Of a stretch of 64,000 nucleotides of DNA, positions 1 through 64,000 are shown one piece after another. The stretch lies in assembly GCA_041687695.1 (NCBI GenBank), contig JAWLBL010000004.1:192001-256000 (forward strand), read 5' to 3'. Source of the stretch: Myxococcota bacterium. GTDB taxonomy: Bacteria; Myxococcota_A; UBA9042; PHBI01; JAWLBL01. Below the pieces are notes generated by a model that saw only the letters and a list, made by a program, of their open reading frames with translations, was not told where the DNA came from and did no database searches. The translations under genes and the position numbers were made by a program. Within the stretch, counting starts at the first letter, position 1. The number at the start of each line of letters is the position of its first letter.

Positions 1-671
1 ACGGTGAGCTGGACCTCGCGGGTGCCCCGGAGGACGACGTGCTCGATGACGCGCGGGACGATGAGGAGGCCGGCGACGACGGCGACGAGCAGGAACAGGC
101 CGAGGCGGCCGAGGGTCTCGATGACGGCGACCGGCTCGAGGCCGCCCGTCATGGCGACGCCGCTGAGCAGGACCAGGATGACGATGGCGAGGATGTCCTC
201 GACGACCAGGATGCCGAAGACGAGCTCGGCGAAGCGCTCGCGGGCGAGGCCGAACTCGGCGAGCGTCTTGATGATGACGGTGGACGACGAGATGGCGAGC
301 ATGGCGCCCAGAAAGACGCTGTCCATGGAGGACCAGCCGAAGACCTGGCCGATGGTGTGGCCGAGCCAGATCATGCTGAGGATCTCGAAGGCGCCGGCGA
401 GGGAGGCGGTCGGGCCGACGCGCTTGAGCTGCCCCAGGCTGAACTCGAGCCCGAGGCCGAACATCAGGAAGACCACGCCGAGATCGGCGAGGGTGCGGAT
501 GCTCTCCTCGTCGTGGACCAGCGGGAAGGGCGGGGTGTGCGGGCCGATGATGATGCCGGCCAGCAGGTAGCCCAGGACGACCGGCTGGTGCAGGCGGTGG
601 AAGATGCCGCTGACGACCCCCGCGACGAGCATGACGACCGCGAGGTCCTGCAGGAAGGCGACGCTGTGCAA
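1..671 (-). CDS. Cation:proton antiporter, CPA2 (Kef/YbaL-like) family; 5' part only, runs off the window edge
   Basis: Not in the ORF track because it is truncated. Manual translation from TTG at 671 gives (M)HSVAFLQDLAVVMLVAGVVSGIFHRLHQPVVLGYLLAGIIIGPHT...LGVVFLMFGLGLEFS...ISSSTVIIKTL...GILVVEDI, which are typical CPA2 motifs. A GGAGGGG SD lies just upstream. Confidence 0.85.
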   Translation of the reverse strand, partial: MHSVAFLQDLAVVMLVAGVVSGIFHRLHQPVVLGYLLAGIIIGPHTPPFPLVHDEESIRTLADLGVVFLMFGLGLEFSLGQLKRVGPTASLAGAFEILSMIWLGHTIGQVFGWSSMDSVFLGAMLAISSSTVIIKTLAEFGLARERFAELVFGILVVEDILAIVILVLLSGVAMTGGLEPVAVIETLGRLGLFLLVAVVAGLLIVPRVIEHVVLRGTREVQLT

Positions 672-805
672 AGAACCCCTCCGACGGGCTGAACCGGGGG
701 GACGTTCGCAGGCGACCCGGGGCAGGTCAACAACAGGCCGTGGCAGTCATCTCCGGTGCCCGGCATTTGTTGCCGGACGGCGGCCCCTCTGCCATCCTCC
801 GCCGC

Positions 806-1066
806 ATGCTCATCGAGCAGCTCCTCGAGCGGGCGCTGGCCTCGCTCATCGGCGAGCGCCTGGAGGCGCACGGCGCAGCGTTCTTCGACACGCTGCGCAA
901 GGCACGGCTCATGAGCGAGGCCGAGGTCGACGCCTTGGAGCGCGAGTGGCGCGAGCTGGTCGCCAAGCGCAAGGCCGAGGGGGCGGACGCCGCGGCCGCC
1001 TTGAAGGAGGTGGCGCAGCGCGTGCTGGGGCGCGTCGGCGGTGACGGGGGAGGGCAGGCGCGTTGA
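806..1066 (+). CDS. Small helical protein, possibly phasin-like
   Basis: MLIEQLLERALASL...; stop overlaps the next start (TTGA). Small amphipathic ORFs often precede ABC1 kinases. Start chosen by eye. Confidence 0.55.
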   Translation: MLIEQLLERALASLIGERLEAHGAAFFDTLRKARLMSEAEVDALEREWRELVAKRKAEGADAAAALKEVAQRVLGRVGGDGGGQAR

Positions 1067-2739
1067 AGGTCTCCACCATCCTGCGCCTGCCGCGCACCGT
1101 CCGCAGCGCCGGCCGGCTCCGCGAGATCCTGATGGTGCTCATCAAGCACGGCTTCGGCGAGCTGGTCGACCAGCTCGGCCTGCAGGCCTGGCTGACGGCC
1201 GCCAGCCGCCTCCTCCCGCGGGCCGATCGGGGCGAGCGCGAGACCCAGACCCTCGAGACCCGCATCCGCCGCACCTTCGAGGACCTCGGCCCGACCTTCG
1301 TCAAGCTGGGCCAGGTCCTGGCCACCCGCCCCGACCTCATCCCGATGAGCCTGGTCCTCGAGCTGCGCAAGCTGCAGGACCGCGTCCCGCCGTTCCCGTT
1401 CGAGCAGGTCCAGGCCGTCGTCGCCGAGGAGCTCGGCCGCCCCATCGAGGCCGTCTTCGCCGAGTTCGACCCGCAGCCCATCGCCGCGGCCTCCATCGGG
1501 CAGGTCCACCGCGCCCGCCTCGAGACCGGCGAGGAGGTCGTCGTCAAGGTGCAGCGCCCCGAGCTGGGCCGCGTCATCGACCGCGACCTCGAGATCCTGC
1601 GCGCGCTCGCCGGCCTCATCCACGAGAAGATCCCCGAGGCGCGCCAGTTCAACCTGCCCGGCATCGCCCAGGAGTTCTCGGGCGCCCTGCGCCTCGAGGC
1701 CGACTACACCAACGAGCGCGCCAACCAGGAGCGCTTCATCCGCCTGTGGGCCGACGACGACCGCGTCAGCGCCCCCAGGCCGTACCCCGAGCTGTCCACC
1801 GCCCGCGTCCTGACCATGGAGTTCATCCGCGGGGTCAAGGTCACCGACCTCGAGGGGCTCGCCAGCGTCGGCGCCGACGTCCGCGACATCGCCCGCCTCG
1901 GCAGCCACATCGCCCTGCGCGGCATCTTCGACCACGGCTTCTTCCACGCCGACCCGCACCCGGGGAACTTCTTCGTCCTGCCGGGTGGCCGCATCACGCT
2001 CATCGACTTCGGCATGATGGGCGTCATCGACCGCGAGCGCCTGGACGAGCTGCTCAGCTTCCTCGTCGCGCTGCTGGTCAACGACCCCGACATGATGGTC
2101 CGGCTCTTCCTCGAGCTCGACCTCATCGACGAGTCCATCGATCTCCGCTCCCTCAAGCGCGAGATCAAGCAGCTCATCGACCGCTACTACAACGTCCCCG
2201 TCGGCGACATCGACCTCGGCCGGTTCATCAACCAGGTCTTCGAGGTCGTCGTGAAGCACGACGTGCGCATGCCCGCCGACCTCCTGCTGGTCGGCAAGGC
2301 GCTCACCACCATCGAGGGCATCGCCCAGGAGATCGACCCGACCTTCGACCCGGTCACAGAGATGCGCCCGTACCTCCTCAAGACGTACGTGCTGCGCGTC
2401 CTCGACCCCGCCCACCACGCCAAGGAGCTGTCCAAGGACGTCGTCGACCTGACGACCCTCGTCCGCAAGCTCCCCGGCGAGATCCGGACGCTCCTCAAGA
2501 AGGTCCGCAAGGGCGAGCTGCGCGTCGTCACCGCCACCGAGGACCTCACCGTGATCCTCGAGCGCCACGACCGCCGGGTCAACCGCACCCTGGTCACGGT
2601 CTTCTCCACGACCGCCATGCTCACCGGCACCGCCTTCGCCCTGGCCGGCCTCGAGGGCGCCGCCATCGCCGCCTATGGCCTGGGCACGCTCTGGTTCCTC
2701 TGGGCCTGGCTCGGCATCCTCCGCACGGGCGGCGTGTAG
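1063..2739 (+). CDS. ABC1/AarF/UbiB family atypical protein kinase
   Basis: Motifs LGPTFVKLGQ, PIAAASIGQVHRA, VVVKVQRP, FFHADPHPGN and LIDFGM; C-terminal TM helices; TTG start. Confidence 0.93.
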   Translation: MKVSTILRLPRTVRSAGRLREILMVLIKHGFGELVDQLGLQAWLTAASRLLPRADRGERETQTLETRIRRTFEDLGPTFVKLGQVLATRPDLIPMSLVLELRKLQDRVPPFPFEQVQAVVAEELGRPIEAVFAEFDPQPIAAASIGQVHRARLETGEEVVVKVQRPELGRVIDRDLEILRALAGLIHEKIPEARQFNLPGIAQEFSGALRLEADYTNERANQERFIRLWADDDRVSAPRPYPELSTARVLTMEFIRGVKVTDLEGLASVGADVRDIARLGSHIALRGIFDHGFFHADPHPGNFFVLPGGRITLIDFGMMGVIDRERLDELLSFLVALLVNDPDMMVRLFLELDLIDESIDLRSLKREIKQLIDRYYNVPVGDIDLGRFINQVFEVVVKHDVRMPADLLLVGKALTTIEGIAQEIDPTFDPVTEMRPYLLKTYVLRVLDPAHHAKELSKDVVDLTTLVRKLPGEIRTLLKKVRKGELRVVTATEDLTVILERHDRRVNRTLVTVFSTTAMLTGTAFALAGLEGAAIAAYGLGTLWFLWAWLGILRTGGV

Positions 2740-2742
2740 CGC

Positions 2743-4764
2743 GTGGCGCGCCTCGGGGCCCTGCTGGCGCTCGCGCTGACCCTGGCGTCGCCTGCGGCGC
2801 GCGCCTTCGACTACCTCGAGCACGCCTACTTCGCCGACCGCGCCTGCTACGAGGCCCAGCGCCGCCTCGCGCCCCTCGTGACCCCCGCGCGCCCCGACGT
2901 CGTCGCCCGCTACCTCGCCCTCGCGCTCGCCTGTCCCGAGCGCTGGGACCGCCCGTACTGCGCGGACGACCTCAAGCAGGCCGAGGCCGGCCTCAACCGC
3001 CTCGAGGCCCCGCCCGCCGCCAGCGGCGACCACGCCCTCACCCTGGGCGACTTCAGCGCCCTGGTCGACCACCTCGCCTGGTTCGGCCCGGTCGGCGGCT
3101 TCCCACGCGCCCGCCAGCCGGGCCTCACCGCCGAGGTCCTGGCCCTGCTCGGCGCCCCCACCACCTCCGGCGGCCTCATCGAGGACGTCGCCGAGGAGGC
3201 CTGCGACAGCGGCGTCGCCGTCCCCTGGGACCGCGTCGAGCACGACGTCCGCAGCGCCCTCGCGGCCTCGGACGCCAGCGGCGCGCCCGTCGCCGTCCCG
3301 CCCGCGCTGCTCGCCCCCAACCGCCGCGCCAGCCCCCACGCCGGCCCCGTCGACCCCGCCGCGCTCCTGTCCTTCAACAACCCCCACTACCTCGACCTCA
3401 AGCTCCACGGCGACGACCACTTCGGCGTCCGCGCCTTCGGCGCCTGGACCGGCTACCACACCGCCGCCCGCGTCATCGCCGCCAGCCGCTGCCAGGACGT
3501 CCTCGCCGTCGACGCCGACCTGCTCGAGGACCTCGCCGACGGCCTCCCCGCCTTCGCCCGCGTCGACTTCGACGACCTCGCGCCCGCCGAACGCGCCCGC
3601 CAGGGCTGCCTCCTCCTCGCCGAGCGCGTCCGCCGGCGCCTGCTCGACTGGCGGCGCCGCGCCGAGCCCGCCCTCACCGCGCCGGCCGCCCCCTTCCTCG
3701 ACGCCTTCGCCGACGGCCCCGCCACCACCGAGGAGGCGCTGCTGCTCGAGCACGTCGTGACGGCCCTGATGGCCGTGGTCTGGGAGGGCGGAGGGCTCCA
3801 CTTCCTCCAGGACGGCCTCTCCGGCGGTCACCTGCGCACCGACCCGACCTCGCGCGCCGGCCTGGGCGAGATCCGCTACGCCCACGACACCGACGGCCAG
3901 TTCGGCCTCTCGGCCGTCCTCACCACGGCCGCCGGCCACGCGCCGTTCGTCGCCTACGGGGACGGCTTCCTGCTCGGCCGCCCCACCGGCGCGCTCGACA
4001 CCTGCGTCTGGGATCGCTTGGGCGACGCGGGTCAGCCGGACGTCACGGCCTGCCTGGTCCAGCACCAACGCGGGCTGCTGGTCGCCCTGGGGGCCGCGAG
4101 CCTGGTCGACTGGGCCCTGGGCGGCGTGCTGCAGGCGCCTCGCGCCGCCGCCGACGGCTGCTCGACGCCGACCGACGCCCCGCACGCCTTCGTTTGCCGC
4201 TTCCTGCCCCTGCGCGCCGTCGCGGCCGCGGGCTACGAACCCCAGGGCCCGCCGCCCACCGAGCTGGCCGAGGGCACCCTGCCGACCCCGCCGCCTCCCT
4301 TCGCCTACCAGTCGCTGTTGACCGTCCTGGCGGCCGACTTCGGCGGCGACGGCGTGCAGGCTGGCGCGCGCCTGGTCTTCCTGAGCGAGCTCGACGATCT
4401 GGCCAACTGGATGTCCAGCTGGCACTTCGGCCTGCTCACGACCCAGGGCGTGCGCCGCAGCGAGCTGCTGGCCGAGTTCTCCTTCATGTTCCACTGGCGC
4501 TGGGCCGCGCGCTTTCTGGTCAACGCCGGCCCCGTCCTGCACGCCGGCTGGCGCGGCTTCGGCGACGACGTGTCGACCTTCGTCGGCCTCGGCCCCAGCG
4601 TCGGCCTCACCTTCCTGCCGGAAGGCTGGACCAAGATCCCGCTCGAGGCGACCTTCAGCCTGCGCCTGCCCGTGACGCTGCTCGACAGCCGCTTCGGCGC
4701 GGCGGACGGCGTGCGCATCGAGGGCTGGTGGTTCGAGATCGGCGTCGGCCTGGCCTTCATGTGA
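2743..4764 (+). CDS. Secreted protein with a Zn-dependent phospholipase C/P1-nuclease-like domain and a C-terminal beta-strand-rich (barrel-like) domain
   Basis: Signal peptide ending ARA, then FDYLEH; HFLQDGLSGGH (HxxxDxxxxxH); HDTD; C-terminus has alternating hydrophobic strands ending FEIGVGLAFM. Confidence 0.6.
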   Translation: MARLGALLALALTLASPAARAFDYLEHAYFADRACYEAQRRLAPLVTPARPDVVARYLALALACPERWDRPYCADDLKQAEAGLNRLEAPPAASGDHALTLGDFSALVDHLAWFGPVGGFPRARQPGLTAEVLALLGAPTTSGGLIEDVAEEACDSGVAVPWDRVEHDVRSALAASDASGAPVAVPPALLAPNRRASPHAGPVDPAALLSFNNPHYLDLKLHGDDHFGVRAFGAWTGYHTAARVIAASRCQDVLAVDADLLEDLADGLPAFARVDFDDLAPAERARQGCLLLAERVRRRLLDWRRRAEPALTAPAAPFLDAFADGPATTEEALLLEHVVTALMAVVWEGGGLHFLQDGLSGGHLRTDPTSRAGLGEIRYAHDTDGQFGLSAVLTTAAGHAPFVAYGDGFLLGRPTGALDTCVWDRLGDAGQPDVTACLVQHQRGLLVALGAASLVDWALGGVLQAPRAAADGCSTPTDAPHAFVCRFLPLRAVAAAGYEPQGPPPTELAEGTLPTPPPPFAYQSLLTVLAADFGGDGVQAGARLVFLSELDDLANWMSSWHFGLLTTQGVRRSELLAEFSFMFHWRWAARFLVNAGPVLHAGWRGFGDDVSTFVGLGPSVGLTFLPEGWTKIPLEATFSLRLPVTLLDSRFGAADGVRIEGWWFEIGVGLAFM

Positions 4765-4804
4765 CCGCGGCGCTGGCCGACGCGTGACCGTGGCGCTGGC
4801 CGAC
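4761..4804 (+). repeat. Short tandem duplication (23-bp unit, ~2 copies) spanning a stop codon
   Basis: GTGACCGCGGCGCTGGCCGACGC followed by GTGACCGTGGCGCTGGCCGAC. Confidence 0.7.
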
Positions 4805-4940
4805 CGGCCAGGACGGCCAGCCAGCGCCTCGATGCACATCCCTTCGGCCGGAACGCGCCAGGGACGTCGCGGCCTCTCGGTGACCGACGCGCCAGGGACG
4901 CCGGCCGTTGCCCACGCGAGGGCCAGGTCCTCGCGTGCGC

Positions 4941-4975
4941 AAAACAAAAACCCGAACGGCCGAGGCCATCCGGGT
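4941..4975 (-). terminator. Rho-independent terminator on the minus strand
   Basis: Minus strand reads ACCCGGATGGC-CTCG-GCCGTTCGGGT then TTTTGTTTT. The 11-bp stem has two G-U pairs that would be A-C mismatches on the plus strand. Confidence 0.8.
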
Positions 4976-7197
4976 CTTTGGGGTTGACGAGCACAGCCCT
5001 GTGGGGTGTTCCCCTTCGAAGGGTCTCACGGCCTCCCAGCTGCCACGCCGATGTCACCATCGTCGCGGCCTCCTCTCATCGCGTTGGGCTCGACTTCAGA
5101 GTCTCGGGGTGCCTGCCTGGCGCCGCATGGGTTGAGCGCGCCCACCATGGCCTTGGAGCGAGCTCCGGCCTTCGTGGTCTGCAGCAGGTCACCTGGCGCC
5201 GATGAGGGCTCTCACCGTCGCCGTCCTCTCTTGTCGTTGGCCTCGCGTTCAGAGTTTGACCAGAAGCGTGTGTCCATGGCTCGTGACCTCGTCCTCACGA
5301 CCGTCACGATCCTCGCGTTCCCTTCCGTGCCGGCGCGGACGCCGACTTCCTCCATCTCTCTGACGACCCACCAGCTCGCGGAACCCGGGCTGCCGCCTCC
5401 GGCCCTCCCTGTCGGGAGCGCCGCGCCGTCGGCCAGGCCTCGAGGCGAACCTCTCGGCGTGTCCATCGGGCACGAGGCGAAGAACCAGGCGCCAGCGGAG
5501 TGCCTCGTGGCGCTCCGTGGGCGTCCGCTCGGGGGTCAGACGGCCGACGCGCGTCTCGGGTGGCGATCGACCCTCACAGCGTGAGCGCTGCGAGCGTACG
5601 ATCGAGACCCATGACATCGCGACGGGGTGGTGCGACCTAGGTCGCCTCCGCCATCGTCCGACTCGAGCGAGCTCCCGTCGGAACAGCTCCTCGCGTCCTC
5701 TCGCGCGCCTCGCAGGGGTGGGTCGGGGAGACCCCGCACCACCGTGTCCCGGTCAGACCGGGAGGCCGTGGAGACCACGTCCTCCTTGCCCTCCGCCCTC
5801 GCACCGACCAGCCGCGGAGCGGTGGTTCGATGGTCGAGCGCTCGGGCCTCGCGGACGTCTCCGTCCACGAGCGGCGTCGCCCTCCGACTTCAGCCTGCGA
5901 ACCACGCTCGGTGACCGCCAGGGCCCACCCGAAGGCGAACCGTGACGACCCGCGCGTCCCCTCGTGACCCCGCCGAAGCGGGATCCCCCATGACGCTCTC
6001 GACCGAACCGCCCGCCTCCCGGAGGAGACCCCGTCACTGCCTTGCGAGCAGGGGCGGGTGGCGACTCGAGCCTCGGACGAGCCTCGTGGGTCGATGGGAC
6101 CTGCCGACCAGAGCGCCGCCGCCGCGCCGGGACGAGTCCCGGGAGGCGATGCCGCGCTGGGCGACCGAGGAAGGACCGGCGAGCCGGGCCTTCGTGTCCG
6201 CGAACCGAAGCCATCGTGCGCTGCCTACCGAGCGTCCGAACCGTGGAGCCGTGGCGTCCGAGGGGAAACCCCCCGGCCGTTGCTCCCGCCGGATCGGCCG
6301 TCGACGAAGGCAGCCTGACGCGTGACGCATGCGAGCCGTCGATTGCTTCGGGGCCGGCGGACCGAGGTCCGCGTGGCCCCGCCGGGCCCTCGCCATCGTC
6401 CGGGTCTCCCCGGGGTCGCTGGCCAAGGCCGACGCGTGGAGCGGTCGAAGCGGCTGTCGCCGGTTCGAGCCGCGTTCCATGGGCTCGTGTGTCGCATTGA
6501 TGAGAGATGTCGGGCCGGAAAGGGTCGCTCGAATCGATCCGCTCGCGCGGACGCATCGGAGCCGGACGCCCTCCCTTGGGGTTTGGTACCCTTCGACGCT
6601 TGCGGAAGCGAGCAGCGACCCACACCGGGGTTGCCTCCCCCGGCTGAGCTGCGCCTTCAGGTTTTCTCAACCTCTTGACGCCTTGTTCCGCTCGCGACCT
6701 CTCCGGCCTTGTTTCATGCCGGTAACGCCCTTGGGCTTTGCACCTTCAGAGGGTTTCCCCCACCGGTAGCGGGCCTCGCCTCTCGACGACGCCTGCCCTT
6801 CTTGCCGTTCGAATGCCCGGATTCGACAGTAGCCAGGATACCGCTGTCCTCCGTGCCTCGACTTCAAGGATTTACGCATCCGATGGGTCCGTACCGTTCG
6901 GGCCGGTGTTACCCGGGCTCCGAAGGCCGATCCTCTCCTGGCGTTCACCTCTTCGAGGTGTTCCCCCCCTTGGCCTCGGCTTCATGTCTCCATGAAGCCT
7001 CCTCTCTTGGGCTTCGACACGACGCTGAACGGCGAACCGTCCATCGTCGTATGTGCTCTTCAAAGTTTTAAAGAACCAAGGGAGTGGCTTGCCTCTTGCG
7101 AGTGCTGCCGACCTCCATGAGGTTCGTGTCCTCGTCGGTCCGCGCGAGGCGGGCCGTGTCGGACCTCCCTTGGGCCGCGCTCCCTGGCGTCAACCCT
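4941..7197 (-). ncRNA. Candidate very large (~2.2 kb) structured non-coding RNA of unknown family
   Basis: No ORF with recognisable motifs or the regular GC3 pattern of flanking genes. Bounded by a promoter-like element and a terminator. Terminal 9-bp complementarity (7188-7196 with 4981-4989), GNRA/UUCG hairpins on the minus strand, and a repeated internal module. Confidence 0.62.
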
Positions 7198-7203
7198 GAG
7201 GCG

Positions 7204-7233
7204 ATAGTGGATCGCCCGACGGAGCTGCCGCAA
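7204..7233 (-). promoter_or_regulatory. Putative sigma70-type promoter for the candidate RNA
   Basis: Minus strand TTGCGG (7233-7228), 18 nt, CACTAT (7209-7204). Predicted start ~7197, right at the 5' arm of the terminal stem. Weak consensus match on its own. Confidence 0.4.
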
Positions 7234-7257
7234 CCCGAATTTTCGGGGGGCGCCGGC

Positions 7258-7319
7258 TGTGGAAAACCAAGCTGTAGGGAAGTCGCGCACTTTCGCACCG
7301 TCTCCCCAAGTTGTCCACA
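7258..7319. promoter_or_regulatory. Two oppositely oriented DnaA-box-like 9-mers
   Basis: TGTGGAAAA at 7258-7266 (reverse complement TTTTCCACA fits TTWTNCACA) and TTGTCCACA at 7311-7319 (high-GC-type box). Confidence 0.45.
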
Positions 7320-7608
7320 GGAAAGCCACACGTCCGCGCGATCGGCCTGCGCCGCACCCGGTGGCCGCGAGAGCATCGCAAGTGCCTGTTTTCACGTGCG
7401 ATCCGGGACGCGGCCCCGTGTCGCGCCGCAAAAGGGTGCCTCGGACGGCCACACGGGGCCGAAGGGCAGGGCGCGGACGCGGCGCCCTCGGGCGCGCTTC
7501 GGGGCGGGCGTTCGCGCGATGCCCACGCGCGATTGGCGTGATGGGGCGCCTGCGCGCGAAGCGCGTGATGGTTGACGGCGGAGGCGCGCGTCGCTACAGG
7601 CCAGCGCC

Positions 7609-8652
7609 ATGGACCTGCCCGGCTACCAGCTCGACGCGCTCCGCGTCCACCCCGGCCTCGTGCTCGCGCCCATGAGCGGCGTCACCGACTCGCCCTTTCG
7701 CCGCTTGGTCAAGGCGGCCAGCGGCGACGCCGTGGGCCTCGTCGTCAGCGAGTTCCTCTCGATCGAGGCGCTCACCCGCCGCGAGCTGCGCAGCATGGTC
7801 CGGCTGGCCTTCCACCCCGAGGAGCGGCCCGTCGGCATCCAGATCTTCGGCGCCGACCCGGTCAAGATGGCCGAGGCCGCCAAGATCGTCGAGGACGCCG
7901 GCGCGGATCTGGTCGACATCAACTGCGGCTGCCCGGCTCCCAAGGTCGTCAAGCGCGGCGGCGGCGCCGGCCTCCTCCGCACCCTGCCGGCGCTGGCCGA
8001 CATCCTGCGCGCCGTGGTCCCGGCGGTCTCGATCCCCGTCACCATCAAGATCCGCAACGGCTGGGACGAGCACACCATCAACGCCCACGACACCCTCGAG
8101 CTGGCGCAGGACTTCGGCGCGCGCGCGGTCGCGATCCACGGCCGCACCCGGATGCAGCTCTACCGCGGCGAGGCCGACTGGGACATCGTCGGCGCGCTCA
8201 AGCAGGCCTCGCGGCTGCCCATCATCGGCTCCGGCGACATCGCGACGCCCGCCGACGCCCGCCGGCGCCTGGCCGACACGGGCTGCGACGGCGTCATGGT
8301 CGGCCGGGGCGCCATCATGAACCCCTGGATCTTCCGCCAGGTCGCCGACGAGCTGGCCGGCCGCGCGCCCACGGTGCCGACCTGGCGCGACAAGATCGCG
8401 CTCCTCGAGCGCTACCGCCAGATGCTGACCGAGATCTACCCGCCCAAGGTCCTGCCGGGCCGGATGCGGATGATGCTCTCGCGCCTCATCAAGGGCTTCC
8501 CGGGCGCGGCCGAGGTCCGCCTGACCTGCGTCAAGATGGACGCGCCCGAGGCGATGCTGGCCACGCTGTCCGAGGCCTGCGAGCGCCTCGAGATCCTGGA
8601 CGCGCCGGCCGTCAGCGTAGACCCGCGCGCCGGCGTCGCCGAGGCGGCCTGA
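7609..8652 (+). CDS. dusB: tRNA-dihydrouridine synthase, DusB-like
   Basis: LAPMSGVTDSPFR, QIFG, DINCGCP, GGGAGLL, VTIKIR, IHGRT, GSGDI and GVMVGRGA motifs. Confidence 0.92.
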   Translation: MDLPGYQLDALRVHPGLVLAPMSGVTDSPFRRLVKAASGDAVGLVVSEFLSIEALTRRELRSMVRLAFHPEERPVGIQIFGADPVKMAEAAKIVEDAGADLVDINCGCPAPKVVKRGGGAGLLRTLPALADILRAVVPAVSIPVTIKIRNGWDEHTINAHDTLELAQDFGARAVAIHGRTRMQLYRGEADWDIVGALKQASRLPIIGSGDIATPADARRRLADTGCDGVMVGRGAIMNPWIFRQVADELAGRAPTVPTWRDKIALLERYRQMLTEIYPPKVLPGRMRMMLSRLIKGFPGAAEVRLTCVKMDAPEAMLATLSEACERLEILDAPAVSVDPRAGVAEAA

Positions 8653-8660
8653 GGGGCGCG

Positions 8661-9281
8661 TCAGACGGTCTTGGCCGCCGTCTTGCCCTTGGCGGCGCGG
8701 CGCTGGGTCAGCCAGCGCGCGGCGGCGACGCCGGCGACGAAGCCGAACAGGTGGGCCTCCCACGAGATGCGCGGATCGCTGGGCAGCACGCCCCAGATGA
8801 GCCCGCCGTAGGCGAAGCCGACCGCGACGGCGACCACGATGGCCTTGAGGCTGCGCTCGAACAGGCCGAGCCCGAGCAGGTAGCCCAGGTAGCCGAAGAT
8901 GACGCCGCTGGCGCCGATGTGGACCGCCATGCGCGCGAAGACCCACACGCCCAGGCCGCCGACCACGGTGATGAGCAGGCTCGCCAGGAAGAACTCGCCG
9001 CGGCCGCGGGTCAGGATGAGCCACCCGAGGACGGCGAAGGGGACGGTGTTGCTGGCGAGGTGGGCGAAGTCGCCGTGCAGGAAGGGCGCGGCCAGGATGC
9101 CGGTCAGCCCGTCGAGGTCGCGCGGGACGATGCCGAAGGCGTCGAGGGCGCTGGACAGGATCAGCTGGTCGACGATCTCGAGCACCCAGAACACCGCGAC
9201 GATGCTGCCGATGAGCGTCAGCTGGGCGCGGAGCGAGTTGTCCTCGGCGGGGGCGGGGCGCGAGCGCGGCTGGACGGTCAT
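8661..9281 (-). CDS. Rhomboid family intramembrane serine protease
   Basis: APFLHGDFAHLASN, HIGASG (catalytic Ser) and SWEAHLFG (catalytic His); GGAG SD before ATG 9281. Confidence 0.9.
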   Translation of the reverse strand: MTVQPRSRPAPAEDNSLRAQLTLIGSIVAVFWVLEIVDQLILSSALDAFGIVPRDLDGLTGILAAPFLHGDFAHLASNTVPFAVLGWLILTRGRGEFFLASLLITVVGGLGVWVFARMAVHIGASGVIFGYLGYLLGLGLFERSLKAIVVAVAVGFAYGGLIWGVLPSDPRISWEAHLFGFVAGVAAARWLTQRRAAKGKTAAKTV

Positions 9282-9421
9282 GGGCGGCTCCTGGGTGGCC
9301 GGGGTGAGGGTGGGGCCGAGACCATAAACCGCCTCGGGGGCCGCGGCCATCCTGTCGCCGGGCGCTCGCGCGGTGGGTTGCGGTTGTCCGGGGGCCGGCG
9401 GGTGGCTAACGTGCGCCGCCT

Positions 9422-11056
9422 ATGGCCGCCTCCGCCCCGTCCGAGCGCCTCAACTACCTGGTCCCGAACGAGCCTCGGTGGCCCATCGATCCGGCCCGCC
9501 CGGTCATCGAGCTGCGCGGCGTCCAAAAGCGTTTCGGCGACGCGGTGGTGCTCGACGGGCTGGATCTGGCGGTCGAGACGGGCAAGACGACGGTCGTCGC
9601 CGGTCAGTCCGGTTCGGGCAAGTCGGTCCTGCTCAAGCTGATGAACGGCCTGCTGCTGCCCGACGAGGGGCAGGTGCTGCTGTTCGGCGAGGACACGCGC
9701 CAGGTCCCGCTGACGCGCCTGCTCGAGCTGCGCAAGCGCGTGACGATGATGTTCCAGAACTACGCGCTGATGGACTCGCTGACCGTCTCGCAGAACATCG
9801 GCTTCCCGCTGTACGTGAACGGCTCGATGCGCTGGCGCGAGATCCAGCCGCTGGTCGACGAGCTGCTCGAGCTGCTCGATCTGCAGGGCGCCGGAGGCAA
9901 GATGCCGTCGGAGCTGTCGGGCGGCATGAAGAAGCGCGTGAGCCTGGCCCGCGCGGTGGTCTCCAACCCCGAGGTCGTGCTGTTCGACGAGCCGACGACC
10001 GGCCTCGACCCGGTGATGATCGAGTTCGTCGACCAGCTCATCCGCCGGACGCGCGAGCGCTACGGCATCACCTCGGTCATCATCTCCCACGACACGACGT
10101 CGATCCTCGGGCTCGCCGACCGGCTGGCCATGCTCGAGCACGGCCGCATCCAGACCCTCGGCTCCGTCGACGAGGTCCGCGCGACGGGCGAGCCGCTGGT
10201 CGAGGCCTTCTTCGGCGGCGCCGGACGTCGCCTGACGGCCGGAGAGTCGGCGACCGAGGCCGAAGCGGCCGCGCGACGGGCCGAGGTCGAGCCGGCCGTC
10301 GAGGTGGTCGACCTGTACAAGAGCTTCGGCCCACACCAGGTGCTCCGCGGCGTCGACCTGAGCATCCCGAAGAACCGGATCACCGTCCTCATCGGCGGCT
10401 CCGGCAGCGGCAAGTCCGTGATCATGAAGCACATCATCGGCATCTTCAAACCCGACCGGGGGCAGGTGCTGGTGTTCGGCCGCGACATCACGCAGCTCGA
10501 CGACGCGGCGCTGCTCAAGCTCCGGACCCACTTCGGGATGCTCTTCCAGGGGGCGGCCCTGCTCGACGGCATGACCGTCGCCGAGAACGTGTCCTTCCCG
10601 CTCAAGGAGCGCGGGCTCGCGGCCGGCGAGGTGCGGGATCGCACGGCTCAGATCCTGGACCAGCTGAAGCTGACCGGCATCGCCAAGCGCTACCCGGCCG
10701 ACATTTCGAACGGCCAGAAGAAGCGCGTCGGCCTGGCCCGCGCCATCGTCACGCAGCCGCGCATCATGATCTACGACGAGCCGACGACCGGGCAGGACCC
10801 GGTGATGACGCGCTACGTCGACGACATGATCGTCGAGGCCCAGGAGCTGTTCGACATCACCAGCATCGTCGTCAGCCACGACATGGCGTCGACCTTCCGC
10901 GTCGCCCACCAGGTCGCGATGCTCTACAGGGGCGAGATCCGCGCCGTCGGCACGCCCGACGAGGTGCGCGCCAGCCCCGACCCGCAGGTGCGCCGCTTCA
11001 TCTTCGCCGGCACCCCCGAGGGCGACGCCGCCGCGCGCGAGCTGGGCGAGGCCTGA
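9422..11056 (+). CDS. Tandem (two-domain) MlaF/Mkl-like ABC ATPase
   Basis: Two Walker A motifs (GQSGSGKS, GGSGSGKS), signatures LSGGMKKRV and ISNGQKKRV, DEPTTG twice, SHD twice. Confidence 0.88.
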   Translation: MAASAPSERLNYLVPNEPRWPIDPARPVIELRGVQKRFGDAVVLDGLDLAVETGKTTVVAGQSGSGKSVLLKLMNGLLLPDEGQVLLFGEDTRQVPLTRLLELRKRVTMMFQNYALMDSLTVSQNIGFPLYVNGSMRWREIQPLVDELLELLDLQGAGGKMPSELSGGMKKRVSLARAVVSNPEVVLFDEPTTGLDPVMIEFVDQLIRRTRERYGITSVIISHDTTSILGLADRLAMLEHGRIQTLGSVDEVRATGEPLVEAFFGGAGRRLTAGESATEAEAAARRAEVEPAVEVVDLYKSFGPHQVLRGVDLSIPKNRITVLIGGSGSGKSVIMKHIIGIFKPDRGQVLVFGRDITQLDDAALLKLRTHFGMLFQGAALLDGMTVAENVSFPLKERGLAAGEVRDRTAQILDQLKLTGIAKRYPADISNGQKKRVGLARAIVTQPRIMIYDEPTTGQDPVMTRYVDDMIVEAQELFDITSIVVSHDMASTFRVAHQVAMLYRGEIRAVGTPDEVRASPDPQVRRFIFAGTPEGDAAARELGEA

Positions 11057-11198
11057 CGACGCCGGCCCCAACCCGGCGACACCCGACGCACAAGGTGACC
11101 CGGCCCCCGAGACGTGCTAGCAAGCCCGCCGGACGGAATAGCGGCCGCGGCGCTTCGCGTTGCTGACGGCTCGCGGAACCGGTCAGGAGTCGACCCGC

Positions 11199-12131
11199 AT
11201 GGTGCCCTACATCGACATCCCCTCGTACGACCTCGGCCCGCTGACGCTGCACCCCTTCGGGTTCCTCGTCGGCCTCGCCATCGTGCTCGGCACCATCGTC
11301 TCCGACCGACGCACGGCGCAGGTCGGGCTCGACACCCGCGTGTCGGCCGACGTCGCCCTGTGGGCCGTCATCCCGGGCTTCATCGTCGCCCACCTGTACT
11401 CGGTCATCTTCTACTTCCCCGAGAAGATCCTGGCCGACCCGCTGGTCCTGCTGAAGTTCTGGGAGGGCATCAGCTCCTTCGGCGGCTTCCTCGGCGGCGC
11501 GGGCGGCGTCATCGCCTACTTCAAGATCAAGAAGATCCCGTTCTGGCCGTACGCCGACTGCATCATCTACGGCTTCGCCTTCGCCTGGATCTTCGGACGC
11601 CTCGGCTGCACCGTCGCCCACGACCACCCGGGCATCCCGACCGACTTCTTCCTGGCCGTGAACTACCCGGCGACGCCCGAATACCCCGCGGGACCTCGCC
11701 ACGACCTGGGCTTTTACGAGTTCCTGTGGGCCATCGCCCTGTCGGCCTACTTCTACTCGCAGCGCCTCAAGCCCAAGTTCACCGGCTGGTACCTGGCGAC
11801 CTTCGTCATCGCCTACATGCCCATCCGCTTCCTGTTCGACTTCCTGCGCACGGCCGACATGCGCTACTTCGCGACCGTCGACGGTCAGCTCGTCCTGGCG
11901 CTCGACTCCAAGGCGCTGACCAGCGAGACGGTCGGCTTCGTCGGCTTCACGGCCGGCCAGTTCGCCGCGTTCGTGCTGTTCTTCGTGGGCATCTGGATGT
12001 GGCGCTACCGCTCGCGGGTCGGCGAGCTGCTGGTCCCCGACGGGCAGCCGCACCGCTTCGCCGACGGCACCCTCGCCAAGCCGGCGACCGCCGGGGGCGG
12101 GGCCGCCGCGAAGACGCGCAAGGCGCGCTGA
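11199..12131 (+). CDS. lgt: Prolipoprotein diacylglyceryl transferase
   Basis: GISSFGGFLG, FGRLGC, RHDLGFYE and RFLFDFLR motifs; AGGAG SD before ATG 11199. Confidence 0.88.
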   Translation: MVPYIDIPSYDLGPLTLHPFGFLVGLAIVLGTIVSDRRTAQVGLDTRVSADVALWAVIPGFIVAHLYSVIFYFPEKILADPLVLLKFWEGISSFGGFLGGAGGVIAYFKIKKIPFWPYADCIIYGFAFAWIFGRLGCTVAHDHPGIPTDFFLAVNYPATPEYPAGPRHDLGFYEFLWAIALSAYFYSQRLKPKFTGWYLATFVIAYMPIRFLFDFLRTADMRYFATVDGQLVLALDSKALTSETVGFVGFTAGQFAAFVLFFVGIWMWRYRSRVGELLVPDGQPHRFADGTLAKPATAGGGAAAKTRKAR

Positions 12132-12161
12132 GGCGCCAGGACGCGCCAGGCGCGCCGAGGC

Positions 12162-13295
12162 TCAGAAGCGGGCGGGTGAGAAGGCCGCGTCGAAGGGCGC
12201 GGCCGGTGCGCCGCGGGTCACGACGTCCGCGCCCAGCTCGCCCACGGCGGCCGACGTCGTCATGCCGTGGCCGCCCAGGCCCACGACCCAGGCCAGCCCG
12301 GCGAGGGTCGGGTCGCGGCCGACGATGAAGCGGCCGTCGGGCGTCATCGTGCGCAGGCCGGCCCACGAGCGCGTCGGCCGCACCCCCGCCAGGGCCGGGA
12401 CGTGGCGCGAGAACTTGTCGGCGAGCCGCTCGCGCTCGGTGGGGTCGACCGTCGGGAAGCGGGTCGAGTCCTCCGGCCAGCGCTCGCACGGCCAGGCGGT
12501 CTCGTCGCAGGCGCACAGCACGAAGCCCGGGCCCTCGGGGCGGAAGTACAGCCCGTGGGTGACGTCCCAGACGAAGGGCCAGCCGTGGTGCGGCGCCTCG
12601 AAGGCGGCCGTCGCGTGCAGGTGGCGCCGCACCGGGGTCAGGGGCAGGGGGGCGGCCCCGGCCAGCCGGGCGATCGCGTCGGCGGCGAAGCCCGCGGCGA
12701 CGACCAGGGCGTCGCAGGCCAGGGGGCCGGTGGTCGTCTGGACCCCCTGGACGCGACCGCCGGCGAGGTCGACCGCCGTGACCCGCGCGCCGTAGCGCAC
12801 GCGGGCGCCGCCGCGCCGGGCGACGGCCAGGTAGGCGGTCAGCAGGGCGTGGATGTCCGACACCCCGCAGGTCGGGCTGAACAGGCCAGCCTCGGCCGAG
12901 GCGCCGTCCAACACGGGCCAGCGGCGGGTCAGGGCGCCACGCGAGAGCCGCTCGAGCCCCTCGGGGCGGCGCGGGGCGGCCTCGGCGGCGGCGGCGAGGG
13001 TGTCGATGGCCGCGGCGTCGCCCAGCAGCAGGCCCCCGCGCCGATCGCGCAGCGTGAGGCCCTCGTCGACCTCGAGCGCGTCGATGAGCGCGACCGACCA
13101 GGTCGCGAGGTGGGTCATCAGCGGATCCTCGATGACCCGGCGGACCATCGCGGCGTTGCGGCCCGAGGCGTGCAGGCCGGGGATGGGCTCGGCCTCGACC
13201 AGCACGACGTCCCGGACGCCGCGCCGCGCGAGCGCCGCCGCCGTCGCCGCCCCGGCGAAGCCTGCCCCGATGATGACGACGTCCGCGCGCTCGAT
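12162..13295 (-). CDS. FAD-dependent oxidoreductase, DAO/DadA/sarcosine-oxidase-beta family
   Basis: The GAGFAG Rossmann motif lies upstream of the track start (13205); also SGRNAAM, WAGLRTMTPDG and GGHGMTTS. Start probably at ATC 13295 (see findings). Confidence 0.85.
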   Translation of the reverse strand: MERADVVIIGAGFAGAATAAALARRGVRDVVLVEAEPIPGLHASGRNAAMVRRVIEDPLMTHLATWSVALIDALEVDEGLTLRDRRGGLLLGDAAAIDTLAAAAEAAPRRPEGLERLSRGALTRRWPVLDGASAEAGLFSPTCGVSDIHALLTAYLAVARRGGARVRYGARVTAVDLAGGRVQGVQTTTGPLACDALVVAAGFAADAIARLAGAAPLPLTPVRRHLHATAAFEAPHHGWPFVWDVTHGLYFRPEGPGFVLCACDETAWPCERWPEDSTRFPTVDPTERERLADKFSRHVPALAGVRPTRSWAGLRTMTPDGRFIVGRDPTLAGLAWVVGLGGHGMTTSAAVGELGADVVTRGAPAAPFDAAFSPARF

Positions 13296-13436
13296 GGCTC
13301 GGCTCCCTCGGCGAGGTCGAATGCGCAGGACTTCTAACGGGTCGGCCCCCGTCGGGCAAGGACGCAGGTCGCCCGCTCGGCGGTCGGCCGGCGGCCGGTT
13401 TCATCGGCGCCGGCCCCTGTGCTAGGCTCGTCCGCC

Positions 13437-14057
13437 ATGAACCCCATCACCACGCGCTCACTGATCGGGCCGCTCGCGGCCCTCGGCATCCTCTTTGCGG
13501 CGTCTACGGCCCTCGCGGGCGACGACGGGGCCAGGGCCGGCAACACGCCCAAGGAGCGGCTCGCCCGGGGTGAGGTCGTGATCTCGACCAAGAAGGTCGC
13601 CGGCAGCGACATCCCGTCGATGAAGGCGATGGCGGTCATCGACGCGCCGGCCGAGCGGCTGTGGAAGATCGTGGACGACTGCGCGAACTACAAGAAGACG
13701 ATGCCGCGCATCGTGGCCAGCGAGGAGGTCTCGCGCAAGGGCAACAAGGTGCGCTGCAAGACCACGCTGGAGATGCCGTTCCCGCTCGACAACCTGACCG
13801 CGACGACCGAGGCCACCCTGACCGTGCAGCCCGGAAAGCAGTTCAAGCGCGCGTGGACGCTGGTCGAGGGCGACTTCAAGCGCAACACGGGCAGCTGGAC
13901 CCTGCTGCCCTACGAGGACGGCAAGAAGACGCTGGCCATCTACGAGGTCCACGCCGAGCCGAACATCGCGGTGCCGGACGCCATCCAGAAGGCGGCGCAG
14001 CGCAAGAGCGTGCCGCAGCTCTTCGAGCGGCTGCGCAAGCAGGTCGAAGAGAAGTAG
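13437..14057 (+). CDS. Secreted SRPBCC/START (polyketide cyclase-like) domain protein
   Basis: Signal peptide; IDAPAERLWKIVDD..NYKKTMP and WTLVEGDFKRNTGSW patterns. Confidence 0.75.
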   Translation: MNPITTRSLIGPLAALGILFAASTALAGDDGARAGNTPKERLARGEVVISTKKVAGSDIPSMKAMAVIDAPAERLWKIVDDCANYKKTMPRIVASEEVSRKGNKVRCKTTLEMPFPLDNLTATTEATLTVQPGKQFKRAWTLVEGDFKRNTGSWTLLPYEDGKKTLAIYEVHAEPNIAVPDAIQKAAQRKSVPQLFERLRKQVEEK

Positions 14058-14074
14058 CTGGCGCGCCGCGGGCC

Positions 14075-14515
14075 TCAGCCCCACCAGGCGACGAGGCGCT
14101 CGCCGAAGGCCGCCAGGATCGAGAAGCGCACGACGCGACCGGCGAAGGCGATGGGGACCACGTGCAGCAGCGGCACCTGGAAGCCGGGCGCCAACGCGAC
14201 CAGGGCGATGACCGGGGGCACGCCCAGGATGGCGGCGACGCCGCTGGCCGGCAGGTAGGCGCGCTCGAGCCTCTCCTGGAAGCGGTCCCGCACCCGGACG
14301 ACCTGCCGGTCGAGCCAGGCCCAGCGCGTCATGGCCTGGGCCCCGCCGAAGTACAGCAGGACGTACATCGCCGTCTGCGCCGCGCCGATGAGCAGGCCGA
14401 CCGCCAGCGGGTGCCAGCCCAGCTGCGACCCGTAGAGGATGGCCGTCAGCTCGGCGTTCACCACCCAGAACACCGAGCCGACGAACCCGATCCCGAGCAG
14501 GCTGGCTAGCTCCAT
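14075..14515 (-). CDS. Small membrane protein, DedA/VTT-like
   Basis: Several hydrophobic segments; C-terminal GRVVRF resembles DedA/YqaA proteins. Confidence 0.6.
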   Translation of the reverse strand: MELASLLGIGFVGSVFWVVNAELTAILYGSQLGWHPLAVGLLIGAAQTAMYVLLYFGGAQAMTRWAWLDRQVVRVRDRFQERLERAYLPASGVAAILGVPPVIALVALAPGFQVPLLHVVPIAFAGRVVRFSILAAFGERLVAWWG

Positions 14516-14611
14516 GAAGCGGTCGGCCCCTGACGAAGGGGGCCGCGCAGGCGATGCCTGGCGGCCCCGGGTCTAGCCCTCGCGCGCGCCGGCGGCGGCC
14601 GGCGGTCGCGG

Positions 14612-15661
14612 CTACTTGCGGTTGATGGTGACCTTCTTGGTGCTGGCCAGCGCCTGGGCCTGCGCCTTCACCACCGCCTTGCAGCGGAACTCGTACACCT
14701 CTTGGATCGTGAAGGCGCCGACCCCCGGGATGGTGCCCGAGTCCCCCTGCTTCACGTTGTGGGCCTTGCCGCGGTTGAGCACCAGCGCGGTCGAGGCGCC
14801 CTGGGGGACGACCTGCACCACGGAGGCGCTGATGGGCCCGGTCGTGCTGGGCTTGTCGTCGACGCACTTGTCGTCGACGCACTTCTGACCGGCGCCGCAG
14901 GCCGGGTCGCAGCCCTTCTTGACCGGCTCGGGCTTGGCGATGCACTGGCCGCGGATGCAGCTCTCGTTCTTGTCGCACTTCTTGCCGTAGCAGGGGTCCT
15001 GCACGCACTCGTTCGACCGCGTGTTGCAGTACTCACCGCGCTTGCAGCCGCCCCCGCAGGGCTTTTCGCACTTGCCCTCGACGCACTCCCAGCCGCGGCG
15101 GCAGGCGGGCTTGCACTCCTTGACCTCGGGCTCGGGCTTGGCGATCTCGAAGCACTCGCCCTCTTTGCAGATCTCGTCGTCGTCGCACTCGACGTTGGCG
15201 CACGGGTCCTTGGGCTTGCTCGCCAGCGCGTAGCTGACCTTGTACGTCGACTGCCCCTTGGTCGCGTCCAGCTTCACCAGGTAGGTGACGCCGCCCTTGG
15301 CCTCGAAGACCAACGTGTAGTCGATGGTGTTCGGGCGGATGCCCGCGGCCGTGATCTGGCGGGCGCTGGTGTCGTAGATGGTCGCGTTGCCCGTCAGGCC
15401 GTGCGAGCCCTTGAAGGGGTCGCCGACGCGCAGCTTGACGGTGACCTTGCCGTCCTCCATCGGCGTGATGCTCTTCCAGTCGACCTTGTCGCCGCGGCCG
15501 TGGTTGAGCTCGTCCTCGATCTCGAGGTCCGACACGATGCGCATCGCGCTCTCGTGGGTGTCGTCGACGTCCTTGTAGGGCTGCGGGCAGCCGGCGAGTC
15601 CGAAGAGCCCGAGGCAGACGGCTGCGGTGAGAGCGGTACGGGCGAGGCGGCGGACGGTCAC
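14612..15661 (-). CDS. Lipoprotein with central Cys-rich repeats
   Basis: AAGGAG SD before GTG 15661; lipobox LAGC; repeated C-x3-C-x5-C-x4-C units. Confidence 0.75.
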   Translation of the reverse strand: MTVRRLARTALTAAVCLGLFGLAGCPQPYKDVDDTHESAMRIVSDLEIEDELNHGRGDKVDWKSITPMEDGKVTVKLRVGDPFKGSHGLTGNATIYDTSARQITAAGIRPNTIDYTLVFEAKGGVTYLVKLDATKGQSTYKVSYALASKPKDPCANVECDDDEICKEGECFEIAKPEPEVKECKPACRRGWECVEGKCEKPCGGGCKRGEYCNTRSNECVQDPCYGKKCDKNESCIRGQCIAKPEPVKKGCDPACGAGQKCVDDKCVDDKPSTTGPISASVVQVVPQGASTALVLNRGKAHNVKQGDSGTIPGVGAFTIQEVYEFRCKAVVKAQAQALASTKKVTINRK

Positions 15662-15889
15662 GAATCGAGCTCCTTGGGTCGGGACGCGGTCCCGGCAGGG
15701 ATACCACAGCTGCCGGGGTCGCGCCAACCGACGGAAAAGGCAGGCTTCAGCGTGGCGCCCGCCGTGGCGCCCGGCGGCGGGCCGAACACGGCTGACAGGC
15801 GCCGGGCCCTGTGTTAAGCACCCCGCGCCTGCGGCGGCCGACGGTTCCAACGATGGCCGCCCGCCTCAACCCGAGCGAGACGGCCTGCC

Positions 15890-16888
15890 ATGGAATACTC
15901 GGTCACCCTCATCCCCGGCGACGGCATCGGCCCCGAGGTCACGGAGGCCGCGGTCCGCGTCATCGAAGCGGTCGGCGTGCGCATCCTGTGGGACCGCGTC
16001 GAGGCCGGTCCGGGCGCGGTGGAGCGATACGGCAGCCCGCTGCCCGACCACGTCATCGACAGCATCAAGCAGCACCGCGTCGCCCTCAAGGGGCCCGTCA
16101 CCACCCCGGTGGGGCGCGGGTTCCGCAGCGTCAACGTGTCGCTGCGCCAGGCGCTCGACCTGTACGTCAGCCTGCGCCCGGTCGACACGCTGCCCGGCGT
16201 GAAGACGCATCACGAGGACGTCGACCTCGTCGTGTTCCGCGAGAACACCGAGGGCCTGTACGCCGGCATGGAGCACGAGCCCGTGCCCGGCGTCGTCGAG
16301 AGCCTGCGCATCATCACCGAGGAGGCCTCGCGCCGCTTCGCCCGCTTCGCCTACGAGTACTGCCGGTACGAGGGGCGCCGCAAGGTGCACCTCGTGCACA
16401 AGGCGTCCATCATGAAGCTGTCGGACGGGCTCTTCCTCGACACGGCGCGCGAGGTCGCCAGCGACTACCCGTACATCCAGACCGAGGACATCCTGACCGA
16501 CCGGCTGTGCATGGAGCTGGTCCTCGACCCGACGCAGTTCGACGTCCTCGTGATGGAGAACCTGTTCGGCGACCTCATGAGCGACCTGTGCGCGGGCCTC
16601 GTCGGCGGGCTCGGCCTCGTCCCGGGCGCCAACATCGGCGACAAGTACGCCGTCTTCGAGGCCGTCCACGGCAGCGCCCCCGACATCGCCGGGCGCGGCA
16701 TCGCCAACCCCATCGCCATCATCCGCTCGGCGGCCCTCATGCTGCGCCACATGGGCGAGCGCGAGGCGTCGCGCCGCGTCGAGCGCGCCGTCCGGACCGT
16801 CCTCGAGAAGGGCGAGCACCTGACGGGCGACCTCGGCGGCAAGGCCACGACGCGCCAGATCACCGACGCCATCATCGCGGAGCTCTGA
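15890..16888 (+). CDS. Isocitrate/isopropylmalate dehydrogenase family (NAD-IDH-like), paralogue 1
   Basis: IPGDGIGPEV, SVNVSLR, RENTEGLY, NLFGDLMSD and FEAVHGSAPDIAG motifs. Confidence 0.92.
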   Translation: MEYSVTLIPGDGIGPEVTEAAVRVIEAVGVRILWDRVEAGPGAVERYGSPLPDHVIDSIKQHRVALKGPVTTPVGRGFRSVNVSLRQALDLYVSLRPVDTLPGVKTHHEDVDLVVFRENTEGLYAGMEHEPVPGVVESLRIITEEASRRFARFAYEYCRYEGRRKVHLVHKASIMKLSDGLFLDTAREVASDYPYIQTEDILTDRLCMELVLDPTQFDVLVMENLFGDLMSDLCAGLVGGLGLVPGANIGDKYAVFEAVHGSAPDIAGRGIANPIAIIRSAALMLRHMGEREASRRVERAVRTVLEKGEHLTGDLGGKATTRQITDAIIAEL

Positions 16889-16892
16889 ACCC

Positions 16893-17894
16893 ATGACGCA
16901 CACCGTTACGCTCATCCCCGGGGACGGCATCGGGCGCGAGGTCGCGGCGGCCACCCGCCGCCTGGTCGCCGCCACCGGCGTGACCATCGAGTGGGAAGAG
17001 GTCTCGGCGGGGCTGCAGGCCTTCAACCGCAGCGGCAACCCGATGCCCGACGACACCGTCGCCAGCATCCGGCGCAACCGCGTCGCGCTGAAGGGGCGCA
17101 TCCTGACGCCGGTGGGCAAGGGCTACGAGAGCCCCAACGTGCGGCTGCGCAAGGAGCTGAACCTGTTCGCGGCCGTGCGCCCCATCAAGTCGCAGCCGGG
17201 CGTGCCGTCGCGTTATCGGGACGTCGATCTGGTCATCATCCGCGAGACCACCGAGGACGTGTACGCGGGCATCGAGCACCGCGTCGTCCCGGGGGTCGTG
17301 CAGAGCCTGAAGATCACGACGGCGACCGCCTGCCGGCGCGTCATCCGCTTCGCCTTCGAGTTCGCCCGGGCCCACGGCCGCAAGCAGCTGACGCTGGTCC
17401 ACAAGGCCAACATCATGAAGCAGTCCGACGGGCTCTTCATCCGCTGCGGCGAGGAGATCGCGCGCGACTTCCCGGACGTGACCTTCAAGACCATCATCGC
17501 CGACAACGCCTGCATGCAGATGGTGCGCTACCCCGAGCAGTTCGACGTGCTGGTCGCGCAGAACCTGTTCGGCGACCTGCTCAGCGATCTGGGCGCCGGC
17601 CTGGTGGGCGGCATCTCGGCGGTCTACGGCCTGCTGCGCGACGACAGCGACATCCACGTCTTCGAGGCCATCCACGGGCTCGCGCACGAGCTCGAGGGCC
17701 AGGGCGTCGCCAACCCGCTGACCTTCATCCGCCCGGCCGTCGAGCTGCTGCGCCACCTGGGCGAAGGCGACGCCGCCAGCGCCATCGACCGGTCCATCGC
17801 GGCCACGCTCGAGGCGGGCATCAAGACCCGCGATCTCGGCGGCGAGGCCTCGACCGAGGGCTTCGTCGACGCGCTCATCGCGCGCCTGGGCTGA
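16893..17894 (+). CDS. Isocitrate/isopropylmalate dehydrogenase family, paralogue 2 (divergent nucleotide-binding loop)
   Basis: IPGDGIGREV, SPNVRLR, HKANIMK and NLFGDLLSD; has HGLAHELEG in place of HGSAPDIAG. Confidence 0.9.
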   Translation: MTHTVTLIPGDGIGREVAAATRRLVAATGVTIEWEEVSAGLQAFNRSGNPMPDDTVASIRRNRVALKGRILTPVGKGYESPNVRLRKELNLFAAVRPIKSQPGVPSRYRDVDLVIIRETTEDVYAGIEHRVVPGVVQSLKITTATACRRVIRFAFEFARAHGRKQLTLVHKANIMKQSDGLFIRCGEEIARDFPDVTFKTIIADNACMQMVRYPEQFDVLVAQNLFGDLLSDLGAGLVGGISAVYGLLRDDSDIHVFEAIHGLAHELEGQGVANPLTFIRPAVELLRHLGEGDAASAIDRSIAATLEAGIKTRDLGGEASTEGFVDALIARLG

Positions 17895-18025
17895 GCGAAG
17901 CGCCGGGGCGGCCGTCCAAGCGGCGGTCGCCCTGTCGCGATGACCTCGAGGCCGGGCAGCAGGCGGCCCGGCGCGGCGCTCCATCGGCCGGAGGGGGCGC
18001 CCGCCTCGGCGGCGGGCGGACGGCG

Positions 18026-18547
18026 TCAGTCGCCCATCTTCTTGGCGCGGCGCAGGGCGTCGAGCGTCTTCTGGTACTCGATCTCGTAGTCGCTCGTGCC
18101 TTCCTGCAGGTTCTTGATGCGCTTCTTCACTTCCTTGTCGAGCGCGGTGTCGACGCCCAGCTCGCGCTTCAAGACCGGCACCATGACGCGGCGGAGGTCG
18201 TGATCCTCGCCGTAGACCTCGTCGACGTTCTTGCTCTGCAGCAGGATCTCGACGATCTGGTGGGTGATCCAGTCGAGGGCCTCGTCGCCGAGCTTGAAGG
18301 CCTTCTCCTGCGCGAGCTGCTGCTTGAGCTTCTGGGTCGCCGAGTAGTCCAGCCCGCGCAGGGCGACCAGATCACGCGCCTTCTCGGAGAGATCGTGGTC
18401 GACGCGCCGGTACTCCTTGAGGACGCTCGCCACGTCGAGCTCGACCTCCTCGCGCAGCTCCGGGTCGACCTCGATGAGCTCGTCGGCGATCAGGGCGCCG
18501 ACGATGTCCTTGGCGATGCTCGGGATTCTCTCGCGGTAGATGCGCAT
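18026..18547 (-). CDS. DUF507-like protein
   Basis: MRIYRERIPSIA... and C-terminal EGTSDYEIEYQK...RRAKK pattern recognised as DUF507-type. Confidence 0.7.
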   Translation of the reverse strand: MRIYRERIPSIAKDIVGALIADELIEVDPELREEVELDVASVLKEYRRVDHDLSEKARDLVALRGLDYSATQKLKQQLAQEKAFKLGDEALDWITHQIVEILLQSKNVDEVYGEDHDLRRVMVPVLKRELGVDTALDKEVKKRIKNLQEGTSDYEIEYQKTLDALRRAKKMGD

Positions 18548-18690
18548 GGGGGGCCCTCCGGGCGTCAGGGGCGCGGCTCATATCACAGGCGCTCGCCTCT
18601 GTCAGCACCCGTGCGCGTGCTAACGACGCGGCGCGCGCCCCGTGATGCTGCGCGTTGCGGCCGGCGCGCGGCGGCGCTACGTTGGCCCTC

Positions 18691-19296
18691 GTGATCCGCC
18701 TCGCACCATCGCTCCTCGCCCTCGTCGCGTCCGCCGCCCTGGCCTCGGGCTGTGACCAGGGCGGCGGCCAGGTTCACGGCGAGCTGCTCGAGGTCTCGAG
18801 CTGCCGCGCGCACGACGAGCGCCGCATCTTCGCGCCCTTCGACCTCGAGCTCGACTTCCTCGGGACCGAGCTGGACGTCGAGACGCTGACCCTGCGCTTC
18901 GCGCCGCGGCTGCGCCTGACGCCTCCGACCGACACGCTGGTCGTCATCGTCGAGAACCTGCGCGACGTGCGCCGGGTCATCCGCGACGAGGGCCTCGTCA
19001 CGCTGCCCATCCGCGCCAGCGTCGTCCACGACCCCACCGAGGTTCGCGTGGGGCTGGCGCTGCTCGAGACGTGCCCGGCCTCGCGCGAATCCCTGGCCGG
19101 CACCAACGGCACGGCGACGTTCAGGTCCATCGGCGCCGACAAGGGCGATCTCGTCGACGGCGAGCTGACCTTCGAGGTGGTGGACATGCGGACGAACACC
19201 ATCGTCGGCCAGGGCTTCCACGCGACCTTCGACTTCGAGGTCGGCCTCGGCACGCCCTACCAGCAGTTCAACGACCCGCAGTCGCAACGCCACTGA
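18691..19296 (+). CDS. Hypothetical lipoprotein
   Basis: Lipobox-like ASGC after a hydrophobic stretch; start uncertain. Confidence 0.6.
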   Translation: MIRLAPSLLALVASAALASGCDQGGGQVHGELLEVSSCRAHDERRIFAPFDLELDFLGTELDVETLTLRFAPRLRLTPPTDTLVVIVENLRDVRRVIRDEGLVTLPIRASVVHDPTEVRVGLALLETCPASRESLAGTNGTATFRSIGADKGDLVDGELTFEVVDMRTNTIVGQGFHATFDFEVGLGTPYQQFNDPQSQRH

Positions 19297-19418
19297 TCGC
19301 CGGCGCGCGCCCAGCGCTGCCGTGAGTCCGTGACGTGCGGGTGTCACGGGCGCGCCCGAACGGCGAATCGGGACTTTGATCACGCCGCCGATCCCGGTAG
19401 ACTCCGCGCTCCTACGGA

Positions 19419-21410
19419 GTGCGCATGACCAACAGAGCGGCGACGAAGACGTGGGCAGGGTGGGCCCGCGTGATGCTGGGGGTGGGGACGCTCGCGTGGT
19501 CCTTCGGGGCTTGCAGTGACCCGCAGAGCGGCAGCCCGGGTCCCGGCCCGGTCGACACCCCCGGCACCTTCGACGGCACCTCGGCCGACGTGGTCGACGC
19601 GACGCCGGACACCACGAAGTCCGACGATACCGACGCCGTCGAGAGCGACGTCGTGTCGTGCAAGCCGTTCGTGGTCGAGTGCGCCGGGCCGCTCAGCCAG
19701 CGCCAGTGCTCGGCGACCGGGGACGCGTGGCTCGAGGCCAAGTGCCCGACCGGCAAGGGCTGCGTGGACGGGCAGTGCGTCGACCAGGTCTGCACGCCGC
19801 TCGCGAGCAGCGGCGAGTGCATCGACGCGGTCAGCCACCAGCGCTGCAACGCCTCGGGCACCGCCGAGGAGGTCGTGACCTGCGGCGACGGCACCAAGTG
19901 CCACAAGGGCATCTGCATCCAGTCGCTGTGCAAGCCGAACACCCGCATCTGCAAGGGCCCGAGCCAGGTCTACGTCTGCGACCCCTCGGGCGACGCGTGG
20001 GTCGACGGCGAGGTCTGCCCCAAGGGCGGCCTGTGCAACCAGGGGCAGTGCCTGAGCCCGTGCGAGGTGAACATCAAGGACGGGTCCTACCTGGGCTGCG
20101 ACTACTGGGCGATGGATCTCGACAACATCGAGGAGTCCAAGGACGCCACCGTCGGCGTCGTGGTCTCGGTCCCGGCCGCGACCAGCGCGTCCAACGTCAA
20201 GATCACCGACAACGCGACGGGCGCCATCGTCGCCAACACCGTCGTGCAGGCCGGGCAGGTGCAGATCTTCTCGCTGCCGGGCGACTCGGGCATCGACGGG
20301 ACGATCCGCACCAACAAGACCTTCCACATCGAGACGACCTCGCCCGTCGCGGTCCACCAGTTCAACCCGCTCAATGGCACGGGCGTGTACACCAACGACG
20401 CCTCGCTGCTGCTGCCGTCGAACGTGACGGGGCAGGACTACCTCGTCATGTCGTGGCCCCACCGCAACGACGGCACGCTGCTGCGTGGCTTCGTGACGGT
20501 CATCGCGACGCAGCCCGGGGCGACCAACATCGGCTTCACGCCGACCGCGCCGGTGGTGGGCGGCGGCGGCATCTCGGCCTTGAACGCGGGCACGCCCTAC
20601 CTCTTCACGCTGCAGCGGGGCGAGGCCATCAACTTCGAGACCGACGGGCCGCACGGCGTCGATCTGACGGGCTCGCACATCAAGGCCGACCAGAAGATCA
20701 GCGTCATCGCCGGCCACGAGTGCGGCAACGTGCCGCTGGGCATCACGGCCTGCGACCACATGGAGCAGCAGCTCTTCCCCGTCGAGACCTGGTCGACCCA
20801 CTACATCGCCGACACGTTCAAGGCGCGCAGCCCCTCGCAGGTCGACATCTTCCGGGTGATGGCGGGCGCCAACGACGTGACGGTCAAGACGGCGCCGCCG
20901 GTGCCGGGCTACGAGGAGTTCCGCCTGCAGCGCGGCGGCTGGATCCAGTTCTCGGCGGCCGAGAGCTTCGAGGTGAAGGCGGACGGGCCGATCCTGGTCG
21001 GGCACTACCTGACGGGGGCCAAGTACCCCGGGGCGATCCCGAACCCGGCCTGCGTCGAGTCCGCGGTCGGAAAGCCCGAGCCCCTGGGCGACCCGGCGTT
21101 CACGCTGGCGGCGCCCGTCAAGCGGTACCTCAAGGAGTACGCCGTGCTCACGCCCAGCGGCTACCTCGAGAACTACCTCAACATCGTCGCGCCGACGGGC
21201 ACGACCGTGACCATCGACAACCTGGCCCTGTCGGTGCCGTGGCAGGCCATCCCGGGCACGGGTTACGCCATCGCGCGCCAGCCGGTGCAGCCGGGGGTCC
21301 ACACGGTGGTCGGCTCCAAGTCGTTCGGCCTGACGGCCTACGGCTACGACTGCAACGTCAGCTACGCCTACCCCGGGGGCCTCAAGCTCCAGGGGTTCGA
21401 GGGGAACTGA
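19419..21410 (+). CDS. Cys-rich lipoprotein with an IgGFc-binding-like domain
   Basis: FGAC lipobox; Cys repeats; SYLGCDYWA, NDASLLLP, CDHMEQQLFP and YGYDCNVSYAYPGG motifs. Confidence 0.8.
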   Translation: MRMTNRAATKTWAGWARVMLGVGTLAWSFGACSDPQSGSPGPGPVDTPGTFDGTSADVVDATPDTTKSDDTDAVESDVVSCKPFVVECAGPLSQRQCSATGDAWLEAKCPTGKGCVDGQCVDQVCTPLASSGECIDAVSHQRCNASGTAEEVVTCGDGTKCHKGICIQSLCKPNTRICKGPSQVYVCDPSGDAWVDGEVCPKGGLCNQGQCLSPCEVNIKDGSYLGCDYWAMDLDNIEESKDATVGVVVSVPAATSASNVKITDNATGAIVANTVVQAGQVQIFSLPGDSGIDGTIRTNKTFHIETTSPVAVHQFNPLNGTGVYTNDASLLLPSNVTGQDYLVMSWPHRNDGTLLRGFVTVIATQPGATNIGFTPTAPVVGGGGISALNAGTPYLFTLQRGEAINFETDGPHGVDLTGSHIKADQKISVIAGHECGNVPLGITACDHMEQQLFPVETWSTHYIADTFKARSPSQVDIFRVMAGANDVTVKTAPPVPGYEEFRLQRGGWIQFSAAESFEVKADGPILVGHYLTGAKYPGAIPNPACVESAVGKPEPLGDPAFTLAAPVKRYLKEYAVLTPSGYLENYLNIVAPTGTTVTIDNLALSVPWQAIPGTGYAIARQPVQPGVHTVVGSKSFGLTAYGYDCNVSYAYPGGLKLQGFEGN

Positions 21411-21414
21411 GGCC

Positions 21415-23223
21415 ATGGAAGTGACCGCGCCCATCTCGCGTCGCCCGATGTCTCCCAGGGCCACGTCCCCGCTGCTGCCGAGCCTGTTCATGGCGGCTTG
21501 CCTGGCCCTCGCCGGCTGCGACAGCCCCAGCGGAGGCGGCGGGCCGGGTTGGTCCGTCGACCCGGACGCGGCCACGTGCCAGCCGTCGTGTCACTTCAAG
21601 CAGTGTGGCGACAACGGCTGCGGGGGCACCTGCGGCTTCTGCATGCCCGGGCTCGAGTGCAAGTCCTTCCAGTGCGTGGCGCCCGGCGAGGAGCCCGACG
21701 TCATCATCCCTCCGGCGGACGCGGGCGGCAGCGACGCCGGCGCACAGCCGGAGCTGCCGGTGAGCGGCAGCGACGGCGACGGCGACGGCGTGCCGGACAG
21801 CATCGACAACTGCCAGTTCATCTACAACCCCACCCAGGCCGACATGGACGGGGACAAGCTGGGCGACGCCTGCGACCCCGACATCGACGGCGACGGCTAC
21901 TTCAACGAGTTCGACTGCGCGCCGACCAACAAGAAGGTCCACCCCGGGGCCAAGGAGCTGTGCGGCAACGGCATCGACGACAACTGCAACGGCGACACCG
22001 ACGAGGAGGACGCCTGGGACTGCACGCCCTACTACATCGACGCCGACAACGACGGGGCCGGCGCGTCGAGCACCCGGCGCTGCCTGTGCGCCCCGGACGT
22101 GCAGCACAAGGTGAAGGTCGCGGGCGACTGCAACGACAACGACCCCAGCCTGTCGCCCCTGCTGCCGGAGAAGTGCGACGACATCGACAACAACTGCAAC
22201 ATGCTGGTCGACGAGGGCTGCGACGACGACGGTGACGGCTTCTGCGACGCCACCATGGTGGTCGTCGGCACCCCGGCGGTCTGCCCCAACGGCGGCGGCG
22301 ACTGCTACGACTACTCGCCCGCCGTCTACCCGGGCGCGCCCGAGATCGAGGCCGACGGCATCGACAACAACTGCGACGGCACCAAGGCGGGCGAGCCGAC
22401 GGGCGGCGGGCCCATCGTGCCGGACTGCACCGGCATGCCCTGCACCGGCACCAGCAGCCAGGCGTTTCTGTGCGCGCTCGAGATCTGCTACCCGGACCTG
22501 CTCATCAGCGCGGCGGCGTCGAGCCCCATCGGGTCGAGCATCAGCTCGGCCTGGACGGCCATGAGTCACTATGGCAGCGCGACGAACGACCTCACCCCGT
22601 TCGCCGGGCCTTCGTACGGTGTCATGGCATCCGGCAATGTCTCGGCGACGGGGGACTCGCACCAGGACCAACTCGGCGGCTCTGGGTTCGACAAGTTCGA
22701 GGCCGGCAGCAGCATCCATGACAGCGTCGAGTTCAAGGTGACGCTGAAGGCGCCGCCGGGGGCCACCGGGTTCTCCATCGACTACATCTTCATGTCGGCC
22801 GAGTACCACGAGTGGGTGGGCAGCTCGTACAACGACAAGTTCTACATGATCCTCAAGGCCCCGCAGACGACCGGGGGCGTCGAGAAGGTCATCAACTTCA
22901 CGGACTGCTCGAACCCCAACAGCTACTGGGACATCATCCAGAACGGCAAGAAGTACTGCTACATCGCCATCAACAGCGCCTTCTCCGAGCCGTGCCCCGT
23001 CGCCCCCACCAACATCAGCGGCACCGGGCACGAGTGCTCGTCGGGCGGCAGCTCGACCGGCTGGCTGCAGACCTCGTGGCCCATCAAGGAGAACGAGGTC
23101 TTCGAGCTGACCTTCCACATCCACGATACGGCCGACATGGCCTACGACTCGACCGTGGTCATCGACAACTTCCGTTGGGAAGGCGGCACGTTCCAGCAGG
23201 GCACGTCGGCCTCGCACAACTGA
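21415..23223 (+). CDS. Lipoprotein with TSP3/acidic Cys (MopE-like) repeats and a C-terminal choice-of-anchor-L-like domain
   Basis: LAGC lipobox; DGDGDGVPDSIDNC...NPTQAD; E.C.GIDNNC repeats; FMSAEYHEWVGSSYNDKF and DSTVVIDNFRW. Confidence 0.78.
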   Translation: MEVTAPISRRPMSPRATSPLLPSLFMAACLALAGCDSPSGGGGPGWSVDPDAATCQPSCHFKQCGDNGCGGTCGFCMPGLECKSFQCVAPGEEPDVIIPPADAGGSDAGAQPELPVSGSDGDGDGVPDSIDNCQFIYNPTQADMDGDKLGDACDPDIDGDGYFNEFDCAPTNKKVHPGAKELCGNGIDDNCNGDTDEEDAWDCTPYYIDADNDGAGASSTRRCLCAPDVQHKVKVAGDCNDNDPSLSPLLPEKCDDIDNNCNMLVDEGCDDDGDGFCDATMVVVGTPAVCPNGGGDCYDYSPAVYPGAPEIEADGIDNNCDGTKAGEPTGGGPIVPDCTGMPCTGTSSQAFLCALEICYPDLLISAAASSPIGSSISSAWTAMSHYGSATNDLTPFAGPSYGVMASGNVSATGDSHQDQLGGSGFDKFEAGSSIHDSVEFKVTLKAPPGATGFSIDYIFMSAEYHEWVGSSYNDKFYMILKAPQTTGGVEKVINFTDCSNPNSYWDIIQNGKKYCYIAINSAFSEPCPVAPTNISGTGHECSSGGSSTGWLQTSWPIKENEVFELTFHIHDTADMAYDSTVVIDNFRWEGGTFQQGTSASHN

Positions 23224-23248
23224 CCTCGGCCGAGCGCTCCAAGCGACG

Positions 23249-23280
23249 AGGCCCGCCGCCGGGGTGACCGGGGCGGGCCT
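23249..23280. terminator. GC-rich hairpin between convergent genes
   Basis: AGGCCCGCC...CCGG ggtga CCGG...GGCGGGCCT; no strong U tract. Confidence 0.45.
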
Positions 23281-23299
23281 CTCGCGTCTTCGGCGCGGG

Positions 23300-23369
23300 C
23301 GTCAGGCGTCGATGGCGGCGGGGTCCGTCAGGCGCCGATGGCGGCGGGGTCCGTCAGGCGCCGATGGCG
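23300..23369. repeat. 26-bp tandem repeat (~2.7 copies) covering a stop codon
   Basis: CGTCAGGCG(T/C)CGATGGCGGCGGGGTC at 23300 and 23326, partial copy at 23352. Confidence 0.85.
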
Positions 23370-24661
23370 AAGAAGGTGCCGCCGGCGTGGCCGACGTAGA
23401 TGCGGCCGTCGACGATGCACGGCGTCGAGTGGATGCGCGCGCCCAGGCTCAGCTCCCAGACGAGCTGGCCCTTGGCCGTGTCGAAGCAGCGCAGCTTGCC
23501 GTCGGTGGCGCCGATGACCACGCGGTCGTCGACGACGCAGGCGCTCGACCAGGTGGTCGCGCCCAGCTTGACCTCCCACTTCGGCTTGCCGGTCAGCGCG
23601 TCGAGGGCGAAGAAGCGGCCGCCGGCGCTGGCGATGTAGACGACGCCGTCGGTGACCGCCGGGGTGGACCAGAAGCCGCCGGGGCCCTTGACCTTCCAGG
23701 TCTGCTTGCCGGTGGCGCGCTCGAAGGCGAAGGCGTAGGGGCTGCCGTCCTGGGCGGCGATGTAGACGTGGTCGCCCCAGATGACCGGCGAGCCGTCGGT
23801 GTCGTCGCCGGTGTTGGCCTTCCAGCGCTCTTCGCCCGTCTTGGCGTCGAGGCAGAACACGTCGCCGAAGTAGGTCGCGCAGTAGTACTCGCCGTCGGCG
23901 ACGGCGGGCGAGGTCTCGCTGCCGTACGAGCCGGTCTTGCGGCCCTTGTGCAGGCCGTCGACGAAGGTCTTCCAGCGCAGCTCGCCCGTCCTGGGGTCGA
24001 GGCAGCGCGCCCAGCCGTTCTCGCCGGCGATGTACAGGCGCCCGTCGACGACGCAGGGCGACGAGTCGAGGTCGCGGCCGGTGTCGAGGCGCCAGACGAC
24101 CTGGCCCGTGGCGGCGTCGATGCAGCGCAGCCAGTCGTCGACGTTGCCGATGTACAGGCGGTTTTCGAACAGGCAGGCGCTGCCCTTGAACTGGCGGCCG
24201 CCCTTGTAGCGCCAGCGCAGCTTGCCGGTCTCGGCCTCGAAGGCGTACAGGTGGCAGCCCTGGCTGCCGATGAAGACGTAGTCGCCCAGCTTGACGGCCT
24301 GGCCGGTCCAGCCGGTGCCCGCCCAGACGTGCGGGGTGCCGTAGTACATCGCCGGGAAGTCGATCATCCGGTGGCGCCACAGGATGCGCGGCGCGTCGGG
24401 GATGGGGCCGGTGCCGTAGAAGGTGTGGGCCGGGTTGCCGCGGAACATCAGCACGGCGTCGAGGGCGGCCGAGGCGTCGCCGTGGGCCCAGGGCGGCAGC
24501 GCGAGCGGGCCGCCGTGGGTCTCCTCGGGGCGGTCGCGGCGGCCGTCTCCGGTGACGGGCTCGTCGCTGCCGCGGGCGAGGGCGGCGGGGGTCAGGGCCA
24601 GGGAGCCCAGGGCGGCGGCGGCCGAGCCCAGGAAGGTGCGGCGGGACAGGGGGGGCGGGAT
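23354..24661 (-). CDS. Tat-exported PQQ-like (BamB-type) beta-propeller repeat protein
   Basis: SRRTFLG twin-arginine motif; repeated DA.TG...W and SSP.V.DG blades. Start is either ATC 24661 after a GAGGAGG SD, or ATG 24739. Confidence 0.85.
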   Translation of the reverse strand: MPPPLSRRTFLGSAAAALGSLALTPAALARGSDEPVTGDGRRDRPEETHGGPLALPPWAHGDASAALDAVLMFRGNPAHTFYGTGPIPDAPRILWRHRMIDFPAMYYGTPHVWAGTGWTGQAVKLGDYVFIGSQGCHLYAFEAETGKLRWRYKGGRQFKGSACLFENRLYIGNVDDWLRCIDAATGQVVWRLDTGRDLDSSPCVVDGRLYIAGENGWARCLDPRTGELRWKTFVDGLHKGRKTGSYGSETSPAVADGEYYCATYFGDVFCLDAKTGEERWKANTGDDTDGSPVIWGDHVYIAAQDGSPYAFAFERATGKQTWKVKGPGGFWSTPAVTDGVVYIASAGGRFFALDALTGKPKWEVKLGATTWSSACVVDDRVVIGATDGKLRCFDTAKGQLVWELSLGARIHSTPCIVDGRIYVGHAGGTFFAIGA

Positions 24662-24874
24662 GGCGTCCTCCTCGGGCGAGCGGGGGAGCCGGTCTGTACC
24701 ACAGGCGGGGCGGTCGGGGCCACGATCGCCCCGGGGCATGACGTCGGTGACGGCCGTGTTGCGATGCGGTCACGGAGCGATCCGGTTCGGGGCTTTACTA
24801 ACCCCTTGCAGCTGGGGTAGGAACGCCCGCACCACACGACTTACGAACCCGAAATAGGACAGGAGGCGAAGGCG

Positions 24875-26650
24875 ATGGCACGCACCGTCATGGAGGTCTT
24901 CGAGCAGACCGTGAAGCATCACGGCCACGAGCCGGCGATGAAGGTCAAGCGCAACGGGGCCTGGCAGACGACGACCTGGAAGCAGTACCACGACGCGGCC
25001 AGCCGCGCCGCGCGAGGGTTCATGCACCTCGGGCTCGAGCCCGGGCAGGGCGTGTCCATCATCGGGTACAACTGCCCCGAGTGGTTCGAGGCCGACATCG
25101 GCGCGATCATGGCGGGCGGCGTGCCGGCGGGCATCTACACGACCAGCAGCGCCGATCAGTGCCAGTACATCACCGACCACTGCGACGCCGCCGTCGCCGT
25201 CGTCGAGAACGCCGAGCACCTCGCCAAGTTCAAGGCCGTGCGGGACCAGCTCCCGAAGCTCAAGGCCATCGTGATGATCGAGGGCGAGGACGCCGATGAG
25301 GGCGTCTACTCGTGGAAGCAGCTGCTCGAGCTGGGCGACAAGGTCTCCGACAAGGACCTCGCCAAGCGCATCGAGGCCCAAAAGCCCGACGACGTCTGCA
25401 CGCTCATCTACACCTCGGGCACCACCGGGCAGCCCAAGGCCGTGATGATCACCCACAACAACATCACCTGGACGGCGCGGGCGGCCCTCGAGGCGGTCGG
25501 CATGGAGCCGGGTGACCGCGTCGCCAGCTACCTGCCGCTGAGCCACATCGCCGAGCAGGTCGTGTCGCTGCACGGCCCGATGGTCATCGGGGCCTGCACC
25601 TGGTTCGCCGAGAGCGTGGACGCCCTGGGCGACAACCTGCGCGAGATCCGGCCGAACGTCTTCCTGGGCGTGCCGCGCGTGTGGGAGAAGATCCAGGCCA
25701 AGGTCATGGCCGCGGGCGCGCAGAACCCGCCGCTCAAGAAGAAGATCAGCGCCTGGGCGCGCAAGCTCGGCCTCGAGGGTGGCTACGCCGAGCAGAACGG
25801 GCGGCCCAAGCCCCTCATGTACCCGCTGGCCAACAAGCTGGTCTTCTCGAAGGTCCGCGAGAAGCTGGGCCTCGACCAGTGCCGCGTGCAGATCACGTCG
25901 GCGGCGCCCATCTCGAAGGACACGCTCGAGTTCTTCCTCAGCCTCGGCATCCCGATCTACGAGGTCTACGGGATGAGCGAGTGCACGGGCCCGGCGACCA
26001 TCTCGCTGCCCAACAAGTACCGCACCGCCAAGGCCGGCTTCGTGCTGCCGGGGGCCGAGCTGAAGATCGCCGAGGACGGCGAGGTCTGCATGCGCGGCAA
26101 CCACGTCTTCAAGGGGTACTTCAAGAACCCCGAGGCGACCGCCGAGACCATCGACGCCGAGGGCTGGCTGCACTCCGGTGACATCGGGACCATCGACTCC
26201 GAGGGGTTCCTGCAGATCACCGACCGCAAAAAAGATCTGCTCATCACCGCCGGCGGCGAGAACATCGCGCCGCAGGTCATCGAGGGCATGCTCAAGGGCA
26301 TCCCGGTGGTGGGGCAGGCCGTGGTCGTGGGCGATCGCCGCAAGTTCCTGGCGGCGCTGCTGACGCTCGACCCCGAGCGCATCGTGCAGGAGTGCAAGGC
26401 GGCGGGCAGCCCGGCGACCGACGTGACGTCGGCGGCCAGCTGCGACATCTTCCGCAAGCACCTGCAGGGCCAGCTCGACGCGGTCAACCAGAGCCTGGCG
26501 CGGGTCCAGACCATCAAGAAGTGGACCATCATCCCGGCCGAGTTCACGATCGAGGGCGGCGAGCTGACCCCGACCATGAAGATCAAGCGCAAGGTGGTCA
26601 ACGAGAAGTACGCCCAGCAGATCGAGGGCATGTACACCGGCGCGGCCTGA
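24875..26650 (+). CDS. Long-chain fatty-acid-CoA ligase (AMP-binding family)
   Basis: IYTSGTTGQPKAV, YGMSE, GWLHSGDIG, ITDRKKDLLITAGGENIAP and ELTPTMKIKR; AGGAGG SD. Confidence 0.93.
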   Translation: MARTVMEVFEQTVKHHGHEPAMKVKRNGAWQTTTWKQYHDAASRAARGFMHLGLEPGQGVSIIGYNCPEWFEADIGAIMAGGVPAGIYTTSSADQCQYITDHCDAAVAVVENAEHLAKFKAVRDQLPKLKAIVMIEGEDADEGVYSWKQLLELGDKVSDKDLAKRIEAQKPDDVCTLIYTSGTTGQPKAVMITHNNITWTARAALEAVGMEPGDRVASYLPLSHIAEQVVSLHGPMVIGACTWFAESVDALGDNLREIRPNVFLGVPRVWEKIQAKVMAAGAQNPPLKKKISAWARKLGLEGGYAEQNGRPKPLMYPLANKLVFSKVREKLGLDQCRVQITSAAPISKDTLEFFLSLGIPIYEVYGMSECTGPATISLPNKYRTAKAGFVLPGAELKIAEDGEVCMRGNHVFKGYFKNPEATAETIDAEGWLHSGDIGTIDSEGFLQITDRKKDLLITAGGENIAPQVIEGMLKGIPVVGQAVVVGDRRKFLAALLTLDPERIVQECKAAGSPATDVTSAASCDIFRKHLQGQLDAVNQSLARVQTIKKWTIIPAEFTIEGGELTPTMKIKRKVVNEKYAQQIEGMYTGAA

Positions 26651-26699
26651 CGGGTCCCGCGCGCGGGGCGGCGGTCGGCGTCGCCTCGCGCCGCGCGGG

Positions 26700-28091
26700 T
26701 TACTCGGCGTCGGGCGCCGGCTCGTCGGCCGGCGGCGGGCCGAAGGCGATGCGGGCGCCGGCCTCGACCGAGCGCAGCACGACGAACTCCTCTGGGGCCA
26801 GCCTTCGCTGGCCCTGCCACTTTCGAAGGGTGTCGCTCGCGCGTGTGCCGGCGTCCTGGCGCACCAGGGCCTCGGCCAGGCCTCCCAGGGCGACGTGGTC
26901 GCTCGGGTCCTTGGCCAGCCGCGCCTCGAAGGCGGCCTGCGCGGCCTTCGGGTCGCCCAGGCGCAGGGCGGCCTCGCCCTCGAGGTAGCGGGCCTCGTCG
27001 TCGGTCGCGCCGGCCAGGACCGCCGCCGCCAGCTCGGGGCGGCCGCCGACCAGGGCCTGCCGGGCGGCGACCAGCGCGTCTGGCGTGGGCGTCGCGATCT
27101 CGGGGGTCAGCTCCGTCAGCTGCGCCTCCTCGAGCTTCAGCTCGAGCAGGGCCAGGTGGCGCCGGACCAGGGCCCGGTCGGGGTCCAGGGCCAGCGCCTG
27201 GCGCCAGCGGCGGGCGGCGGCGCGCGGGTCGTTCATGACGGCGTGGACGGCGCCCAGCTTGTACAGCAGGACGACGTCGTCGGGTGACCCGGCGAGGGCG
27301 GCCTCGTAGGCGGTCAGCGCCTCGACGTAGCGGGCCTGCGCGAAGGCGTCGTCCCCTGGGTGGGCCGGCAGGTCGCCGGCCTCGGGGAGCGGCTCGGCGG
27401 GCGCGTCGGCCTGGGCGGCCCGAGGCGGGGCTTCAGTGGGGCGCTCGGAGTCGGCGAGGGCAGGGGTGACGCCGGGGTCCTGGGCCACGACGCCGTCGCG
27501 GATGAGGCGGGCGGCGGCCTGGCGCACCTCGAGGGCCTGGGGGCCGTTCGGGTCGCCGTGCCGCTCGAGGAAGCGCTCCATGGCCCACAGGGCGGCCGCG
27601 TTGTGCTTGCGGGCCTGGAAGACGTGGGCCAGCGCGTAGTAGGCCGGCGCGTCGTCCGGCTTGAAGGTGAGGAAGCGGGTCAGGGCGGCGGCGGCTGGCT
27701 CGTGCTGGCCCTGGCGGCGGAGGACCTCGCCGAGGTTGGCCCAGGCCTCGGCCAGCTCGGGGTCGAGGGAGACGGCCTCTTGCAGGTGGTCGGCGGCGGC
27801 GTCGAGGCGGCCGGCGCGCGCCTCGAGGAAGCCCAACTCGTTGTGGACCAGCGGGTAGGCGGGCCAGGCGGCGAGCGCCTGTCGGTACAGCTCCAGCGCG
27901 CGGTCGCGTTGGCCGCGCTGGGCGGCGACCTGGGCCTGCTCCTTGAGCTGCCGGGCCAGCGTCTGGCGGGCCTTGGCGTCGGCCGACAGCGGCGCGGAGG
28001 CCGGCGCGGGCGCGGCCGGCGCGGGCTGGGCCGCCGCGGCGCAGGGGAGGGCGAGGAGGCTGGCGGCGAGGAGGCGAGGCACGAGGCGCAT
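26700..28091 (-). CDS. Secreted TPR-repeat protein
   Basis: Signal peptide; TPR helices ([21 protein letters not shown]). Confidence 0.8.
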
Positions 28092-28317
28092 GGGCGGCAC
28101 GATCCCACAGGGGCGGGGTCGGATCAAGGAAGCCGGGCGGGCGGCCCCTGGGCGTGCAGCGGCCGGCGCCATGGCCACGGCTCATGGCCATTGGCACGGC
28201 CACCGGCTCGGCACACCGCCGCGGCCAGGTCCACGGCGCGCGCGGCCTTCGTCGCGGCCTTGCCTTCGGCCGGCGCAGCCCGGACAATCGGCCGCCCTGC
28301 GTGGAGGACGCCCCGTC

Positions 28318-29514
28318 ATGACCCAGCCGAGCCTTCCAGACGCCCGTGGACACTTCGGCCCCTACGGGGGGCGGTACGTGTCCGAGATCCTGATGCCGAA
28401 CCTGCTCGCCCTCGAGGAGGCCTGGCGGACCGTCGTGCCGAGCGAGGCGTTCCAGGCCGAGCTGGACGACCTGCTGACCCACTTCGTGGGCCGTCCGTCG
28501 CCGCTGTACCTGGCCGAGCGGCTGACCGCGCACGCGGGCGGGGCGCGGATCTGGCTCAAGCGCGAGGACCTGAACCACACGGGCGCGCACAAGATCAACA
28601 ACTGCGTCGGGCAGGTGCTGCTGGCGCGGCACATGGGCAAGCGGCGCATCATCGCCGAGACGGGCGCCGGGCAGCACGGCGTCGCGACCGCGACGGTGGC
28701 GGCGCGCTTCGGCATGTCCTGCGTGGTCTACATGGGCGAGGAGGACATCGCCCGACAGAAGCTGAACGTGTTCCGGATGAAGCTGCTGGGCGCCGAGGTG
28801 CGGCCGGTGTCGGCCGGGTCGAAGACGCTCAAGGACGCGATGAACGAGGCGATGCGCGACTGGGTTTCGAACGTCGACGACACCTTCTACGTCATCGGCT
28901 CGGCGGCGGGGCCGCATCCGTATCCGGCGATGGTGCGCGACTTCCAGGCGATCATCGGGCGCGAGGCGCGCGAGCAGTCGCTGCGGCGCATGGGGCGGCT
29001 GCCGGACGTGCTGGTCGCCTGCGTGGGCGGCGGGTCGAACGCCATCGGGCTGTTCCACCCGTTCCTGGACGACGACGTGACGATGCTGGGCGTCGAGGCC
29101 GAGGGCGAGGGGATCGCCAGCGGGAGGCACGCGGCGACCCTGGTGGCCGGGCGGGTCGGCGTGCTGCACGGCGCCAAGAGCTACCTGCTGCAGGACGAAG
29201 ACGGGCAGGTGACCGAGACGCACAGCATCTCGGCGGGCCTCGACTACCCGGGCGTCGGGCCCGAGCACGCGTGGCTCAAGGACGCGGGGCGCGTCCGGTA
29301 CGTCTCGGTGACCGACGACGAGGCGCTCGAGGGGTTCCGGCTGATGTGCGAGCTCGAGGGCATCATCCCGGCGCTCGAGTCGAGCCACGCGGTGGCGGCG
29401 GCGCTGACGGCGGCCGCGCAGCTGCCGGCCGAGGGCAACGTGCTGGTCAACCTGAGCGGGCGTGGCGACAAGGACACGCACACGGTCGCGGCGGCGCGCG
29501 GCGTGGTGCTGTGA
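28318..29514 (+). CDS. trpB: Tryptophan synthase beta chain
   Basis: [15 protein letters not shown] (PLP lysine), [31 protein letters not shown] and [16 protein letters not shown]. Confidence 0.97.
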
Positions 29515-29981
29515 GCGGGATCACGACCGAGTCGACCGACTACGAGCGCCTCGGGGGCGAGGAGGGGCTGCGCGTCGTCATCGAGGACTTCATGGCGCGC
29601 GTCTTCGCCGACGACATGATCGGCTTCCTGTTCGAGGGCAAGCCCAAGCGCCGCATCGTCGAGATGGAGCTGCGGCTGGCGGTCGAGCAGCTCGGCGGCC
29701 CGAAGCCTTACACGGGCCGCTCGATGAAGGAGGCCCACCGCCGGTCGCCCATCCTCGGGGGGCACTTTGCAAGGCGGCGGAAGATCCTGCAAAACACCCT
29801 GGAGGACCATGGCGTCGACGAGGACGTCATCGCGCGCTGGCTGGGCCACGTCGACGGGTTGCGCGACGAGGTGCTGGGGGCGGGCGTCTCCGAGCTGACC
29901 TGTAACCACGATCTGCAAGCGGCGCGGCTGACCGAGGGCGAGGACCCCGACGGCGCTCGCCGGGAACCGGAGGACGGATGA
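29511..29981 (+). CDS. Truncated (2/2) hemoglobin, group I-like
   Basis: [23 protein letters not shown] (proximal His); GTG start overlaps the trpB stop (GTGA). Confidence 0.85.
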
Positions 29982-30802
29982 TGCTGGCCCGAACCATCGC
30001 GCTGGGTGCGCTGCTGCTGGCCGCGCCGTCGGCGCTCGCCGACGACATCGAGCTCAAGGACCCGGCCGGCGACGACTTCGGCCCGGGCACCTACAAGTAC
30101 CCGACCGACGCCGTCTACAAGCGGGGCAGCTTCGATCTGCGCGAGGTGCAGCTGCTCGACAAGGGCGACAAGGTCGAGGTGCGCGTCACCGTCGGCGCGA
30201 CGATCGAGGATCCCTGGAACTCGAAGGAGTGGGACGGCAACGGGTTCTCGCTGCAGATGGTCCAGATCTACATCGACACCGACAACCAGGCGGGCAGCGG
30301 CCACACCGAGACGCTGCCGGGGCTCAACGCGACGTTCGCCGCCGAGGACGCCTGGGACAAGGTCATCATCCTGTCCCCGCAGGGCAAGCGGCGCCTCGAG
30401 GCCGAGGTCGCGCAGAAGGCCGGGGCCATGAAGGGGGCGGTCGTGGTGCCGACCAGGACGACGGCGCGCGGCAAGACGCTGATCGCGACCATCGCCAAGA
30501 AGGACCTGGGCGGGGCGCCCTCGAAGGCCTGGGGTTACCAGGTGGTGATGCAGTCGAACGAGGGGTATCCGGCGGCGACGGATCTGCTGAGCCGCAAGGT
30601 CAACGAGTACGAGGGGCAGCACCGCTTCGGGGGCGGCAGCGACCACGAGTGCGACCCGCACGTGCTCGACGCGCTCGTCGGGCCGGCCAAGGGCGAGGCG
30701 GCCGAGAAGGACGGGCAGAAGCAGGCCCTGAGCTACGAGTGCGGGCCCGAGGGCGAGCGCAAGCGGCCCGCCGTCCTGCCGATGGTCCGGCTCGGACGCT
30801 GA
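29978..30802 (+). CDS. Secreted glucodextranase/amylopullulanase C-terminal DOMON-like domain protein
   Basis: DPAGDDFGPGTYKYPTD...FDL and NGFSLQMVQIYID; signal peptide. Confidence 0.78.
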   Translation: MMLARTIALGALLLAAPSALADDIELKDPAGDDFGPGTYKYPTDAVYKRGSFDLREVQLLDKGDKVEVRVTVGATIEDPWNSKEWDGNGFSLQMVQIYIDTDNQAGSGHTETLPGLNATFAAEDAWDKVIILSPQGKRRLEAEVAQKAGAMKGAVVVPTRTTARGKTLIATIAKKDLGGAPSKAWGYQVVMQSNEGYPAATDLLSRKVNEYEGQHRFGGGSDHECDPHVLDALVGPAKGEAAEKDGQKQALSYECGPEGERKRPAVLPMVRLGR

Positions 30803-30803
30803 G

Positions 30804-31385
30804 GTGGAGCAGGGGCCTGCCGACGCGGCGGACCGGGACCTCGCGCGCGCGCCGGCCGCGGTCGACGCAACAGGCGCGCCCGAGTCGCCGATCTCGGACG
30901 CGGGGCTCGAGCAGGCGGCGGCGCGCGTGGCCGAGGCGCTGCGGCGGGTGCGCAAGCGCGCCCCCAAGGAGGTCACGCGCGCGGTCCGCGAGGCGCTCGA
31001 GGCGGTCTTCGCCGTCGTCGAGGGCGGGCAGCGCGCGCCGGCGCCGCGCGTGGCGCTGCTGCGGCGGCTCGAGGCGCTCGACGGCGAGCTGCACGCGCGC
31101 GACATCTTCGTGCCGCAGTTCTACGAGGGCGCGCGCCTGGCGGTCGTGCGGCGCTACGATCCGATCCGCATCCGGTTCGTCGTCGACGAGGGGGCGGCGC
31201 GGGCGCACATCGACCGCTACGTCGGGCGCATCGCGCGGCAGGAGCGGCGGCTGCGCTACTTCTACGAGCGGGCCGGGCTGCAGGTCGACCCGGTGCCCGA
31301 GCTGCGGCCGTGGGAGCAGCCCTACGCCGCCATGGAGGTCGACCGCGAGTTCCTGTGGCGCAAACCGCGGACGTTCAGCGGCTGA
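30804..31385 (+). CDS. Hypothetical protein
   Basis: ORF tightly packed in the operon with GC3-rich codons. Confidence 0.6.
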   Translation: MEQGPADAADRDLARAPAAVDATGAPESPISDAGLEQAAARVAEALRRVRKRAPKEVTRAVREALEAVFAVVEGGQRAPAPRVALLRRLEALDGELHARDIFVPQFYEGARLAVVRRYDPIRIRFVVDEGAARAHIDRYVGRIARQERRLRYFYERAGLQVDPVPELRPWEQPYAAMEVDREFLWRKPRTFSG

Positions 31386-31500
31386 CACCGCGGTCCGGGC
31401 CGAAGGGAAGGGCGCGATCTTCACGGCGGGGGGGCCCGAGGGTATGGTGCGCGGCCACCCTGGACGAAGCCCCATCCCATCCGATCGAGGAGTCGACCTC

Positions 31501-31956
31501 ATGGTTCAGCCCGGCGAGCGCGCCCCGGACTTCAGCGTCACCGACCACCTGGGCAACACCTGGACCCTGGCGGACCTCAGCGGCCAATGGGCCGTGCTGT
31601 GGTTCTATCCCAAGGCCGACACGCCCGGCTGCACGGCCGAGGGCTGCGGCTTCCGCGACATGGCCAAGGAGTACGAGGCCCGCGGCGCGCGCATCCTGGG
31701 CGTCAGCTTCGACACGGCCGAGGACAACGCCGCCTTCGCCGACAAGTTCGGGTTCCAGTTCCCGCTGCTGTGCGACACCGACCGGGAGCTCGGGCGCAAG
31801 TTCGGCGCGGCGGACGGGGACGGCGCCTACGCCCGCCGCATCGGCGTCATCATCGACCCGAACGGGCGCGTCGCGGCCTATCACCCCTCGGTGAACGCGC
31901 GGACCTTCCCGGCCGAGGCCCTGGCCCAGATCGACGAGCTGCAGGGCCTGGCCTGA
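31501..31956 (+). CDS. bcp: Peroxiredoxin, BCP/PrxQ family
   Basis: FYPKADTPGCTAEGC motif; GAGGAG SD. Confidence 0.9.
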   Translation: MVQPGERAPDFSVTDHLGNTWTLADLSGQWAVLWFYPKADTPGCTAEGCGFRDMAKEYEARGARILGVSFDTAEDNAAFADKFGFQFPLLCDTDRELGRKFGAADGDGAYARRIGVIIDPNGRVAAYHPSVNARTFPAEALAQIDELQGLA

Positions 31957-32035
31957 GGCCGACCGCGCGCACGCGGGTGGACCGCCGGGCGCCGCTGCTG
32001 GTAAGAGTCGCCGGGCCGAACGCGAGGAGAGGGCG

Positions 32036-33604
32036 ATGGAGACGCTGCAGAGTTACGTCGAAGGGGCTTGGGTCACCGGACGCGGCGCGCCGACCGCGCT
32101 GCGCGATCCGTCGACCGAGGAGGTCGTCGCCGAGAGCTCGACCGAGGGCCTCGACTTCGGACGCGCCCTGGCCTTCGCCCGCGAGCGCGGCGCCCCGGCC
32201 CTGCAGGCGATGACCTTCGCCGAGCGAGGGCAGCTGCTCGCGCGCCTCGCCGAGGTCGTGGTCGCCCAGCGCAACCACCTGCTCGACCTGTCGATGCTCA
32301 ACAACGGCGCCACCCGCAGCGACGCCAAGTTCGACGTCGACGGCGCGTCGTTCACGCTGGCCGCCTACGCCGAGCTGGGCGCCGAGCTGGGCGACCGCCG
32401 CTACCTGGTCGACGGCGAGGCGATCGAGCTGCTGCGGTCCAAGCGCCTGGCGGGCCTGCACGTCAAGGTGCCGCGCCCCGGCGCCGCGGTCCACGTCAAC
32501 GCGTTCAACTTCCCCGCGTGGGGGCTGGCCGAGAAGCTGGCCGTGGCGCTGCTGGCCGGCATGCCCGTCGTGACCAAGCCCGCGACGGCGACCGCGCTGA
32601 CGTCCTGGGCCCTGGCGCGGGCGCTGGTGGGGTCGGGCGCGCTGCCCGAGGGCGCGCTGAGCTTCATCGCCGGCAACCCGGGCGACCTCGTGGACCACCT
32701 GCGGGGCGGCGACGTGCTGGCCTTCACCGGCTCGAGCGCCATCGGGCGGCAGCTGCGGAGCCTGCCGCACGTCCTGGCCGAGGGCATCCCCGTGAACGTC
32801 GAGGCCGACAGCGTCAACGCCGCGGTCCTGGGGCCCGACGTCGCGCCGGGCGACGCCGCCTTCGATCTGTTCATCCGCGACGTCTTCCGCGACATCACCC
32901 AGAAGACCGGCCAGAAGTGCACGGCCATCCGGCGCGTCCTGGTGCCCGAGGCCCAGGTGGACGCCGTGGTCGAGGCGCTGGCCGAGCAGGCCGCCAGGCT
33001 GAAGATCGGCGATCCGCGCGCGGACGGCGTCCGCATGGGGCCTGTTGTCACCGCCCGGCAGCGCGACGACGTGCTGGCGGGGGTCGCGCGTCTGTCCGAG
33101 ACGGTCACCCGCGTGCACGGGCGCGGGCGCCCCGCCGAGGTCGTCGGCGTCGAGGGCGAGCGCGGTTACTTCGTGGACGTGCACCTGTTCCGGGCCGAGA
33201 GCCCGGCGGCGGCGCTGGCCGCCGAGGCCGTCCACGCGCACGAGGTCTTCGGGCCGGTCGCGACGGTGCTGCCGTACGACGGCACGGCGCGCCAGGCGAG
33301 CCAGATGGTCGCGCTGGGCCGCGGCGGGCTGGTCGCGTCGGTCTACGGCGAGGACCGCGGCTGGACGCGGGACGTGGTGCTGGGGCTCGCCCCCTGGAGC
33401 GGCCGGGTCACCATCGGCAGCGAGAAGATCGCCGAGAGCTCGCCGGGGCCGGGGACGGTCCTGCCGCAGCTGGTGCACGGCGGCCCGGGGCGCGCGGGCG
33501 GTGGCGAGGAGCTGGGCGGCCTCCGCGGGATGGACTTCTACATGCAGCGGACCGCGCTGCAGGGCTACCGACCGCTGCTCGAGCGGCTGTTCGACGGGAC
33601 CTGA
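32036..33604 (+). CDS. PaaZ/BoxD-type CoA-semialdehyde dehydrogenase (ALDH domain only)
   Basis: HVNAFNFPAWG, FTGS, VEADSVN, GQKCTAIRR and HGGPGRAGGGEELGG; no C-terminal MaoC domain. Confidence 0.88.
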   Translation: METLQSYVEGAWVTGRGAPTALRDPSTEEVVAESSTEGLDFGRALAFARERGAPALQAMTFAERGQLLARLAEVVVAQRNHLLDLSMLNNGATRSDAKFDVDGASFTLAAYAELGAELGDRRYLVDGEAIELLRSKRLAGLHVKVPRPGAAVHVNAFNFPAWGLAEKLAVALLAGMPVVTKPATATALTSWALARALVGSGALPEGALSFIAGNPGDLVDHLRGGDVLAFTGSSAIGRQLRSLPHVLAEGIPVNVEADSVNAAVLGPDVAPGDAAFDLFIRDVFRDITQKTGQKCTAIRRVLVPEAQVDAVVEALAEQAARLKIGDPRADGVRMGPVVTARQRDDVLAGVARLSETVTRVHGRGRPAEVVGVEGERGYFVDVHLFRAESPAAALAAEAVHAHEVFGPVATVLPYDGTARQASQMVALGRGGLVASVYGEDRGWTRDVVLGLAPWSGRVTIGSEKIAESSPGPGTVLPQLVHGGPGRAGGGEELGGLRGMDFYMQRTALQGYRPLLERLFDGT

Positions 33605-33623
33605 GGCTAGGCGGGGCCCGGCG

Positions 33624-35651
33624 TCAGGCGGCGCTGGGCCCGCACAGCGGCAGGCGGATGTGCACGACGGTGCCGCGGCCCTCGTGGCTGTCGACGTCGA
33701 TGCGTCCGCCGAGGGCCTCGACCAGGCTCTTGCTGATGGCCAGCCCCAAGCCGAACCCGGCCCGCGAGGGCGCGGCGCGCCAGAAGCGATCGAACACGCG
33801 CGGCAGATCGCGCGCGGCGATGCCCGGCCCGGTGTCGGCCACCCACAGGTGCAGCGCGTCGGCTTCGCGGCGCGCGCCCAGCTCGATGCGCCCGCCCGCC
33901 GGCGTGAACTTCATCGCGTTGCCGACCAGGTTCTCCAGCGCCTGCTGGAGGCGGTGGCGGTCGGTCAGCACGCGCGGGAGGCTGCCCTCGGCCCAGACGA
34001 CCAGCTCGAGGTCGCGCTCGTGGGCGATGGGACGCGCCATCGTCACGACGCCCTGGAGGATCTCGAGCGGGTCCTCGTCGGTCGCGGCCAGTTCGAAGAC
34101 ACCCGCCTCGAGCGCGACCACGTCCATCAGATCCCGGATGAGGCGGTCGGCCCGCTCGGCGGCGCGCTCGATGCGCTCGAGCGCCTCGTCGACCACGCGC
34201 GGCCCCGGCTGCGAGGGCAGGCGGCGGCGTGCGAACTGGGCGTCGATGCGGATGGCCTGCACGGGGTTGCGGAGATCGTGCGAGACGACGGCCAGGACCT
34301 CCTCGCGGCTGCGGGCGGCCTCGCGGGCGGCCTCGAACAGGCGGGCGTTGTCCACGGCCAGGCCGGCGCGGGCGGCCAGCTCGGTGGCGTGGGCGAGGTC
34401 GGCGTGCCCGAAGCAGGGCTCTCGGGAGGTGCGTCCCATCCACAGGACGCCCAAGGTGCGCCCGCGTGCGCACAGCGGGACGGCGGCGAGGCAGCTCAGG
34501 TCCAGACGCTCGGCGGCCTCGCGCAGGCGCGGATCGGGGAAGGTGGCCTCCGCCCAGGCCGGGCCGGCGTCGGGGATGAAGGTGGGCGTGCCGCTGACGA
34601 GCACCTCGTGTAGATCGAGCCCGCGCGAGACCGCCTCGAGGTCGTCGGTCAGCGTGGCGAGCCGCTGTTGGGCCTCGGGGCCGTCGGCGTGGGCCAGCGC
34701 GACGCGCTCGAGGCGGTCGCCGTCGCCGACGGCGATCATCGCGCAGCGCGCCAGCTCGGGCACGACGAGGGCGGCGAGGGCCTCGAGGCGGGTGTGAACC
34801 TCGAAGCCGCTCGTGAGCTCCTTTCCGGCGGCGGCCAGCAGGGCCAGGCGACGCTCGGCGGCCCGGCGCTCGGTGACGTCGCGGATGAACAGGGCCTGAC
34901 GGCGCGCGTTCACGCTGGTGACGATGCACGAGGCCACCTCGACCCGGATCCGGCGCCCGTCCTTGTGCACGACGTCGATCTCGCCGCGGACGTGCCCGGT
35001 CCGATGGCAGTCCTCGACGATCCGGCGGCGCTCGTCGTCGGGGCCGTCCATGAACTCCGTGGCGCGGCGCCCGCGGACCTCGTCGACGGACCAGGCGAGC
35101 ATCGCCGTGATGGCCGGGTTGGCGTCGAGGATGTGCCCCTCGAGATCCAGGATGAGGATGCCGTCGAGGCTGTGCTCGAAGAGCGAGCGATAGCGCGACT
35201 CGCTGGCCCGCAGGGCGTCGAGCGCGCGGTGACGATCGGTGGTCTCGCGTTGGATGGCGACGAAGTGGGTCAGGTGGCCGGCCTCGTCGTAGACCGGCCG
35301 GATGGTGTGCTCGACCCAGAAGGCGGTGCCGTCCTTGCGGTGGTTGACCATCTCGATGCGCACCGTCTTGTGGGCCCGCAGATCGCGGCCGATGGCGGCG
35401 GCGACCTCGGGGTCCGTGCCGGGCCCCTGCAGGAAGCGGGGGTTGCGCCCCAGGGCCTCGTCGGCGGTGTAGCCGGTCATCCGGGTGAAGGCGGGGTTGA
35501 CGTAGACGATGCGAGGGCCGGGCTCGTCCAGCTCGGGCTCGGTCACCATCAGGGCGTCGTGCGCGTGGGTGACCGCGGCCTCGAGGAGCCGCAGGCGGGC
35601 TTCGGGAAACGATCGAAGCCGATGGGGGTCTTGGGGAGGTCGGGGGTGCAT
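33624..35651 (-). CDS. PAS(LOV-like)-PAS-GAF sensor histidine kinase
   Basis: GRNPRFLQG PAS, second PAS, GAF, H-box VSHDLRNP, NLVGNAMKFT, DTGPGI, GLGLAI; start uncertain. Confidence 0.9.
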   Translation of the reverse strand: MHPRPPQDPHRLRSFPEARLRLLEAAVTHAHDALMVTEPELDEPGPRIVYVNPAFTRMTGYTADEALGRNPRFLQGPGTDPEVAAAIGRDLRAHKTVRIEMVNHRKDGTAFWVEHTIRPVYDEAGHLTHFVAIQRETTDRHRALDALRASESRYRSLFEHSLDGILILDLEGHILDANPAITAMLAWSVDEVRGRRATEFMDGPDDERRRIVEDCHRTGHVRGEIDVVHKDGRRIRVEVASCIVTSVNARRQALFIRDVTERRAAERRLALLAAAGKELTSGFEVHTRLEALAALVVPELARCAMIAVGDGDRLERVALAHADGPEAQQRLATLTDDLEAVSRGLDLHEVLVSGTPTFIPDAGPAWAEATFPDPRLREAAERLDLSCLAAVPLCARGRTLGVLWMGRTSREPCFGHADLAHATELAARAGLAVDNARLFEAAREAARSREEVLAVVSHDLRNPVQAIRIDAQFARRRLPSQPGPRVVDEALERIERAAERADRLIRDLMDVVALEAGVFELAATDEDPLEILQGVVTMARPIAHERDLELVVWAEGSLPRVLTDRHRLQQALENLVGNAMKFTPAGGRIELGARREADALHLWVADTGPGIAARDLPRVFDRFWRAAPSRAGFGLGLAISKSLVEALGGRIDVDSHEGRGTVVHIRLPLCGPSAA

Positions 35652-35876
35652 CCAGTCTGGAATGATACGGGCCGTCCATGGCGCGCCCAGCCGTTGGGCC
35701 CAATAACGAGGGGCGTGCGCCGGACGACGCGAGATTCGACGGAGTTTTCGCCACCGCGCGGGGTCGATCGGACCAGGCGTTCGTGGGCGTTCGGCCCGGG
35801 GGCGGCGCGCTCGGTGTGAATAGGCGCGCGGGTCGGCGCGTCGCAGCCCCGTCCTGGTGGACGCGAGGTGCTTAGA

Positions 35877-36860
35877 ATGATTGGATTTCCTGTCCGGCCG
35901 CCGCGGCTCCTGATCGTCCTGCTCACCACGGCCGCGCTGGTCGTCCCGGCCGTCGCCTCGGCCCATCCGGGCGGCGGACACGGGCGTCGCGGGCCCGCCT
36001 ACCGCGTCTACCGTCAGGCGCCGCCCTATGTCGTCCGGCGGCAGGCGCGGCCGCGCGTCTACGTCGGCCGTCCGCGTGCGCGGGTCGTGTGGCCGCCGGT
36101 CGTGGTCGTGCCCGCGCCGCCGCCGGTGGTAGTGGTCCCGCGCTACCGCTACGAGGTCCAGCCCGTCCCGGCGCCGCCCGACGAGCGTTGGGAGGACGAG
36201 GTCCAGCCGGTGGATCCCGACGAGGCGCCCGACGACGACGAGCGTTGGGGCGACGACGACCCCGAGGAGGTCTGGGAGGACGACGCGCCCCCGCAGAATC
36301 GTCCGGGAACGCCGCCCGATCTCCAGGATCCGTGGCGCCCCGACCCGCCGACCTACCAGGCCCCGCGCGCGCCGGCCCCGCGGCCGTCGCAGCCGCAAAA
36401 CCCGACGCCGGCCCCCGCGCCCGCCCCCGAAAGGGCCAGCCAGAGCGTGGCCGGCCTCGAGCAGGAGATCCTGCGCCTGGTCAACGTCGAGCGGCAGCGC
36501 GCCGGGCTGACCCCGCTGAAGCACGCTCCGGCCCTGGTGCAGCCCGCGCGTCGGCACAGCCGCGAGATGCTCGAGCTGAAGTACTTCTCGCACACCTCGC
36601 CCGTGCGCGAGCACGCCGAGTTCACCGACCGCCTGCGCCTCGCCGGCGTCAAGGACTACGGCGTCGCCGGCGAGAACCTGGCGATGCGGTCACGCACGCC
36701 CGATCTGGCGGCGATGCTGGTCCAGATGTGGATGGACAGCCCGGGTCACCGGGCCAACATCCTCGAGCCGCGGTTTCGCTACCTCGGCGTCGGGGTCCAC
36801 GGCGACGACCGCGTCGTCTACGCGACGCAGCTCTTCACCTCGAAGCTGAACGGGCGCTGA
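35877..36860 (+). CDS. Secreted CAP/SCP domain protein with a Pro-rich, acidic N-terminus
   Basis: LVNVERQRAGL, HSREM...FSH, GENLA and WMDSPGHRANIL. Confidence 0.88.
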   Translation: MIGFPVRPPRLLIVLLTTAALVVPAVASAHPGGGHGRRGPAYRVYRQAPPYVVRRQARPRVYVGRPRARVVWPPVVVVPAPPPVVVVPRYRYEVQPVPAPPDERWEDEVQPVDPDEAPDDDERWGDDDPEEVWEDDAPPQNRPGTPPDLQDPWRPDPPTYQAPRAPAPRPSQPQNPTPAPAPAPERASQSVAGLEQEILRLVNVERQRAGLTPLKHAPALVQPARRHSREMLELKYFSHTSPVREHAEFTDRLRLAGVKDYGVAGENLAMRSRTPDLAAMLVQMWMDSPGHRANILEPRFRYLGVGVHGDDRVVYATQLFTSKLNGR

Positions 36861-36888
36861 CGCGAGCGGGCGGCCGGCGACGGCGGGC

Positions 36889-37260
36889 CTACAGGGGGCG
36901 GACGACCCAGTAGGCCCCGCTCCGCTGAAGGTGGAGCTTGTCGCGGTGCAGCGCGACCCGGAAGGCGTCGACCAGCTCGGCCGCGGTGATGGGTCGGGGC
37001 GCCAGCAACGTCAGCGTCCGGTCACCCAAATCCGAGGGCTGCAGCAGGATGTTCATCTGCGACACGCAGGAGACCAGGCGCGCCACGTCGACCAGCGGCA
37101 TCGCCTCGAAGTCGACCCGGAAGCGCTCGCCGCGCTTGGCGGGGCGACACGTCTGGGCAGCTTCGCGGGCTGGCGTGGGCGGCGGGGCGTCGGCCCGGGC
37201 CGGAGAGGCGGTCAGGGCGGCGAGGGCCAGCAGCCCGAGCGTGCATCGGAGTCGTCGCAT
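36889..37260 (-). CDS. Small secreted protein resembling a stand-alone secretin (GspD) N0 domain
   Basis: Signal peptide, then FRVDFEAMPLVDVARLVS...NILL...TLTLLAPRPIT...AFRVAL, similar to the GspD N0 pattern. Confidence 0.6.
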   Translation of the reverse strand: MRRLRCTLGLLALAALTASPARADAPPPTPAREAAQTCRPAKRGERFRVDFEAMPLVDVARLVSCVSQMNILLQPSDLGDRTLTLLAPRPITAAELVDAFRVALHRDKLHLQRSGAYWVVRPL

Positions 37261-37358
37261 CACCGGCCGGAGCGTGGCACGGGGCCGCGGCCGCCTCAAG
37301 CGCGGGGCTGCCCAGGTTCCTTGAATCGGAGGCGGGGCGAGGGCAGGATGCAGCGCGC

Positions 37359-40300
37359 ATGTCACGCGCGCCAAAGAGCCGCGGTCGGGTCGCGTCCTCG
37401 TCGCCATCCTGCCGGGCGGTCGTCACCCTGGCGTGGCTGTTCGTGGCCCTCACGGGTTGCGCGGACGCCACCTTGCCCCTGGACGCGGCCTGCGGGGCCG
37501 ACGCCCAGTGCACCTCGGGGCTGTGTTACAAGGCCCGCTGCCTCGACCCCGGGGCCGATCCCGACCAGGACGGGCTGACCAACGCGCAAGAGCGTGACCT
37601 GCGGACCGACCCCGACGACCCGGACACCGACGGGGACGGGCTGCCCGACGGCGTCGAGGTGGGCGACCCGGGCGACCCGCGCAACAGCGACGGGACCGGC
37701 GCCCACGACGCCCTCGAGAGCGCCATCGCCGACGCGGATCGGGACTGCATCAAGGACCAGTTCGACCCCGACGACGCCGTCCGGGAGACGGATCTGGGCG
37801 TGGTCGCGCGCGCGGCCTGCAAGAGCGCGGGGGTGTGCGGGTCGGCCGAGGCGGTGATCACGGCCGAGTGTCGGCTGGTCCAGGTCGACGGAGCGTCGGT
37901 GGCCGAGGTGACCTGCCACGTGCAGGCCCCGGGGTATGAGGCGGTCGAGAGCGCGTGTGACGGGCTCGACAACGACTGCAACGGGCTGACCGACGAGCGG
38001 TCCACGTACGTCGGGCCCGACGGGGTGGCGCGGACGGTGGGCGAGCCGTGCCAGGGCGTGGGTGCCTGCGAAGGGGCCAGCGGGGTCGTCGAGTGCACGC
38101 CGCCGGGCGAGGGCGCGGGCGGGGCGCGGTGCTCGGTCAACCAGGGCGGCAGCGCGTTCGCCGGGGCGGCGGTGGACACGCCGTGCAACGACGTGGACGA
38201 CGACTGCAACGGCGTCACCGACGACGGGGTCGTGTGGAGGGACCCGGTCAGCGGCGAGGACGTGCCGGTCGGGCAGCCGTGCCGCGGCCGCGGCGTGTGC
38301 GGCGAGGGCGTCGTGCAGTGCCACGAGGCGCTGGGGACCGGGGTGTGCTCGACCGAGCCGGGCGGGCGCCAGGACACGAGCGCGCCCGAGACCTGCGACG
38401 GGCGGGACGAGGACTGCGACGGCATCACCGACGAGGGCTTCGCGTGGACCGGCGCGGACGGGGTGGCGCGCGGGGTCGGCGAGGCGTGCGGCGTCGGGGC
38501 GTGTCAGGGGGGCGTCGTGGCGTGCCAGGCCGGGGCGCCGGTGTGCACGACGGCCGGGCTGGCGTCGGGCGGGCTCGAGACCTGCGACGGCGTGGACGAG
38601 GACTGCGACGGAGCGGTCGACGAGGCGGAGGGCCTGCTGCTGGGGTGCCCGAGCGTGGGCGTGTGCCAGGGCGTGACGTGGAGCGGCGCCAGCTGCGTGG
38701 ACGGCGCGCTGGTGTGCCAGGGCGACGTCGCGTGGGAGCCGCTGGGCGAGACGCTGTGCGACGGGCTGGACAACGACTGCGACGGCGCGACGGACGAGGG
38801 GCTGCTGACGGACGACGGGCTGGCGCTGGGGGCGGTGTGCGTCGGGCGGGGGGCGTGCCTGGGCGCGACGGGCGTCGTCGGCTGCGGGGCGCTGCTCGGC
38901 GAGGGGCTGCCCGCGGCGCCGATGTGCAGCGCGAACCTGGGGGGGAGCGCCGAGACCTGCAACGGGGTCGACGACGACTGCGACGGCGTCGTGGACGACC
39001 AGCTGGGGGCGCCGCCGGCGCTGCCCTGTGGGACCCAGGGCGTGTGCGCGGGTTACGGGACGCCGGCCGTGCTGTGCGTCGACGGGACGTGGGCCTGTGC
39101 CTACGAGGCGTCCGAGACCTGGGAGGTCGAGGAGACGCTCTGCGACGGGCTCGACAACGACTGCGACGGGCTGACCGACGAAGGCACGCCGCAGGCTTTC
39201 GTGGGGCCTTGGCAGACGTGGGCGCCGTCGCAGCCGCCGGCGCGCGTGCGCTGGCTCGTCGAGGGGGCGGCGCACGGGCCGCGGTTCTTGTACGGCGGGT
39301 GGACGCCGGGCGACGCGCCGAGCGTGCTGGCCGATCTGTGGCGCTTCGACCCCATCGGGGCGGTCTGGCAGCTCGAGGGCGAGGGGCAGGGGCCGGGGCC
39401 GAGGGCGGGGCACCATGCGGCGTGGGTGCCCGGGACGGCCCGGCTGCTGGTCGGCGGGGGCTTCGACGACGTGTCCGCCGAGGCGCCGGGGGGGCTGCCC
39501 GACGGGGCCGCCATCGACGATCTGTGGGCGTTCGACCCGGTGTCGGGCGGGTGGCAGGCCGTCGTGCAGCTCGGGCCGCGGCCCAAGCGGCGCCACGCCA
39601 CGCTGACGGCGGTCGGGGCCGGCACGGTGCTGCTGTTCGGCGGGCGCGCCGAGGACGCGTACGGCCCCATGCTACTCGGCAAGCTGTCCACGCAGGTGAC
39701 GCCCGAGGGGGTGCCGACGCTGGTGTGCGAGTGGCACGCCTTGCCCGCGGCGACGCCGGCCAGGTACGGCCACGCCGCCGCCTGGACCTCGGGCCTCGGA
39801 CGACTCGTGGTGGTCGGCGGGCTCGAGGAGGGCGGTGACGCGCCACCTTCGTACGTGATGGCGCTGGCCTTCCCGAAGGGGCTCGTGCCCAACGCCGTGG
39901 TCGACGTCCTCGCCTACTCGTCGCCGAGCACGGCGCGGCTACTGCCCGCGGCGACCGTGGCCCCCGGCGTCCAGTCGGTGGTGGCCGTCGGCGGACGCGC
40001 TCCGGCGCCGGGCGGCGCGGGCAAGCTCTTCGCGGACGCCATCGTGGTCTCTCCGGACGGCAGCGACCACGTCATGGCGGCCGGACCGCTGGGGGCGCCC
40101 GCGACCTGGGGGGCCGCCGCCTGGATGGTCCCGTCCGCCGGCGTGCGGGTCAGCGGGGGCGTGGGCGCCGCAGGCGTGTCGCGCCGGTCCGTCTGGACGC
40201 TGGCGCCCGGGCCACAGGGCTGGGCCTGGGGTGGGGCGGTCGAGTGGGCCGGGCCGGCGCCGCGGCTCGGGGCGACCCTCATCGCCAACGGCGCCGGGAC

Positions 40301-41243
40301 CGAGGCCTGGCTGCTGGGCGGGACGGAGGCGCCCTTCAGCGAGGGCGGCGCCCTGCAGGACGTCTGGGCGTTCGCGCTGGGGGCGGTGGGGGCGCCGAAG
40401 TGGCAGCCGGTCGTCAAGCCGGCGGGCGGGGGGACGGTCGTCGACCTGACGAAACCTGCGGTCTGGGACGCGGTCGGCGCGTGGGACCCGGTGGGGCAGC
40501 GGGCCCTGCTGTACGGCGGGGTCACGGCCAGCGGCCAGCTCGCCGCCGATCTCTGGGTCTTCGATCCGGCCGCCGCGACGCTCGCCAAGGCCGACGCGCA
40601 GGGGACCCCGCCGCCGGGCGCGGCCGGGACGGTGTTCTCGGTGGCGCCCGGGGGGGCGACGGCCTTCCTGGTGGGGGTGGGGGGCGCCTACGACCTGCCG
40701 GCGGCGAGCCCGGAGCCCGCGGCGCCCCTCCAGGTCGGCGTGAGCCCCGAGGTGCATACGCTGACGCTGGCGACGCTGACGTGGAGCCCCGCCCCGGTCA
40801 GCGCCAGCGCGCCGCCGCCGGCCGGGGTGGTCGGGCTGGCGGGCGGGGCCGTGCCGGGGGCCCTGCGCCTGGCGGTGCTGCGCGACGACACGACGCTGAC
40901 CCTGTGGTCGGTCGATCCGGCGACCGGCGCCTGGCTGCGCACCTGGCCGGCTGAAGGCGAGACCCCGGCGCCGACCGGGTGGGTGGGGCTGGTCGCGCAC
41001 GCCTTCGACGCGGGGTCCGACCAGGCGCTGGTCGTCGCGCGCGACGACGCGGGGGACGCGTGGGTCGTGCGCGTCGACTTCGCGAAGGGCCAGGTGACGC
41101 CGCTGCAGGACCTGCCGCTGTCGCTGACCGACGGGCTGGCGCTGGCGCGGCACCTACAGGCGGGGGCGATCGGGTTCGGCGGGGTGGACGGGCAGGGCGT
41201 CGTGCGGGGCCAGGCCTACTCGGCCGCGCAGGTCTGCCAGTAG
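37359..41243 (+). CDS. Large surface lipoprotein with Cys/acidic (ETCDG.D.DCDG) repeats and C-terminal Kelch-like propellers
   Basis: LTGC lipobox; DTDGDGLPDG; about seven CDG.DNDC.G..DE repeats; GG...DLW.FDP Kelch blades. Confidence 0.8.
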   Translation: MSRAPKSRGRVASSSPSCRAVVTLAWLFVALTGCADATLPLDAACGADAQCTSGLCYKARCLDPGADPDQDGLTNAQERDLRTDPDDPDTDGDGLPDGVEVGDPGDPRNSDGTGAHDALESAIADADRDCIKDQFDPDDAVRETDLGVVARAACKSAGVCGSAEAVITAECRLVQVDGASVAEVTCHVQAPGYEAVESACDGLDNDCNGLTDERSTYVGPDGVARTVGEPCQGVGACEGASGVVECTPPGEGAGGARCSVNQGGSAFAGAAVDTPCNDVDDDCNGVTDDGVVWRDPVSGEDVPVGQPCRGRGVCGEGVVQCHEALGTGVCSTEPGGRQDTSAPETCDGRDEDCDGITDEGFAWTGADGVARGVGEACGVGACQGGVVACQAGAPVCTTAGLASGGLETCDGVDEDCDGAVDEAEGLLLGCPSVGVCQGVTWSGASCVDGALVCQGDVAWEPLGETLCDGLDNDCDGATDEGLLTDDGLALGAVCVGRGACLGATGVVGCGALLGEGLPAAPMCSANLGGSAETCNGVDDDCDGVVDDQLGAPPALPCGTQGVCAGYGTPAVLCVDGTWACAYEASETWEVEETLCDGLDNDCDGLTDEGTPQAFVGPWQTWAPSQPPARVRWLVEGAAHGPRFLYGGWTPGDAPSVLADLWRFDPIGAVWQLEGEGQGPGPRAGHHAAWVPGTARLLVGGGFDDVSAEAPGGLPDGAAIDDLWAFDPVSGGWQAVVQLGPRPKRRHATLTAVGAGTVLLFGGRAEDAYGPMLLGKLSTQVTPEGVPTLVCEWHALPAATPARYGHAAAWTSGLGRLVVVGGLEEGGDAPPSYVMALAFPKGLVPNAVVDVLAYSSPSTARLLPAATVAPGVQSVVAVGGRAPAPGGAGKLFADAIVVSPDGSDHVMAAGPLGAPATWGAAAWMVPSAGVRVSGGVGAAGVSRRSVWTLAPGPQGWAWGGAVEWAGPAPRLGATLIANGAGTEAWLLGGTEAPFSEGGALQDVWAFALGAVGAPKWQPVVKPAGGGTVVDLTKPAVWDAVGAWDPVGQRALLYGGVTASGQLAADLWVFDPAAATLAKADAQGTPPPGAAGTVFSVAPGGATAFLVGVGGAYDLPAASPEPAAPLQVGVSPEVHTLTLATLTWSPAPVSASAPPPAGVVGLAGGAVPGALRLAVLRDDTTLTLWSVDPATGAWLRTWPAEGETPAPTGWVGLVAHAFDAGSDQALVVARDDAGDAWVVRVDFAKGQVTPLQDLPLSLTDGLALARHLQAGAIGFGGVDGQGVVRGQAYSAAQVCQ

Positions 41244-41250
41244 GCCCCGG

Positions 41251-41751
41251 TCAGGCGCGGCGCGAGCCGATGGCGGCGCGCTCGGCCTCGGAGGCGACGA
41301 CGTGCACGGCGGCGAGCTGCGGCTCGGCCGCGAACAGCTCGAGGAGCTGGGCGCCGTTGCGCTCGAGCGGCGTCGTCAGGGTCTCGACCCGGAAGAGGTC
41401 GCAGGTCAGGCGCCGGGCGCCCAGCCCGGTGACGACCTCGAGGGCGGCGCGGGCCGTGGCCAGGGCGCGGTCGACCCGGTACTCGGCGCGGGGGCCCAGG
41501 CCGAAGAGCAGCAGCTGGGCGTGGGGCAGGCGCCGTCCGAGCGGGTAGAGGATGCGCTCGCCGAGCGCGCCGCTGGCGAAGCCGGTGAGGAACCATCGGC
41601 TCAGGCCGCCGCACAGCCGCCAGTCGACCAGGCCCGTCAGCCCCTCGAGGGGGCGCTCGTCCGAGAACACCGACAGCGCGAGGACGTCGTCGTCGAGGTC
41701 GTCGAGCGCGCGGAGCTCGGCCGGCACGAGTCGGACCCGCCCGCCGGCCAT
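41251..41751 (-). CDS. Protein resembling the M17 aminopeptidase N-terminal domain
   Basis: DERPLEGLTGLVDWRLCGGLSR...GE..L...LLFGLG pattern; follows nusB. Confidence 0.7.
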   Translation of the reverse strand: MAGGRVRLVPAELRALDDLDDDVLALSVFSDERPLEGLTGLVDWRLCGGLSRWFLTGFASGALGERILYPLGRRLPHAQLLLFGLGPRAEYRVDRALATARAALEVVTGLGARRLTCDLFRVETLTTPLERNGAQLLELFAAEPQLAAVHVVASEAERAAIGSRRA

Positions 41752-41777
41752 CCAGACGCCGGGTCCACCTATCGACA

Positions 41778-42251
41778 CTAGCGGCCGGAGGTCGGCTCGG
41801 AGGCGCCCGCCTCGAGCGAGGCGATGCGATCCAGGATGCCGTTGATGAACGCGCTCGAGTCCTCGGAGCCGTAGCGCTTGGCGATCTCGATGGCCTCGTT
41901 GAGCGTGACCTTGGGCGGGATGTCCGGCATGTGGCGCAGCTCGAAGGTGGCCATCCGCAGGAGGTTGCGGTCGACCATCGCCATGCGCGGGACCTTCCAG
42001 TTGGTCGAGCACCGGCCCAGCACGGCGTCGATCTCGGCCAGGTGGGCCATGACGCCGCGGACCAGCGTCTCGGCGAAGTCCTGCACCTCGTCGTCGCCGC
42101 GGGCGAGCTGGCTCAGGTCTTCGTCGTCGCTCTCGTCCTCGCTGGCGCGCGCGCGCATGTCGCCGATCGCGTCGTCGAGCGAGCGGCTGCCGAACTCGAG
42201 GCCGTAAAGGGTCTGCAGGGCCAGCTCACGGGCGCGGCGTCGGTTGCCCAC
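41778..42251 (-). CDS. nusB: Transcription antitermination factor NusB
   Basis: RRRARELALQ, DRNLLR, NEAIEIAKRYG and FINGILD. Confidence 0.96.
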   Translation of the reverse strand: MGNRRRARELALQTLYGLEFGSRSLDDAIGDMRARASEDESDDEDLSQLARGDDEVQDFAETLVRGVMAHLAEIDAVLGRCSTNWKVPRMAMVDRNLLRMATFELRHMPDIPPKVTLNEAIEIAKRYGSEDSSAFINGILDRIASLEAGASEPTSGR

Positions 42252-42263
42252 GGTGCACCTCTC

Positions 42264-42731
<468 letters not shown>

Positions 42732-42845
42732 AACGGGCCTCCTGTCAGGGCTCGGGCGGTCGCTCCAGCGAGCGGGTCGGGGTTATACGGGGAGCCAACG
42801 AGCGGGGTCAACTGCGGGATGGCGCCCCAAGGCCGGGGCGACCCC

Positions 42846-44456
42846 TCAGGGCGTGAGGGTGAGCGTCGCCATCTTGCTGGTGGTGGTCGAGATCTGGGGG
42901 TTGTTGAGCGTGCACTCCTCGCCCTTGTCGTTCTTGTAGGGCGCGGTGTGCGCGGGCCCGTTGAAGCGCACCTCGAACTTGCCGTCGGGCAACGTGGTGA
43001 CCTCGCGCACCAGCCCCTCGCCGAAGGCGTGGAAGTCCTGGAACTGGATCTTGTCCAGGTTGCCCCAGGTCTCGAAGTACACCCGGTCGCCCACTTCGAA
43101 CCCGGTCACCACGCCGCGCAGCGTCACGTTCATGCTCGAGGTCACGTTCGTCCCCTCGAAGTACGCCCCGTCGAAGGTCACGTCCGCCCACGACTGGCCG
43201 AAGTCCTCGGTGCCGGGCTTCTTCGGGCTGCCGCAGTAGGGCACGGCCGTGATGGGGATGATGAAGCGCGCCTGCTTGGGCGTGAACGGCTTGCCCGCCC
43301 AGACGCGCTCGTAGGACAGCGGCCACGTCTCGTCGGGCTTGTTCTCCTGGTTGGTCCGCAGGCGCGCGCCCGTGCCCGCCAGCGCGGCGTCCCCGGCGGC
43401 GACGGCCTCGGCCAGGGTCGCCTCGCCCCCGAGCCACGCGTCGAAGAAGGCCTCCGTGGCGGCCAGGAGCTTCGTCACGTCGGCGCCGCCCTCGACGCCG
43501 ACCACCAGCCGGCCCGGACCCGACACCTTGGCCCACACCGAGCCGCCGTCCGGCTGCCCCTCGGACCCGTCCGAGTAGCTGTGGCTGGCCGCGAGGAACA
43601 GCACCCCGGGGCCGCCCGCCACGTTGCTCGCCCACTCGGACCCGGCGCCCAGCAGATCGCGCACGTACGTCGCGTCGCCGAACCCGCCGCGGTTCACCGT
43701 CAGGCCCACCGTGCGATAGGTCGGCCCCTGGGTGCTGGTGACCTCGCCGACGCCCTGGGTCAGCCAGACCACCGCGTCCATCAGATCCAGCGTCGCGAAC
43801 GCCTCGTGCACGTCCACCTCGCGCGCGTACTGCACCTCGGTGACCTCGTGGAACCCGCCGTGCCGGGTCGCCGCCCCGGTCACCGCCGCCAGCCGCGTCC
43901 CGAACGCGTCGCCGAAGGTGTTGAGCGCCACGAAGCGCCGCGTCTCGAAGTCGATGTCGGGCAGCGCCGCCTTGTCCAGCGCCAGCCCCGCGGCCAGCGT
44001 CGTCTTGTTGGCCAGCTCGTGCCCGTCCAGCACCTTGCGCAGCGCCGGCCGCCCCACCGGCCGGACCTCGAGGTCGGAGCCGTCCGCCGCCTCCCAGCTC
44101 AGGCCGCTCGCCGTCCGCGTCTGCACGGCGGACACGCAGTCGTCCCCATCGCAGTGCCGCACCGCCGCCCGGCCGTCGCTGGCCTCGGCCCAGTGGACCA
44201 CCCGCCCCTCGTCGTCCTCGACCCGCCCGGCGACCGTCAGGGTCATCCCGGCCGCCACCGCGCCCAGCGCCGGGTCGGCGGCGGCCTCGGCCTCGAAGTC
44301 GGCGAGCTCGATGCGCTCTTGCACGGTCAGGGCCGCGCTCGGCAGCGCGTCCGCGTCGGACCCGGTCTTGGTGTCGGCGTCACCACCTCCGTCGCCGCCG
44401 CAGGCGGGCAGCGAGAGGGCGAGCAGCGTGGCGAGGCGAGTGGCGGTCGTGCGCAT
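42846..44456 (-). CDS. Hypothetical lipoprotein
   Basis: Lipobox LPAC; 536-aa ORF; no family recognised. Confidence 0.7.
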   Translation of the reverse strand: MRTTATRLATLLALSLPACGGDGGGDADTKTGSDADALPSAALTVQERIELADFEAEAAADPALGAVAAGMTLTVAGRVEDDEGRVVHWAEASDGRAAVRHCDGDDCVSAVQTRTASGLSWEAADGSDLEVRPVGRPALRKVLDGHELANKTTLAAGLALDKAALPDIDFETRRFVALNTFGDAFGTRLAAVTGAATRHGGFHEVTEVQYAREVDVHEAFATLDLMDAVVWLTQGVGEVTSTQGPTYRTVGLTVNRGGFGDATYVRDLLGAGSEWASNVAGGPGVLFLAASHSYSDGSEGQPDGGSVWAKVSGPGRLVVGVEGGADVTKLLAATEAFFDAWLGGEATLAEAVAAGDAALAGTGARLRTNQENKPDETWPLSYERVWAGKPFTPKQARFIIPITAVPYCGSPKKPGTEDFGQSWADVTFDGAYFEGTNVTSSMNVTLRGVVTGFEVGDRVYFETWGNLDKIQFQDFHAFGEGLVREVTTLPDGKFEVRFNGPAHTAPYKNDKGEECTLNNPQISTTTSKMATLTLTP

Positions 44457-44558
44457 CGTACTTCCAGCAGGGGGTCACCGCGGGCCGGGCCGGCCAGCGC
44501 GCGGCAGAACATAGCGGCCCCCGCGCGGGCAATCAACGCGCGCCGACCTCGGTCGACC

Positions 44559-45200
44559 TCAGGTGAACCCGTGCTTGGCCAGCTTCTCGAGGGTGAGGCC
44601 CCCGCCCCCGCCGAGCCGCCCGAGCGAGCGCGCGACGTACTTGCCGATGACGTCGGTCTCGACGTTGACCGGCGCCCCAACGGGCAGCGCGCCCAGGGTG
44701 GTGTGCGCGGCCGTGTGCGGCACGACCGCGATGGTGACCCGGGGCTCGGCGAGCCGCGCGATGGTCAGGCTGACGCCGTCGAGCGCGATCGAGCCCTTGT
44801 CGATGACGCTGTCCATCAGCTCCGCCGGGATCTCGAAGGTCAGCTCCCAGCCATCCCCGGCGCGCTCGCGCTGCACGAAGCGGCCCACGCCGTCCACGTG
44901 CCCCTGCACCATGTGGCCGCCCAGCCGGTCGCCCACCCGCAGCGCCAGCTCCAGGTTGACGGCCTGCCCCGCGCGCGCCGTCCCGAAGGTCGTGCGCGAC
45001 AGCGTCTCGGGGCTGAGGTCGGCCTCGAAGCTGCCCTTGCCGAAGGCCACCGCCGTCAGGCAGCAGCCGTTGACCGCGACGCTGTCGCCGAGGGCGACCT
45101 GCCCCAGATCCAGCCGCGTCTCGATCCTGGCCCGCGCGCCCTGAGCGTGCCGCTGCAGACTCGCCAGCTTGCCGACGTCGGCGATGATGCCGGTGAACAT
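44559..45200 (-). CDS. ribE: Riboflavin synthase (alpha chain)
   Basis: MFTGII, GDSVAVNGCCLT, LGGHMVQGHVD, KGSIALDGVSLT and VNVETD. Confidence 0.97.
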   Translation of the reverse strand: MFTGIIADVGKLASLQRHAQGARARIETRLDLGQVALGDSVAVNGCCLTAVAFGKGSFEADLSPETLSRTTFGTARAGQAVNLELALRVGDRLGGHMVQGHVDGVGRFVQRERAGDGWELTFEIPAELMDSVIDKGSIALDGVSLTIARLAEPRVTIAVVPHTAAHTTLGALPVGAPVNVETDVIGKYVARSLGRLGGGGGLTLEKLAKHGFT

Positions 45201-45201
45201 C

Positions 45202-46338
45202 TCACCCCTCCTGGGCGGCCGGATACGCCGTCACCGCCACATCGGCGCCCAGGCGCCGCACGTCCGCCACGGTCATGCGCGGCGCCTCGCCCGGCGCCCC
45301 CAGCCCCAGCGGCCCGACCGCCGCCACGCCGTCCGCTCCCATCACGAGCGGCGCCAGATACAGCTGCAGCTTGTTGACGAGCCCGCCCTTCAAGAGCGAG
45401 CCGGCCAGCCGCCCGCCGCCCTCGACCAGCAGCGACGTCACCGGGCGCCCCGCGCGTCGCCCCAGCCGCTCCATCAGCGGCCCCAGCGCCACCCGCCCGT
45501 CGTCGCCCGGCAGCGACCAGACCTCGGCGCCCAGCGCCTCGACCCGCGCGACCCGCGGATCGTCCGGCGGCAACGCCGTGGCCACGACCACGCCCACCTC
45601 GGCCGCGCCATGGAACAGCCGCGCGGTCGGCGGCACGCGCAGGCTCGAGTCGACCACGACCCGCACCGGCTGCCGGACCTCGCCCCACGCGGGCGCGTAG
45701 TCCCGCACGTCCAGCCTCGGGTCGTCCGCCAGGGCCGTCGCGCTGCCGACCATGACCGCGTCGCAGCTCGCGCGCAGCGCGTGCACCTCGGCGCGCGCCT
45801 CGGGCCCGGTGATCCAGCGGCTGACCCCGCCGGCCGCCGCGATGCGCCCGTCCAGGCTGGTCGCCAGCTTCAGCGTCAAGAAGGGCGTCCGCGCGACGAT
45901 CCAGTGGTTGAACGTCTCGTTGAGCGCGGCGCACTCGGCCTCGAGCACGCCCGCGACCACCTCGACCCCGGCCTCGCGCAGCCGCGCGAGCCCCTGACCG
46001 GCCACCATCGGGTTCGGGTCCCCCGCGCCGACCACGACCCGCCGCACCCCCGCCGCGATCACCGCCTCGGTGCACGGCCCGGTCCGCCCGGTGTGGCAGC
46101 ACGGCTCGAGCGTGACGTACAGCTCGGCCCCGCGCGCCGCCTCGCCCGCGGCCCGCAGGGCGTGCACCTCGGCGTGCGGCTCGCCGGCCCGCTCGTGGTA
46201 GCCCTCGCCGATGAGGCGCCCCTCGCGCACGACGACGGCGCCGACCATGGGGTTGGGGCTGGTGGTCAAGCGCCCCCGCCCGGCGAGCGCGAGAGCCCGC
46301 GCCATCCACTCCCGGTCGTCCGGCCGGGCCGCGCTCAC
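45202..46338 (-). CDS. ribD: Bifunctional pyrimidine deaminase/reductase
   Basis: PNPMVGAV, HAE, TLEPCCH...PC, SLDGRIA and LLVEGGG; GTG start overlaps the nrdR stop. Confidence 0.96.
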   Translation of the reverse strand: MSAARPDDREWMARALALAGRGRLTTSPNPMVGAVVVREGRLIGEGYHERAGEPHAEVHALRAAGEAARGAELYVTLEPCCHTGRTGPCTEAVIAAGVRRVVVGAGDPNPMVAGQGLARLREAGVEVVAGVLEAECAALNETFNHWIVARTPFLTLKLATSLDGRIAAAGGVSRWITGPEARAEVHALRASCDAVMVGSATALADDPRLDVRDYAPAWGEVRQPVRVVVDSSLRVPPTARLFHGAAEVGVVVATALPPDDPRVARVEALGAEVWSLPGDDGRVALGPLMERLGRRAGRPVTSLLVEGGGRLAGSLLKGGLVNKLQLYLAPLVMGADGVAAVGPLGLGAPGEAPRMTVADVRRLGADVAVTAYPAAQEG

Positions 46339-46823
46339 GACCCGCTCTCGCCGCCCGCCTCGGCGGCCCGCGCCTCCAGGGCGCGCAGCTCGTCCATGAA
46401 CTCGCCGACGCTGCCGAACGACCGATAGACCGAGGCGTAGCGGACGTACGCCACGGCGTCCAGCTCGTACAGGAAGGCCAGCACGCGCTCGCCGATCTCG
46501 GCCGAGCGGATGGAGCGTCCCGGCAGGACCGCCAGGCGCGCCTCGAGCTGGTCGACGAAGCCCGTCAGGGCCTCGATGGGGATCGGCCGCTTCTTGCACG
46601 CGATGCGCAGGCTGCGCAGGATCTTGTCGCGGTCGAAGGGCTCGCTGCGCCCATCCTTTTTGACCACGTCGGCCAGCATCTCCTCGATGGCCTCGTAGGT
46701 CGTGAAGCGCTGGGCGCAGGCGTCGTTCGAGCACTCGCGCCGCCGCCGGATGGCGCGTCCGTCGCGGGCGGTGCGCGAGTCGATGACCCGGCTGTCGAGC
46801 GAGCCGCAGAACGGGCAGCGCAT
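46335..46823 (-). CDS. nrdR: Transcriptional repressor NrdR
   Basis: MRCPFC, RRRREC, RFTTYE, ATP cone and VAYVRYASVY. Confidence 0.97.
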   Translation of the reverse strand: MRCPFCGSLDSRVIDSRTARDGRAIRRRRECSNDACAQRFTTYEAIEEMLADVVKKDGRSEPFDRDKILRSLRIACKKRPIPIEALTGFVDQLEARLAVLPGRSIRSAEIGERVLAFLYELDAVAYVRYASVYRSFGSVGEFMDELRALEARAAEAGGESGS

Positions 46824-46826
46824 CGG

Positions 46827-47309
46827 CTACTCCCGCCGCCCGGACTCGTCCCGCTCCATGGCCGAGATGAGGTCGAGGCGGCGCTGGTGGCGCTCCTCGA
46901 AGGGGGTGTCGAGCCACGCGTCGACCAGCTCGACGGCGTACTCGGGCGCCATCAGGCGTCCCCCGAGGCACAGCACGTTGGCGCGGTTGTGCATCGCGGC
47001 CATCCGCGCGGTGTACGGGTCGTGGACCAGCGCCGCGCGGATGCCCGGGACCTTGTTGGCGACGATGGACACGCCGATGCCCGTGCCGCAGGCGAGGACG
47101 CCCAGGTTCACCTGGCCGTCCGCCACGGCGCGGGCCACGCGCTCGGCCAGCAGCGGGTAGTCGACCGACTCGCCGTCGGCCGGGCCCACCTCGTCGACCT
47201 CGAACCCGCGGGCGCGGAGGTGACGGGCCACGGCGCCGCGCACGGCGATGGCCGCGTGATCGCTGCCGACCTGGATGCGGGGGACGCCGGGCGTCGCTTC
47301 CTTCGTCAT
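46827..47309 (-). CDS. rpiB: Ribose-5-phosphate isomerase B
   Basis: GSDHA, CGTGIG, ANKVPGIRAA, HNRANVL and RHQRR. Confidence 0.95.
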   Translation of the reverse strand: MTKEATPGVPRIQVGSDHAAIAVRGAVARHLRARGFEVDEVGPADGESVDYPLLAERVARAVADGQVNLGVLACGTGIGVSIVANKVPGIRAALVHDPYTARMAAMHNRANVLCLGGRLMAPEYAVELVDAWLDTPFEERHQRRLDLISAMERDESGRRE

Positions 47310-47328
47310 TCGCCGCGCCGCGCCGCCG

Positions 47329-47550
47329 CTACTCGAGCGACCCGGACTCGTCGGTCAGCTCGGGCAGCTCGGCCGCCACGGGGACCGCGACGCGCCCGCG
47401 ATAGAAGCCGCAGGACCCGCAGACGCGGTGCGGCAGGTTGTCGGCGCCGCAGTTGTCGCAGATGGCGACCTGGGGCAGCGTGATCTTGTCGTGGTGCGCG
47501 CGGCGCATGTCGCGACGCGAGCGGCTCTTCTTAGTCTGGGGTACTGCCAC
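47329..47550 (-). CDS. rpmF: 50S ribosomal protein L32 (Zn-ribbon form)
   Basis: (M)AVPQTKKSRSRRDMRRAH...CDNC...HRVCGSCGFY; GGAGG SD before GTG. Confidence 0.95.
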   Translation of the reverse strand: MAVPQTKKSRSRRDMRRAHHDKITLPQVAICDNCGADNLPHRVCGSCGFYRGRVAVPVAAELPELTDESGSLE

Positions 47551-47599
47551 GGGAGCCTCCGGTAGGCTGCGAACCAAGGGAGCGACGGCCGGGCGGCCG

Positions 47600-48154
47600 T
47601 CAGTTGAGCTTGAAGTCCTTGAGCTTGGACCAGCGCGGGTCGGCGTCCTCGCCGGTGCTCGTCCAGACGGGCGCGTCGGCCTCGTCGGCCTCGTCCTCGG
47701 CGCCCTCCTCGGGGCGGCCGCCGATGACGGGGTAGGGATCCTGGGCGAGGACGATCTCCTCGCGGATGAGCGGCTCGAGATCGATCTCGCGGCCGGCGAA
47801 GGTGTAGGGCTCGTCCTCGACCGCGTCGGCGTCGAGGCCGTCCCCGAGGTTCATGGCGTGGCGGCCGGCGGGCTGGAACAGCTCGCTGACGCGCGCGTCG
47901 ACGGACAGGGTCCCGGGCTCGAGCGTGCGGCTGCACGCGAAGCTGAGCTCGACCTGCAGGCGGCCCTCGACGAAGAGGTTGTCGCCCATGCGACGCACGT
48001 CGAGGGCCACGCGGAGCGGCCCGGTCGCCTTGTACGGCGGCAGGAGCGACTCGGCGAGCCAGTCGACGCCGAGCTCGCCGCGGACGGGCTTGCCGGCGTC
48101 GGGGATCTCGTCCACGTTGAGGACGAGCGAGATGCGGGGATCCTGTGACTTCAT
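47600..48154 (-). CDS. YceD/DUF177 family protein
   Basis: CSRTLEP, IDLEPLIREEI and DPRWSKL; directly upstream of rpmF. Confidence 0.88.
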   Translation of the reverse strand: MKSQDPRISLVLNVDEIPDAGKPVRGELGVDWLAESLLPPYKATGPLRVALDVRRMGDNLFVEGRLQVELSFACSRTLEPGTLSVDARVSELFQPAGRHAMNLGDGLDADAVEDEPYTFAGREIDLEPLIREEIVLAQDPYPVIGGRPEEGAEDEADEADAPVWTSTGEDADPRWSKLKDFKLN

Positions 48155-48323
48155 GGCCTCGTGACCTCATCCAGAGCCCGCGCGCGGCGGGTCCCCCCGG
48201 ATGCTAGAGGGGCGGGACTATAGGGATGGCCCCGGCGGCGGTCAATGCTTCGATTGCGTCCTCATCGCGTGTCCGGCGCGGCGGGCAAGGGGCCGGTCGA
48301 CGGGGCCGAGAGCGCGGCCGGTT

Positions 48324-48508
48324 CCGAGGCCGAGGCCGGGTCCGTGGCCGGTTGCCGTGGCCGAGGCGGTGGCGGTGGCCGAGGCCGGGTCCGTGGCCGA
48401 GGCGGTGGCGGTGGCGGTGGCCGAGGCCGGGGCCGTGGCCGAGGCGGTGGCGGTGGCCGAGGCCGAGGCCGTGGCCGTGGCGGTGGCCGTGGTCGTGGCC
48501 GTGGCGGA
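48324..48508. repeat. Low-complexity hexamer array (GCCGTG/GCCGAG/GCGGTG)
   Basis: About 185 bp of near-continuous GCSGWG-type hexamers in a divergent intergenic region. Confidence 0.85.
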
Positions 48509-48647
48509 GCGGTTCGCTCGGACGCGGCGGATCCGGTCCGGAGGGCCGGCGCGCTTCCTTGCAATCGGGCCGGGGCGGTCGCAAAGTGCGGACCACGCCC
48601 GACCTGCCACGGGTCGCCGCCGAATGGGCCCATCGTGGGGAGCTTGC

Positions 48648-49391
<744 letters not shown>

Positions 49392-49494
49392 GCCGGCGTA
49401 CGGCGAGTGGGGACGCGGCGCGCGCTCGGACCCGAGCCGCGCCGACGATGCGGTGACCCGGGGCCGACGGGCACGCGCGAGGAGCTGGGTGGCG

Positions 49495-51273
49495 ATGAGG
49501 GTGATGTCGCGAGGCCGGACCGCGCTGGCGGTGGCCCTGGTGCTGTTGGTGGCGGCGTTCGGGATCGGGGTGACCAGCGGCGCGCGCGCCGACGCGTCCA
49601 AGCCCAAGGCGGCCGTGGCGCCGGCCCACCCCGACGGGCCGGGGATCGCGTGCTCCAGCCCGCAGGACGCCGTCCGGGGCCTGCTGCACTGGCTCCAGCC
49701 CGAGACCTTCGAGCCCGGCAAGGCGGCGCTCTGTCAGGATCGCGGCCGGCTGAAGGCACCCGACGAGGAGGGCCCACGCCTGGCCCGGCAGCTCAAGGAG
49801 ATCCTCGACGCGCGCGGCCTCCGGATCGCCTGGGAGGCGATCCCCAACGACCCCGACCACGTGGACCGCGAGGGGCTGCCCGTCTACGACCTGGTCCCGA
49901 CCCAGATCCAGGGGATCCGCCTCGTCAAGCGCGGCGAGCGATGGCTGTTCTCGGCCGACACGCTGGCCCTGGTCCCGGCGCTGCACGCCGACACCTTCCC
50001 CGCCGACGTCACGCGGCTCATCGACGCCCTGCCGGACTGGGCGCGCGCCTCGCTGTTCCGCGTCCAGGTCTGGCAGTGGCTCGGCCTGGCCTTCCTGGTC
50101 CTGCTCGCCCTCGTCATCCGCCGCCTGGTCGTGCGCGGCGCCGTGCGTTGGCTCTCCCGCGGCGCCTCGCGCCTGCAGCGCCTGGACTGGGTCGAGGACG
50201 CGGCCCGACGCGCCAGCGGTCCCATCGGCGGTCTGGTCCTGGCCGGCGTCGTCTCGTTCGGCCTGCCGCTGCTGCAGCTGCCCATCACCTTGTCGTCCAA
50301 GCTGCGCCTGGGCGCCTTCCTGCTCGCCGCCTTCGGCGTCATCATCCTGGCCTTCCGCGCCATCGATCTCTTCTCCGAGCGCCTGCAGCGCCGCGCCGCC
50401 GCCACCGACAGCCGCCTCGACGACCAGCTCGTCCCCATCATCAAGAAGAGCCTCAAGGTCGTCGTCGGCGTCCTCGGCCTCCTCTCCATCCTCCAGAACC
50501 TCGACGTCGACGTCGACTCGCTCATCGCCACCCTCGGCATCGGCGGCCTCGCCTTCGCCCTCGCCGCCAAGGACACCCTGTCCAACTTCTTCGGCTCGAC
50601 GATGATCTTCATCGACAAGCCCTTTCAGATCGGTGACTTCGTCACCATCGGCGGCAACGTCTCGGGCACGGTCGAGGAGGTCGGCTTCCGCACCTCGCGC
50701 CTGCGCGTCTCCGACGGCTCGCTCATCACCATCCCCAACGCGCGCATGACCGACACCCACGTGCAGAACCTGGGCGCGCGCCCCAACCGCCGCTACGAGT
50801 TCACCGTCGGCCTGACCTACGCGACCACCCCCGAGCAGATGCACGCCTTCTGCGAGGGCGTCGCCGCGCTCATCGAGGCCCACCCAGGCACGCTCAAGGG
50901 CGGCAAGCACCTCGTGCGCTTCGTCGGCTTCGGCGCCTCGTCGCTGGACGTCATGGTCCGCTGCTGGTTCGACACCCGGGACTTCAACGCCGAGCAGAGC
51001 TGCAAGCACCTGCTCAACCTCGAGGTCCTGCGCCTCGTCGAGGCCCTGGGGCTGTCCTTCGCCTTCCCCAGCCAGTCGCTGTACGTCGAGTCGATGCCGC
51101 GCGAGGCCGCGCCCCTGCGCGAGACGCGCGACCCCCTGGCCATCGCCCGCGCGTTCGGGCCGGGCGGCGACCAGAGCCGCTACGACGCCTGGCGCCTGTC
51201 GGGCATGGTCCTGCCAGAGCCGCCCGCAGCGCCGCCGGCCCCAGCCGAGCCCGAGGCCAAGCCCGTCAGCTGA
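49495..51273 (+). CDS. MscS family mechanosensitive channel with a periplasmic N-terminal domain
   Basis: LGIGGLAFALAAKDTLSNFFG, DKPFQIGD, GTVEEVGFR, IPN and FAFPSQ. Confidence 0.92.
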   Translation: MRVMSRGRTALAVALVLLVAAFGIGVTSGARADASKPKAAVAPAHPDGPGIACSSPQDAVRGLLHWLQPETFEPGKAALCQDRGRLKAPDEEGPRLARQLKEILDARGLRIAWEAIPNDPDHVDREGLPVYDLVPTQIQGIRLVKRGERWLFSADTLALVPALHADTFPADVTRLIDALPDWARASLFRVQVWQWLGLAFLVLLALVIRRLVVRGAVRWLSRGASRLQRLDWVEDAARRASGPIGGLVLAGVVSFGLPLLQLPITLSSKLRLGAFLLAAFGVIILAFRAIDLFSERLQRRAAATDSRLDDQLVPIIKKSLKVVVGVLGLLSILQNLDVDVDSLIATLGIGGLAFALAAKDTLSNFFGSTMIFIDKPFQIGDFVTIGGNVSGTVEEVGFRTSRLRVSDGSLITIPNARMTDTHVQNLGARPNRRYEFTVGLTYATTPEQMHAFCEGVAALIEAHPGTLKGGKHLVRFVGFGASSLDVMVRCWFDTRDFNAEQSCKHLLNLEVLRLVEALGLSFAFPSQSLYVESMPREAAPLRETRDPLAIARAFGPGGDQSRYDAWRLSGMVLPEPPAAPPAPAEPEAKPVS

Positions 51274-51295
51274 CCCGCGCCCGGCCGGGCGCCGC

Positions 51296-52147
51296 TCAGC
51301 CCCGGAAGACCCGCACCTTCTTCAGGGTGACCGGGTCCTTCGGGGTCACCGCGCTCTTCTGCCCCGGCCGTGGCGGCAGCTTCTCGCCGCTGGAGATGGT
51401 CCGGACGACGTCCAGATCCTCGCACTTGCCGAAGGCCGTGTACTTCTTGGCCAGGTTCTTGTCCGCGCGCAGCGTGATGAAGAGCTGGCTGCCGTGCGTG
51501 TCGTCGCCCGCGTCGACCATCGCCAGCACGCCCGCCTGCGCGAAGGCGTCGGCGACGCCGGCCTCGCGCGGCACCGTCCAGCCGGGTCCGCCCGTGCCCG
51601 TCGCCGCCGGGTTGCCGGTCTGGATGATGAAGTTGCTGACCGCGCGGTGGAACGTCAGGCCGTCGTAGAACGGCGTCGACATCAGCTCGCGCGTGTCGGG
51701 GTCGCGCCACGGCCGCTGCGCCGTCGCCAGGGCCACGAAGTTGGCCACCGTCTGCGGCGCGGCGTCGGGCGCCAGCGTGCACCGGATGGTGCCGGCCTCG
51801 GTCTCGAAGGCGACCTTCAGATCCGCGCCGGCGCCCTCGACCTTGCCCAGGATGCTGGCGATCTCGGAGTCGCCGTAGGTCACGCGATCGACGCCGCGCG
51901 GGGCGGCCACGGCGCGCTTCTTCGACGCCCCGAAGGCCGAGCGGGGGGAGCGGGCCGGGGCGGCGGGAGCGGCGCGGGGCTTGGCGGCCACCGCGCCGGA
52001 CTGCGCGCGCGCTCGCGCCGCTTCGACCTTGGCCTCGAGGCCGGGGTCCCGGGGCGCCGCGCAGGCGGCGAGGAGGGCGGCCCCCGACAGGGCCACCAAG
52101 GCGGCCCCCGACAGGGCCACCGCGGAGAGTCGGGCTCGCATGGTCAT
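51296..52147 (-). CDS. Cyclophilin-type peptidyl-prolyl isomerase lipoprotein
   Basis: APQTVANFV, FYDGLTFHR, FIIQTG, GSQLFIT and YTAFG; LAAC lipobox; signal peptide contains a duplicated VALSGAAL. Confidence 0.9.
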   Translation of the reverse strand: MTMRARLSAVALSGAALVALSGAALLAACAAPRDPGLEAKVEAARARAQSGAVAAKPRAAPAAPARSPRSAFGASKKRAVAAPRGVDRVTYGDSEIASILGKVEGAGADLKVAFETEAGTIRCTLAPDAAPQTVANFVALATAQRPWRDPDTRELMSTPFYDGLTFHRAVSNFIIQTGNPAATGTGGPGWTVPREAGVADAFAQAGVLAMVDAGDDTHGSQLFITLRADKNLAKKYTAFGKCEDLDVVRTISSGEKLPPRPGQKSAVTPKDPVTLKKVRVFRG

Positions 52148-52257
52148 GGTTCGGGCTCGCGTCGAGGTCACTCGCGGCTCAACCGCGCGGGGCCCGGATG
52201 ATTCCGGCCCGCCGCGGCGCCCGTCAACCTTTGCGCGCCCGGCGTCGGGCCCGTCCG

Positions 52258-54507
52258 TCACGGCAGGAAGAAGGTCGAGTCGTGGCTGCCCGTCGTGAAC
52301 GACCACTCGAACGACCCCGGCGTGCCGTTGCGCGAGTAGTCGATGAGCACCGTGTAGGTCGTGTTCGGGTCGAGCGGCGCGACCGGGTACAGGGCGATGA
52401 CGCCGCAGCACAGGTTCGAGTCGTCCTGCGGGTCGCTGGCCACGTGGACGATGGGCAGCCCGCTGTCGTTGTCGATGATCTCGCTGTTCTTCAGCGACAC
52501 GCCCGCCCAGGCCGTCGCCGACCCGAAGGTCACCGTCAGGATGGGCCCCGACGGGTAGGCCTCGCCCGGGGGCAGGGGCGGCTGCGGGCTCTCGAGGCCG
52601 TCCCACCAGGTCGGGACGTTCTTCATGCCGTCGATGGGGAAGGGCAGGATCTTGCCGTTGGCCTCGGGCTGCGGGTCGTTGTAGCCGCCGAAGTCGGCCG
52701 TGTCGCACTTGTTCAGCGCCTGCTGCGCGGCGCCGTAGCCCATGTGCTTGGCCAGCGGGACGATGAACGGGATGCGGTGGTACAGGGTCGCCACCCAGGC
52801 GTCGACCGACTTCACCGGGTCGTTCACGAAGGCCATGACCTCGAACATCGGCCAGCCCATCGCGCTGGTGTAGCCGGCATAGGTCATGCGGTCGGCGAAG
52901 CTCGCGCCGGTGAACAGCTCGGCGTACTCGGCCGACTCGTTGTGCGGCGAGAACCCCGTCTTGTACAGGGTCTGCGAGTGCTTGACGTAGTACTTGCAGT
53001 GGTTCTCGGCCGCCACGGCGATGGGCTCGCTGGGCACCAGCGGCGGCAGCTTCATCAGCGCCCGGTACTCGTTGGCGCGGTCGACCGCCAGGACGCCGCA
53101 GCCGTCGGGCGACACGACGTGCTTGCACTCGCCGGTCACGCCATCGCAGCTGTCGAGCGTGCACGGATCCCCGTCGCTGCAGGTCGCCGGCGTGCCCACG
53201 CAGCTGCCCTTCGAGCAGGTGTCGCCCGTCGTGCAAGGGTCCTCGTCGCTGCAGGCCTTGCCGTTGACGTCCGTCATCGCGCACTGCCCGGTCTCGGGCT
53301 GGCACTGGTTGGTCCGGCAGACCGTGTCGGCGCTGCCGTCGCACGCCTTCGGGGTGCCCTTGCACTTGCCGGCCGCGCACACGTCACCGGTCGTGCAGAG
53401 GCTGCCGTCGTCGCACCCCTTGGTGTTCGGCGTGAAGGTGCACCCGGTCGCCCCCGAGCAGCCGTCGTCCGTGCACGGGTTCGCGTCGTCGCACACCTTC
53501 GGCGCCGTCACGCACACCGCGGTGGCCGGCTCGCACACCGACGTCTCGCACGCGTTGCCCGGCACGCACTTGGGCCCACCCGCGCACGTCCCCTGCGCCG
53601 TGCACGCGTCGCCCACCGTACACTTGTCGCCGTCGTCGCACGCCAGCCCCACCGCCGGCGTGTGGACGCACCCGCCCCCCGGCGCGCAGGTGTCCGTCGT
53701 GCACGGGTTGCCGTCGTCGCAGCCCACCGCCGTCCCCAGGCACGACCCGTCCGCCTGGCAGGTGTCGTCGCCCGTGCACAGGTTGCCGTCGTTGCACGGC
53801 GCCCCGATCTCCAGCGTCCCCACGCACTCGCCGTCCACGCAGGTGTCGCCCTTGGTGCACGCGTCCACGTCGTCGCACGACCCGGTCCGCGGCAGGTGCA
53901 CGCACCCGACCCCCGGCACCGCCTGCGGGTGCGTCGGGTCGCACGAGTCCGTCGTGCACGGGTTCAGGTCGTTGCACAGGTTCGGCGTCCCCTTGCAGAC
54001 GCCCTCGACGCACTGGTCGTCGATGGTGCAGACGTTGCCGTCGTTGCACCCGGTGTTGCTGACCGGTTGCCCGACGCACGCGCCGTCCACGCACTTGTCG
54101 CTGATGGTGCACACGTCGCCGTCGCTACAGGCCTTGGTGTTGGGCGTGTGCACGCAGCCGACCCCGCTCTGGCAGGCGTCGTCGGTGCAGGGGTTGCCGT
54201 CGTCGCACTTGGCCACCGCGCCCGTGCACACGCCGTCGAGGCAGCGGTCGTTGTCGGTGCAGGGGTCCCCGTCGTCGCACGCGGCCAGCTGCGGCTTGCC
54301 GGCGCACCCGTCGTCGACCGGCCCGCCATCGCCCGAACCGGCCGTGTCGCCCCCGGCCGCGTCACCGCCGCCGACGTCCGCCGCCGCGTCCGGGGTCTTG
54401 GTCCCGTCGCCCGGACCCTCCTCGCCCGACCCGCCGCCGCAGGCCGCCAGCAGCGCCACCAGCGCCAACACGCCCACCCGGGCCCCGAACCCCTGCACGG
54501 TCCTCAT
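52258..54507 (-). CDS. Lipoprotein with many CDDGNPCT.D.C repeats, a CAP domain and an Ig-like C-terminus
   Basis: LAAC lipobox; more than ten C.DG..CT..D.C units; ANEYRA...HCKY...PHNE...WVATLYHR; LDPNTTYTV...WSFTT. Confidence 0.85.
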   Translation of the reverse strand: MRTVQGFGARVGVLALVALLAACGGGSGEEGPGDGTKTPDAAADVGGGDAAGGDTAGSGDGGPVDDGCAGKPQLAACDDGDPCTDNDRCLDGVCTGAVAKCDDGNPCTDDACQSGVGCVHTPNTKACSDGDVCTISDKCVDGACVGQPVSNTGCNDGNVCTIDDQCVEGVCKGTPNLCNDLNPCTTDSCDPTHPQAVPGVGCVHLPRTGSCDDVDACTKGDTCVDGECVGTLEIGAPCNDGNLCTGDDTCQADGSCLGTAVGCDDGNPCTTDTCAPGGGCVHTPAVGLACDDGDKCTVGDACTAQGTCAGGPKCVPGNACETSVCEPATAVCVTAPKVCDDANPCTDDGCSGATGCTFTPNTKGCDDGSLCTTGDVCAAGKCKGTPKACDGSADTVCRTNQCQPETGQCAMTDVNGKACSDEDPCTTGDTCSKGSCVGTPATCSDGDPCTLDSCDGVTGECKHVVSPDGCGVLAVDRANEYRALMKLPPLVPSEPIAVAAENHCKYYVKHSQTLYKTGFSPHNESAEYAELFTGASFADRMTYAGYTSAMGWPMFEVMAFVNDPVKSVDAWVATLYHRIPFIVPLAKHMGYGAAQQALNKCDTADFGGYNDPQPEANGKILPFPIDGMKNVPTWWDGLESPQPPLPPGEAYPSGPILTVTFGSATAWAGVSLKNSEIIDNDSGLPIVHVASDPQDDSNLCCGVIALYPVAPLDPNTTYTVLIDYSRNGTPGSFEWSFTTGSHDSTFFLP

Positions 54508-54660
54508 CCTGGCACCACCCTGCTCCGCGACAGCCCCGGCTCGCCGCCCAGGCGGCCCTCGAACCGGCCCACCTTGATAGCGGGCCCCGCCCCGGCAGGC
54601 AAACCCCTTCGCGCGCGTTCGCCTTGCGGCGCCCCGGGGCCGCTGACATGATGCGCGGCC

Positions 54661-55227
54661 ATGTCGTCCGCTCGCCTCGCGCTCGCCGCCCTCGCCGCTC
54701 CCCTGCTCTGTGCCCTGGCCGCGGCCGGCTGCGAGCTGCCCCAGGACAAAAAGGGCAACCCCACGGACGCCTCCGAGGACGGCGCCGACACCAAGGGCGG
54801 CGCGCCGCGCGACTTCCGGCTGCTGCGCATCGTCGATCTGGGCGGCACCACCGACGAGGCCGCGCCCGGCGCGGACATCGACGCCATCGTCGTCTTCCGC
54901 GACGAGGTCTTCCTGGCGGCCGGCTGCACGCAGGCCACGCTCTTCGGCGCCGACCTCGATCTCCACGGCGGCAACCCGCTCCTCGACCCGGCCGGCGCGA
55001 CCCTCACCGTGCGCGAGCAGTCGACCAAGGGCGGCTTCGTCAGCCTGGGCAAGGGGACCCTGCTCTGCGAGCTGCCGGTCCTCGTCCGCACCGGCGACGT
55101 CATCGCCGTCTGGGAGGCCGAGGGCGACGGGCGCGACCGCTGGCGCGCGGGCGTGGCCGCCTCGGCCGACGACAGCTTCGAGACCATCGGCGACTTCGAG
55201 GGCACCGCCAGCTTCGTCGTGCCCTGA
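54661..55227 (+). CDS. Hypothetical lipoprotein
   Basis: AAGC lipobox; PGADIDAI and FVSLG motifs. Confidence 0.7.
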   Translation: MSSARLALAALAAPLLCALAAAGCELPQDKKGNPTDASEDGADTKGGAPRDFRLLRIVDLGGTTDEAAPGADIDAIVVFRDEVFLAAGCTQATLFGADLDLHGGNPLLDPAGATLTVREQSTKGGFVSLGKGTLLCELPVLVRTGDVIAVWEAEGDGRDRWRAGVAASADDSFETIGDFEGTASFVVP

Positions 55228-55361
55228 ACCCGCCCCTCCGCCGACCTCGACGTAACCCCGGCTGAACCTTGGCGGGGTTCGGCGCGTTGTGGTACAGCCC
55301 GCGGACCCTGCGCGGCGGCCCGACTTGTGGCACGACGCGTCACCGTCAGAGGATGCACTCC

Positions 55362-57365
55362 ATGGCCCGGACCCCGTCGAGATCCCAATTCGTCCCCAAG
55401 CACCTCGCGATCATCGGCGGCGTCGCCGCCCTGGTCGTCGGCGTCGTCGCCGGCCGCGTGACGGCCCCCAAGCCCGGCGACGCCGGCCCCGAGCTGGTCG
55501 GCCCCGCCGGCGACGGCTCGATGGGCGGCGGCACCTACACCGAGAAGAAGGTCGAGCTCGAGGCCTCGCCCTACAAGGGCCCCGAGGACGCGCCCGTCGT
55601 GATCTACGAGATCAGCGAGTTCCAGTGCCCCTTCTGCTCGCGGGTCGGCCCGACCATCGATCAGATTGCGCAGACCTGGCCCAACGACGTGCGCATCGTC
55701 TTCAAGCACAACCCGCTGAGCTTCCACAAGGAGGCCCGCCTCGCCGCGATCGCCTCGATGGCGGCGGCGCGCCAGGGGCACTTCTGGAAGTACCACGACA
55801 CGCTCTTCGCCAACCAGAAGGCCCTCAAGAAGGACGACCTCATCAAGTACGCGACCGATCTGGGGATGGACATCGAGCAGTTCAAGAAGGACCTCGACGA
55901 CCCCAAGCTCGCCCAGAAGGTCGACAGCGATCAGGCCGCCGCGGTGGCGGTCGGCGCCACCGGCACGCCGGCCTTCTTCGTCAACGGCGTGAACCTGTCG
56001 GGCGCCAAGCCCTTCGAAGAGTTCAAGGCCGAGATCGAAAAGCAGCTCGAGAAGGCCAAGGCCCTCGAGGCGCAGGGCGTCGAGCGCAAGGCCATCGCCC
56101 GCCGGCTGACGGCCCAGAACGGCGCGTCGCAGGTCCTCAAGTACATCGTCGACGAGGTCCCGGCGCCCAAGGTCGAGCAGAAGGCCGCGGCGGCCCCCGG
56201 CGACGACACCAAGACCGTGTGGAAGGTGCCGGTCGACGTCGACAAGGACGGCCTCAAGGGGCCCAAGCACGCGCTGGTGACCATCGTCGAGTTCAGCGAG
56301 TTCCAGTGCCCCTTCTGCGCCAAGGTCCTGCCGACCCTCAAGCAGATCGAGGAGGCGTACGGCGACAAGGTCCGCGTCGTCTTCAAGCACAACCCGCTGT
56401 CCTTCCACCCCGACGCCCCGCTGGCGGCGCAGGCGGCGCTGGCGGCTCGCGCCCAGGGCAAGTTCTGGGAGATGCACGATCTGCTCTTCCAGGACACCCA
56501 GAAGCTCAAGCGCCCCGACCTCGAGGCCTACGCCGAGGAGCTCGGCCTGGACATGGCCGCCTTCAACAAGGCGCTGGACGAGGGCACCTACAAGGACCAG
56601 GTCGCCGCCGACCAGGCCATCGCCGAGGCCGTGCAGGCCCAGGGCACCCCGAACTTCTTCGTCAACGGGCGCAAGCTCACCGGCGCCAAGCCCTTCGAGG
56701 ACTTCAAGGAGGTCATCGACGAGGAGATCGCCAAGAGCGAGAAGCTCGTCGCCGGCGGCACCTCGATGGAGGCGCTGTACGACCGCATCATCAAGAACGG
56801 CAAGATCTTCAACCCGCTCGACGACAAGGTGGTCGCCATCGACACCAAGGGCGCGGCCTCGCTGGGCAAAGAGAACGCCCGCATCACCATCGTCGAGTAC
56901 AGCGACTTCGAGTGCCCGTTCTGCAGCCGCGTGGGCGACCCGCTCAAGCAGCTGATGAAGAAGTACCCGGACGACGTGCGCATCGTCTTCAAGCACTTCC
57001 CGCTGAACTTCCACAAGAAGGCGCAGAAGGCGTCGGAGGCCTCGCTGGCCGCCAACGCCCAGGGGCGCTTTTGGGACATGCACGACATCATGTTCCAGAA
57101 CCAGAAGGCGCTCGACGTCGACAAGCTGCACCTGTACGCCGAGCAGCTCGGCCTGGATCTGGCCAAGTTCAAGGCGGAGCTGGACGGCAACAAGTACGCC
57201 GACCAGGTCAAGGCCGACATCGCCGAGGGCAACCGCATCGGCGTGCGCGGCACCCCCAGCGTCTTCATCAACGGCCGCAAGTACTCGCCCAGCGGCGGCT
57301 ACACGGTCGAGTCGCTCGAGAAGCTGCTCGCCAAGGAGTTCGGGCTTTCGGCCTCGGCCAAGTAG
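55362..57365 (+). CDS. Membrane-anchored protein with three DsbA/thioredoxin-like domains
   Basis: Three (E/D)F.CPFC motifs, each followed by FKH.PL.FH and GTP.FF/VF.NG. Confidence 0.92.
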   Translation: MARTPSRSQFVPKHLAIIGGVAALVVGVVAGRVTAPKPGDAGPELVGPAGDGSMGGGTYTEKKVELEASPYKGPEDAPVVIYEISEFQCPFCSRVGPTIDQIAQTWPNDVRIVFKHNPLSFHKEARLAAIASMAAARQGHFWKYHDTLFANQKALKKDDLIKYATDLGMDIEQFKKDLDDPKLAQKVDSDQAAAVAVGATGTPAFFVNGVNLSGAKPFEEFKAEIEKQLEKAKALEAQGVERKAIARRLTAQNGASQVLKYIVDEVPAPKVEQKAAAAPGDDTKTVWKVPVDVDKDGLKGPKHALVTIVEFSEFQCPFCAKVLPTLKQIEEAYGDKVRVVFKHNPLSFHPDAPLAAQAALAARAQGKFWEMHDLLFQDTQKLKRPDLEAYAEELGLDMAAFNKALDEGTYKDQVAADQAIAEAVQAQGTPNFFVNGRKLTGAKPFEDFKEVIDEEIAKSEKLVAGGTSMEALYDRIIKNGKIFNPLDDKVVAIDTKGAASLGKENARITIVEYSDFECPFCSRVGDPLKQLMKKYPDDVRIVFKHFPLNFHKKAQKASEASLAANAQGRFWDMHDIMFQNQKALDVDKLHLYAEQLGLDLAKFKAELDGNKYADQVKADIAEGNRIGVRGTPSVFINGRKYSPSGGYTVESLEKLLAKEFGLSASAK

Positions 57366-57481
57366 CCTGAACGCCTGAGCTTTCGTTCCGCGCGTCGCGG
57401 CGGGTGGGCCCTCACGGGGTCTGCCCGCCGCGCTCGTGTTTTCGGCGCCCACCTACCCCCTCGTCCCGCAAGGAGCCCCGC

Positions 57482-58306
57482 GTGTCCGACGTCCGCCCCC
57501 TCATCGAGCAGGCCTGGTCCGACCGTTCGCTGCTGCAGCGCCCCGACGTCCGCCAGGCCGTCGAGCACGTCATCGACGCCCTCGACCGGGGCGAGCTGCG
57601 GGTGGCCAACCCGCCCGAGGCGGCGGGCGGCGACTGGACGGTCAACGCCTGGGTCAAGCAGGCCGTGCTGCTGTACTTCGGCGTGCAGCAGATGGAGACG
57701 GTAGAGGTCGGGCCCTTCGAGTACCACGACAAGATCCCGCTCAAGCGCGACTACGCGGCCGCGGGCGTGCGCGTGGTCCCGCCGGCGGTGGCGCGGCGCG
57801 GGGCGTTCATCGAGCGCGGCGCCATCCTGATGCCGTCCTACGTCAACATCGGCGCCTGGGTCGGCTCGGGCACCATGGTCGACACCTGGGCGACGGTTGG
57901 CTCCTGCGCCCAGATCGGCCGCAACGTGCACCTGTCGGGCGGCGTCGGCATCGGCGGGGTGCTCGAGCCCCCCAGCGCGACCCCGGTCATCGTCGAGGAC
58001 GGCGCCTTCGTCGGCAGCCGCTGCATCGTGGTCGAGGGCGTGCGCGTCGGCGCCGAGGCGGTCCTGGGCGCGGGCGTGGTGCTGACCGCCTCGACCCGCA
58101 TCATCGACGTGTCCGGCCCCGAGCCGCGCGAGCACCGCGGCCAGGTCCCCGCGCGCGCCGTGGTCATCCCGGGCAGCATCCCCAAGGACTTCCCCGCGGG
58201 CAGCTACCACGTCCCGGCGGCGCTCATCATCGGGCAACGCAAAGAGAGCACCGACAAGAAGACCAGCCTCAACGACGCGCTGCGCGACTTCGGCGTCAGC
58301 GTCTGA
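57482..58306 (+). CDS. dapD: Tetrahydrodipicolinate N-succinyltransferase
   Basis: WVKQAVLLYF, DKIPLK, RVVPPA, MVDTWATVGSCAQIG and GGVLEP; AAGGAG SD before GTG. Confidence 0.96.
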   Translation: MSDVRPLIEQAWSDRSLLQRPDVRQAVEHVIDALDRGELRVANPPEAAGGDWTVNAWVKQAVLLYFGVQQMETVEVGPFEYHDKIPLKRDYAAAGVRVVPPAVARRGAFIERGAILMPSYVNIGAWVGSGTMVDTWATVGSCAQIGRNVHLSGGVGIGGVLEPPSATPVIVEDGAFVGSRCIVVEGVRVGAEAVLGAGVVLTASTRIIDVSGPEPREHRGQVPARAVVIPGSIPKDFPAGSYHVPAALIIGQRKESTDKKTSLNDALRDFGVSV

Positions 58307-58313
58307 GGCCGCG

Positions 58314-59414
58314 ATGACGCTCCGTACCCCCGCCCATCGGGCCGACCTCCGTGACGCGCTGGTCGCGACCACCTTGGATCTGGTGCGCATCCCGTCGGTC
58401 ATCGGCGACGAGGCCGCCGTCTGCGACCACGTCGAGCAGCGCCTGCTGACGCGGCTGCCGCGCGAGGCGGTCACCCGCTACTCGCACAGCCTCATCGTCA
58501 CGCCCGGCCCGCGCCGGCCCGACCGCCCGACCGTCGGCCTGGTCGGCCACCTGGACACGGTCGCGCCCCGCCAGGACACCGACGTCGCCGTCGAGGGCGA
58601 GCGCATCCTGGGCTGCGGCGTCAGCGACATGAAGGCGGGCCTGGCGGTCATGCTCGAGCTGCTCGAGCGCCTCGACCTCGAGCGGCTGGGCGTCAACCTG
58701 ACCCTGGTCTTCTACGAGCGCGAGGAGGGGCCCTACGCCGAAAACGGCCTGCAGCCGCTGCTCGAGCAGTTCCCGATCCTGCGCGACATCGACCTGGCCT
58801 TCTGCCTCGAGCCCTCGGACAACCGCGTGCAGATGGGCAGCATGGGCTGCATCCACGCCACGCTGACCTTCCACGGGCGCCGCGCCCACTCGGCCCGCCC
58901 CTGGCAGGGCGACAACGCGATCCACAAGGCGGGCGCGCTGCTGGCCGAGCTGCACGGCCGCGAGCGGGTGCCGGTCCACTTCGACGGGCTGACCTTCTTC
59001 GAGGTCATGTCGGTCACCATGGTCCAGGCGTCCGGCACGCGGAACGTCATCCCGGACCACTTCGCGATGAACCTGAACTATCGGTTCGCCCCCGGCAAGT
59101 CGCTCGAGGCCGCCCAGGCCGACATCGAGCAGGTCGTCGCCGGGCGGGCCGACATCACCTGGACCGATCTCAGCCCCTCGGGGCCGGTCTGCGCGGGCAA
59201 CCCGCTGCTGCGGCCGCTGCTCGAGCGGCCGGGGATCGTGGTCGAGTCCAAGCAGGCCTGGACCGACGTGGCGCGGCTGGGCCTGTTCGGCATCGACGCG
59301 GTCAACCTCGGGCCTGGCGAGTCGGTGCAGGCGCACCAGCGCAACGAGTCGTGCGCGGTCGAGCTCATCGTGCAGGGCTACGAGCTGTTCGAGGCCTACC
59401 TGCTGGCGCTCTAG
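58314..59414 (+). CDS. dapE: Succinyl-diaminopimelate desuccinylase (M20 family)
   Basis: GHLDTV, SDMKAG, EREEG, LEP, HSARPW, WTDV and AHQRNE; follows dapD. Confidence 0.9.
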   Translation: MTLRTPAHRADLRDALVATTLDLVRIPSVIGDEAAVCDHVEQRLLTRLPREAVTRYSHSLIVTPGPRRPDRPTVGLVGHLDTVAPRQDTDVAVEGERILGCGVSDMKAGLAVMLELLERLDLERLGVNLTLVFYEREEGPYAENGLQPLLEQFPILRDIDLAFCLEPSDNRVQMGSMGCIHATLTFHGRRAHSARPWQGDNAIHKAGALLAELHGRERVPVHFDGLTFFEVMSVTMVQASGTRNVIPDHFAMNLNYRFAPGKSLEAAQADIEQVVAGRADITWTDLSPSGPVCAGNPLLRPLLERPGIVVESKQAWTDVARLGLFGIDAVNLGPGESVQAHQRNESCAVELIVQGYELFEAYLLAL

Positions 59415-59419
59415 GAAAG

Positions 59420-59474
59420 GAAAAGGGGTCAGGTCTAATCATTTGTGACAAATGATTAGACCTGACCCCTTTTC
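59420..59474. repeat. Perfect inverted repeat with 27-bp arms (REP-like element or bidirectional terminator)
   Basis: GAAAAGGGGTCAGGTCTAATCATTTGT-G-ACAAATGATTAGACCTGACCCCTTTTC between convergent genes. Confidence 0.9.
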
Positions 59475-59489
59475 TCTTTTCTTCTTCTT

Positions 59490-60269
59490 TCACTCGCCGT
59501 CGTCGAGCAGGCCCTCCAGCTCGGGATCCATCTGACGCGCCGTGCCGGGCTTCTTGCCCCCGCGGCGCGCGTCCACCTGCGTCGCCAGGGCGACGTCCTC
59601 GATGACCAGCTGGTCGCCGTGGTACAGGCGGCGCAGCTCGGCCAGCCGCAAGCGCAGCTTCTGCCCGGTCCAGGTAGCGGTCTCGGGCTGCGGATCGGTG
59701 CCGGCGGTGGCCGCGGTCAGCTCGGGCGTGCCGAAGTCGCGCGTCCAGGCGGCGACCCGCTCGCCGAAGGGCTCGGCCGGCTTGAAGGCGCGGGCGACCT
59801 TGTACAGCTTGCCTTGGGTGAAGAAGAGGTAGTGGGTCACCTCGCCGTCCTTGAACAGCAGGACCGACTCTCCGGCGCCGTCGACGAACTCGCCGGCGAC
59901 GATGCTGGCCTCGAGCCCCGAGCGGCCGCCCTCGAAGGGGATGACGGCCTGCCGCACCCGCGCCAGCTCGTCGTCCAGGGCCTTGCGCAAGGTCATCCGC
60001 TCGGCGTCGTCGAGCGCGGCCTTCAGCCGCGGGCCGTAGGTGGCGTCGAGGCGGGCGCGGACCCAGGTCATCACCGCGTCGAGATCGCCGCCGAAGGGCA
60101 GCTTGTCGTAGGCGGCGTCCAGCAGGCCCAGGCGCAGCTCGGCGGCGCGAGCGGCGGCGGGCGCGGGCTTGGGTTTGGCCTTGGGCCGGGCCCAGGCGGC
60201 GGGCGAGGGGAGGGCGAGGGCGGTGGCGAGGGCGGCGGCGGCCGAGAGCCGGACGAGAGCGGTGCGCAT
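59490..60269 (-). CDS. Hypothetical secreted protein
   Basis: Signal peptide ending AAWA; coherent GC3-rich ORF. Confidence 0.7.
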   Translation of the reverse strand: MRTALVRLSAAAALATALALPSPAAWARPKAKPKPAPAAARAAELRLGLLDAAYDKLPFGGDLDAVMTWVRARLDATYGPRLKAALDDAERMTLRKALDDELARVRQAVIPFEGGRSGLEASIVAGEFVDGAGESVLLFKDGEVTHYLFFTQGKLYKVARAFKPAEPFGERVAAWTRDFGTPELTAATAGTDPQPETATWTGQKLRLRLAELRRLYHGDQLVIEDVALATQVDARRGGKKPGTARQMDPELEGLLDDGE

Positions 60270-60457
60270 GGGGAGCCCCGAAGGCCACGGAAGGTGGCGT
60301 ATTCGCATGGAACACGGAGCCTATGTCCGGCCGCGCCTCGTTGCAAAGGGCCGGCCGGCAACGGTAGGGCGGGACGGCGCCCCCCGGGCCCGAGAGGGGG
60401 GCAGGGGGGCTCGACGCGTGGTCGACCCCCAGCGCTGGAGGTCTGGAGGTCGCCGCC

Positions 60458-60768
60458 GGGTGGTCGACCACCGGGTCTTGGGGGTCTGGAGGTCGAAGCG
60501 AGGGTGGTCGACCACCGGGTCTTCGGGGTCTGGAGGTCGAAGCGAGGGTGGTCGACCACCGGGTCTTGGGGGTCTGGAGGTCGAAGCGAGGGTGGTCGAC
60601 CACCGGGTCTTGGGGGTCTGGAGGTCGAAGCGAGGGTGGTCGACCACCGGGTCTTGGGGGTCTGGAGGTCGAAGCGAGGGTGGTCGACCACCGGGCCGAG
60701 GGGTCCCGCCCCCTCCGACGGGTGGTCGACCACCGGGCCGAGGGGGCCCGACCCCTCCGACGGGTGGG
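60458..60768. repeat. Tandem array of 44/42-bp units, each containing the palindrome GGTGGTCGACCACC
   Basis: Units start at 60458, 60502, 60546, 60590, 60634, 60678 and 60720, with a remnant at 60762. Confidence 0.92.
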
Positions 60769-60882
60769 TTCCGGCGCTCTGGACTTCGCGCTGACCGTGG
60801 CCCCGGCACGGCCGGCAGTTGACAGGCCGCGCGCTTGCGTGTTGAACCGAGGCCTCCCGAACGACCGACACGGAGCGCGCCC

Positions 60883-62481
60883 ATGCGGCCCATTGCGACC
60901 AAGGTCGACCCCCGCGACGCGGGCTTCCGCGACAACTACGCGGCCATGCGCGCGATGGTCGACAAGCTCGAGCAGGCGCTGGCGGCCTCGCGCGAGGGCG
61001 GCGGCGACAAGTACACGAGCCGCCACGAGGCCAAGGGCAAGCTGCTGCCGCGCGAGCGCATCGAGCTGCTGGTCGACCGCGACGGCTACTTCCTCGAGCT
61101 GATGCCGCTGGCCGGCCACGGGGTCAAGGGCGTCGGGCCGGGGGCGGGCGTGGTCGGCGGCATCGGCGTGGTCAGCGGCGTCGAGTGCCTCATCACGGCC
61201 AGCGAGGCGACGGTCAAGGGCGGCGCCATCAACGAGTACGGGCTGAAGAAGAGCCTGCGCCTGGCCGAGATCGGCGCCGCCAACGGGCTGCCCAACATCA
61301 GCCTCATCGAGTCGGCCGGCGCGGATCTGCCCAACCAGTCGAAGATCTTCGTCCCGGGCGGCCAGACCTTCCGCGACATCACGCGGCGCTCGAAGGAGGG
61401 GATCCCCAGCGTCTGCGTGGTCTTCGGCAGCTCGACCGCGGGCGGCGCCTACATCCCGGGCATGAGCGACCACGTGGTCATGGTCAAGGACCAGGCGAAG
61501 GTCTTCCTGGCCGGGCCGCCGCTGGTCAAGATGGCGACCGGCGAGGTGACCGACGACGAGGCGCTGGGCGGCGCGGTCATGCACTCGCGGGTGTCCGGGG
61601 TGTCGGACTATCTGGCGCAGGACGAGCGCGACGGCGTGCGCCTCGCGCGCGAGATCGTCGGCCGGCTGAACTGGGAAAAGCGCGGGCGCGTGGCCATGCA
61701 GGCGGCCGAGCCGCCGCTGTACGACCCGGACGAGCTGCTGGGCATCGCCTCGGCCGACGTGCGGCGGCCCTTCGACCAGCGCGAGGTCATCGCCCGCGTC
61801 GTCGACGGGTCGCGCTTTTCCGAGTTCAAGCGCGAGTACGGCACGACCCTGGTCTGCGGCTGGGCGTTCCTGCACGGCCACCTGGTCGGGATCCTGGCCA
61901 ACAACGGCATCCTCTTCAGCGAGTCGGCCAACAAGGGGGCGCAGTTCATCCAGCTGTGCAACCAGCGCGGCATCCCGCTGGTCTTCCTGCAGAACATCAC
62001 CGGCTTCATGGTCGGCCGGCAGTACGAGGAGGGCGGCATCATCAAGAACGGCGCCAAGCTCATCAACGCCGTCTCCAACAGCGAGGTGCCCATCCTGACG
62101 GTCATGACCGGCGCCAGCTACGGCGCCGGCAACTACGGCATGGCCGGCCGCGCCTACGACCCGCGCATGCTCTTCACCTGGCCCAACCACAAGATCGCGG
62201 TGATGGGCCCCGAGCAGCTCGCGGGCGTGCTGGACATCATCCGCCGCGAGAGCGCCGAAAAGCGCGGCGAGGCCGTCGACGAGAAGCAGCTCGAGATGGC
62301 CAAGGCCATGCTGCGCATGCAGATCGAGAAGGAGTCCGACGCCTTCTTCGCCACGGCCAACCTCTGGGACGACGGCATCATCGACCCGCGCCAGACCCGC
62401 GACGTGCTGGGCATCGCCCTGTCCGCCGCGCTGACGCGCGAGGTCCGCCCGACGACCCAGTGGGGCGTCTTCCGCCACTGA
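60883..62481 (+). CDS. Acyl-CoA carboxylase carboxyltransferase (beta) subunit, MccB/AtuC-like
   Basis: [29 protein letters not shown]...[20 protein letters not shown] and DDGIIDP. Confidence 0.93.
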
Positions 62482-62512
62482 GCCCGCGCGCCACGTCCCT
62501 GGGAGCCCACCC

Positions 62513-64000
<1,488 letters not shown>

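What the first reader, a model, noticed from the sequence alone, without database searches (positions are those of the whole stretch)
4941..7233. Candidate giant (~2.2 kb) structured non-coding RNA gene with its own promoter and terminator
Seen: in an otherwise gene-dense window, 4765-7608 has only motif-free ORFs. On the minus strand a TTGCGG-N18-CACTAT element predicts a start near 7197, and a U-tailed hairpin at 4975-4941 ends the unit. The interior is full of hairpins and repeated modules. I recognise no rRNA, RNase P, tmRNA or intron hallmark. Known: the large bacterial ncRNAs I know of (OLE, ROOL, GOLLD) are well under this length. Inference: an rRNA-sized structured RNA of unknown function, and the best candidate here for an undescribed system.
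Basis: partly seen in the sequence, partly recalled or inferred. Interest (0 to 1): 0.92.

Follow-up and report, generated by a model that had tools for sequence, protein, structure and literature searches.

The report
Giant structured RNA gene, new family
This gene-free gap encodes a real, abundantly transcribed 2.2-kilobase structured RNA that belongs to a previously uncatalogued family of about 1-kilobase bacterial RNAs and carries an extra 1.3-kilobase outgrowth, making it one of the largest bacterial non-coding RNAs apart from ribosomal RNA.

Summary
Window 7197->~4945 (minus strand) is a stand-alone RNA gene. In metatranscriptomes from 4 studies, contigs of 1.7-2.2 kb cover 4970-7188 and nothing in either flank.

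It is a member of a family with no Rfam 15 match. The family is found mostly in Myxococcota, with some Eisenbacteria and records labelled Acidobacteriota or Planctomycetota.

Typical members are 0.8-1.05 kb. A consensus of 240 base pairs is strongly supported by covariation: 172 pairs show compensatory change against 103 in shuffles (0 of 500).

The fold is closed by a 5'/3' helix and built from 11 iterated 3x3 internal loops (GNA opposite ANG).

The window copy equals the conserved 5' block (7195-6567) plus the 3' block (5261-4982), split by a lineage-specific 1.3 kb expansion segment. The expansion sits at a hot spot where other members carry +0.3 to +1.6 kb, some apparently more.

It is not coding, not a mobile element, and not RNase P, 6S or tmRNA.

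Function is unknown. The best lead is that outside Myxococcota the RNA sits directly downstream of the PIN-PhoH2 helicase-nuclease gene (8 of 10 loci). I read it as an RNP scaffold or partner RNA.

The parts
7228..7233 (-). -35-like hexamer TTGCGG
   Evidence: Sequence. TTGC is conserved in register in 9 of 10 aligned homologues (A1). It does not pass the strict consensus scan.
7204..7209 (-). -10-like hexamer CACTAT, 18 nt after the -35
   Evidence: Sequence. xAxxxT hexamers are aligned in the homologues.
7188..7197 (-). 5' end region of the RNA. The start is predicted at ~7197-7195. RNA-library contigs reach 7188.
   Evidence: The X1 contig ends at 7188 with an Illumina adapter directly behind it (tables 7 and 8). 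Related metagenome contigs begin at the equivalent of 7189. Homology to relatives begins at 7195.
7172..7196 (-). 5' strand of the closing helix P1. 7196-7188 pairs with 4981-4989, and 7181-7172 pairs with 4990-4999.
   Evidence: Read from the sequence. It covaries across the family (window GGGUUGACG/CGUCAACCC, others GGUUGGCG/..GCCAACC or GGUUGUCGCUGC/GCAGCGRCAACC; helices 1-4).
6567..7195 (-). Conserved 5' domain (about 630 nt)
   Evidence: 67-75% identity to relatives. nhmmer E 1.7e-151. Fold z-score -4.79, 0 of 20 shuffles as stable.
6586..6739 (-). Most conserved sub-domain, used for covariance model R1
   Evidence: A3, 97 distinct sequences: 30 of 36 pairs have compensatory change. R1 scores 160.8 bits here.
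5262..6566 (-). Lineage-specific expansion segment (1305 nt) replacing a ~50-130 nt variable hairpin
   Evidence: Relatives have the two conserved blocks ~50 nt apart. There is no similarity to any of ~200 family loci. It is present and contiguous in RNA contigs. The MFE fold closes on itself. z-scores are -1.45 and -2.84 for the two halves. Its longest ORF has no Pfam family. It has no tandem repeats.
4982..5261 (-). Conserved 3' domain
   Evidence: 68-72% identity to relatives. nhmmer E 5.1e-52. Helices 37-49 are supported by covariation.
4941..4975 (-). Intrinsic terminator: hairpin 4975-4951 and U-tract 4950-4941
   Evidence: Scan hit with stem 4964-4951 plus TTTTTGTTTT. It is conserved in the genomic homologues with 5 of 9 pairs showing double change (helix 50). 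RNA contigs stop at 4970-4986, so it may be trimmed.
4941..7197 (-). Whole transcription unit (about 2.25 kb; at least 2.2 kb seen in RNA contigs)
   Evidence: 215 of the 230 consensus pairs that have residues in the window copy are canonical.

Best explanation
Shown: window 7197->~4945 (minus strand) is an independent gene for a highly expressed, non-coding, highly structured RNA.

It belongs to an uncatalogued family whose typical members are 0.8-1.05 kb. The two ends pair in a closing helix. The body is built from long helical arms interrupted by 11 copies of one symmetric 3x3 internal loop (5'-GNA-3' opposite 5'-ANG-3'), plus conserved hairpin loops.

In the window copy, a peripheral variable hairpin between the 5' and 3' domains has grown into a 1.3 kb expansion segment. 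It is transcribed with the rest and not removed. The same site is a hot spot of expansion across the family.

Inferred (about 1 in 3 on its own): the RNA works in trans as the scaffold or partner of a ribonucleoprotein. The iterated internal loops would serve as repeated docking sites. The most likely protein partner is the PIN-PhoH2 RNA helicase-nuclease, whose gene lies directly upstream of the RNA in the non-Myxococcota members and is present, unlinked, in this genome. The RNA would tether, sequester or regulate that enzyme. The expansion segment would be a tolerated or lineage-specific peripheral add-on, like an rRNA expansion segment.
For: Transcription:
- 16 of the 20 listed runs that hold part of the stretch are RNA libraries; the 20 come from 9 studies.
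- In 4 runs from 4 studies, contigs cover 4982-7188 (X1, 2224 nt, adapter at 7188), 4986-7179 (X3) and 4970-6677 (X4), and X2 also covers the unit.
- None of the four covers 4700-4901 or 7225-7700.

Family:
- BLAST matches in 16 of 40 relatives.
- 37 of 43 genome contigs pattern hits were confirmed by profile.
- 120 of 120 metagenome loci were confirmed.
- Model R1 hits 30 of 151 sampled genomes of the phylum.

Structure:
- 240 pairs in 50 helices.
- 88.5% of cells are paired, against 74.5% in shuffles (0 of 500) and 40-43% when the partners are slid.
- 172 pairs show double change, against 103 in shuffles (0 of 500) and 71-93 slid.
- 30 of 36 pairs are compensatory in 97 sequences.
- The window copy forms 215 of 230 consensus pairs.
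- Many invariant G-U pairs fix the strand.

Not coding: the longest ORFs differ in strand and place among 17 members, and there is no period-3 signal (rank 41 of 404).

Iterated loops: 11 symmetric 3x3 loops, GAA-dominated opposite AUG/AAG/AGG/ACG.

Expansion hot spot: 15 members with both flanks carry +297 to +1573 nt at the same site.

PhoH2 link:
- PIN_4+PhoH lies directly upstream on the same strand in L049, L054, L077, L085 and in L220, L221, L222, L224. That is 8 of 10 loci outside Myxococcota with enough flank.
- The genes on the other side differ.
- PhoH2 is present in the own genome on contig C9 and in 39 of 41 relatives.
Against: The functional part is inference from synteny in other phyla.
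- In Myxococcota the RNA and phoH2 are never adjacent in the loci seen.
- PhoH2 is nearly universal in the class (39 of 41) while the RNA was found in only 16 of 40 by BLAST. Co-occurrence therefore says nothing.
- Some genomes carry up to 6 RNA copies for one phoH2.
- No binding was tested.
- The identity of the 3x3 loop as a protein site, rather than an RNA-RNA tertiary module, is untested.

Other limits:
- The strand of the transcript was not read directly, because contigs carry no strand.
- The promoter hexamers are weak (3 of 6 each; one search found no consensus site).
- In the expansion segment, constraint is only weakly supported. Of 39 listed variants against RNA contigs, 17 fall at unpaired sites, 2 pairs are compensatory, 6 keep pairing and 12 break predicted pairs. 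A further 44 variants were not shown.
Confidence: 0.5

Rival explanations
1. An RNA-only architecture. The RNA folds, and perhaps multimerises, into a large self-supporting particle, as reported for GOLLD, ROOL and OLE. The iterated 3x3 loops and GNRA-type loops would be RNA-RNA tertiary modules, and no dedicated protein partner would be needed.
For: Large size, closed 5'/3' helix, and 11 iterated internal loops. Conserved GAAA/GAGA-type hairpin loops. Very high abundance in RNA libraries relative to neighbours. Peripheral expansions are tolerated. Variable gene neighbourhood in Myxococcota. The precedent is the cryo-EM paper PMC12286853; I saw only its search listing and abstract.
Against: No 3D evidence and no test of multimerisation. 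It does not explain the conserved phoH2-RNA linkage outside Myxococcota. Unlike GOLLD and ROOL, the family was not found in phage or viral collections.
Confidence: 0.2
2. A multi-site sponge or decoy for another RNA-binding protein or RNase (not PhoH2), titrating it through the 11 repeated internal-loop sites, by analogy with CsrB/RsmZ or 6S RNA.
For: Iterated, sequence-conserved purine-rich motif. High abundance. Several paralogous copies in some genomes.
Against: No CsrA gene was found in the own genome, which is 99.3% complete. 6S RNA is present elsewhere. The motifs lie inside helices of one elaborate, covarying global fold rather than in independent hairpins. No candidate protein has been identified.
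Confidence: 0.13
3. A self-processing RNA (ribozyme) or a substrate of cut-and-join processing that yields circular RNA. The conserved core would catalyse or direct the reaction.
For: One RNA contig (run X2) joins 5018 to 7172 head-to-tail with 1 ambiguous letter. Metagenome contig L103 has identical ends (1-123 = 975-1097) and is circularly permuted relative to L101. There are strongly conserved unpaired nucleotides.
Against: Only 1 of 4 laid runs shows the joint, and the other three have linear contigs with both ends. The joint removes nucleotides that pair in the consensus (5017-5011 with 6581-6578), so it is not a clean cut at the base of P1. Tandem gene copies exist in the family (L118, L152) and could give circular assembly paths. 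No group I or group II intron signal even at E<=10.
Confidence: 0.07
4. The 1.3 kb middle is a foreign insertion (intron, IS or MITE-like element, or other mobile DNA) that landed in an ordinary ~0.95 kb RNA gene and may have inactivated it.
For: Relatives have the two conserved blocks ~50 nt apart. The insert has no similarity to inserts of even the closest relatives, whose core is 75-81% identical. Its GC is higher than in the core.
Against: It is single-copy in the 8 Mb genome. It has no Pfam family in its ORFs, no tandem repeats and no intron family hit. It is transcribed and retained in RNA contigs of 4 studies at the same depth as the core. 15 other members have inserts of graded size (+297 to +1573 nt) at the same site. 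Inserts are conserved between close relatives (L069 vs L117, 78% over 3 kb). The MFE fold closes on itself as a helix extension. The core keeps 215 of 230 consensus pairs.
Confidence: 0.05
5. A decayed or unusual protein-coding region (pseudogene or alternative genetic code).
For: High-GC genomes give long chance ORFs. Several ORFs of 100-300 aa overlap the region.
Against: No ORF is conserved in place or strand among 17 members, and there is no period-3 signal. No Pfam hits. Compensatory base-pair changes dominate the substitution pattern.
Confidence: 0.01

Closest known systems
GOLLD, ROOL and OLE RNAs (large 'ornate' bacterial ncRNAs of unknown function; Rfam families, sizes recalled as roughly 800, 580 and 600 nt)
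   Same: A stand-alone, large, elaborately folded bacterial ncRNA with strong covariation and conserved unpaired nucleotides. It is highly expressed and has no known biochemical function.
   Different: No sequence or structure match to any of them, or to any of the 4227 Rfam families. The core is longer (0.8-1.05 kb) and members reach 2.2-2.7 kb. The host range differs (Myxococcota, Eisenbacteria and others). It was not found in phage or viral collections. It is built from one iterated 3x3 loop module and has hypervariable expansion sites.
PhoH2-associated structured ncRNA candidates (COMPASS / genomic language model preprint, 10.64898/2026.10.21.760802; I read passages only, and figures and supplements were not visible)
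   Same: A structured RNA without Rfam annotation encoded next to PIN_4-PhoH genes. The preprint says that distinct RNA architectures accompany different PhoH2 lineages, including 13 clusters on the 3' side of phoH2. The short (~0.8 kb) members of this family lie exactly there.
   Different: The preprint's described example is a 357-nt motif enriched in Bacteroidota. Its text holds no occurrence of 'Myxococcota' or 'Acidobacteriota'. Whether any of its clusters is this family cannot be told from the text. The window copy and all Myxococcota copies seen are unlinked to phoH2, have their own promoter and terminator, and are far larger.
Ribosomal RNA expansion segments
   Same: A conserved core fold tolerates lineage-specific insertions of hundreds to more than a thousand nucleotides at a few fixed peripheral helices. 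The insertions are transcribed and retained.
   Different: This is not rRNA. There is no Rfam rRNA hit. It is single-copy here and patchy in distribution (30 of 151 genomes of the phylum).
CsrB/RsmZ-type protein-sponge RNAs and type III antitoxin RNAs (ToxI)
   Same: Many copies of one short motif within one abundant RNA. For ToxI, the RNA is encoded beside an endoribonuclease gene.
   Different: The motifs here are internal loops within one global covarying fold. They are not GGA hairpin loops or tandem sequence repeats. No CsrA was found in the genome. No tandem repeat was found in the window copy. The adjacent nuclease gene is upstream, not downstream, and is unlinked in Myxococcota.

Membership tests
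Any Rfam 15 family (4227 models, including OLE, GOLLD, ROOL, raiA, HEARO, group I and II introns, RNase P, 6S, tmRNA, SRP, rRNA) | Covariance-model score at or above the family's gathering threshold | tested here: not met
   0 matches in the 64 kb window. 0 matches in 20 homologous loci totalling 91,732 bases. At E<=10 in 4500-7900 there were 5 hits, best E 0.055, all far below gathering score.
RNase P RNA, 6S RNA or tmRNA (as a divergent replacement) | The genome lacks a canonical copy elsewhere | tested here: not met
   Canonical RNase P RNA is on C8 (243 bits), 6S on C6 (48 bits) and tmRNA on C7 (175.6 bits). All exceed their cut-offs.
Group II intron (including ORF-less or circularly permuted forms) | Domain V/VI and D1-D4 signatures, and location inside a host gene with splice sites | tested here: not met
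   No Intron_gpII or group-II-D1D4 hit at E<=10. The unit has its own promoter-like and terminator elements and lies between genes. The insert is retained in RNA contigs.
Large ornate ncRNA (as a kind, not a homologous family) | More than 400 nt, non-coding, with a multi-helix fold supported by covariation across many species | tested here: met
   240 pairs, of which 172 show compensatory change against 103 in shuffles (0 of 500). No coding signal. The family is present in 27 of 119 sampled genera of the phylum.
Large ornate ncRNA (as a kind) | Expressed as a discrete RNA | tested here: met
   Contigs in RNA libraries of 4 studies are bounded at 4970-4986 and 7172-7188, with silent flanks. The strand was not read.
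PhoH2-associated ncRNA (COMPASS preprint) | Encoded adjacent to a PIN_4+PhoH gene | tested here: inconclusive
   Met for 8 of 10 loci outside Myxococcota. Not met for the window: PhoH2 is on another contig. Not met for any Myxococcota locus examined.
PhoH2-associated ncRNA (COMPASS preprint) | Homology to one of the preprint's RNA clusters | not testable with these tools
   The cluster sequences and figures are not in the text held.
CsrB/Rsm-type sponge | Cognate CsrA/RsmA protein in the genome, and GGA motifs in hairpin loops | tested here: not met
   No PF02599 match in the 99.3% complete genome. The repeated motif is an internal loop within helices.
Mobile element (IS, MITE or prophage-borne RNA) | Multiple near-identical copies, transposase or phage context, or presence on phages or plasmids | tested here: not met
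   Single copy in the own genome. Paralogues in other genomes are only ~70% alike. No match in viral contigs, phages or plasmids. Flanking genes are ordinary chromosomal genes.

The most novel reading that the evidence does not exclude
This is a founding example of a class of kilobase to multi-kilobase bacterial RNAs, possibly the largest structured ncRNAs outside rRNA. They are assembled from an iterated loop module and form a large ribonucleoprotein machine with the PIN-PhoH2 helicase-nuclease, acting in RNA surveillance or turnover. The hypervariable expansion segments (0.3 to more than 2 kb, differing even between close relatives) are functional specificity or cargo regions rather than passive add-ons. 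Part of the RNA pool is converted to a circular form.
Probability: 0.15. Interest if true: 0.95.

Novelty: categorically new. Interest (0 to 1): 0.88.

Why it matters
Large structured bacterial RNAs other than rRNA are very few (RNase P, tmRNA, group I and II introns, OLE, GOLLD, ROOL, raiA). Each has opened new biology or structural principles.

This family stands out in several ways:
- Its core is longer than any of those.
- It reaches at least 2.2-2.7 kb in complete members.
- It is abundant enough to assemble on its own in metatranscriptomes from sludge, root, aquatic and compost samples.
- It has rRNA-like expansion segments.
- It has an unusually regular modular design that invites cryo-EM.

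The conserved linkage to PhoH2 also gives a direct experimental handle on a widespread helicase-nuclease whose cellular role is still poorly defined.

Tried and rejected
- **Rfam.** Searches at gathering score and at E<=10 found nothing usable.
- **tRNA/tmRNA scan.** Nothing in the window.
- **Earlier findings of this scan.** Searches by place, by sequence and by words returned nothing.
- **Literature.** Seven searches found no description of this family. Only the PhoH2-RNA preprint bears on it.
- **Coding hypothesis.** Rejected.
- **Mobile-element or intron origin of the insert.** Rejected as the main reading.
- **Replacement of RNase P, 6S or tmRNA.** Rejected.
- **CsrA sponge.** Rejected.
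- **Phage or plasmid association.** Not found.
- **PhoH2 co-occurrence among relatives.** Uninformative. PhoH2 is in 39 of 41 genomes regardless of the RNA.
- **PhoH in flanks of metagenome contigs.** None seen, but few contigs have enough flank.
- **TolB adjacency.** Seen in 7 Myxococcota loci in both orientations. I read it as clade synteny, not a functional link.
- **Compensatory-change test on the insert.** Using the RNA-contig variants it is inconclusive, because 44 of 84 variants were not shown.
- **Strict promoter scan.** Found no site.
- **X4 joints.** The joints 5255/5260 -> 6638/6639 have short sides (32-37 letters) at 90% likeness. I take them to be contigs of compact relatives rather than splicing of this RNA.
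Full report
**Observation**

The window has 72% GC, so chance ORFs run long. Yet between the gene ending at 4764 and dusB (Pfam Dus, 4.2e-81) starting at 7609 there are only short overlapping ORFs on both strands. The two largest have no Pfam family.

GC falls to 0.63-0.69 at 6500-7250 and 4750-5500.

On the minus strand the sequence shows TTGCGG (7233-7228), 18 nt, then CACTAT (7209-7204). At the far end there is a hairpin at 4975-4951 followed by TTTTTGTTTT.

The strict consensus scan finds the terminator but no promoter.

Rfam 15 gives no match in the whole window at gathering score. At E<=10 it gives only five far sub-threshold hits in 4500-7900. ARAGORN finds nothing.

**Relatives and anatomy**

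The stretch is single-copy in the 8 Mb genome. BLAST finds it in 16 of 40 relatives of the same order or class and in 11 of the 18 genomes of the order, counting the own genome.

Only two parts match:
- 7195->6567, at 67-75% identity;
- 5261->4932.

In relatives these two blocks are about 50 nt apart. Here they are separated by 1305 nt.

The ten-sequence alignment A1 shows:
- a conserved TTGC / xAxxxT upstream pair;
- a conserved start, GGUUGGCGC..GGAGCG, that pairs with the 3' CGCUCUGC..CAACC;
- visible covariation in that pairing (window GGGUUGACG/CGUCAACCC; three others GGUUGUCGCUGC/GCAGCGRCAACC);
- a terminator hairpin with a U-run in every sequence.

**Breadth of the family**

An exact-pattern scan for a 23-letter conserved motif gave 43 loci in genome contigs. 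Of these, 37 are confirmed by an nhmmer profile of nine compact members.
- Most are Myxococcota or 'Deltaproteobacteria' MAGs.
- Three are Eisenbacteria.
- Some records are labelled Planctomycetota, Acidobacteriota or Enterobacteriaceae.
- One is a weak 67-nt hit in Enhygromyxa salina.

All 120 resulting loci hit the profile.

None was found in viral contigs, phages or plasmids.

A covariance model of the best-conserved 151-nt sub-domain (R1) hits:
- 30 of 151 evenly sampled genomes of the window's phylum (27 of 119 genera), with up to 6 copies per genome;
- 7 of 101 genomes in the phylum of locus L054.

Twenty homologous loci also give no Rfam match.

**It is a structured RNA, not a coding region**

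It gives 240 pairs in 50 helices. Counted independently:

| Measure | Observed | Shuffles | Partners slid |
|---|---|---|---|
| Cells paired | 88.5% | 74.5% (0 of 500 as high) | 40-43% |
| Pairs with changes on both sides | 172 | 103 (0 of 500) | 71-93 |
| Cells with compensatory change | 604 | 210 | not counted |

In the 97-sequence sub-domain alignment A3, 30 of 36 pairs show compensatory change.

Several pairs are nearly invariant G-U (for example 16 of 17 sequences at two positions). These would be A-C on the other strand, so the RNA is read from the window's minus strand.

The window copy forms 215 of the 230 consensus pairs for which it has residues.

Fold z-scores against 20 shuffles each:

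| Region | z-score | Shuffles as stable |
|---|---|---|
| 5' conserved block | -4.79 | 0 of 20 |
| Insert, first half | -1.45 | 2 of 20 |
| Insert, second half | -2.84 | 0 of 20 |
| dusB coding control | +0.50 | 16 of 20 |

The longest ORFs in the 17 members differ in strand and position. Column variability has no period-3 signal (rank 41 of 404).

**Architecture**

The ends pair in a two-part closing helix: 7196-7188 with 4981-4989, and 7181-7172 with 4990-4999.

The consensus holds 11 symmetric 3x3 internal loops of one kind. One strand is GNA (mostly GAA). The other is ANG (AUG, AAG, AGG or ACG). Each loop is flanked by 4-5 bp helices.

I could not test which three-dimensional motif this loop forms. 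A likeness to loop-E-type purine loops is recalled only.

**Transcription**

Of the 20 listed public runs that hold part of the stretch, 16 are RNA libraries. The 20 come from 9 studies. I laid the contigs of four RNA runs from four studies: sludge, root, aquatic and compost.
- X1 has a single 2224-nt contig on 4982-7188 (48 differences, 6 gaps), with an Illumina adapter directly behind 7188.
- X3 has a 2082-nt contig on 4986-5971 and 6081-7179, a 109-nt deletion variant inside the insert.
- X4 has a 1705-nt contig on 4970-6677.
- X2 covers 5018-7172.

No run covers 4700-4901 or 7225-7700, which include the ends of both neighbouring genes. These flanks serve as the silent control that the tool asks for.

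The 1.3 kb insert is therefore present and contiguous in the RNA. The unit is far more abundant than its neighbours.

Independently, many whole metagenome contigs are about the size of the element (1.0-2.7 kb). They begin at the equivalent of 7189 and end at or just after the 3' strand of the closing helix.

The 8-9 nt gap between the predicted start (~7197) and the contig starts fits the usual loss at RNA 5' ends in library preparation (recalled). It also has to, because the covarying closing helix needs those nucleotides.

Contigs carry no strand, so the strand was not read directly.

**The 1.3 kb middle is an expansion segment**

It replaces a variable hairpin between the 5' strand of the helix 6574-6569/5023-5018 and the 3' domain. 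Its MFE fold closes on itself.

It shows no similarity to any of about 200 family loci. This holds even for contigs whose core is 75-81% identical to the window's (L098, L150, L158, L138).

The site is a hot spot. Fifteen members with both flanks carry +297 to +1573 nt there. Several others run on for more than 2.2 kb without reaching the 3' block in the DNA held (L069, L117, L137, L150, L158, from contigs of 3.2-5.3 kb).

Two further sites expand by +130 to +1042 nt.

Inserts are homologous between close relatives (L069 vs L117, 78% across 3 kb, the same as their core). Some contain 75-90 nt tandem repeats. The window's insert does not. No insert ORF has a Pfam family.

Complete-looking members reach 2397 nt (L132) and 2686 nt (L146).

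Against the RNA contigs, the 39 listed variants in the window's insert fall as follows:
- 17 at MFE-unpaired positions, where only 25% of positions are unpaired;
- 2 compensatory pairs;
- 6 that keep pairing;
- 12 that break predicted pairs.

A further 44 variants were not shown, so constraint on this insert stays open.

**What it is not**

- Canonical RNase P RNA, 6S RNA and tmRNA lie elsewhere in the genome.
- No CsrA gene was found.
- No intron family matches.
- It is chromosomal and not repeated.

**Clue to function**

In Myxococcota the neighbours vary. TolB is adjacent in 7 loci in both orientations; the rest differ.

Outside Myxococcota, a PIN_4+PhoH gene (PhoH2) lies directly upstream on the same strand in L049, L054, L077 and L085 and in L220, L221, L222 and L224. 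That is 8 of 10 loci with enough flank. It is not so in L055 and L223, and L076 and L225 are cut. The genes on the other side differ.

The own genome has PhoH2 on another contig, and 39 of 41 relatives have it. Co-occurrence is therefore uninformative.

A preprint of October 2026 (10.64898/2026.10.21.760802; passages read) reports long candidate ncRNAs next to PhoH2, including 13 clusters 3' of the gene. Its described example is a 357-nt Bacteroidota motif, and the words 'Myxococcota' and 'Acidobacteriota' do not occur in its text. I could not see its figures or supplements, so overlap with the short members cannot be excluded.

PhoH2 is described as a conserved but poorly characterised protein in the abstract of 10.1101/2020.01.15.907535 (listing seen).

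**Reading**

It is shown that this is an expressed, structured, non-coding RNA gene of a new family with an rRNA-like expansion.

My leading inference (about one in three on its own) is that it works in trans as the scaffold or partner of an RNP with PhoH2, with the iterated loops as docking sites.

The rivals are:
- an RNA-only architecture like GOLLD or ROOL;
- a sponge for another protein;
- a self-processing or circularising RNA.

**Unexplained**

The X2 contig joins 5018 to 7172 head-to-tail. Contig L103 has identical 123-nt ends and is circularly permuted against L101.

These could mean circular RNA, collapsed tandem genes (tandem copies exist in L118 and L152) or artefact. The X2 joint cuts through consensus pairs, which argues against a clean processing site.

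**Novelty**

The library lacks most subscription journals.

Noticed in passing
window 5018 and 7172 (run X2); L103:1-123 and 975-1097; L133:14-83 and 953-1022: Head-to-tail (circular or permuted) assembly paths of the RNA. They appear in one RNA run and in two metagenome contigs. Tandem gene copies occur in L118 and L152 and could be an alternative cause.
   Followed up: partly
L137, L150, L158, L117 (contigs of 3489, 5338, 3677 and 3199 nt): These contigs start at the RNA's 5' end and run on for more than 2.3 kb past the 5' domain without reaching the 3' domain in the DNA held. Family members of 3.5-5 kb may exist.
   Followed up: no
L150:1212-1465 and 2048-2368; L153:1312-1510; L158:1106-1413: The expansion segments of close relatives contain tandem repeats of about 75-90 nt. 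This suggests growth by duplication of hairpin units. The window's insert has none.
   Followed up: partly
window 2743-4764 (+): A 673-aa ORF with a signal-peptide-like start and no Pfam family, convergent with the RNA gene.
   Followed up: no
window 4761-4845: A GC-rich hairpin with a direct repeat (two copies of a ~20-nt unit) lies between the 673-aa gene and the RNA terminator. It gave only chance-level miRNA-model hits in Rfam.
   Followed up: no
L047, L051, L057, L062, L066, L068, L069: In one Myxococcota clade the RNA gene lies next to tolB, on the same or the opposite strand.
   Followed up: partly
L111, L151, L160 (upstream 1.8-2.3 kb of the profile match): Long stretches upstream of profile position ~255 have no Pfam family in their ORFs. 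They may be large 5' expansions or a different 5' domain.
   Followed up: no
G047 and G176: Some genomes of the phylum hold several copies (6 sub-domain matches in G047). In G176 two copies lie 3.6 kb apart on one contig.
   Followed up: no

What the first reader, a model, noticed from the sequence alone, without database searches (positions are those of the whole stretch)
4981..7196. The two extreme ends of the candidate RNA pair with each other
Seen: the first nucleotides of the predicted transcript, GGGUUGACG (7196-7188), are the exact complement of CGUCAACCC (4989-4981), which lies 5 nt before the terminator stem. Known: stable RNAs such as RNase P RNA, tmRNA and rRNA precursors are closed by 5'-3' terminal helices. 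Inference: a 9-bp match at both independently predicted boundaries, ~2.2 kb apart, defines the mature RNA and implies one folded unit.
Basis: partly seen in the sequence, partly recalled or inferred. Interest (0 to 1): 0.8.

Follow-up and report, generated by a model that had tools for sequence, protein, structure and literature searches.

The report
Giant module-built bacterial non-coding RNA
The two matching ends close off a real, transcribed 2,200-letter RNA that codes for no protein, belongs to an apparently undescribed family from uncultured myxobacteria and a few other bacteria, and is built from ten copies of one small folded module.

Summary
The 9-bp match is real. Alone it is chance-level: the interval holds 28 such distant 9-mer matches. 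It is, however, the outer part of a bulged ~19-bp closing helix that homologues keep through compensatory changes. It closes a minus-strand RNA gene (7197/6 to 4981) between a sigma70-like promoter with two DnaA-box-like sites and an intrinsic terminator. RNA-library contigs of a ~97%-identical relative from four studies cover almost exactly this interval (one spans 4982-7188); flanking genes are nearly uncovered.

The family (154 non-redundant copies, 58% mean identity) has a ~0.9-kb core of four nested domains made of ten copies of one 3x3 purine internal loop, plus GNRA loops and two T-loop-like hairpins. The window's copy carries a 1.3-kb hairpin expansion at a site that reaches 2.3 kb elsewhere. 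It occurs in 14 of 18 genomes of the order and 35 of 151 of the phylum, sporadically in three other phyla (always behind phoH2 there), and not in phages or plasmids. Rfam and ten literature searches gave nothing.

Most likely a self-folding architectural RNA; a multivalent protein sponge is the main rival. Two 3'-to-5' junctions hint at circular forms.

The parts
7311..7319 (+). DnaA-box-like 9-mer, distal (about -123 from the RNA start)
   Evidence: One of only 4 clusters of two or more such boxes in the 8-Mb genome; another cluster lies next to dnaA. The box consensus is recalled.
7258..7266 (-). DnaA-box-like 9-mer, proximal (about -70)
   Evidence: 15 of 26 homologous upstream regions carry a box (0.53 expected from shuffles; 14 of 4000 random genome windows).
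7204..7233 (-). Predicted sigma70-type promoter (-35 at 7233-7228, -10 at 7209-7204); start about 7197
   Evidence: Weak match here (one search found none). The same position holds clear -35/-10 boxes in homologues such as L045, L031, L037. Inferred.
4981..7197 (-). Whole non-coding RNA gene, about 2,216 nt
7188..7196 (-). P1, 5' arm of the closing helix
4981..4989 (-). P1, 3' arm of the closing helix
7172..7182 (-). P2, 5' arm (continues P1 after a bulge)
4989..4999 (-). P2, 3' arm
6948..7122 (-). Domain I: module 7122-7112 : 6958-6948; inner module 7065-7055 : 7012-7002; GNRA loop 7099-7096
   Evidence: Covariation
6742..6942 (-). Domain II: module 6942-6932 : 6752-6742; inner module 6870-6859 : 6807-6796; GNRA loop 6784-6781
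   Evidence: Covariation
6588..6736 (-). Domain III (most conserved): module 6736-6726 : 6598-6588; inner module 6681-6669 : 6663-6651; T-loop-like loops 6716-6709 and 6669-6663; GNRA-type loop 6634-6631
   Evidence: (93.8% of cells paired, 32 of 39 pairs with two-sided changes, 0 of 500 shuffles as high)
5011..6581 (-). Domain IV: outer module 6581-6572 : 5020-5011, which encloses the expansion and three more modules (5254-5244 : 5083-5073; 5236-5226 : 5101-5091; 5177-5167 : 5152-5142), hairpin 5139-5120 and GNRA loop 5057-5054
   Evidence: Covariation
5262..6568 (-). 1.3-kb lineage-specific expansion of branched hairpins, non-coding
   Evidence: Absent from most homologues (106 of 120 have 29-131 nt here). 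Transcribed in one contig with the core. Fold z = -3.5 against -1.1 for a coding control. 1-2-nt indels in the relative.
4941..4975 (-). Intrinsic terminator hairpin and U-tract
   Evidence: a hairpin is present at this position in the close homologues aligned.
7609..8652 (+). Neighbour, divergent: dihydrouridine synthase (Dus) gene; not a conserved neighbour
2743..4764 (+). Neighbour, convergent: 673-aa ORF with no Pfam match; not a conserved neighbour

Best explanation
SHOWN (about 0.97): a stand-alone chromosomal gene for a large non-coding RNA. P1/P2 join its ends; four nested domains radiate from a central junction; ten copies of one module recur: a C-G stem, an A.A or G.G pair, a free middle pair, a G.G pair, then a purine-pyrimidine stem. 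INFERRED: it is made from a DnaA-sensitive promoter as a stable RNA; in several lineages P1 itself, followed by a U-tract, is the terminator, so release follows closure of the whole molecule. MOST LIKELY MECHANISM (0.45): an architectural, self-folding RNA that works like GOLLD and ROOL. The repeated modules are packing or bending units that receive the conserved GNRA loops and the junction adenosines. They build a compact particle or homo-oligomer that serves as a scaffold or container, and the variable hairpin expansions of up to kilobases hang off the surface or fill the inside.
For: Covariation over 154 copies: 66 of the top 100 pairs are canonical and nest without conflict. Module statistics over ten modules: first position A.A 934 and G.G 149 of 1144, mixed A.G only 27; last position G.G 1091 of 1152; the middle position takes all 16 combinations. 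GNRA at three loops in 85 of 93, 126 of 127 and 81 of 83 copies, and 101 of 150 at a fourth. The domain III model also hits the RNA's other domains, which points to internal duplication. Transcription: 16 of 20 holder runs are on record as RNA, 9 studies; four studies' contigs match the gene's extent; 48 of 56 wholly fetched metagenome contigs begin and end at the RNA's ends. GOLLD and ROOL cages are held by A-minor contacts and have an unresolved variable linker inside the cage (PMC12286853, passages). No gene for CsrA, Ro60 or L7Ae was found in this 99%-complete genome.
Against: No loop-loop covariation was found between nine conserved loops (best score 15.8, below the 99.9th percentile of 22), whereas GOLLD and ROOL use pseudoknots and kissing loops; near-invariant loops cannot show covariation, so this is not decisive. 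Ten equal sites fit a protein-binding role just as well. No structure or oligomer data exist. In the expansion only 2 compensatory pairs were seen among the 40 listed substitutions, and 13 break predicted pairs, so its detailed fold is uncertain. The transcript evidence is from contigs of a relative; no DNA run was laid as a control, and the runs were chosen for holding this stretch.
Confidence: 0.45

Rival explanations
1. Multivalent protein sponge or scaffold (CsrB-like logic, different partner): each 3x3 module is a binding site for one protein, and the RNA titrates or arrays about ten copies. The PIN-PhoH (PhoH2) RNA helicase-nuclease is one candidate partner or processing enzyme.
For: Ten near-identical sites with a free middle pair. 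The RNA gene lies directly behind phoH2, same strand, in 8 of 8 confirmed genome loci outside the window's phylum, plus one metagenome contig. All 35 RNA-positive genomes are among the 114 of 151 with PhoH2. PhoH2 has RNA-unwinding and RNase activity (PMC4826407, passages). DnaA-box-like sites suggest regulated dosage.
Against: In the window's genome phoH2 lies on another contig, and 79 PhoH2-positive genomes show no RNA. The phoH2 linkage may be one inherited location. CsrA is not found and the GGA-like stretches are base-paired. A sponge does not need fixed four-domain geometry with GNRA and T-loops.
Confidence: 0.3
2. tRNA-elbow-binding or catalytic RNA: the two T-loop-like hairpins of domain III interdigitate, as in RNase P, T-boxes and the L1 stalk, and the RNA binds or processes tRNA-like substrates.
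For: Both loops fit the recalled UGNRA pattern in 129 of 151 and 135 of 154 copies. Domain III is the part kept by shortened copies (L254, L260). Interdigitated T-loops recognise the tRNA elbow in three RNA classes (PMC4810234, passages).
Against: No covariation between the two loops. Only 1 of 37 loci has a tRNA call nearby. The genome has an ordinary RNase P RNA. T-loops also serve plain tertiary packing (own knowledge).
Confidence: 0.12
3. Selfish or mobile RNA element (a non-autonomous retro-element or MITE whose ends are inverted repeats), possibly spreading through a circular RNA form.
For: Up to 6 copies per genome; patchy occurrence in other phyla; two 3'-to-5' junctions.
Against: End sequences differ freely while pairing is kept. 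No mobility gene among 69 ORFs. Paralogues are old: the two copy types of genus g3 group by type across species. Neighbours persist within lineages. No match in phage or plasmid collections; 0 of 14 loose viral pattern hits were homologues.
Confidence: 0.05
4. Chance inverted repeat around an unannotated protein gene or decayed DNA.
For: 9-mer inverted matches are common here (28), and several ORFs of 120-305 aa overlap the interval.
Against: Covariation throughout. 0 of 7 internal ORFs match Pfam. A near-identical relative has 1- and 2-nt indels within those frames.
Confidence: 0.01

Closest known systems
GOLLD and ROOL RNAs (large ornate RNAs; PMC12286853 and PMC5737381, passages read)
   Same: Large, multi-junction bacterial RNAs of unknown function with a variable linker and many A-minor-type elements; no known protein partner.
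   Different: No Rfam match. Chromosomal, not in prophages or tRNA islands. No pseudoknot or kissing-loop covariation found. Longer (core about 0.9 kb against 581 nt average for ROOL and above 800 nt for many GOLLD; up to more than 3 kb). Built from one ten-fold repeated internal loop.
OLE RNA (PMC12286853, passages; details recalled)
   Same: Stand-alone, chromosomal, vertically kept large non-coding RNA with its own promoter.
   Different: Different phyla, no Rfam match, no k-turn pattern in the modules, no conserved adjacent partner gene across the family.
CsrB/RsmZ protein-sponge RNAs (recalled)
   Same: One motif repeated many times in a terminator-ended transcript.
   Different: The repeats are two-stranded internal loops, not GGA hairpin loops; CsrA was not found in the genome; the RNA is 3-8 times longer with a fixed nested fold.
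RNase P RNA, T-box stem I, L1 stalk (PMC4810234, passages)
   Same: 5'-3' closing helix (RNase P) and a pair of T-loop-like sequences.
   Different: No model match; a separate RNase P RNA exists at G000:C8; contact between the two loops is not shown.

Membership tests
Any Rfam 15 family (4227 models, including GOLLD, ROOL, OLE, HEARO, introns, RNase P, tmRNA) | Covariance-model match | tested here: not met
   0 hits at gathering score in the window; only 3 chance hits outside the RNA at E<=5; 0 hits at E<=1 in 7 and in 9 homologous loci, short forms included.
GOLLD/ROOL | Location in phages or prophages | tested here: not met
   No match in 50,697 phage or 72,556 plasmid records; 0 hits in viral contigs with the strict pattern; 0 of 14 loose hits were homologues.
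GOLLD/ROOL | Near tRNA islands | tested here: not met
   1 tRNA call in 37 loci; none in the window.
GOLLD/ROOL | Pseudoknots or kissing loops supported by covariation | tested here: inconclusive
   No signal between nine loops, but these loops are nearly invariant.
GOLLD/ROOL | Protein-free homo-oligomeric cage | not testable with these tools
   Needs cryo-EM or mass photometry.
CsrB/RsmZ | GGA motifs exposed in hairpin loops | tested here: not met
   The GA of the GGA-like strands pairs by covariation; most modules lack GGA.
CsrB/RsmZ | CsrA/RsmA in the host | tested here: not met
   PF02599 not found in G000; the controls rang in 3 of 14 genomes.
K-turn arrays | 3-nt bulge followed by tandem G.A/A.G pairs (recalled); L7Ae-family binder | tested here: not met
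   The loop is a symmetric 3x3 with A.A/G.G pairs, mixed A.G in 27 of 1144; PF01248 not found.
MITE / IS element | Sequence-conserved terminal inverted repeats, target-site duplication, cognate transposase | tested here: not met
   Ends covary rather than stay constant; no duplication in the window's flanks; no mobility gene among 69 ORFs.
Self-splicing introns (group I/II) | Interrupts a host gene; conserved catalytic core | tested here: not met
   Lies between its own promoter and terminator; no model match.
Interdigitated T-loop tRNA binders | Two pentanucleotide T-loops that intermesh | tested here: inconclusive
   Two loops fit the recalled pattern; their contact cannot be shown from sequence.

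The most novel reading that the evidence does not exclude
A new class of giant bacterial RNA machine: a tandem-module RNA, grown by internal duplication of one domain, that self-assembles into a particle, tolerates kilobase-long appendages, is transcribed under DnaA control in step with the replication cycle, and is matured into a covalently closed circle. It may hold tRNA-like substrates on a paired T-loop platform, with a PIN-PhoH helicase-nuclease as its ancestral partner.
Probability: 0.15. Interest if true: 0.97.

Novelty: categorically new. Interest (0 to 1): 0.88.

Why it matters
Bacterial non-coding RNAs of this size and complexity are few, and those known turned out to be ribozymes, ribosome parts or RNA cages. 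This family has a larger core than ROOL and most GOLLD RNAs, reaches more than 3 kb, and dominates the RNA-library matches to its locus. Short members (747-913 nt; L254, L251, L043, L037) are ready-made cryo-EM targets. A DnaA-linked giant RNA would tie a non-coding RNA to replication control in predatory bacteria.

Tried and rejected
Rfam scans of the window and 16 homologous loci: nothing. tRNA and tmRNA scan: nothing. Phage, plasmid and viral collections: nothing; a looser pattern gave 14 viral hits, none homologous. The promoter scan found no site in the window; the promoter rests on homologues. K-turn, CsrA-site and local-hairpin readings of the module were rejected by the pair tables. 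Pseudoknot search between loops: no signal. Partner searches in G000: CsrA, TROVE and L7Ae not found; the vault-protein search was uninformative because no control rang; four RtcB matches exist, none adjacent. Paralogues in G000: none by blastn, profile or covariance model. The near-absence of contigs on the flanking genes cannot rank expression and counts only as a weak hint. The marginal hit L256 (E about 1e-3) was not confirmed by the profile and was dropped, as were L104 and L111 (2 of 120 metagenome loci). Look-ups of earlier scan notes by sequence and place found nothing. Literature searches found no description of the family. The library lacks most subscription papers. The M. xanthus ncRNA survey of Whitworth and Swain 2020 was seen only as a reference, and the supplements of PMC5737381 and of the TRIC-seq preprint were not read; any of these could list a member.

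Full report
OBSERVATION. The two 9-mers are exact reverse complements at the stated places, and a terminator hairpin with a U-tract follows 5 nt later on the minus strand. The match alone is not significant: the interval holds 28 exact 9-mer inverted matches over 200 nt apart. It extends over a bulge into an 11-bp second helix, and its ends coincide with the ends of homology to relatives (7195 and 4989).

THE CLOSING HELIX IS CONSERVED BY PAIRING. In 16 same-class copies anchored without structure, 131 of 144 cells pair (shuffled mean 115.5; 0 of 2000 as high), with two-sided changes at 5 of 9 pairs; two rows were mis-anchored by this blind method. More distant copies close with unrelated sequences of 7-17 bp: 23 of 24 reach 8 bp with their own ends against 20% of cross pairs, with the caveat that these ends were chosen with the helix in view. 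In copies from Ca. Eisenbacteria and its phylum the 3' arm is followed directly by a U-tract (L037, L043, L251, L252, L254), so the closing helix can itself be the terminator stem. That reading is an inference.

THE FAMILY. Blastn found it in 16 of 40 related genomes. An exact pattern gave 25 loci in the species-level genome collection, all 25 homologous by profile; their titles name Myxococcota (the window's nearest named relatives, so the window is placed there by inference), Ca. Eisenbacteria, one Gemmatimonadota and one Acidobacteriota genome. Two titles that say Pseudomonadota are loci of genomes that the tool places in the window's class. A covariance model of domain III found 14 of 18 genomes of the order and 35 of 151 of the phylum with up to 6 copies (a floor, as only 17 candidates per genome were scored). 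It also found 3 of 40 further genomes in the Eisenbacteria phylum, 0 of 40 in the Gemmatimonadota genome's phylum and one unconfirmed hit among 80 in the Acidobacteriota genome's phylum. G000 has one copy. No phage or plasmid copy was found.

IT IS TRANSCRIBED, AS FAR AS CONTIGS CAN SHOW. Of 20 runs holding the stretch, 16 are on record as RNA, from 9 studies in all. Four runs from four studies were laid. One contig covers 4982-7188 in one piece (48 substitutions, 6 gaps); the others cover 4986-7179 (with a 109-nt skip), 5018-7172, and 4970-6677 plus further pieces. The flanking genes are nearly bare, but contigs cannot rank expression and no DNA run was laid. Independently, 48 of 56 wholly fetched metagenome contigs start and stop within about 110 and 60 nt of the modelled ends, as transcript assemblies would.

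ARCHITECTURE. 154 non-redundant copies (mean identity 58%, effective number 73) were aligned to a profile and scored by a G-test with background correction. Of the top 100 pairs 66 are canonical, and the stacked ones nest into four domains under P1/P2; isolated cross-domain scores are probably shared ancestry. Domain III was re-tested on an independent MAFFT alignment of 49 diverse copies: 93.8% of cells pair, 32 of 39 pairs change on both sides, 0 of 500 shuffles reach this, and slid registers give 36-46%. Each domain opens with the same module, and six more copies lie inside, ten in all. In each, a C-G stem is followed by a 3x3 loop and a purine-pyrimidine stem. The first loop pair is A.A (934) or G.G (149) but rarely mixed (27 of 1144); the last is G.G (1091 of 1152); the middle is free. 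These non-canonical pairs are among the strongest covarying columns. The domain III model also matches the other domains of the same molecules, which points to growth by internal duplication. Conserved terminal loops are GNRA at four places and two T-loop-like sequences in domain III (the pattern is recalled). No loop-loop covariation was found.

THE EXPANSION. Between 6568 and 5262 most copies have 29-131 nt (106 of 120); 14 have 358-1312 nt, the window's being the longest of these. A further genome copy has about 2.26 kb there and spans over 3.1 kb (L261). The window's expansion folds better than shuffles (z -3.5; coding control -1.1) and is non-coding: 0 of 7 ORFs match Pfam and the relative differs by 1-2-nt indels. 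Among the 40 substitutions listed (70 more were not shown), 2 pairs are compensatory, 6 keep a pair, 17 are unpaired and 13 break a predicted pair, so its detailed fold is only partly supported.

CONTEXT AND CONTROL. Neighbours vary across the family but persist within lineages (tolB three times, a Bax1-I gene twice, uvrA twice); no mobility gene appears among 69 ORFs. All 8 confirmed genome loci outside the window's phylum, and one metagenome contig, lie directly behind a PIN-PhoH gene; in G000 that gene is elsewhere. PhoH2 is described as an RNA helicase-RNase (PMC4826407, passages). Upstream, 15 of 26 copies carry a DnaA-box-like 9-mer (consensus recalled) against 0.53 expected and none downstream. 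In G000 the pair at 7258 and 7311 is one of four such clusters in 8 Mb; another lies beside dnaA. Paralogues in genus g3 group by copy type across two species, so the duplicates are old.

POSSIBLE CIRCLES. Contig L094 has a 123-nt terminal repeat (period 974 nt) and joins the 3' arm of its closing helix to the 5' arm through 8 nt; it is the only one with such a repeat among the 118 contigs checked. Run X2 has a junction from 5018 to 7172, at the inner edge of P2, where a reverse transcriptase could jump across the helix. The junctions differ, so circularity is a lead only (about 0.2).

MECHANISM. Shown: gene boundaries, fold, repeated module, expansion site and presence in RNA libraries. Inferred: promoter, DnaA control and function. 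I favour a self-folding architectural RNA (0.45), because fixed helix geometry, GNRA loops, junction adenosines and a tolerated variable insert are what GOLLD and ROOL cages show (PMC12286853, passages). A ten-site protein sponge is close behind (0.3), then a tRNA-binding or catalytic role through the T-loop pair (0.12; PMC4810234, passages). A mobile element (0.05) or chance (0.01) fit poorly.

COMPARISON AND NOVELTY. It works, most likely, like the ornate RNAs but is a member of none: no Rfam model matches the window or 16 homologous loci, and the phage and tRNA-island context is missing. Ten literature searches found no description. I read passages of PMC5737381, PMC12990946, PMC8538405 and bioRxiv 2025.09.11.675593, none of which describes it; their supplements were not read, and subscription papers are not in the library. 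I put the chance that the family is undescribed at about 0.8. An earlier scan note reports a different repeat-built giant RNA from rumen bacteria; I did not test it, and it is an analogy only.

VERDICT. The larger result is a new family of very large, module-built bacterial RNAs. Interest 0.88.

Noticed in passing
L094 (metagenome contig, 1097 nt) and run X2 junction 5018/7172: Two different 3'-to-5' junctions suggest circular forms or reverse-transcriptase jumps across the closing helix.
   Followed up: partly
L037, L043, L251, L252, L254, L038, L053, L040, L152: The RNA gene sits directly downstream of a PIN-PhoH (PhoH2) gene in every confirmed genome copy outside the window's phylum.
   Followed up: partly
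L037 3424, L043 3421, L251, L252, L254, L096, L126: The closing helix is followed at once by a U-tract: a terminator with a loop of 750-900 nt.
   Followed up: partly
L254 and L260: Short copies lack domain I (L254, 747 nt) or match only from domain III onward (L260), so domains can be lost as units.
   Followed up: partly
L123, L113, L131, L162 (contigs of 3.5-5.3 kb) and L106, L140, L141, L263-L265: Contigs that start at the RNA's 5' end and run for kilobases, and a second expansion site inside domain II; members may exceed 5 kb.
   Followed up: no
L262 (G176:C29:1-4300): Two near-equal divergent copies 3.6 kb apart, possibly a tandem duplication with a gene between them.
   Followed up: no
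G000 C9:43500-45000, C29:23500-25000, C9:182090-184497: Other long stretches without coding-like ORFs, or poor in them, and rich in one-strand UUCG hairpins; they do not match this family and may be further large RNAs.
   Followed up: no
G000 C5:30977-31110, C11:39174-39278, C18:46027-46110: The other three clusters of DnaA-box-like sites; the last lies just downstream of dnaA and is a candidate origin region.
   Followed up: no
window 4754-4806 and 4855-4905: Short direct repeats (about 23-30 nt) and GC-rich hairpins between the convergent ORF and the RNA's terminator.
   Followed up: no
G000 C23:2336-3481, C23:116352-117653, C39:8218-9348: Several RtcB RNA-ligase genes, one apparently in two pieces.
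   Followed up: no
L035, L052: Record titles say Enterobacteriaceae or Pseudomonadota, but the loci belong to genomes placed in the window's class (G028, G320).
   Followed up: yes
window 2743-4764 (+): 673-aa ORF without any Pfam match next to an ABC1-type kinase gene (1063-2739).
   Followed up: no

Follow-up and report, generated by a model that had tools for sequence, protein, structure and literature searches.

A recent preprint (10.64898/2026.10.21.760802) nominates, in its text, a group of structured RNAs associated with PhoH2 proteins, with 27 clusters in its COMPASS database, 13 clusters listed on the 3′ side of phoH2 and, as the lead case, a 357-nt motif of Bacteroidota that neighbours phoH2 at 148 of its 326 loci. 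Going by that text, these RNAs are the closest known kind to the RNA gene described here, which lies in a window (the whole stretch of DNA that was analysed) of 64,000 nucleotides from a Myxococcota bacterium. The RNAs of the preprint text (10.64898/2026.10.21.760802) are likewise long and structured and carry no family annotation; they stand beside a gene for a protein with PIN_4 and PhoH domains, and where our RNA is adjacent to PhoH2, it sits 3′ of phoH2 as the 13 clusters do. In contrast to them as described there, the present RNA is about 1 kb long, contains ten modules and is found mostly apart from phoH2. The text of the same preprint, its figures and supplements standing outside this comparison, contains neither "Myxococc", "Planctomycet", "Gemmatimonad", "internal loop" or "DnaA" nor a repeated loop; judged on that text, our family may be one of its 13 clusters. 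The flanks of 82 Bacteroidia phoH2 loci (33 of them run with model R1) gave no profile match and no module cluster, and the published Bacteroidota RNA was not recognised among them.

Other large, multi-branched, stand-alone bacterial RNAs include GOLLD, ROOL and OLE, as portrayed in the parts of the two papers compared here (PMC12286853, PMC5737381). GOLLD and ROOL have 5′ and 3′ parts with a variable linker, as does the present RNA (PMC12286853, in the part compared). Unlike these three families, our RNA has no match in Rfam: scans of 15 and 16 homologous loci (31 in all), at E up to 1 and 5, returned chance hits only. Whereas GOLLD and ROOL are associated with tRNAs and prophages, the present window is without a tRNA, 28 viral loci hold one partial match and phages none; no pseudoknot or kissing loop was found in 101 sequences, in a further difference from GOLLD and ROOL, and the present RNA, which is built from one repeated module, exceeds both ROOL (581 nt) and most GOLLD RNAs (over 800 nt) in length. 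The MISL RNA, which is listed in Rfam (10.1101/2024.02.24.581671), falls in the same size class (RF03079, 751 positions). A search with RF03079 gave no match in five RNA-bearing genomes at E up to 1, with no positive control ringing in that search, and none appeared in the all-family scans. Like the present RNA, MISL contains few long-range knots.

For the module itself, the nearest point of comparison is viral. In the accounts of the HIV-1 RRE compared here, a trans G48-G71 pair beside the bulged U72 of stem IIB widens the major groove for the Rev helix, and several purine-rich loops load several copies of one protein (PMC4488727, PMC6649712). As described in those accounts, the RRE has one G·G, one G·A and one bulge, whereas our module has two like-with-like pairs and two middle bases, in ten regular copies. 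The likeness is an analogy of shape, with no homology. Sponge RNAs of the CsrB/RsmZ type also carry one motif many times in a stand-alone RNA, with their GGA motifs in hairpin loops; in the present RNA, by contrast, the purine-rich 3′ halves are paired in helices at 92-98%, and binding of CsrA is unlikely because the G-rich bases are held in these helices.

Few bacterial RNAs reach this size and complexity, and every one of them has led to new biochemistry. In the literature covered, we found no account of this RNA or of its GNA/ANG module, and a tenfold module of this kind in a real and widespread large RNA is, within that scope, undescribed; subscription journals, the supplement of PMC5737381 and the figures of the preprint lie largely beyond this scope and may bear on novelty.

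The RNA gene and its family

The minus-strand stretch from about 7197 to 4981 is a free-standing large non-coding RNA gene of about 2.2 kb, delimited by its sequence, by the ends of contigs from RNA libraries and by profile matches in two parts. It lies in the gap at 4765-7608 between a 673-aa ORF without a Pfam match (2743..4764, plus strand, convergent with the RNA) and a dihydrouridine synthase gene (7609..8652, plus strand) that is not conserved beside the RNA family. Its ends can pair in a terminal helix (7196-7189 with 4988-4981), and an intrinsic terminator with a 12-bp stem and a T run follows at 4941..4975 on the minus strand, the inner part of which was listed by a terminator scan. 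By eye, a weak sigma-70-like promoter may be placed at 7204..7233 on the minus strand (TTGCGG, 18 nt, CACTAT); the promoter scan found none here, this candidate falling under its threshold, and homologues have near-consensus promoters at the matching position. At gathering score, the window has no match to any Rfam family. The possibility that it stands in for a missing RNase P RNA, 6S RNA or tmRNA was rejected, as the host genome encodes each of these elsewhere. Upstream, tolB occurs in 7 loci of the window's class; the remaining neighbours vary between loci, and the flanking ORFs contain no recurrent metabolic gene class.

Sequencing runs point to an RNA product. The stretch is present in 20 of the 24 runs listed, 16 of the 20 being RNA libraries, and in four RNA runs from four studies the contigs cover 4982-7188, 5018-7172, 4986-7179 and 4970-7072, with zero cover in the bins at 4303-4669 and 7239-7605. 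RNA-library contig ends lie at 7172-7189 and 4970-5018, and two more runs of a second set (one of unrecorded type) end at 7189. A probable DNA run, at a depth of 2-3, reads on past the terminator into the neighbouring gene. Contigs that cover the span and stop at its ends are a strong hint of an RNA product, apparently an abundant one, and a hint rather than proof because neither the strand nor the ends nor the level of an RNA can be read from contigs. Indels of 1 and 2 bases, at 5317, 5531, 5595, 5985 and 6587, separate near-identical strains and count against coding.

Homologues are about 1 kb long and correspond to 7195-6568 and 5261-4989 of the window joined by a short linker. Of 61 genomes from the window's order and class, 23 gave a match by blastn, the window's genome included; three weak matches (at loci L021, L023 and L024) were set aside, the profile having failed to confirm them. 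The profile confirms 36 of 119 pattern matches in named genomes and 118 of 120 metagenome matches, with labels of Myxococcota or Deltaproteobacteria, Planctomycetota (mostly Phycisphaerae), Gemmatimonadota, Krumholzibacteriia and Latescibacterota. With a covariance model of the core, the RNA turns up in 28 of 151 genomes from the window's phylum (as many as 4 copies in one genome), in 17 of 121 Planctomycetota and in 1 of 81 Gemmatimonadota (the seed alone), counts that rest on 19-36 scored candidates per genome and are likely to include misses. The plasmids and phages searched gave no match. Among the metagenome contigs listed, 66 of 80 are 1.0-1.3 kb long, and most start and stop near the ends of the RNA. 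The RNA spans at least five named phyla, and contigs of its own size recur in many environmental assemblies.

Ten modules and their partners

A sequence-only reading of this DNA had proposed a bipartite module that recurs on the minus strand, and had taken it for a motif repeated within an RNA of modular build; the first proposal is confirmed, and the second is supported for a large RNA. The short bipartite pattern occurs 5 times compared with a mean of 0.14 in 1000 dinucleotide shuffles of 4940-7210, YYGAAG 11 times compared with 3.16 and the strict 3′ half 4 times compared with 0.04, none of the 1000 shuffles reaching as high in any of the three; the bipartite pattern occurs 0 times on the plus strand and 0.08 times per equal length genome-wide. 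Since these patterns were shaped on 4940-7210 itself, the homologues and a scan of the genome are the stronger tests. In a structure-descriptor scan of the whole 7.97-Mb genome (62,682 overlapping frames of 2,300 nt, one-to-one matching of halves), three or more modules occur solely at the present locus, with up to 7. Two further "module clusters" (C8 and C11), listed by a scan without one-to-one matching, were discarded as Ala/Lys codon repeats inside ORFs.

The repeat was read as having at least eight copies, and our count is ten. The eight listed copies have their 5′ halves (YYGAA) and 3′ halves where they had been placed, except that the 3′ half of 5024-4998 departs from the consensus; the modules at 6680-6652 (with halves reversed) and 5177-5142 are additions. 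Of two proposed half-copies, that at 7122-7112 is real and pairs with 6958-6948, while that at 6474-6486 lies inside an insertion and is partnerless in the descriptor list. The pairing scheme of the earlier reading, in which each 5′ half belongs with the next 3′ half, fails for most copies: it holds for two of the eight (7065-7002 and 6869-6797, both with inserts), and the other six listed 5′ halves have their 3′ partners at a distance, which reaches 1,560 nt where the insertion lies between them.

Each module consists of a 4-bp helix a, a 3 × 3 internal loop of 5′-GNA-3′ opposite 5′-ANG-3′ and a 4-bp helix b, all on the minus strand, and AA or ANA stands 5′ of most of the helix strands. Three modules join neighbouring halves in the order first proposed: module 2 (7002..7065; GNA strand 7065-7055 with ANG strand 7012-7002) and module 4 (6797..6869; GNA 6869-6859 with ANG 6807-6797), both with a hairpin between the halves, and module 10 (5142..5177; 5177-5167 with 5152-5142), the loop of which flips between GNA/ANG and ANG/GNA among homologues, between clades. 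Neighbouring halves in reverse order form module 6 (6652..6680; ANG 6680-6670 with GNA 6662-6652). Six modules join distant halves: module 1 (ANG 7112..7122 with GNA 6948..6958, 8 of 8 pairs), module 3 (ANG 6933..6943 with GNA 6741..6751), module 5 (ANG 6726..6736 with GNA 6588..6598), module 7 (ANG 6571..6581 with GNA 5011..5021, across the insertion), and modules 8 and 9, the first side of which is 5226..5254 (GNA 5254-5244, ANG 5236-5226) and the second 5073..5101, with 5254-5244 paired to 5083-5073 and 5236-5226 to 5101-5091 (8 of 8 pairs each). Covariation accompanies all ten, and it is weakest for module 1 because of a one-column shift between clades. A reading of neighbouring modules as four-way junctions was rejected, since both helices of each module covary with the distant partner.

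In the window's own sequence, assigned partners form 7-8 of 8 pairs and neighbours 4-6 of 8. A first alignment of 40 homologues (mean identity 53%, window left out) was scanned for covarying columns, and assigned partners scored 0.39-0.55 compared with at most 0.09 for other partners in 7 of 9 strands scored; of the remaining two, one had been mis-set by a column, later corrected, and one was weak at 0.03. In 62 new homologues, which are metagenomic, less than 90% identical to the first set, aligned by sequence alone and picked via a pattern over one module, each of the 10 strands has its top score with the partner assigned to it (0.17-0.37 compared with at most 0.00). Across the core, 30 of 34 pairs show two-sided changes compared with 17.3 in shuffles, and slid registers are paired at 33-49% compared with 91%. 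Helix length is fixed, positions 1-4 being paired in 92-98% and the fifth in 49% and 14% (400 modules of the 40 homologues); in 354 of these 400, helix a has C-G as its outer pair. All 22 helices called in 101 sequences are nested; no crossing helices (kissing loops or pseudoknots) are among them, in a test that invariant or self-complementary loops would escape.

The loop follows a rule of like with like. Once modules forming fewer than 7 of their 8 helix pairs had been dropped as likely misaligned, the two outer loop positions are G·G or A·A in 359 and 346 of 361 usable modules (out of 400) in the 40 homologues, and in 517 and 503 of 522 (out of 620) in the 62. All four combinations of G·G and A·A at the two positions occur. 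We counted exchanges on a tree because pooled expectations overstate the effect, and on the tree of 101 sequences there are at least 58 G·G/A·A exchanges compared with 22 mixed-purine cases, 9 of these at one position. An unguided mutual-information scan places four such loop pairs within the top seven column pairs outside the called helices. The middle loop base is A or G in 318 of 361 modules on the GNA strand and free on the other strand. Going by the exchange pattern, the outer purines would pair symmetrically in trans, and the middle bases would be extruded. In a trans pair, G·G is isosteric with A·A, and the two reportedly exchange in the RRE as well. This exchange is a sharp, testable signature, and the module can be studied alone as a short duplex. 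An origin of the modules by internal duplication, also suggested from the sequence, is plausible, and in a self-comparison the second self-match is weak (E 0.91).

PhoH2, DnaA boxes and readings of the RNA

A gene for a PIN_4+PhoH protein (PhoH2) lies just upstream of the RNA on the same strand in 9 of 28 named genomes, where it ends 234-466 bases ahead of the profile match; in a tenth genome the distance is 2.5 kb. The PhoH2-adjacent loci come from four named phyla and one unclassified record; an unpublished genome (G326, locus L036) is one of the ten PhoH2-adjacent genomes and one of the 40 aligned, and no conclusion depends on it. Adjacency was found in none of 25 RNA-bearing genomes of the window's class where both genes could be placed (the window's genome included), and in none of 19 further Planctomycetota loci and 16 loci of the window's own phylum, within about 1 kb of flank. 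The mere presence of PhoH2 is uninformative because, among 24 relatives that gave no match to the RNA, 23 still have PhoH2. In mycobacteria, PhoH2 is described, in the part of the paper compared here, as a hexameric RNase-helicase (PMC7390352).

The region upstream of the RNA gene in the window also holds a site at 7258..7266 (minus strand) that matches TTWTNCACA perfectly, one of 9 strict matches in the genome, and a second site at 7311..7319 (plus strand) with one mismatch. We take TTWTNCACA to be the consensus of the DnaA box. Such sites, with at most one mismatch, occur upstream of the RNA in 36 of 51 loci (77 boxes compared with 14 in shuffles), downstream in 5 of 48 loci and in 4% of 1,500 ORF-upstream segments of the window's genome. 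Two later sets agree, with 9 of 18 upstream compared with 0 of 19 downstream, and 9 of 13 upstream (19 boxes) compared with 3 of 15 downstream. A replication origin was considered and rejected: here, dnaA sits on a different contig, and in two genomes assembled as single contigs the distance to it is 1.7-1.8 Mb.

Ten copies of fixed length, with shape conserved better than base identity, suggest a series of docking sites. We tentatively favour, at somewhat short of an even chance, a large folded RNA in which the ten modules each offer a docking site to the same kind of protein; the RNA would hold many copies of that protein, as a scaffold or as a sponge. The symmetric trans purine pairs would be, by analogy, a doubled form of the G48·G71/U72 element of RRE stem IIB that widens the groove for a protein helix. 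Because G·G and A·A replace each other and one module flips, it would be the shape of the site that is read. PhoH2 is the best named candidate partner, and this ring-forming nuclease-helicase might, more speculatively, be the bound protein or else an enzyme that trims and turns over the RNA; with similar caution, the DnaA boxes might tie transcription of the RNA to replication. The RNA offers a way into the targets of PhoH2 proteins, and a natural element for use in RNA design.

The docking of proteins is tempered as a reading by the free exchange of helix pairs, by the AA 5′ of most helices and by several GNRA-type loops, all of which would equally fit packing of RNA against RNA, and by PhoH2 being non-adjacent in the window's lineage. 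The main rival to a protein scaffold is accordingly assembly by RNA alone, where the module would be a joint for folding or self-assembly, with the AA and the middle purine docking into the C-G pairs of other modules to give a compact particle or a cage like those of ROOL and GOLLD. We regard this as the less likely course, with a real though minor chance; the two can hold together. The AA or ANA 5′ of most helices, the near-constant outer C-G pair of helix a and a middle base that is A or G on one strand and free on the other would all fit such docking, as would the division into 5′ and 3′ parts with a variable linker, which GOLLD and ROOL share (PMC12286853, in the part compared). However, the known cages of that account use kissing loops (PMC12286853), whereas no crossing helices occur in our 101 sequences, and a closed cage could hardly hold a linker that grows by 1.3 kb here and by 2.5 kb at locus L244; the linker may even be longer than the RNA. 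A more far-reaching combination, which we consider doubtful to about the same degree, would see a new giant RNA class built from a tenfold, undescribed, two-fold symmetric motif that either organises a PhoH2 ring or self-assembles into a large particle, under DnaA control. If true, the RNA would be a modular nanostructure of natural origin and, in these phyla, the RNA partner for PhoH2 that has long been sought.

Further readings are less probable. Each module might bind a small molecule or a metal ion, perhaps a two-fold symmetric nucleotide, with the RNA storing or buffering the ligand. Purine-rich internal loops are common in aptamers, and the module is pseudo-two-fold symmetric and can flip, as module 10 does; but the at least 58 swaps of G·G and A·A change the groups that a ligand would read, and no metabolic gene class recurs next to the gene, which leaves this reading improbable. 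Slightly more improbable still, the RNA might be selfish or mobile, or circular in the manner of a viroid, with modules that serve its copying. In favour of this are the patchy spread over the genomes scored with the covariance model (28/151, 17/121 and 1/81), the several copies in some of them and three contigs in which the 3′ part runs on into the 5′ part (run X2, L200 and L210), and yet the RNA has its own promoter and terminator, its paralogues are about 70% alike with neighbours shared between genomes, the 121 flanking ORFs scanned include one transposase and no reverse transcriptase, and viral loci, plasmids and phages yield the single partial match noted above. Circularity as such was not adopted, the three joints falling at three different places. 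Finally, overlapping ORFs of 100-300 codons do cross the stretch, as expected at 70% GC, but a protein-coding stretch, or a repeat due to chance, is next to impossible to reconcile with the 1- and 2-base indels between near-identical strains, the excess of two-sided changes over shuffles and the poor pairing of slid registers.

The lineage-specific insertion

What sets the window's copy apart from the 1-kb homologues is an insertion of about 1.3 kb at 5262..6560 (minus strand), at the family's variable site. Growth of the linker is seen at several loci with 180-615 extra bases, with 975 in L236, 1,266 in the window and 2,531 in L244. The insertion contains no module and has no homologue among the compared loci or elsewhere in the genome, and it is present in the RNA contigs. 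Folding z-scores of its thirds against shuffles are -0.5, -1.1 and -3.6, two of the three thus folding no better than shuffles. Among 39 strain differences within it, 4 are compensatory compared with 0.3 expected and 12 break pairs compared with 16.6, a weak sign that the insertion is under selection for its folding.

Sites upstream of the RNA and its neighbouring genes

Two DnaA-box-like sites (window 7258-7266 and 7311-7319) lie ahead of the promoter of the RNA, and most of its homologues, across phyla, likewise carry DnaA-box-like sites upstream of the promoter. The distance from dnaA to the RNA gene is 1.7-1.8 Mb in G339 and G352, the two single-contig genomes (3.8 Mb each) for which we report it, placing the two genes roughly opposite each other in this sample of only two. 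Seven loci from the class to which the window belongs (L003, L005, L007, L010, L013, L017 and L019) have tolB, either way round, as the upstream neighbour of the RNA. Within the window, positions 2743-4764 (+) encode a protein of 673 aa that probably bears a signal peptide and matches nothing in Pfam. At the phoH2 locus L414, the leader between phoH2 and a terC gene (2176-2369) resembles, by eye, a yybP-ykoY manganese riboswitch.

Variation in the linker and in one hairpin

Linkers of 1 to 2.5 kb occupy the same site as the insertion (window 5262-6560) in the homologues L244 (636-3199), L219, L236 and L194, in which the length of the RNA reaches ~3.5 kb. A contig from run X3 lacks 109 bases of the insertion (window 5972-6080), corresponding to one hairpin arm; the likely cause is strain variation or skipping during reverse transcription. 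The hairpin at window ~6720-6703 has a loop containing GAAA, with exchange between A·G and G·A at two loop-flanking positions (44 and 41 of 101 sequences).

Joined contigs and look-alike sequences

The 3' part of the RNA is joined to its 5' part in three contigs, namely one from the RNA-library run X2 (window 7172 to 5018), L210, where the junction of both terminal-helix ends is exact, and L200; these joints may reflect circular RNA or template switching. In the viral contig L323 (IMG/VR, 2,489 nt), the first 150 bases (1-150) belong to the core of the RNA and the sequence after them is unrelated, so that the contig is possibly chimeric. Elsewhere in the window's own genome (G000), two proteins bearing long Ala/Lys repeats are encoded by DNA that mimics the module (C8:142721-145411 and C11:52424-53500, both on the minus strand), and one of them has, by eye, a kinase-like start.
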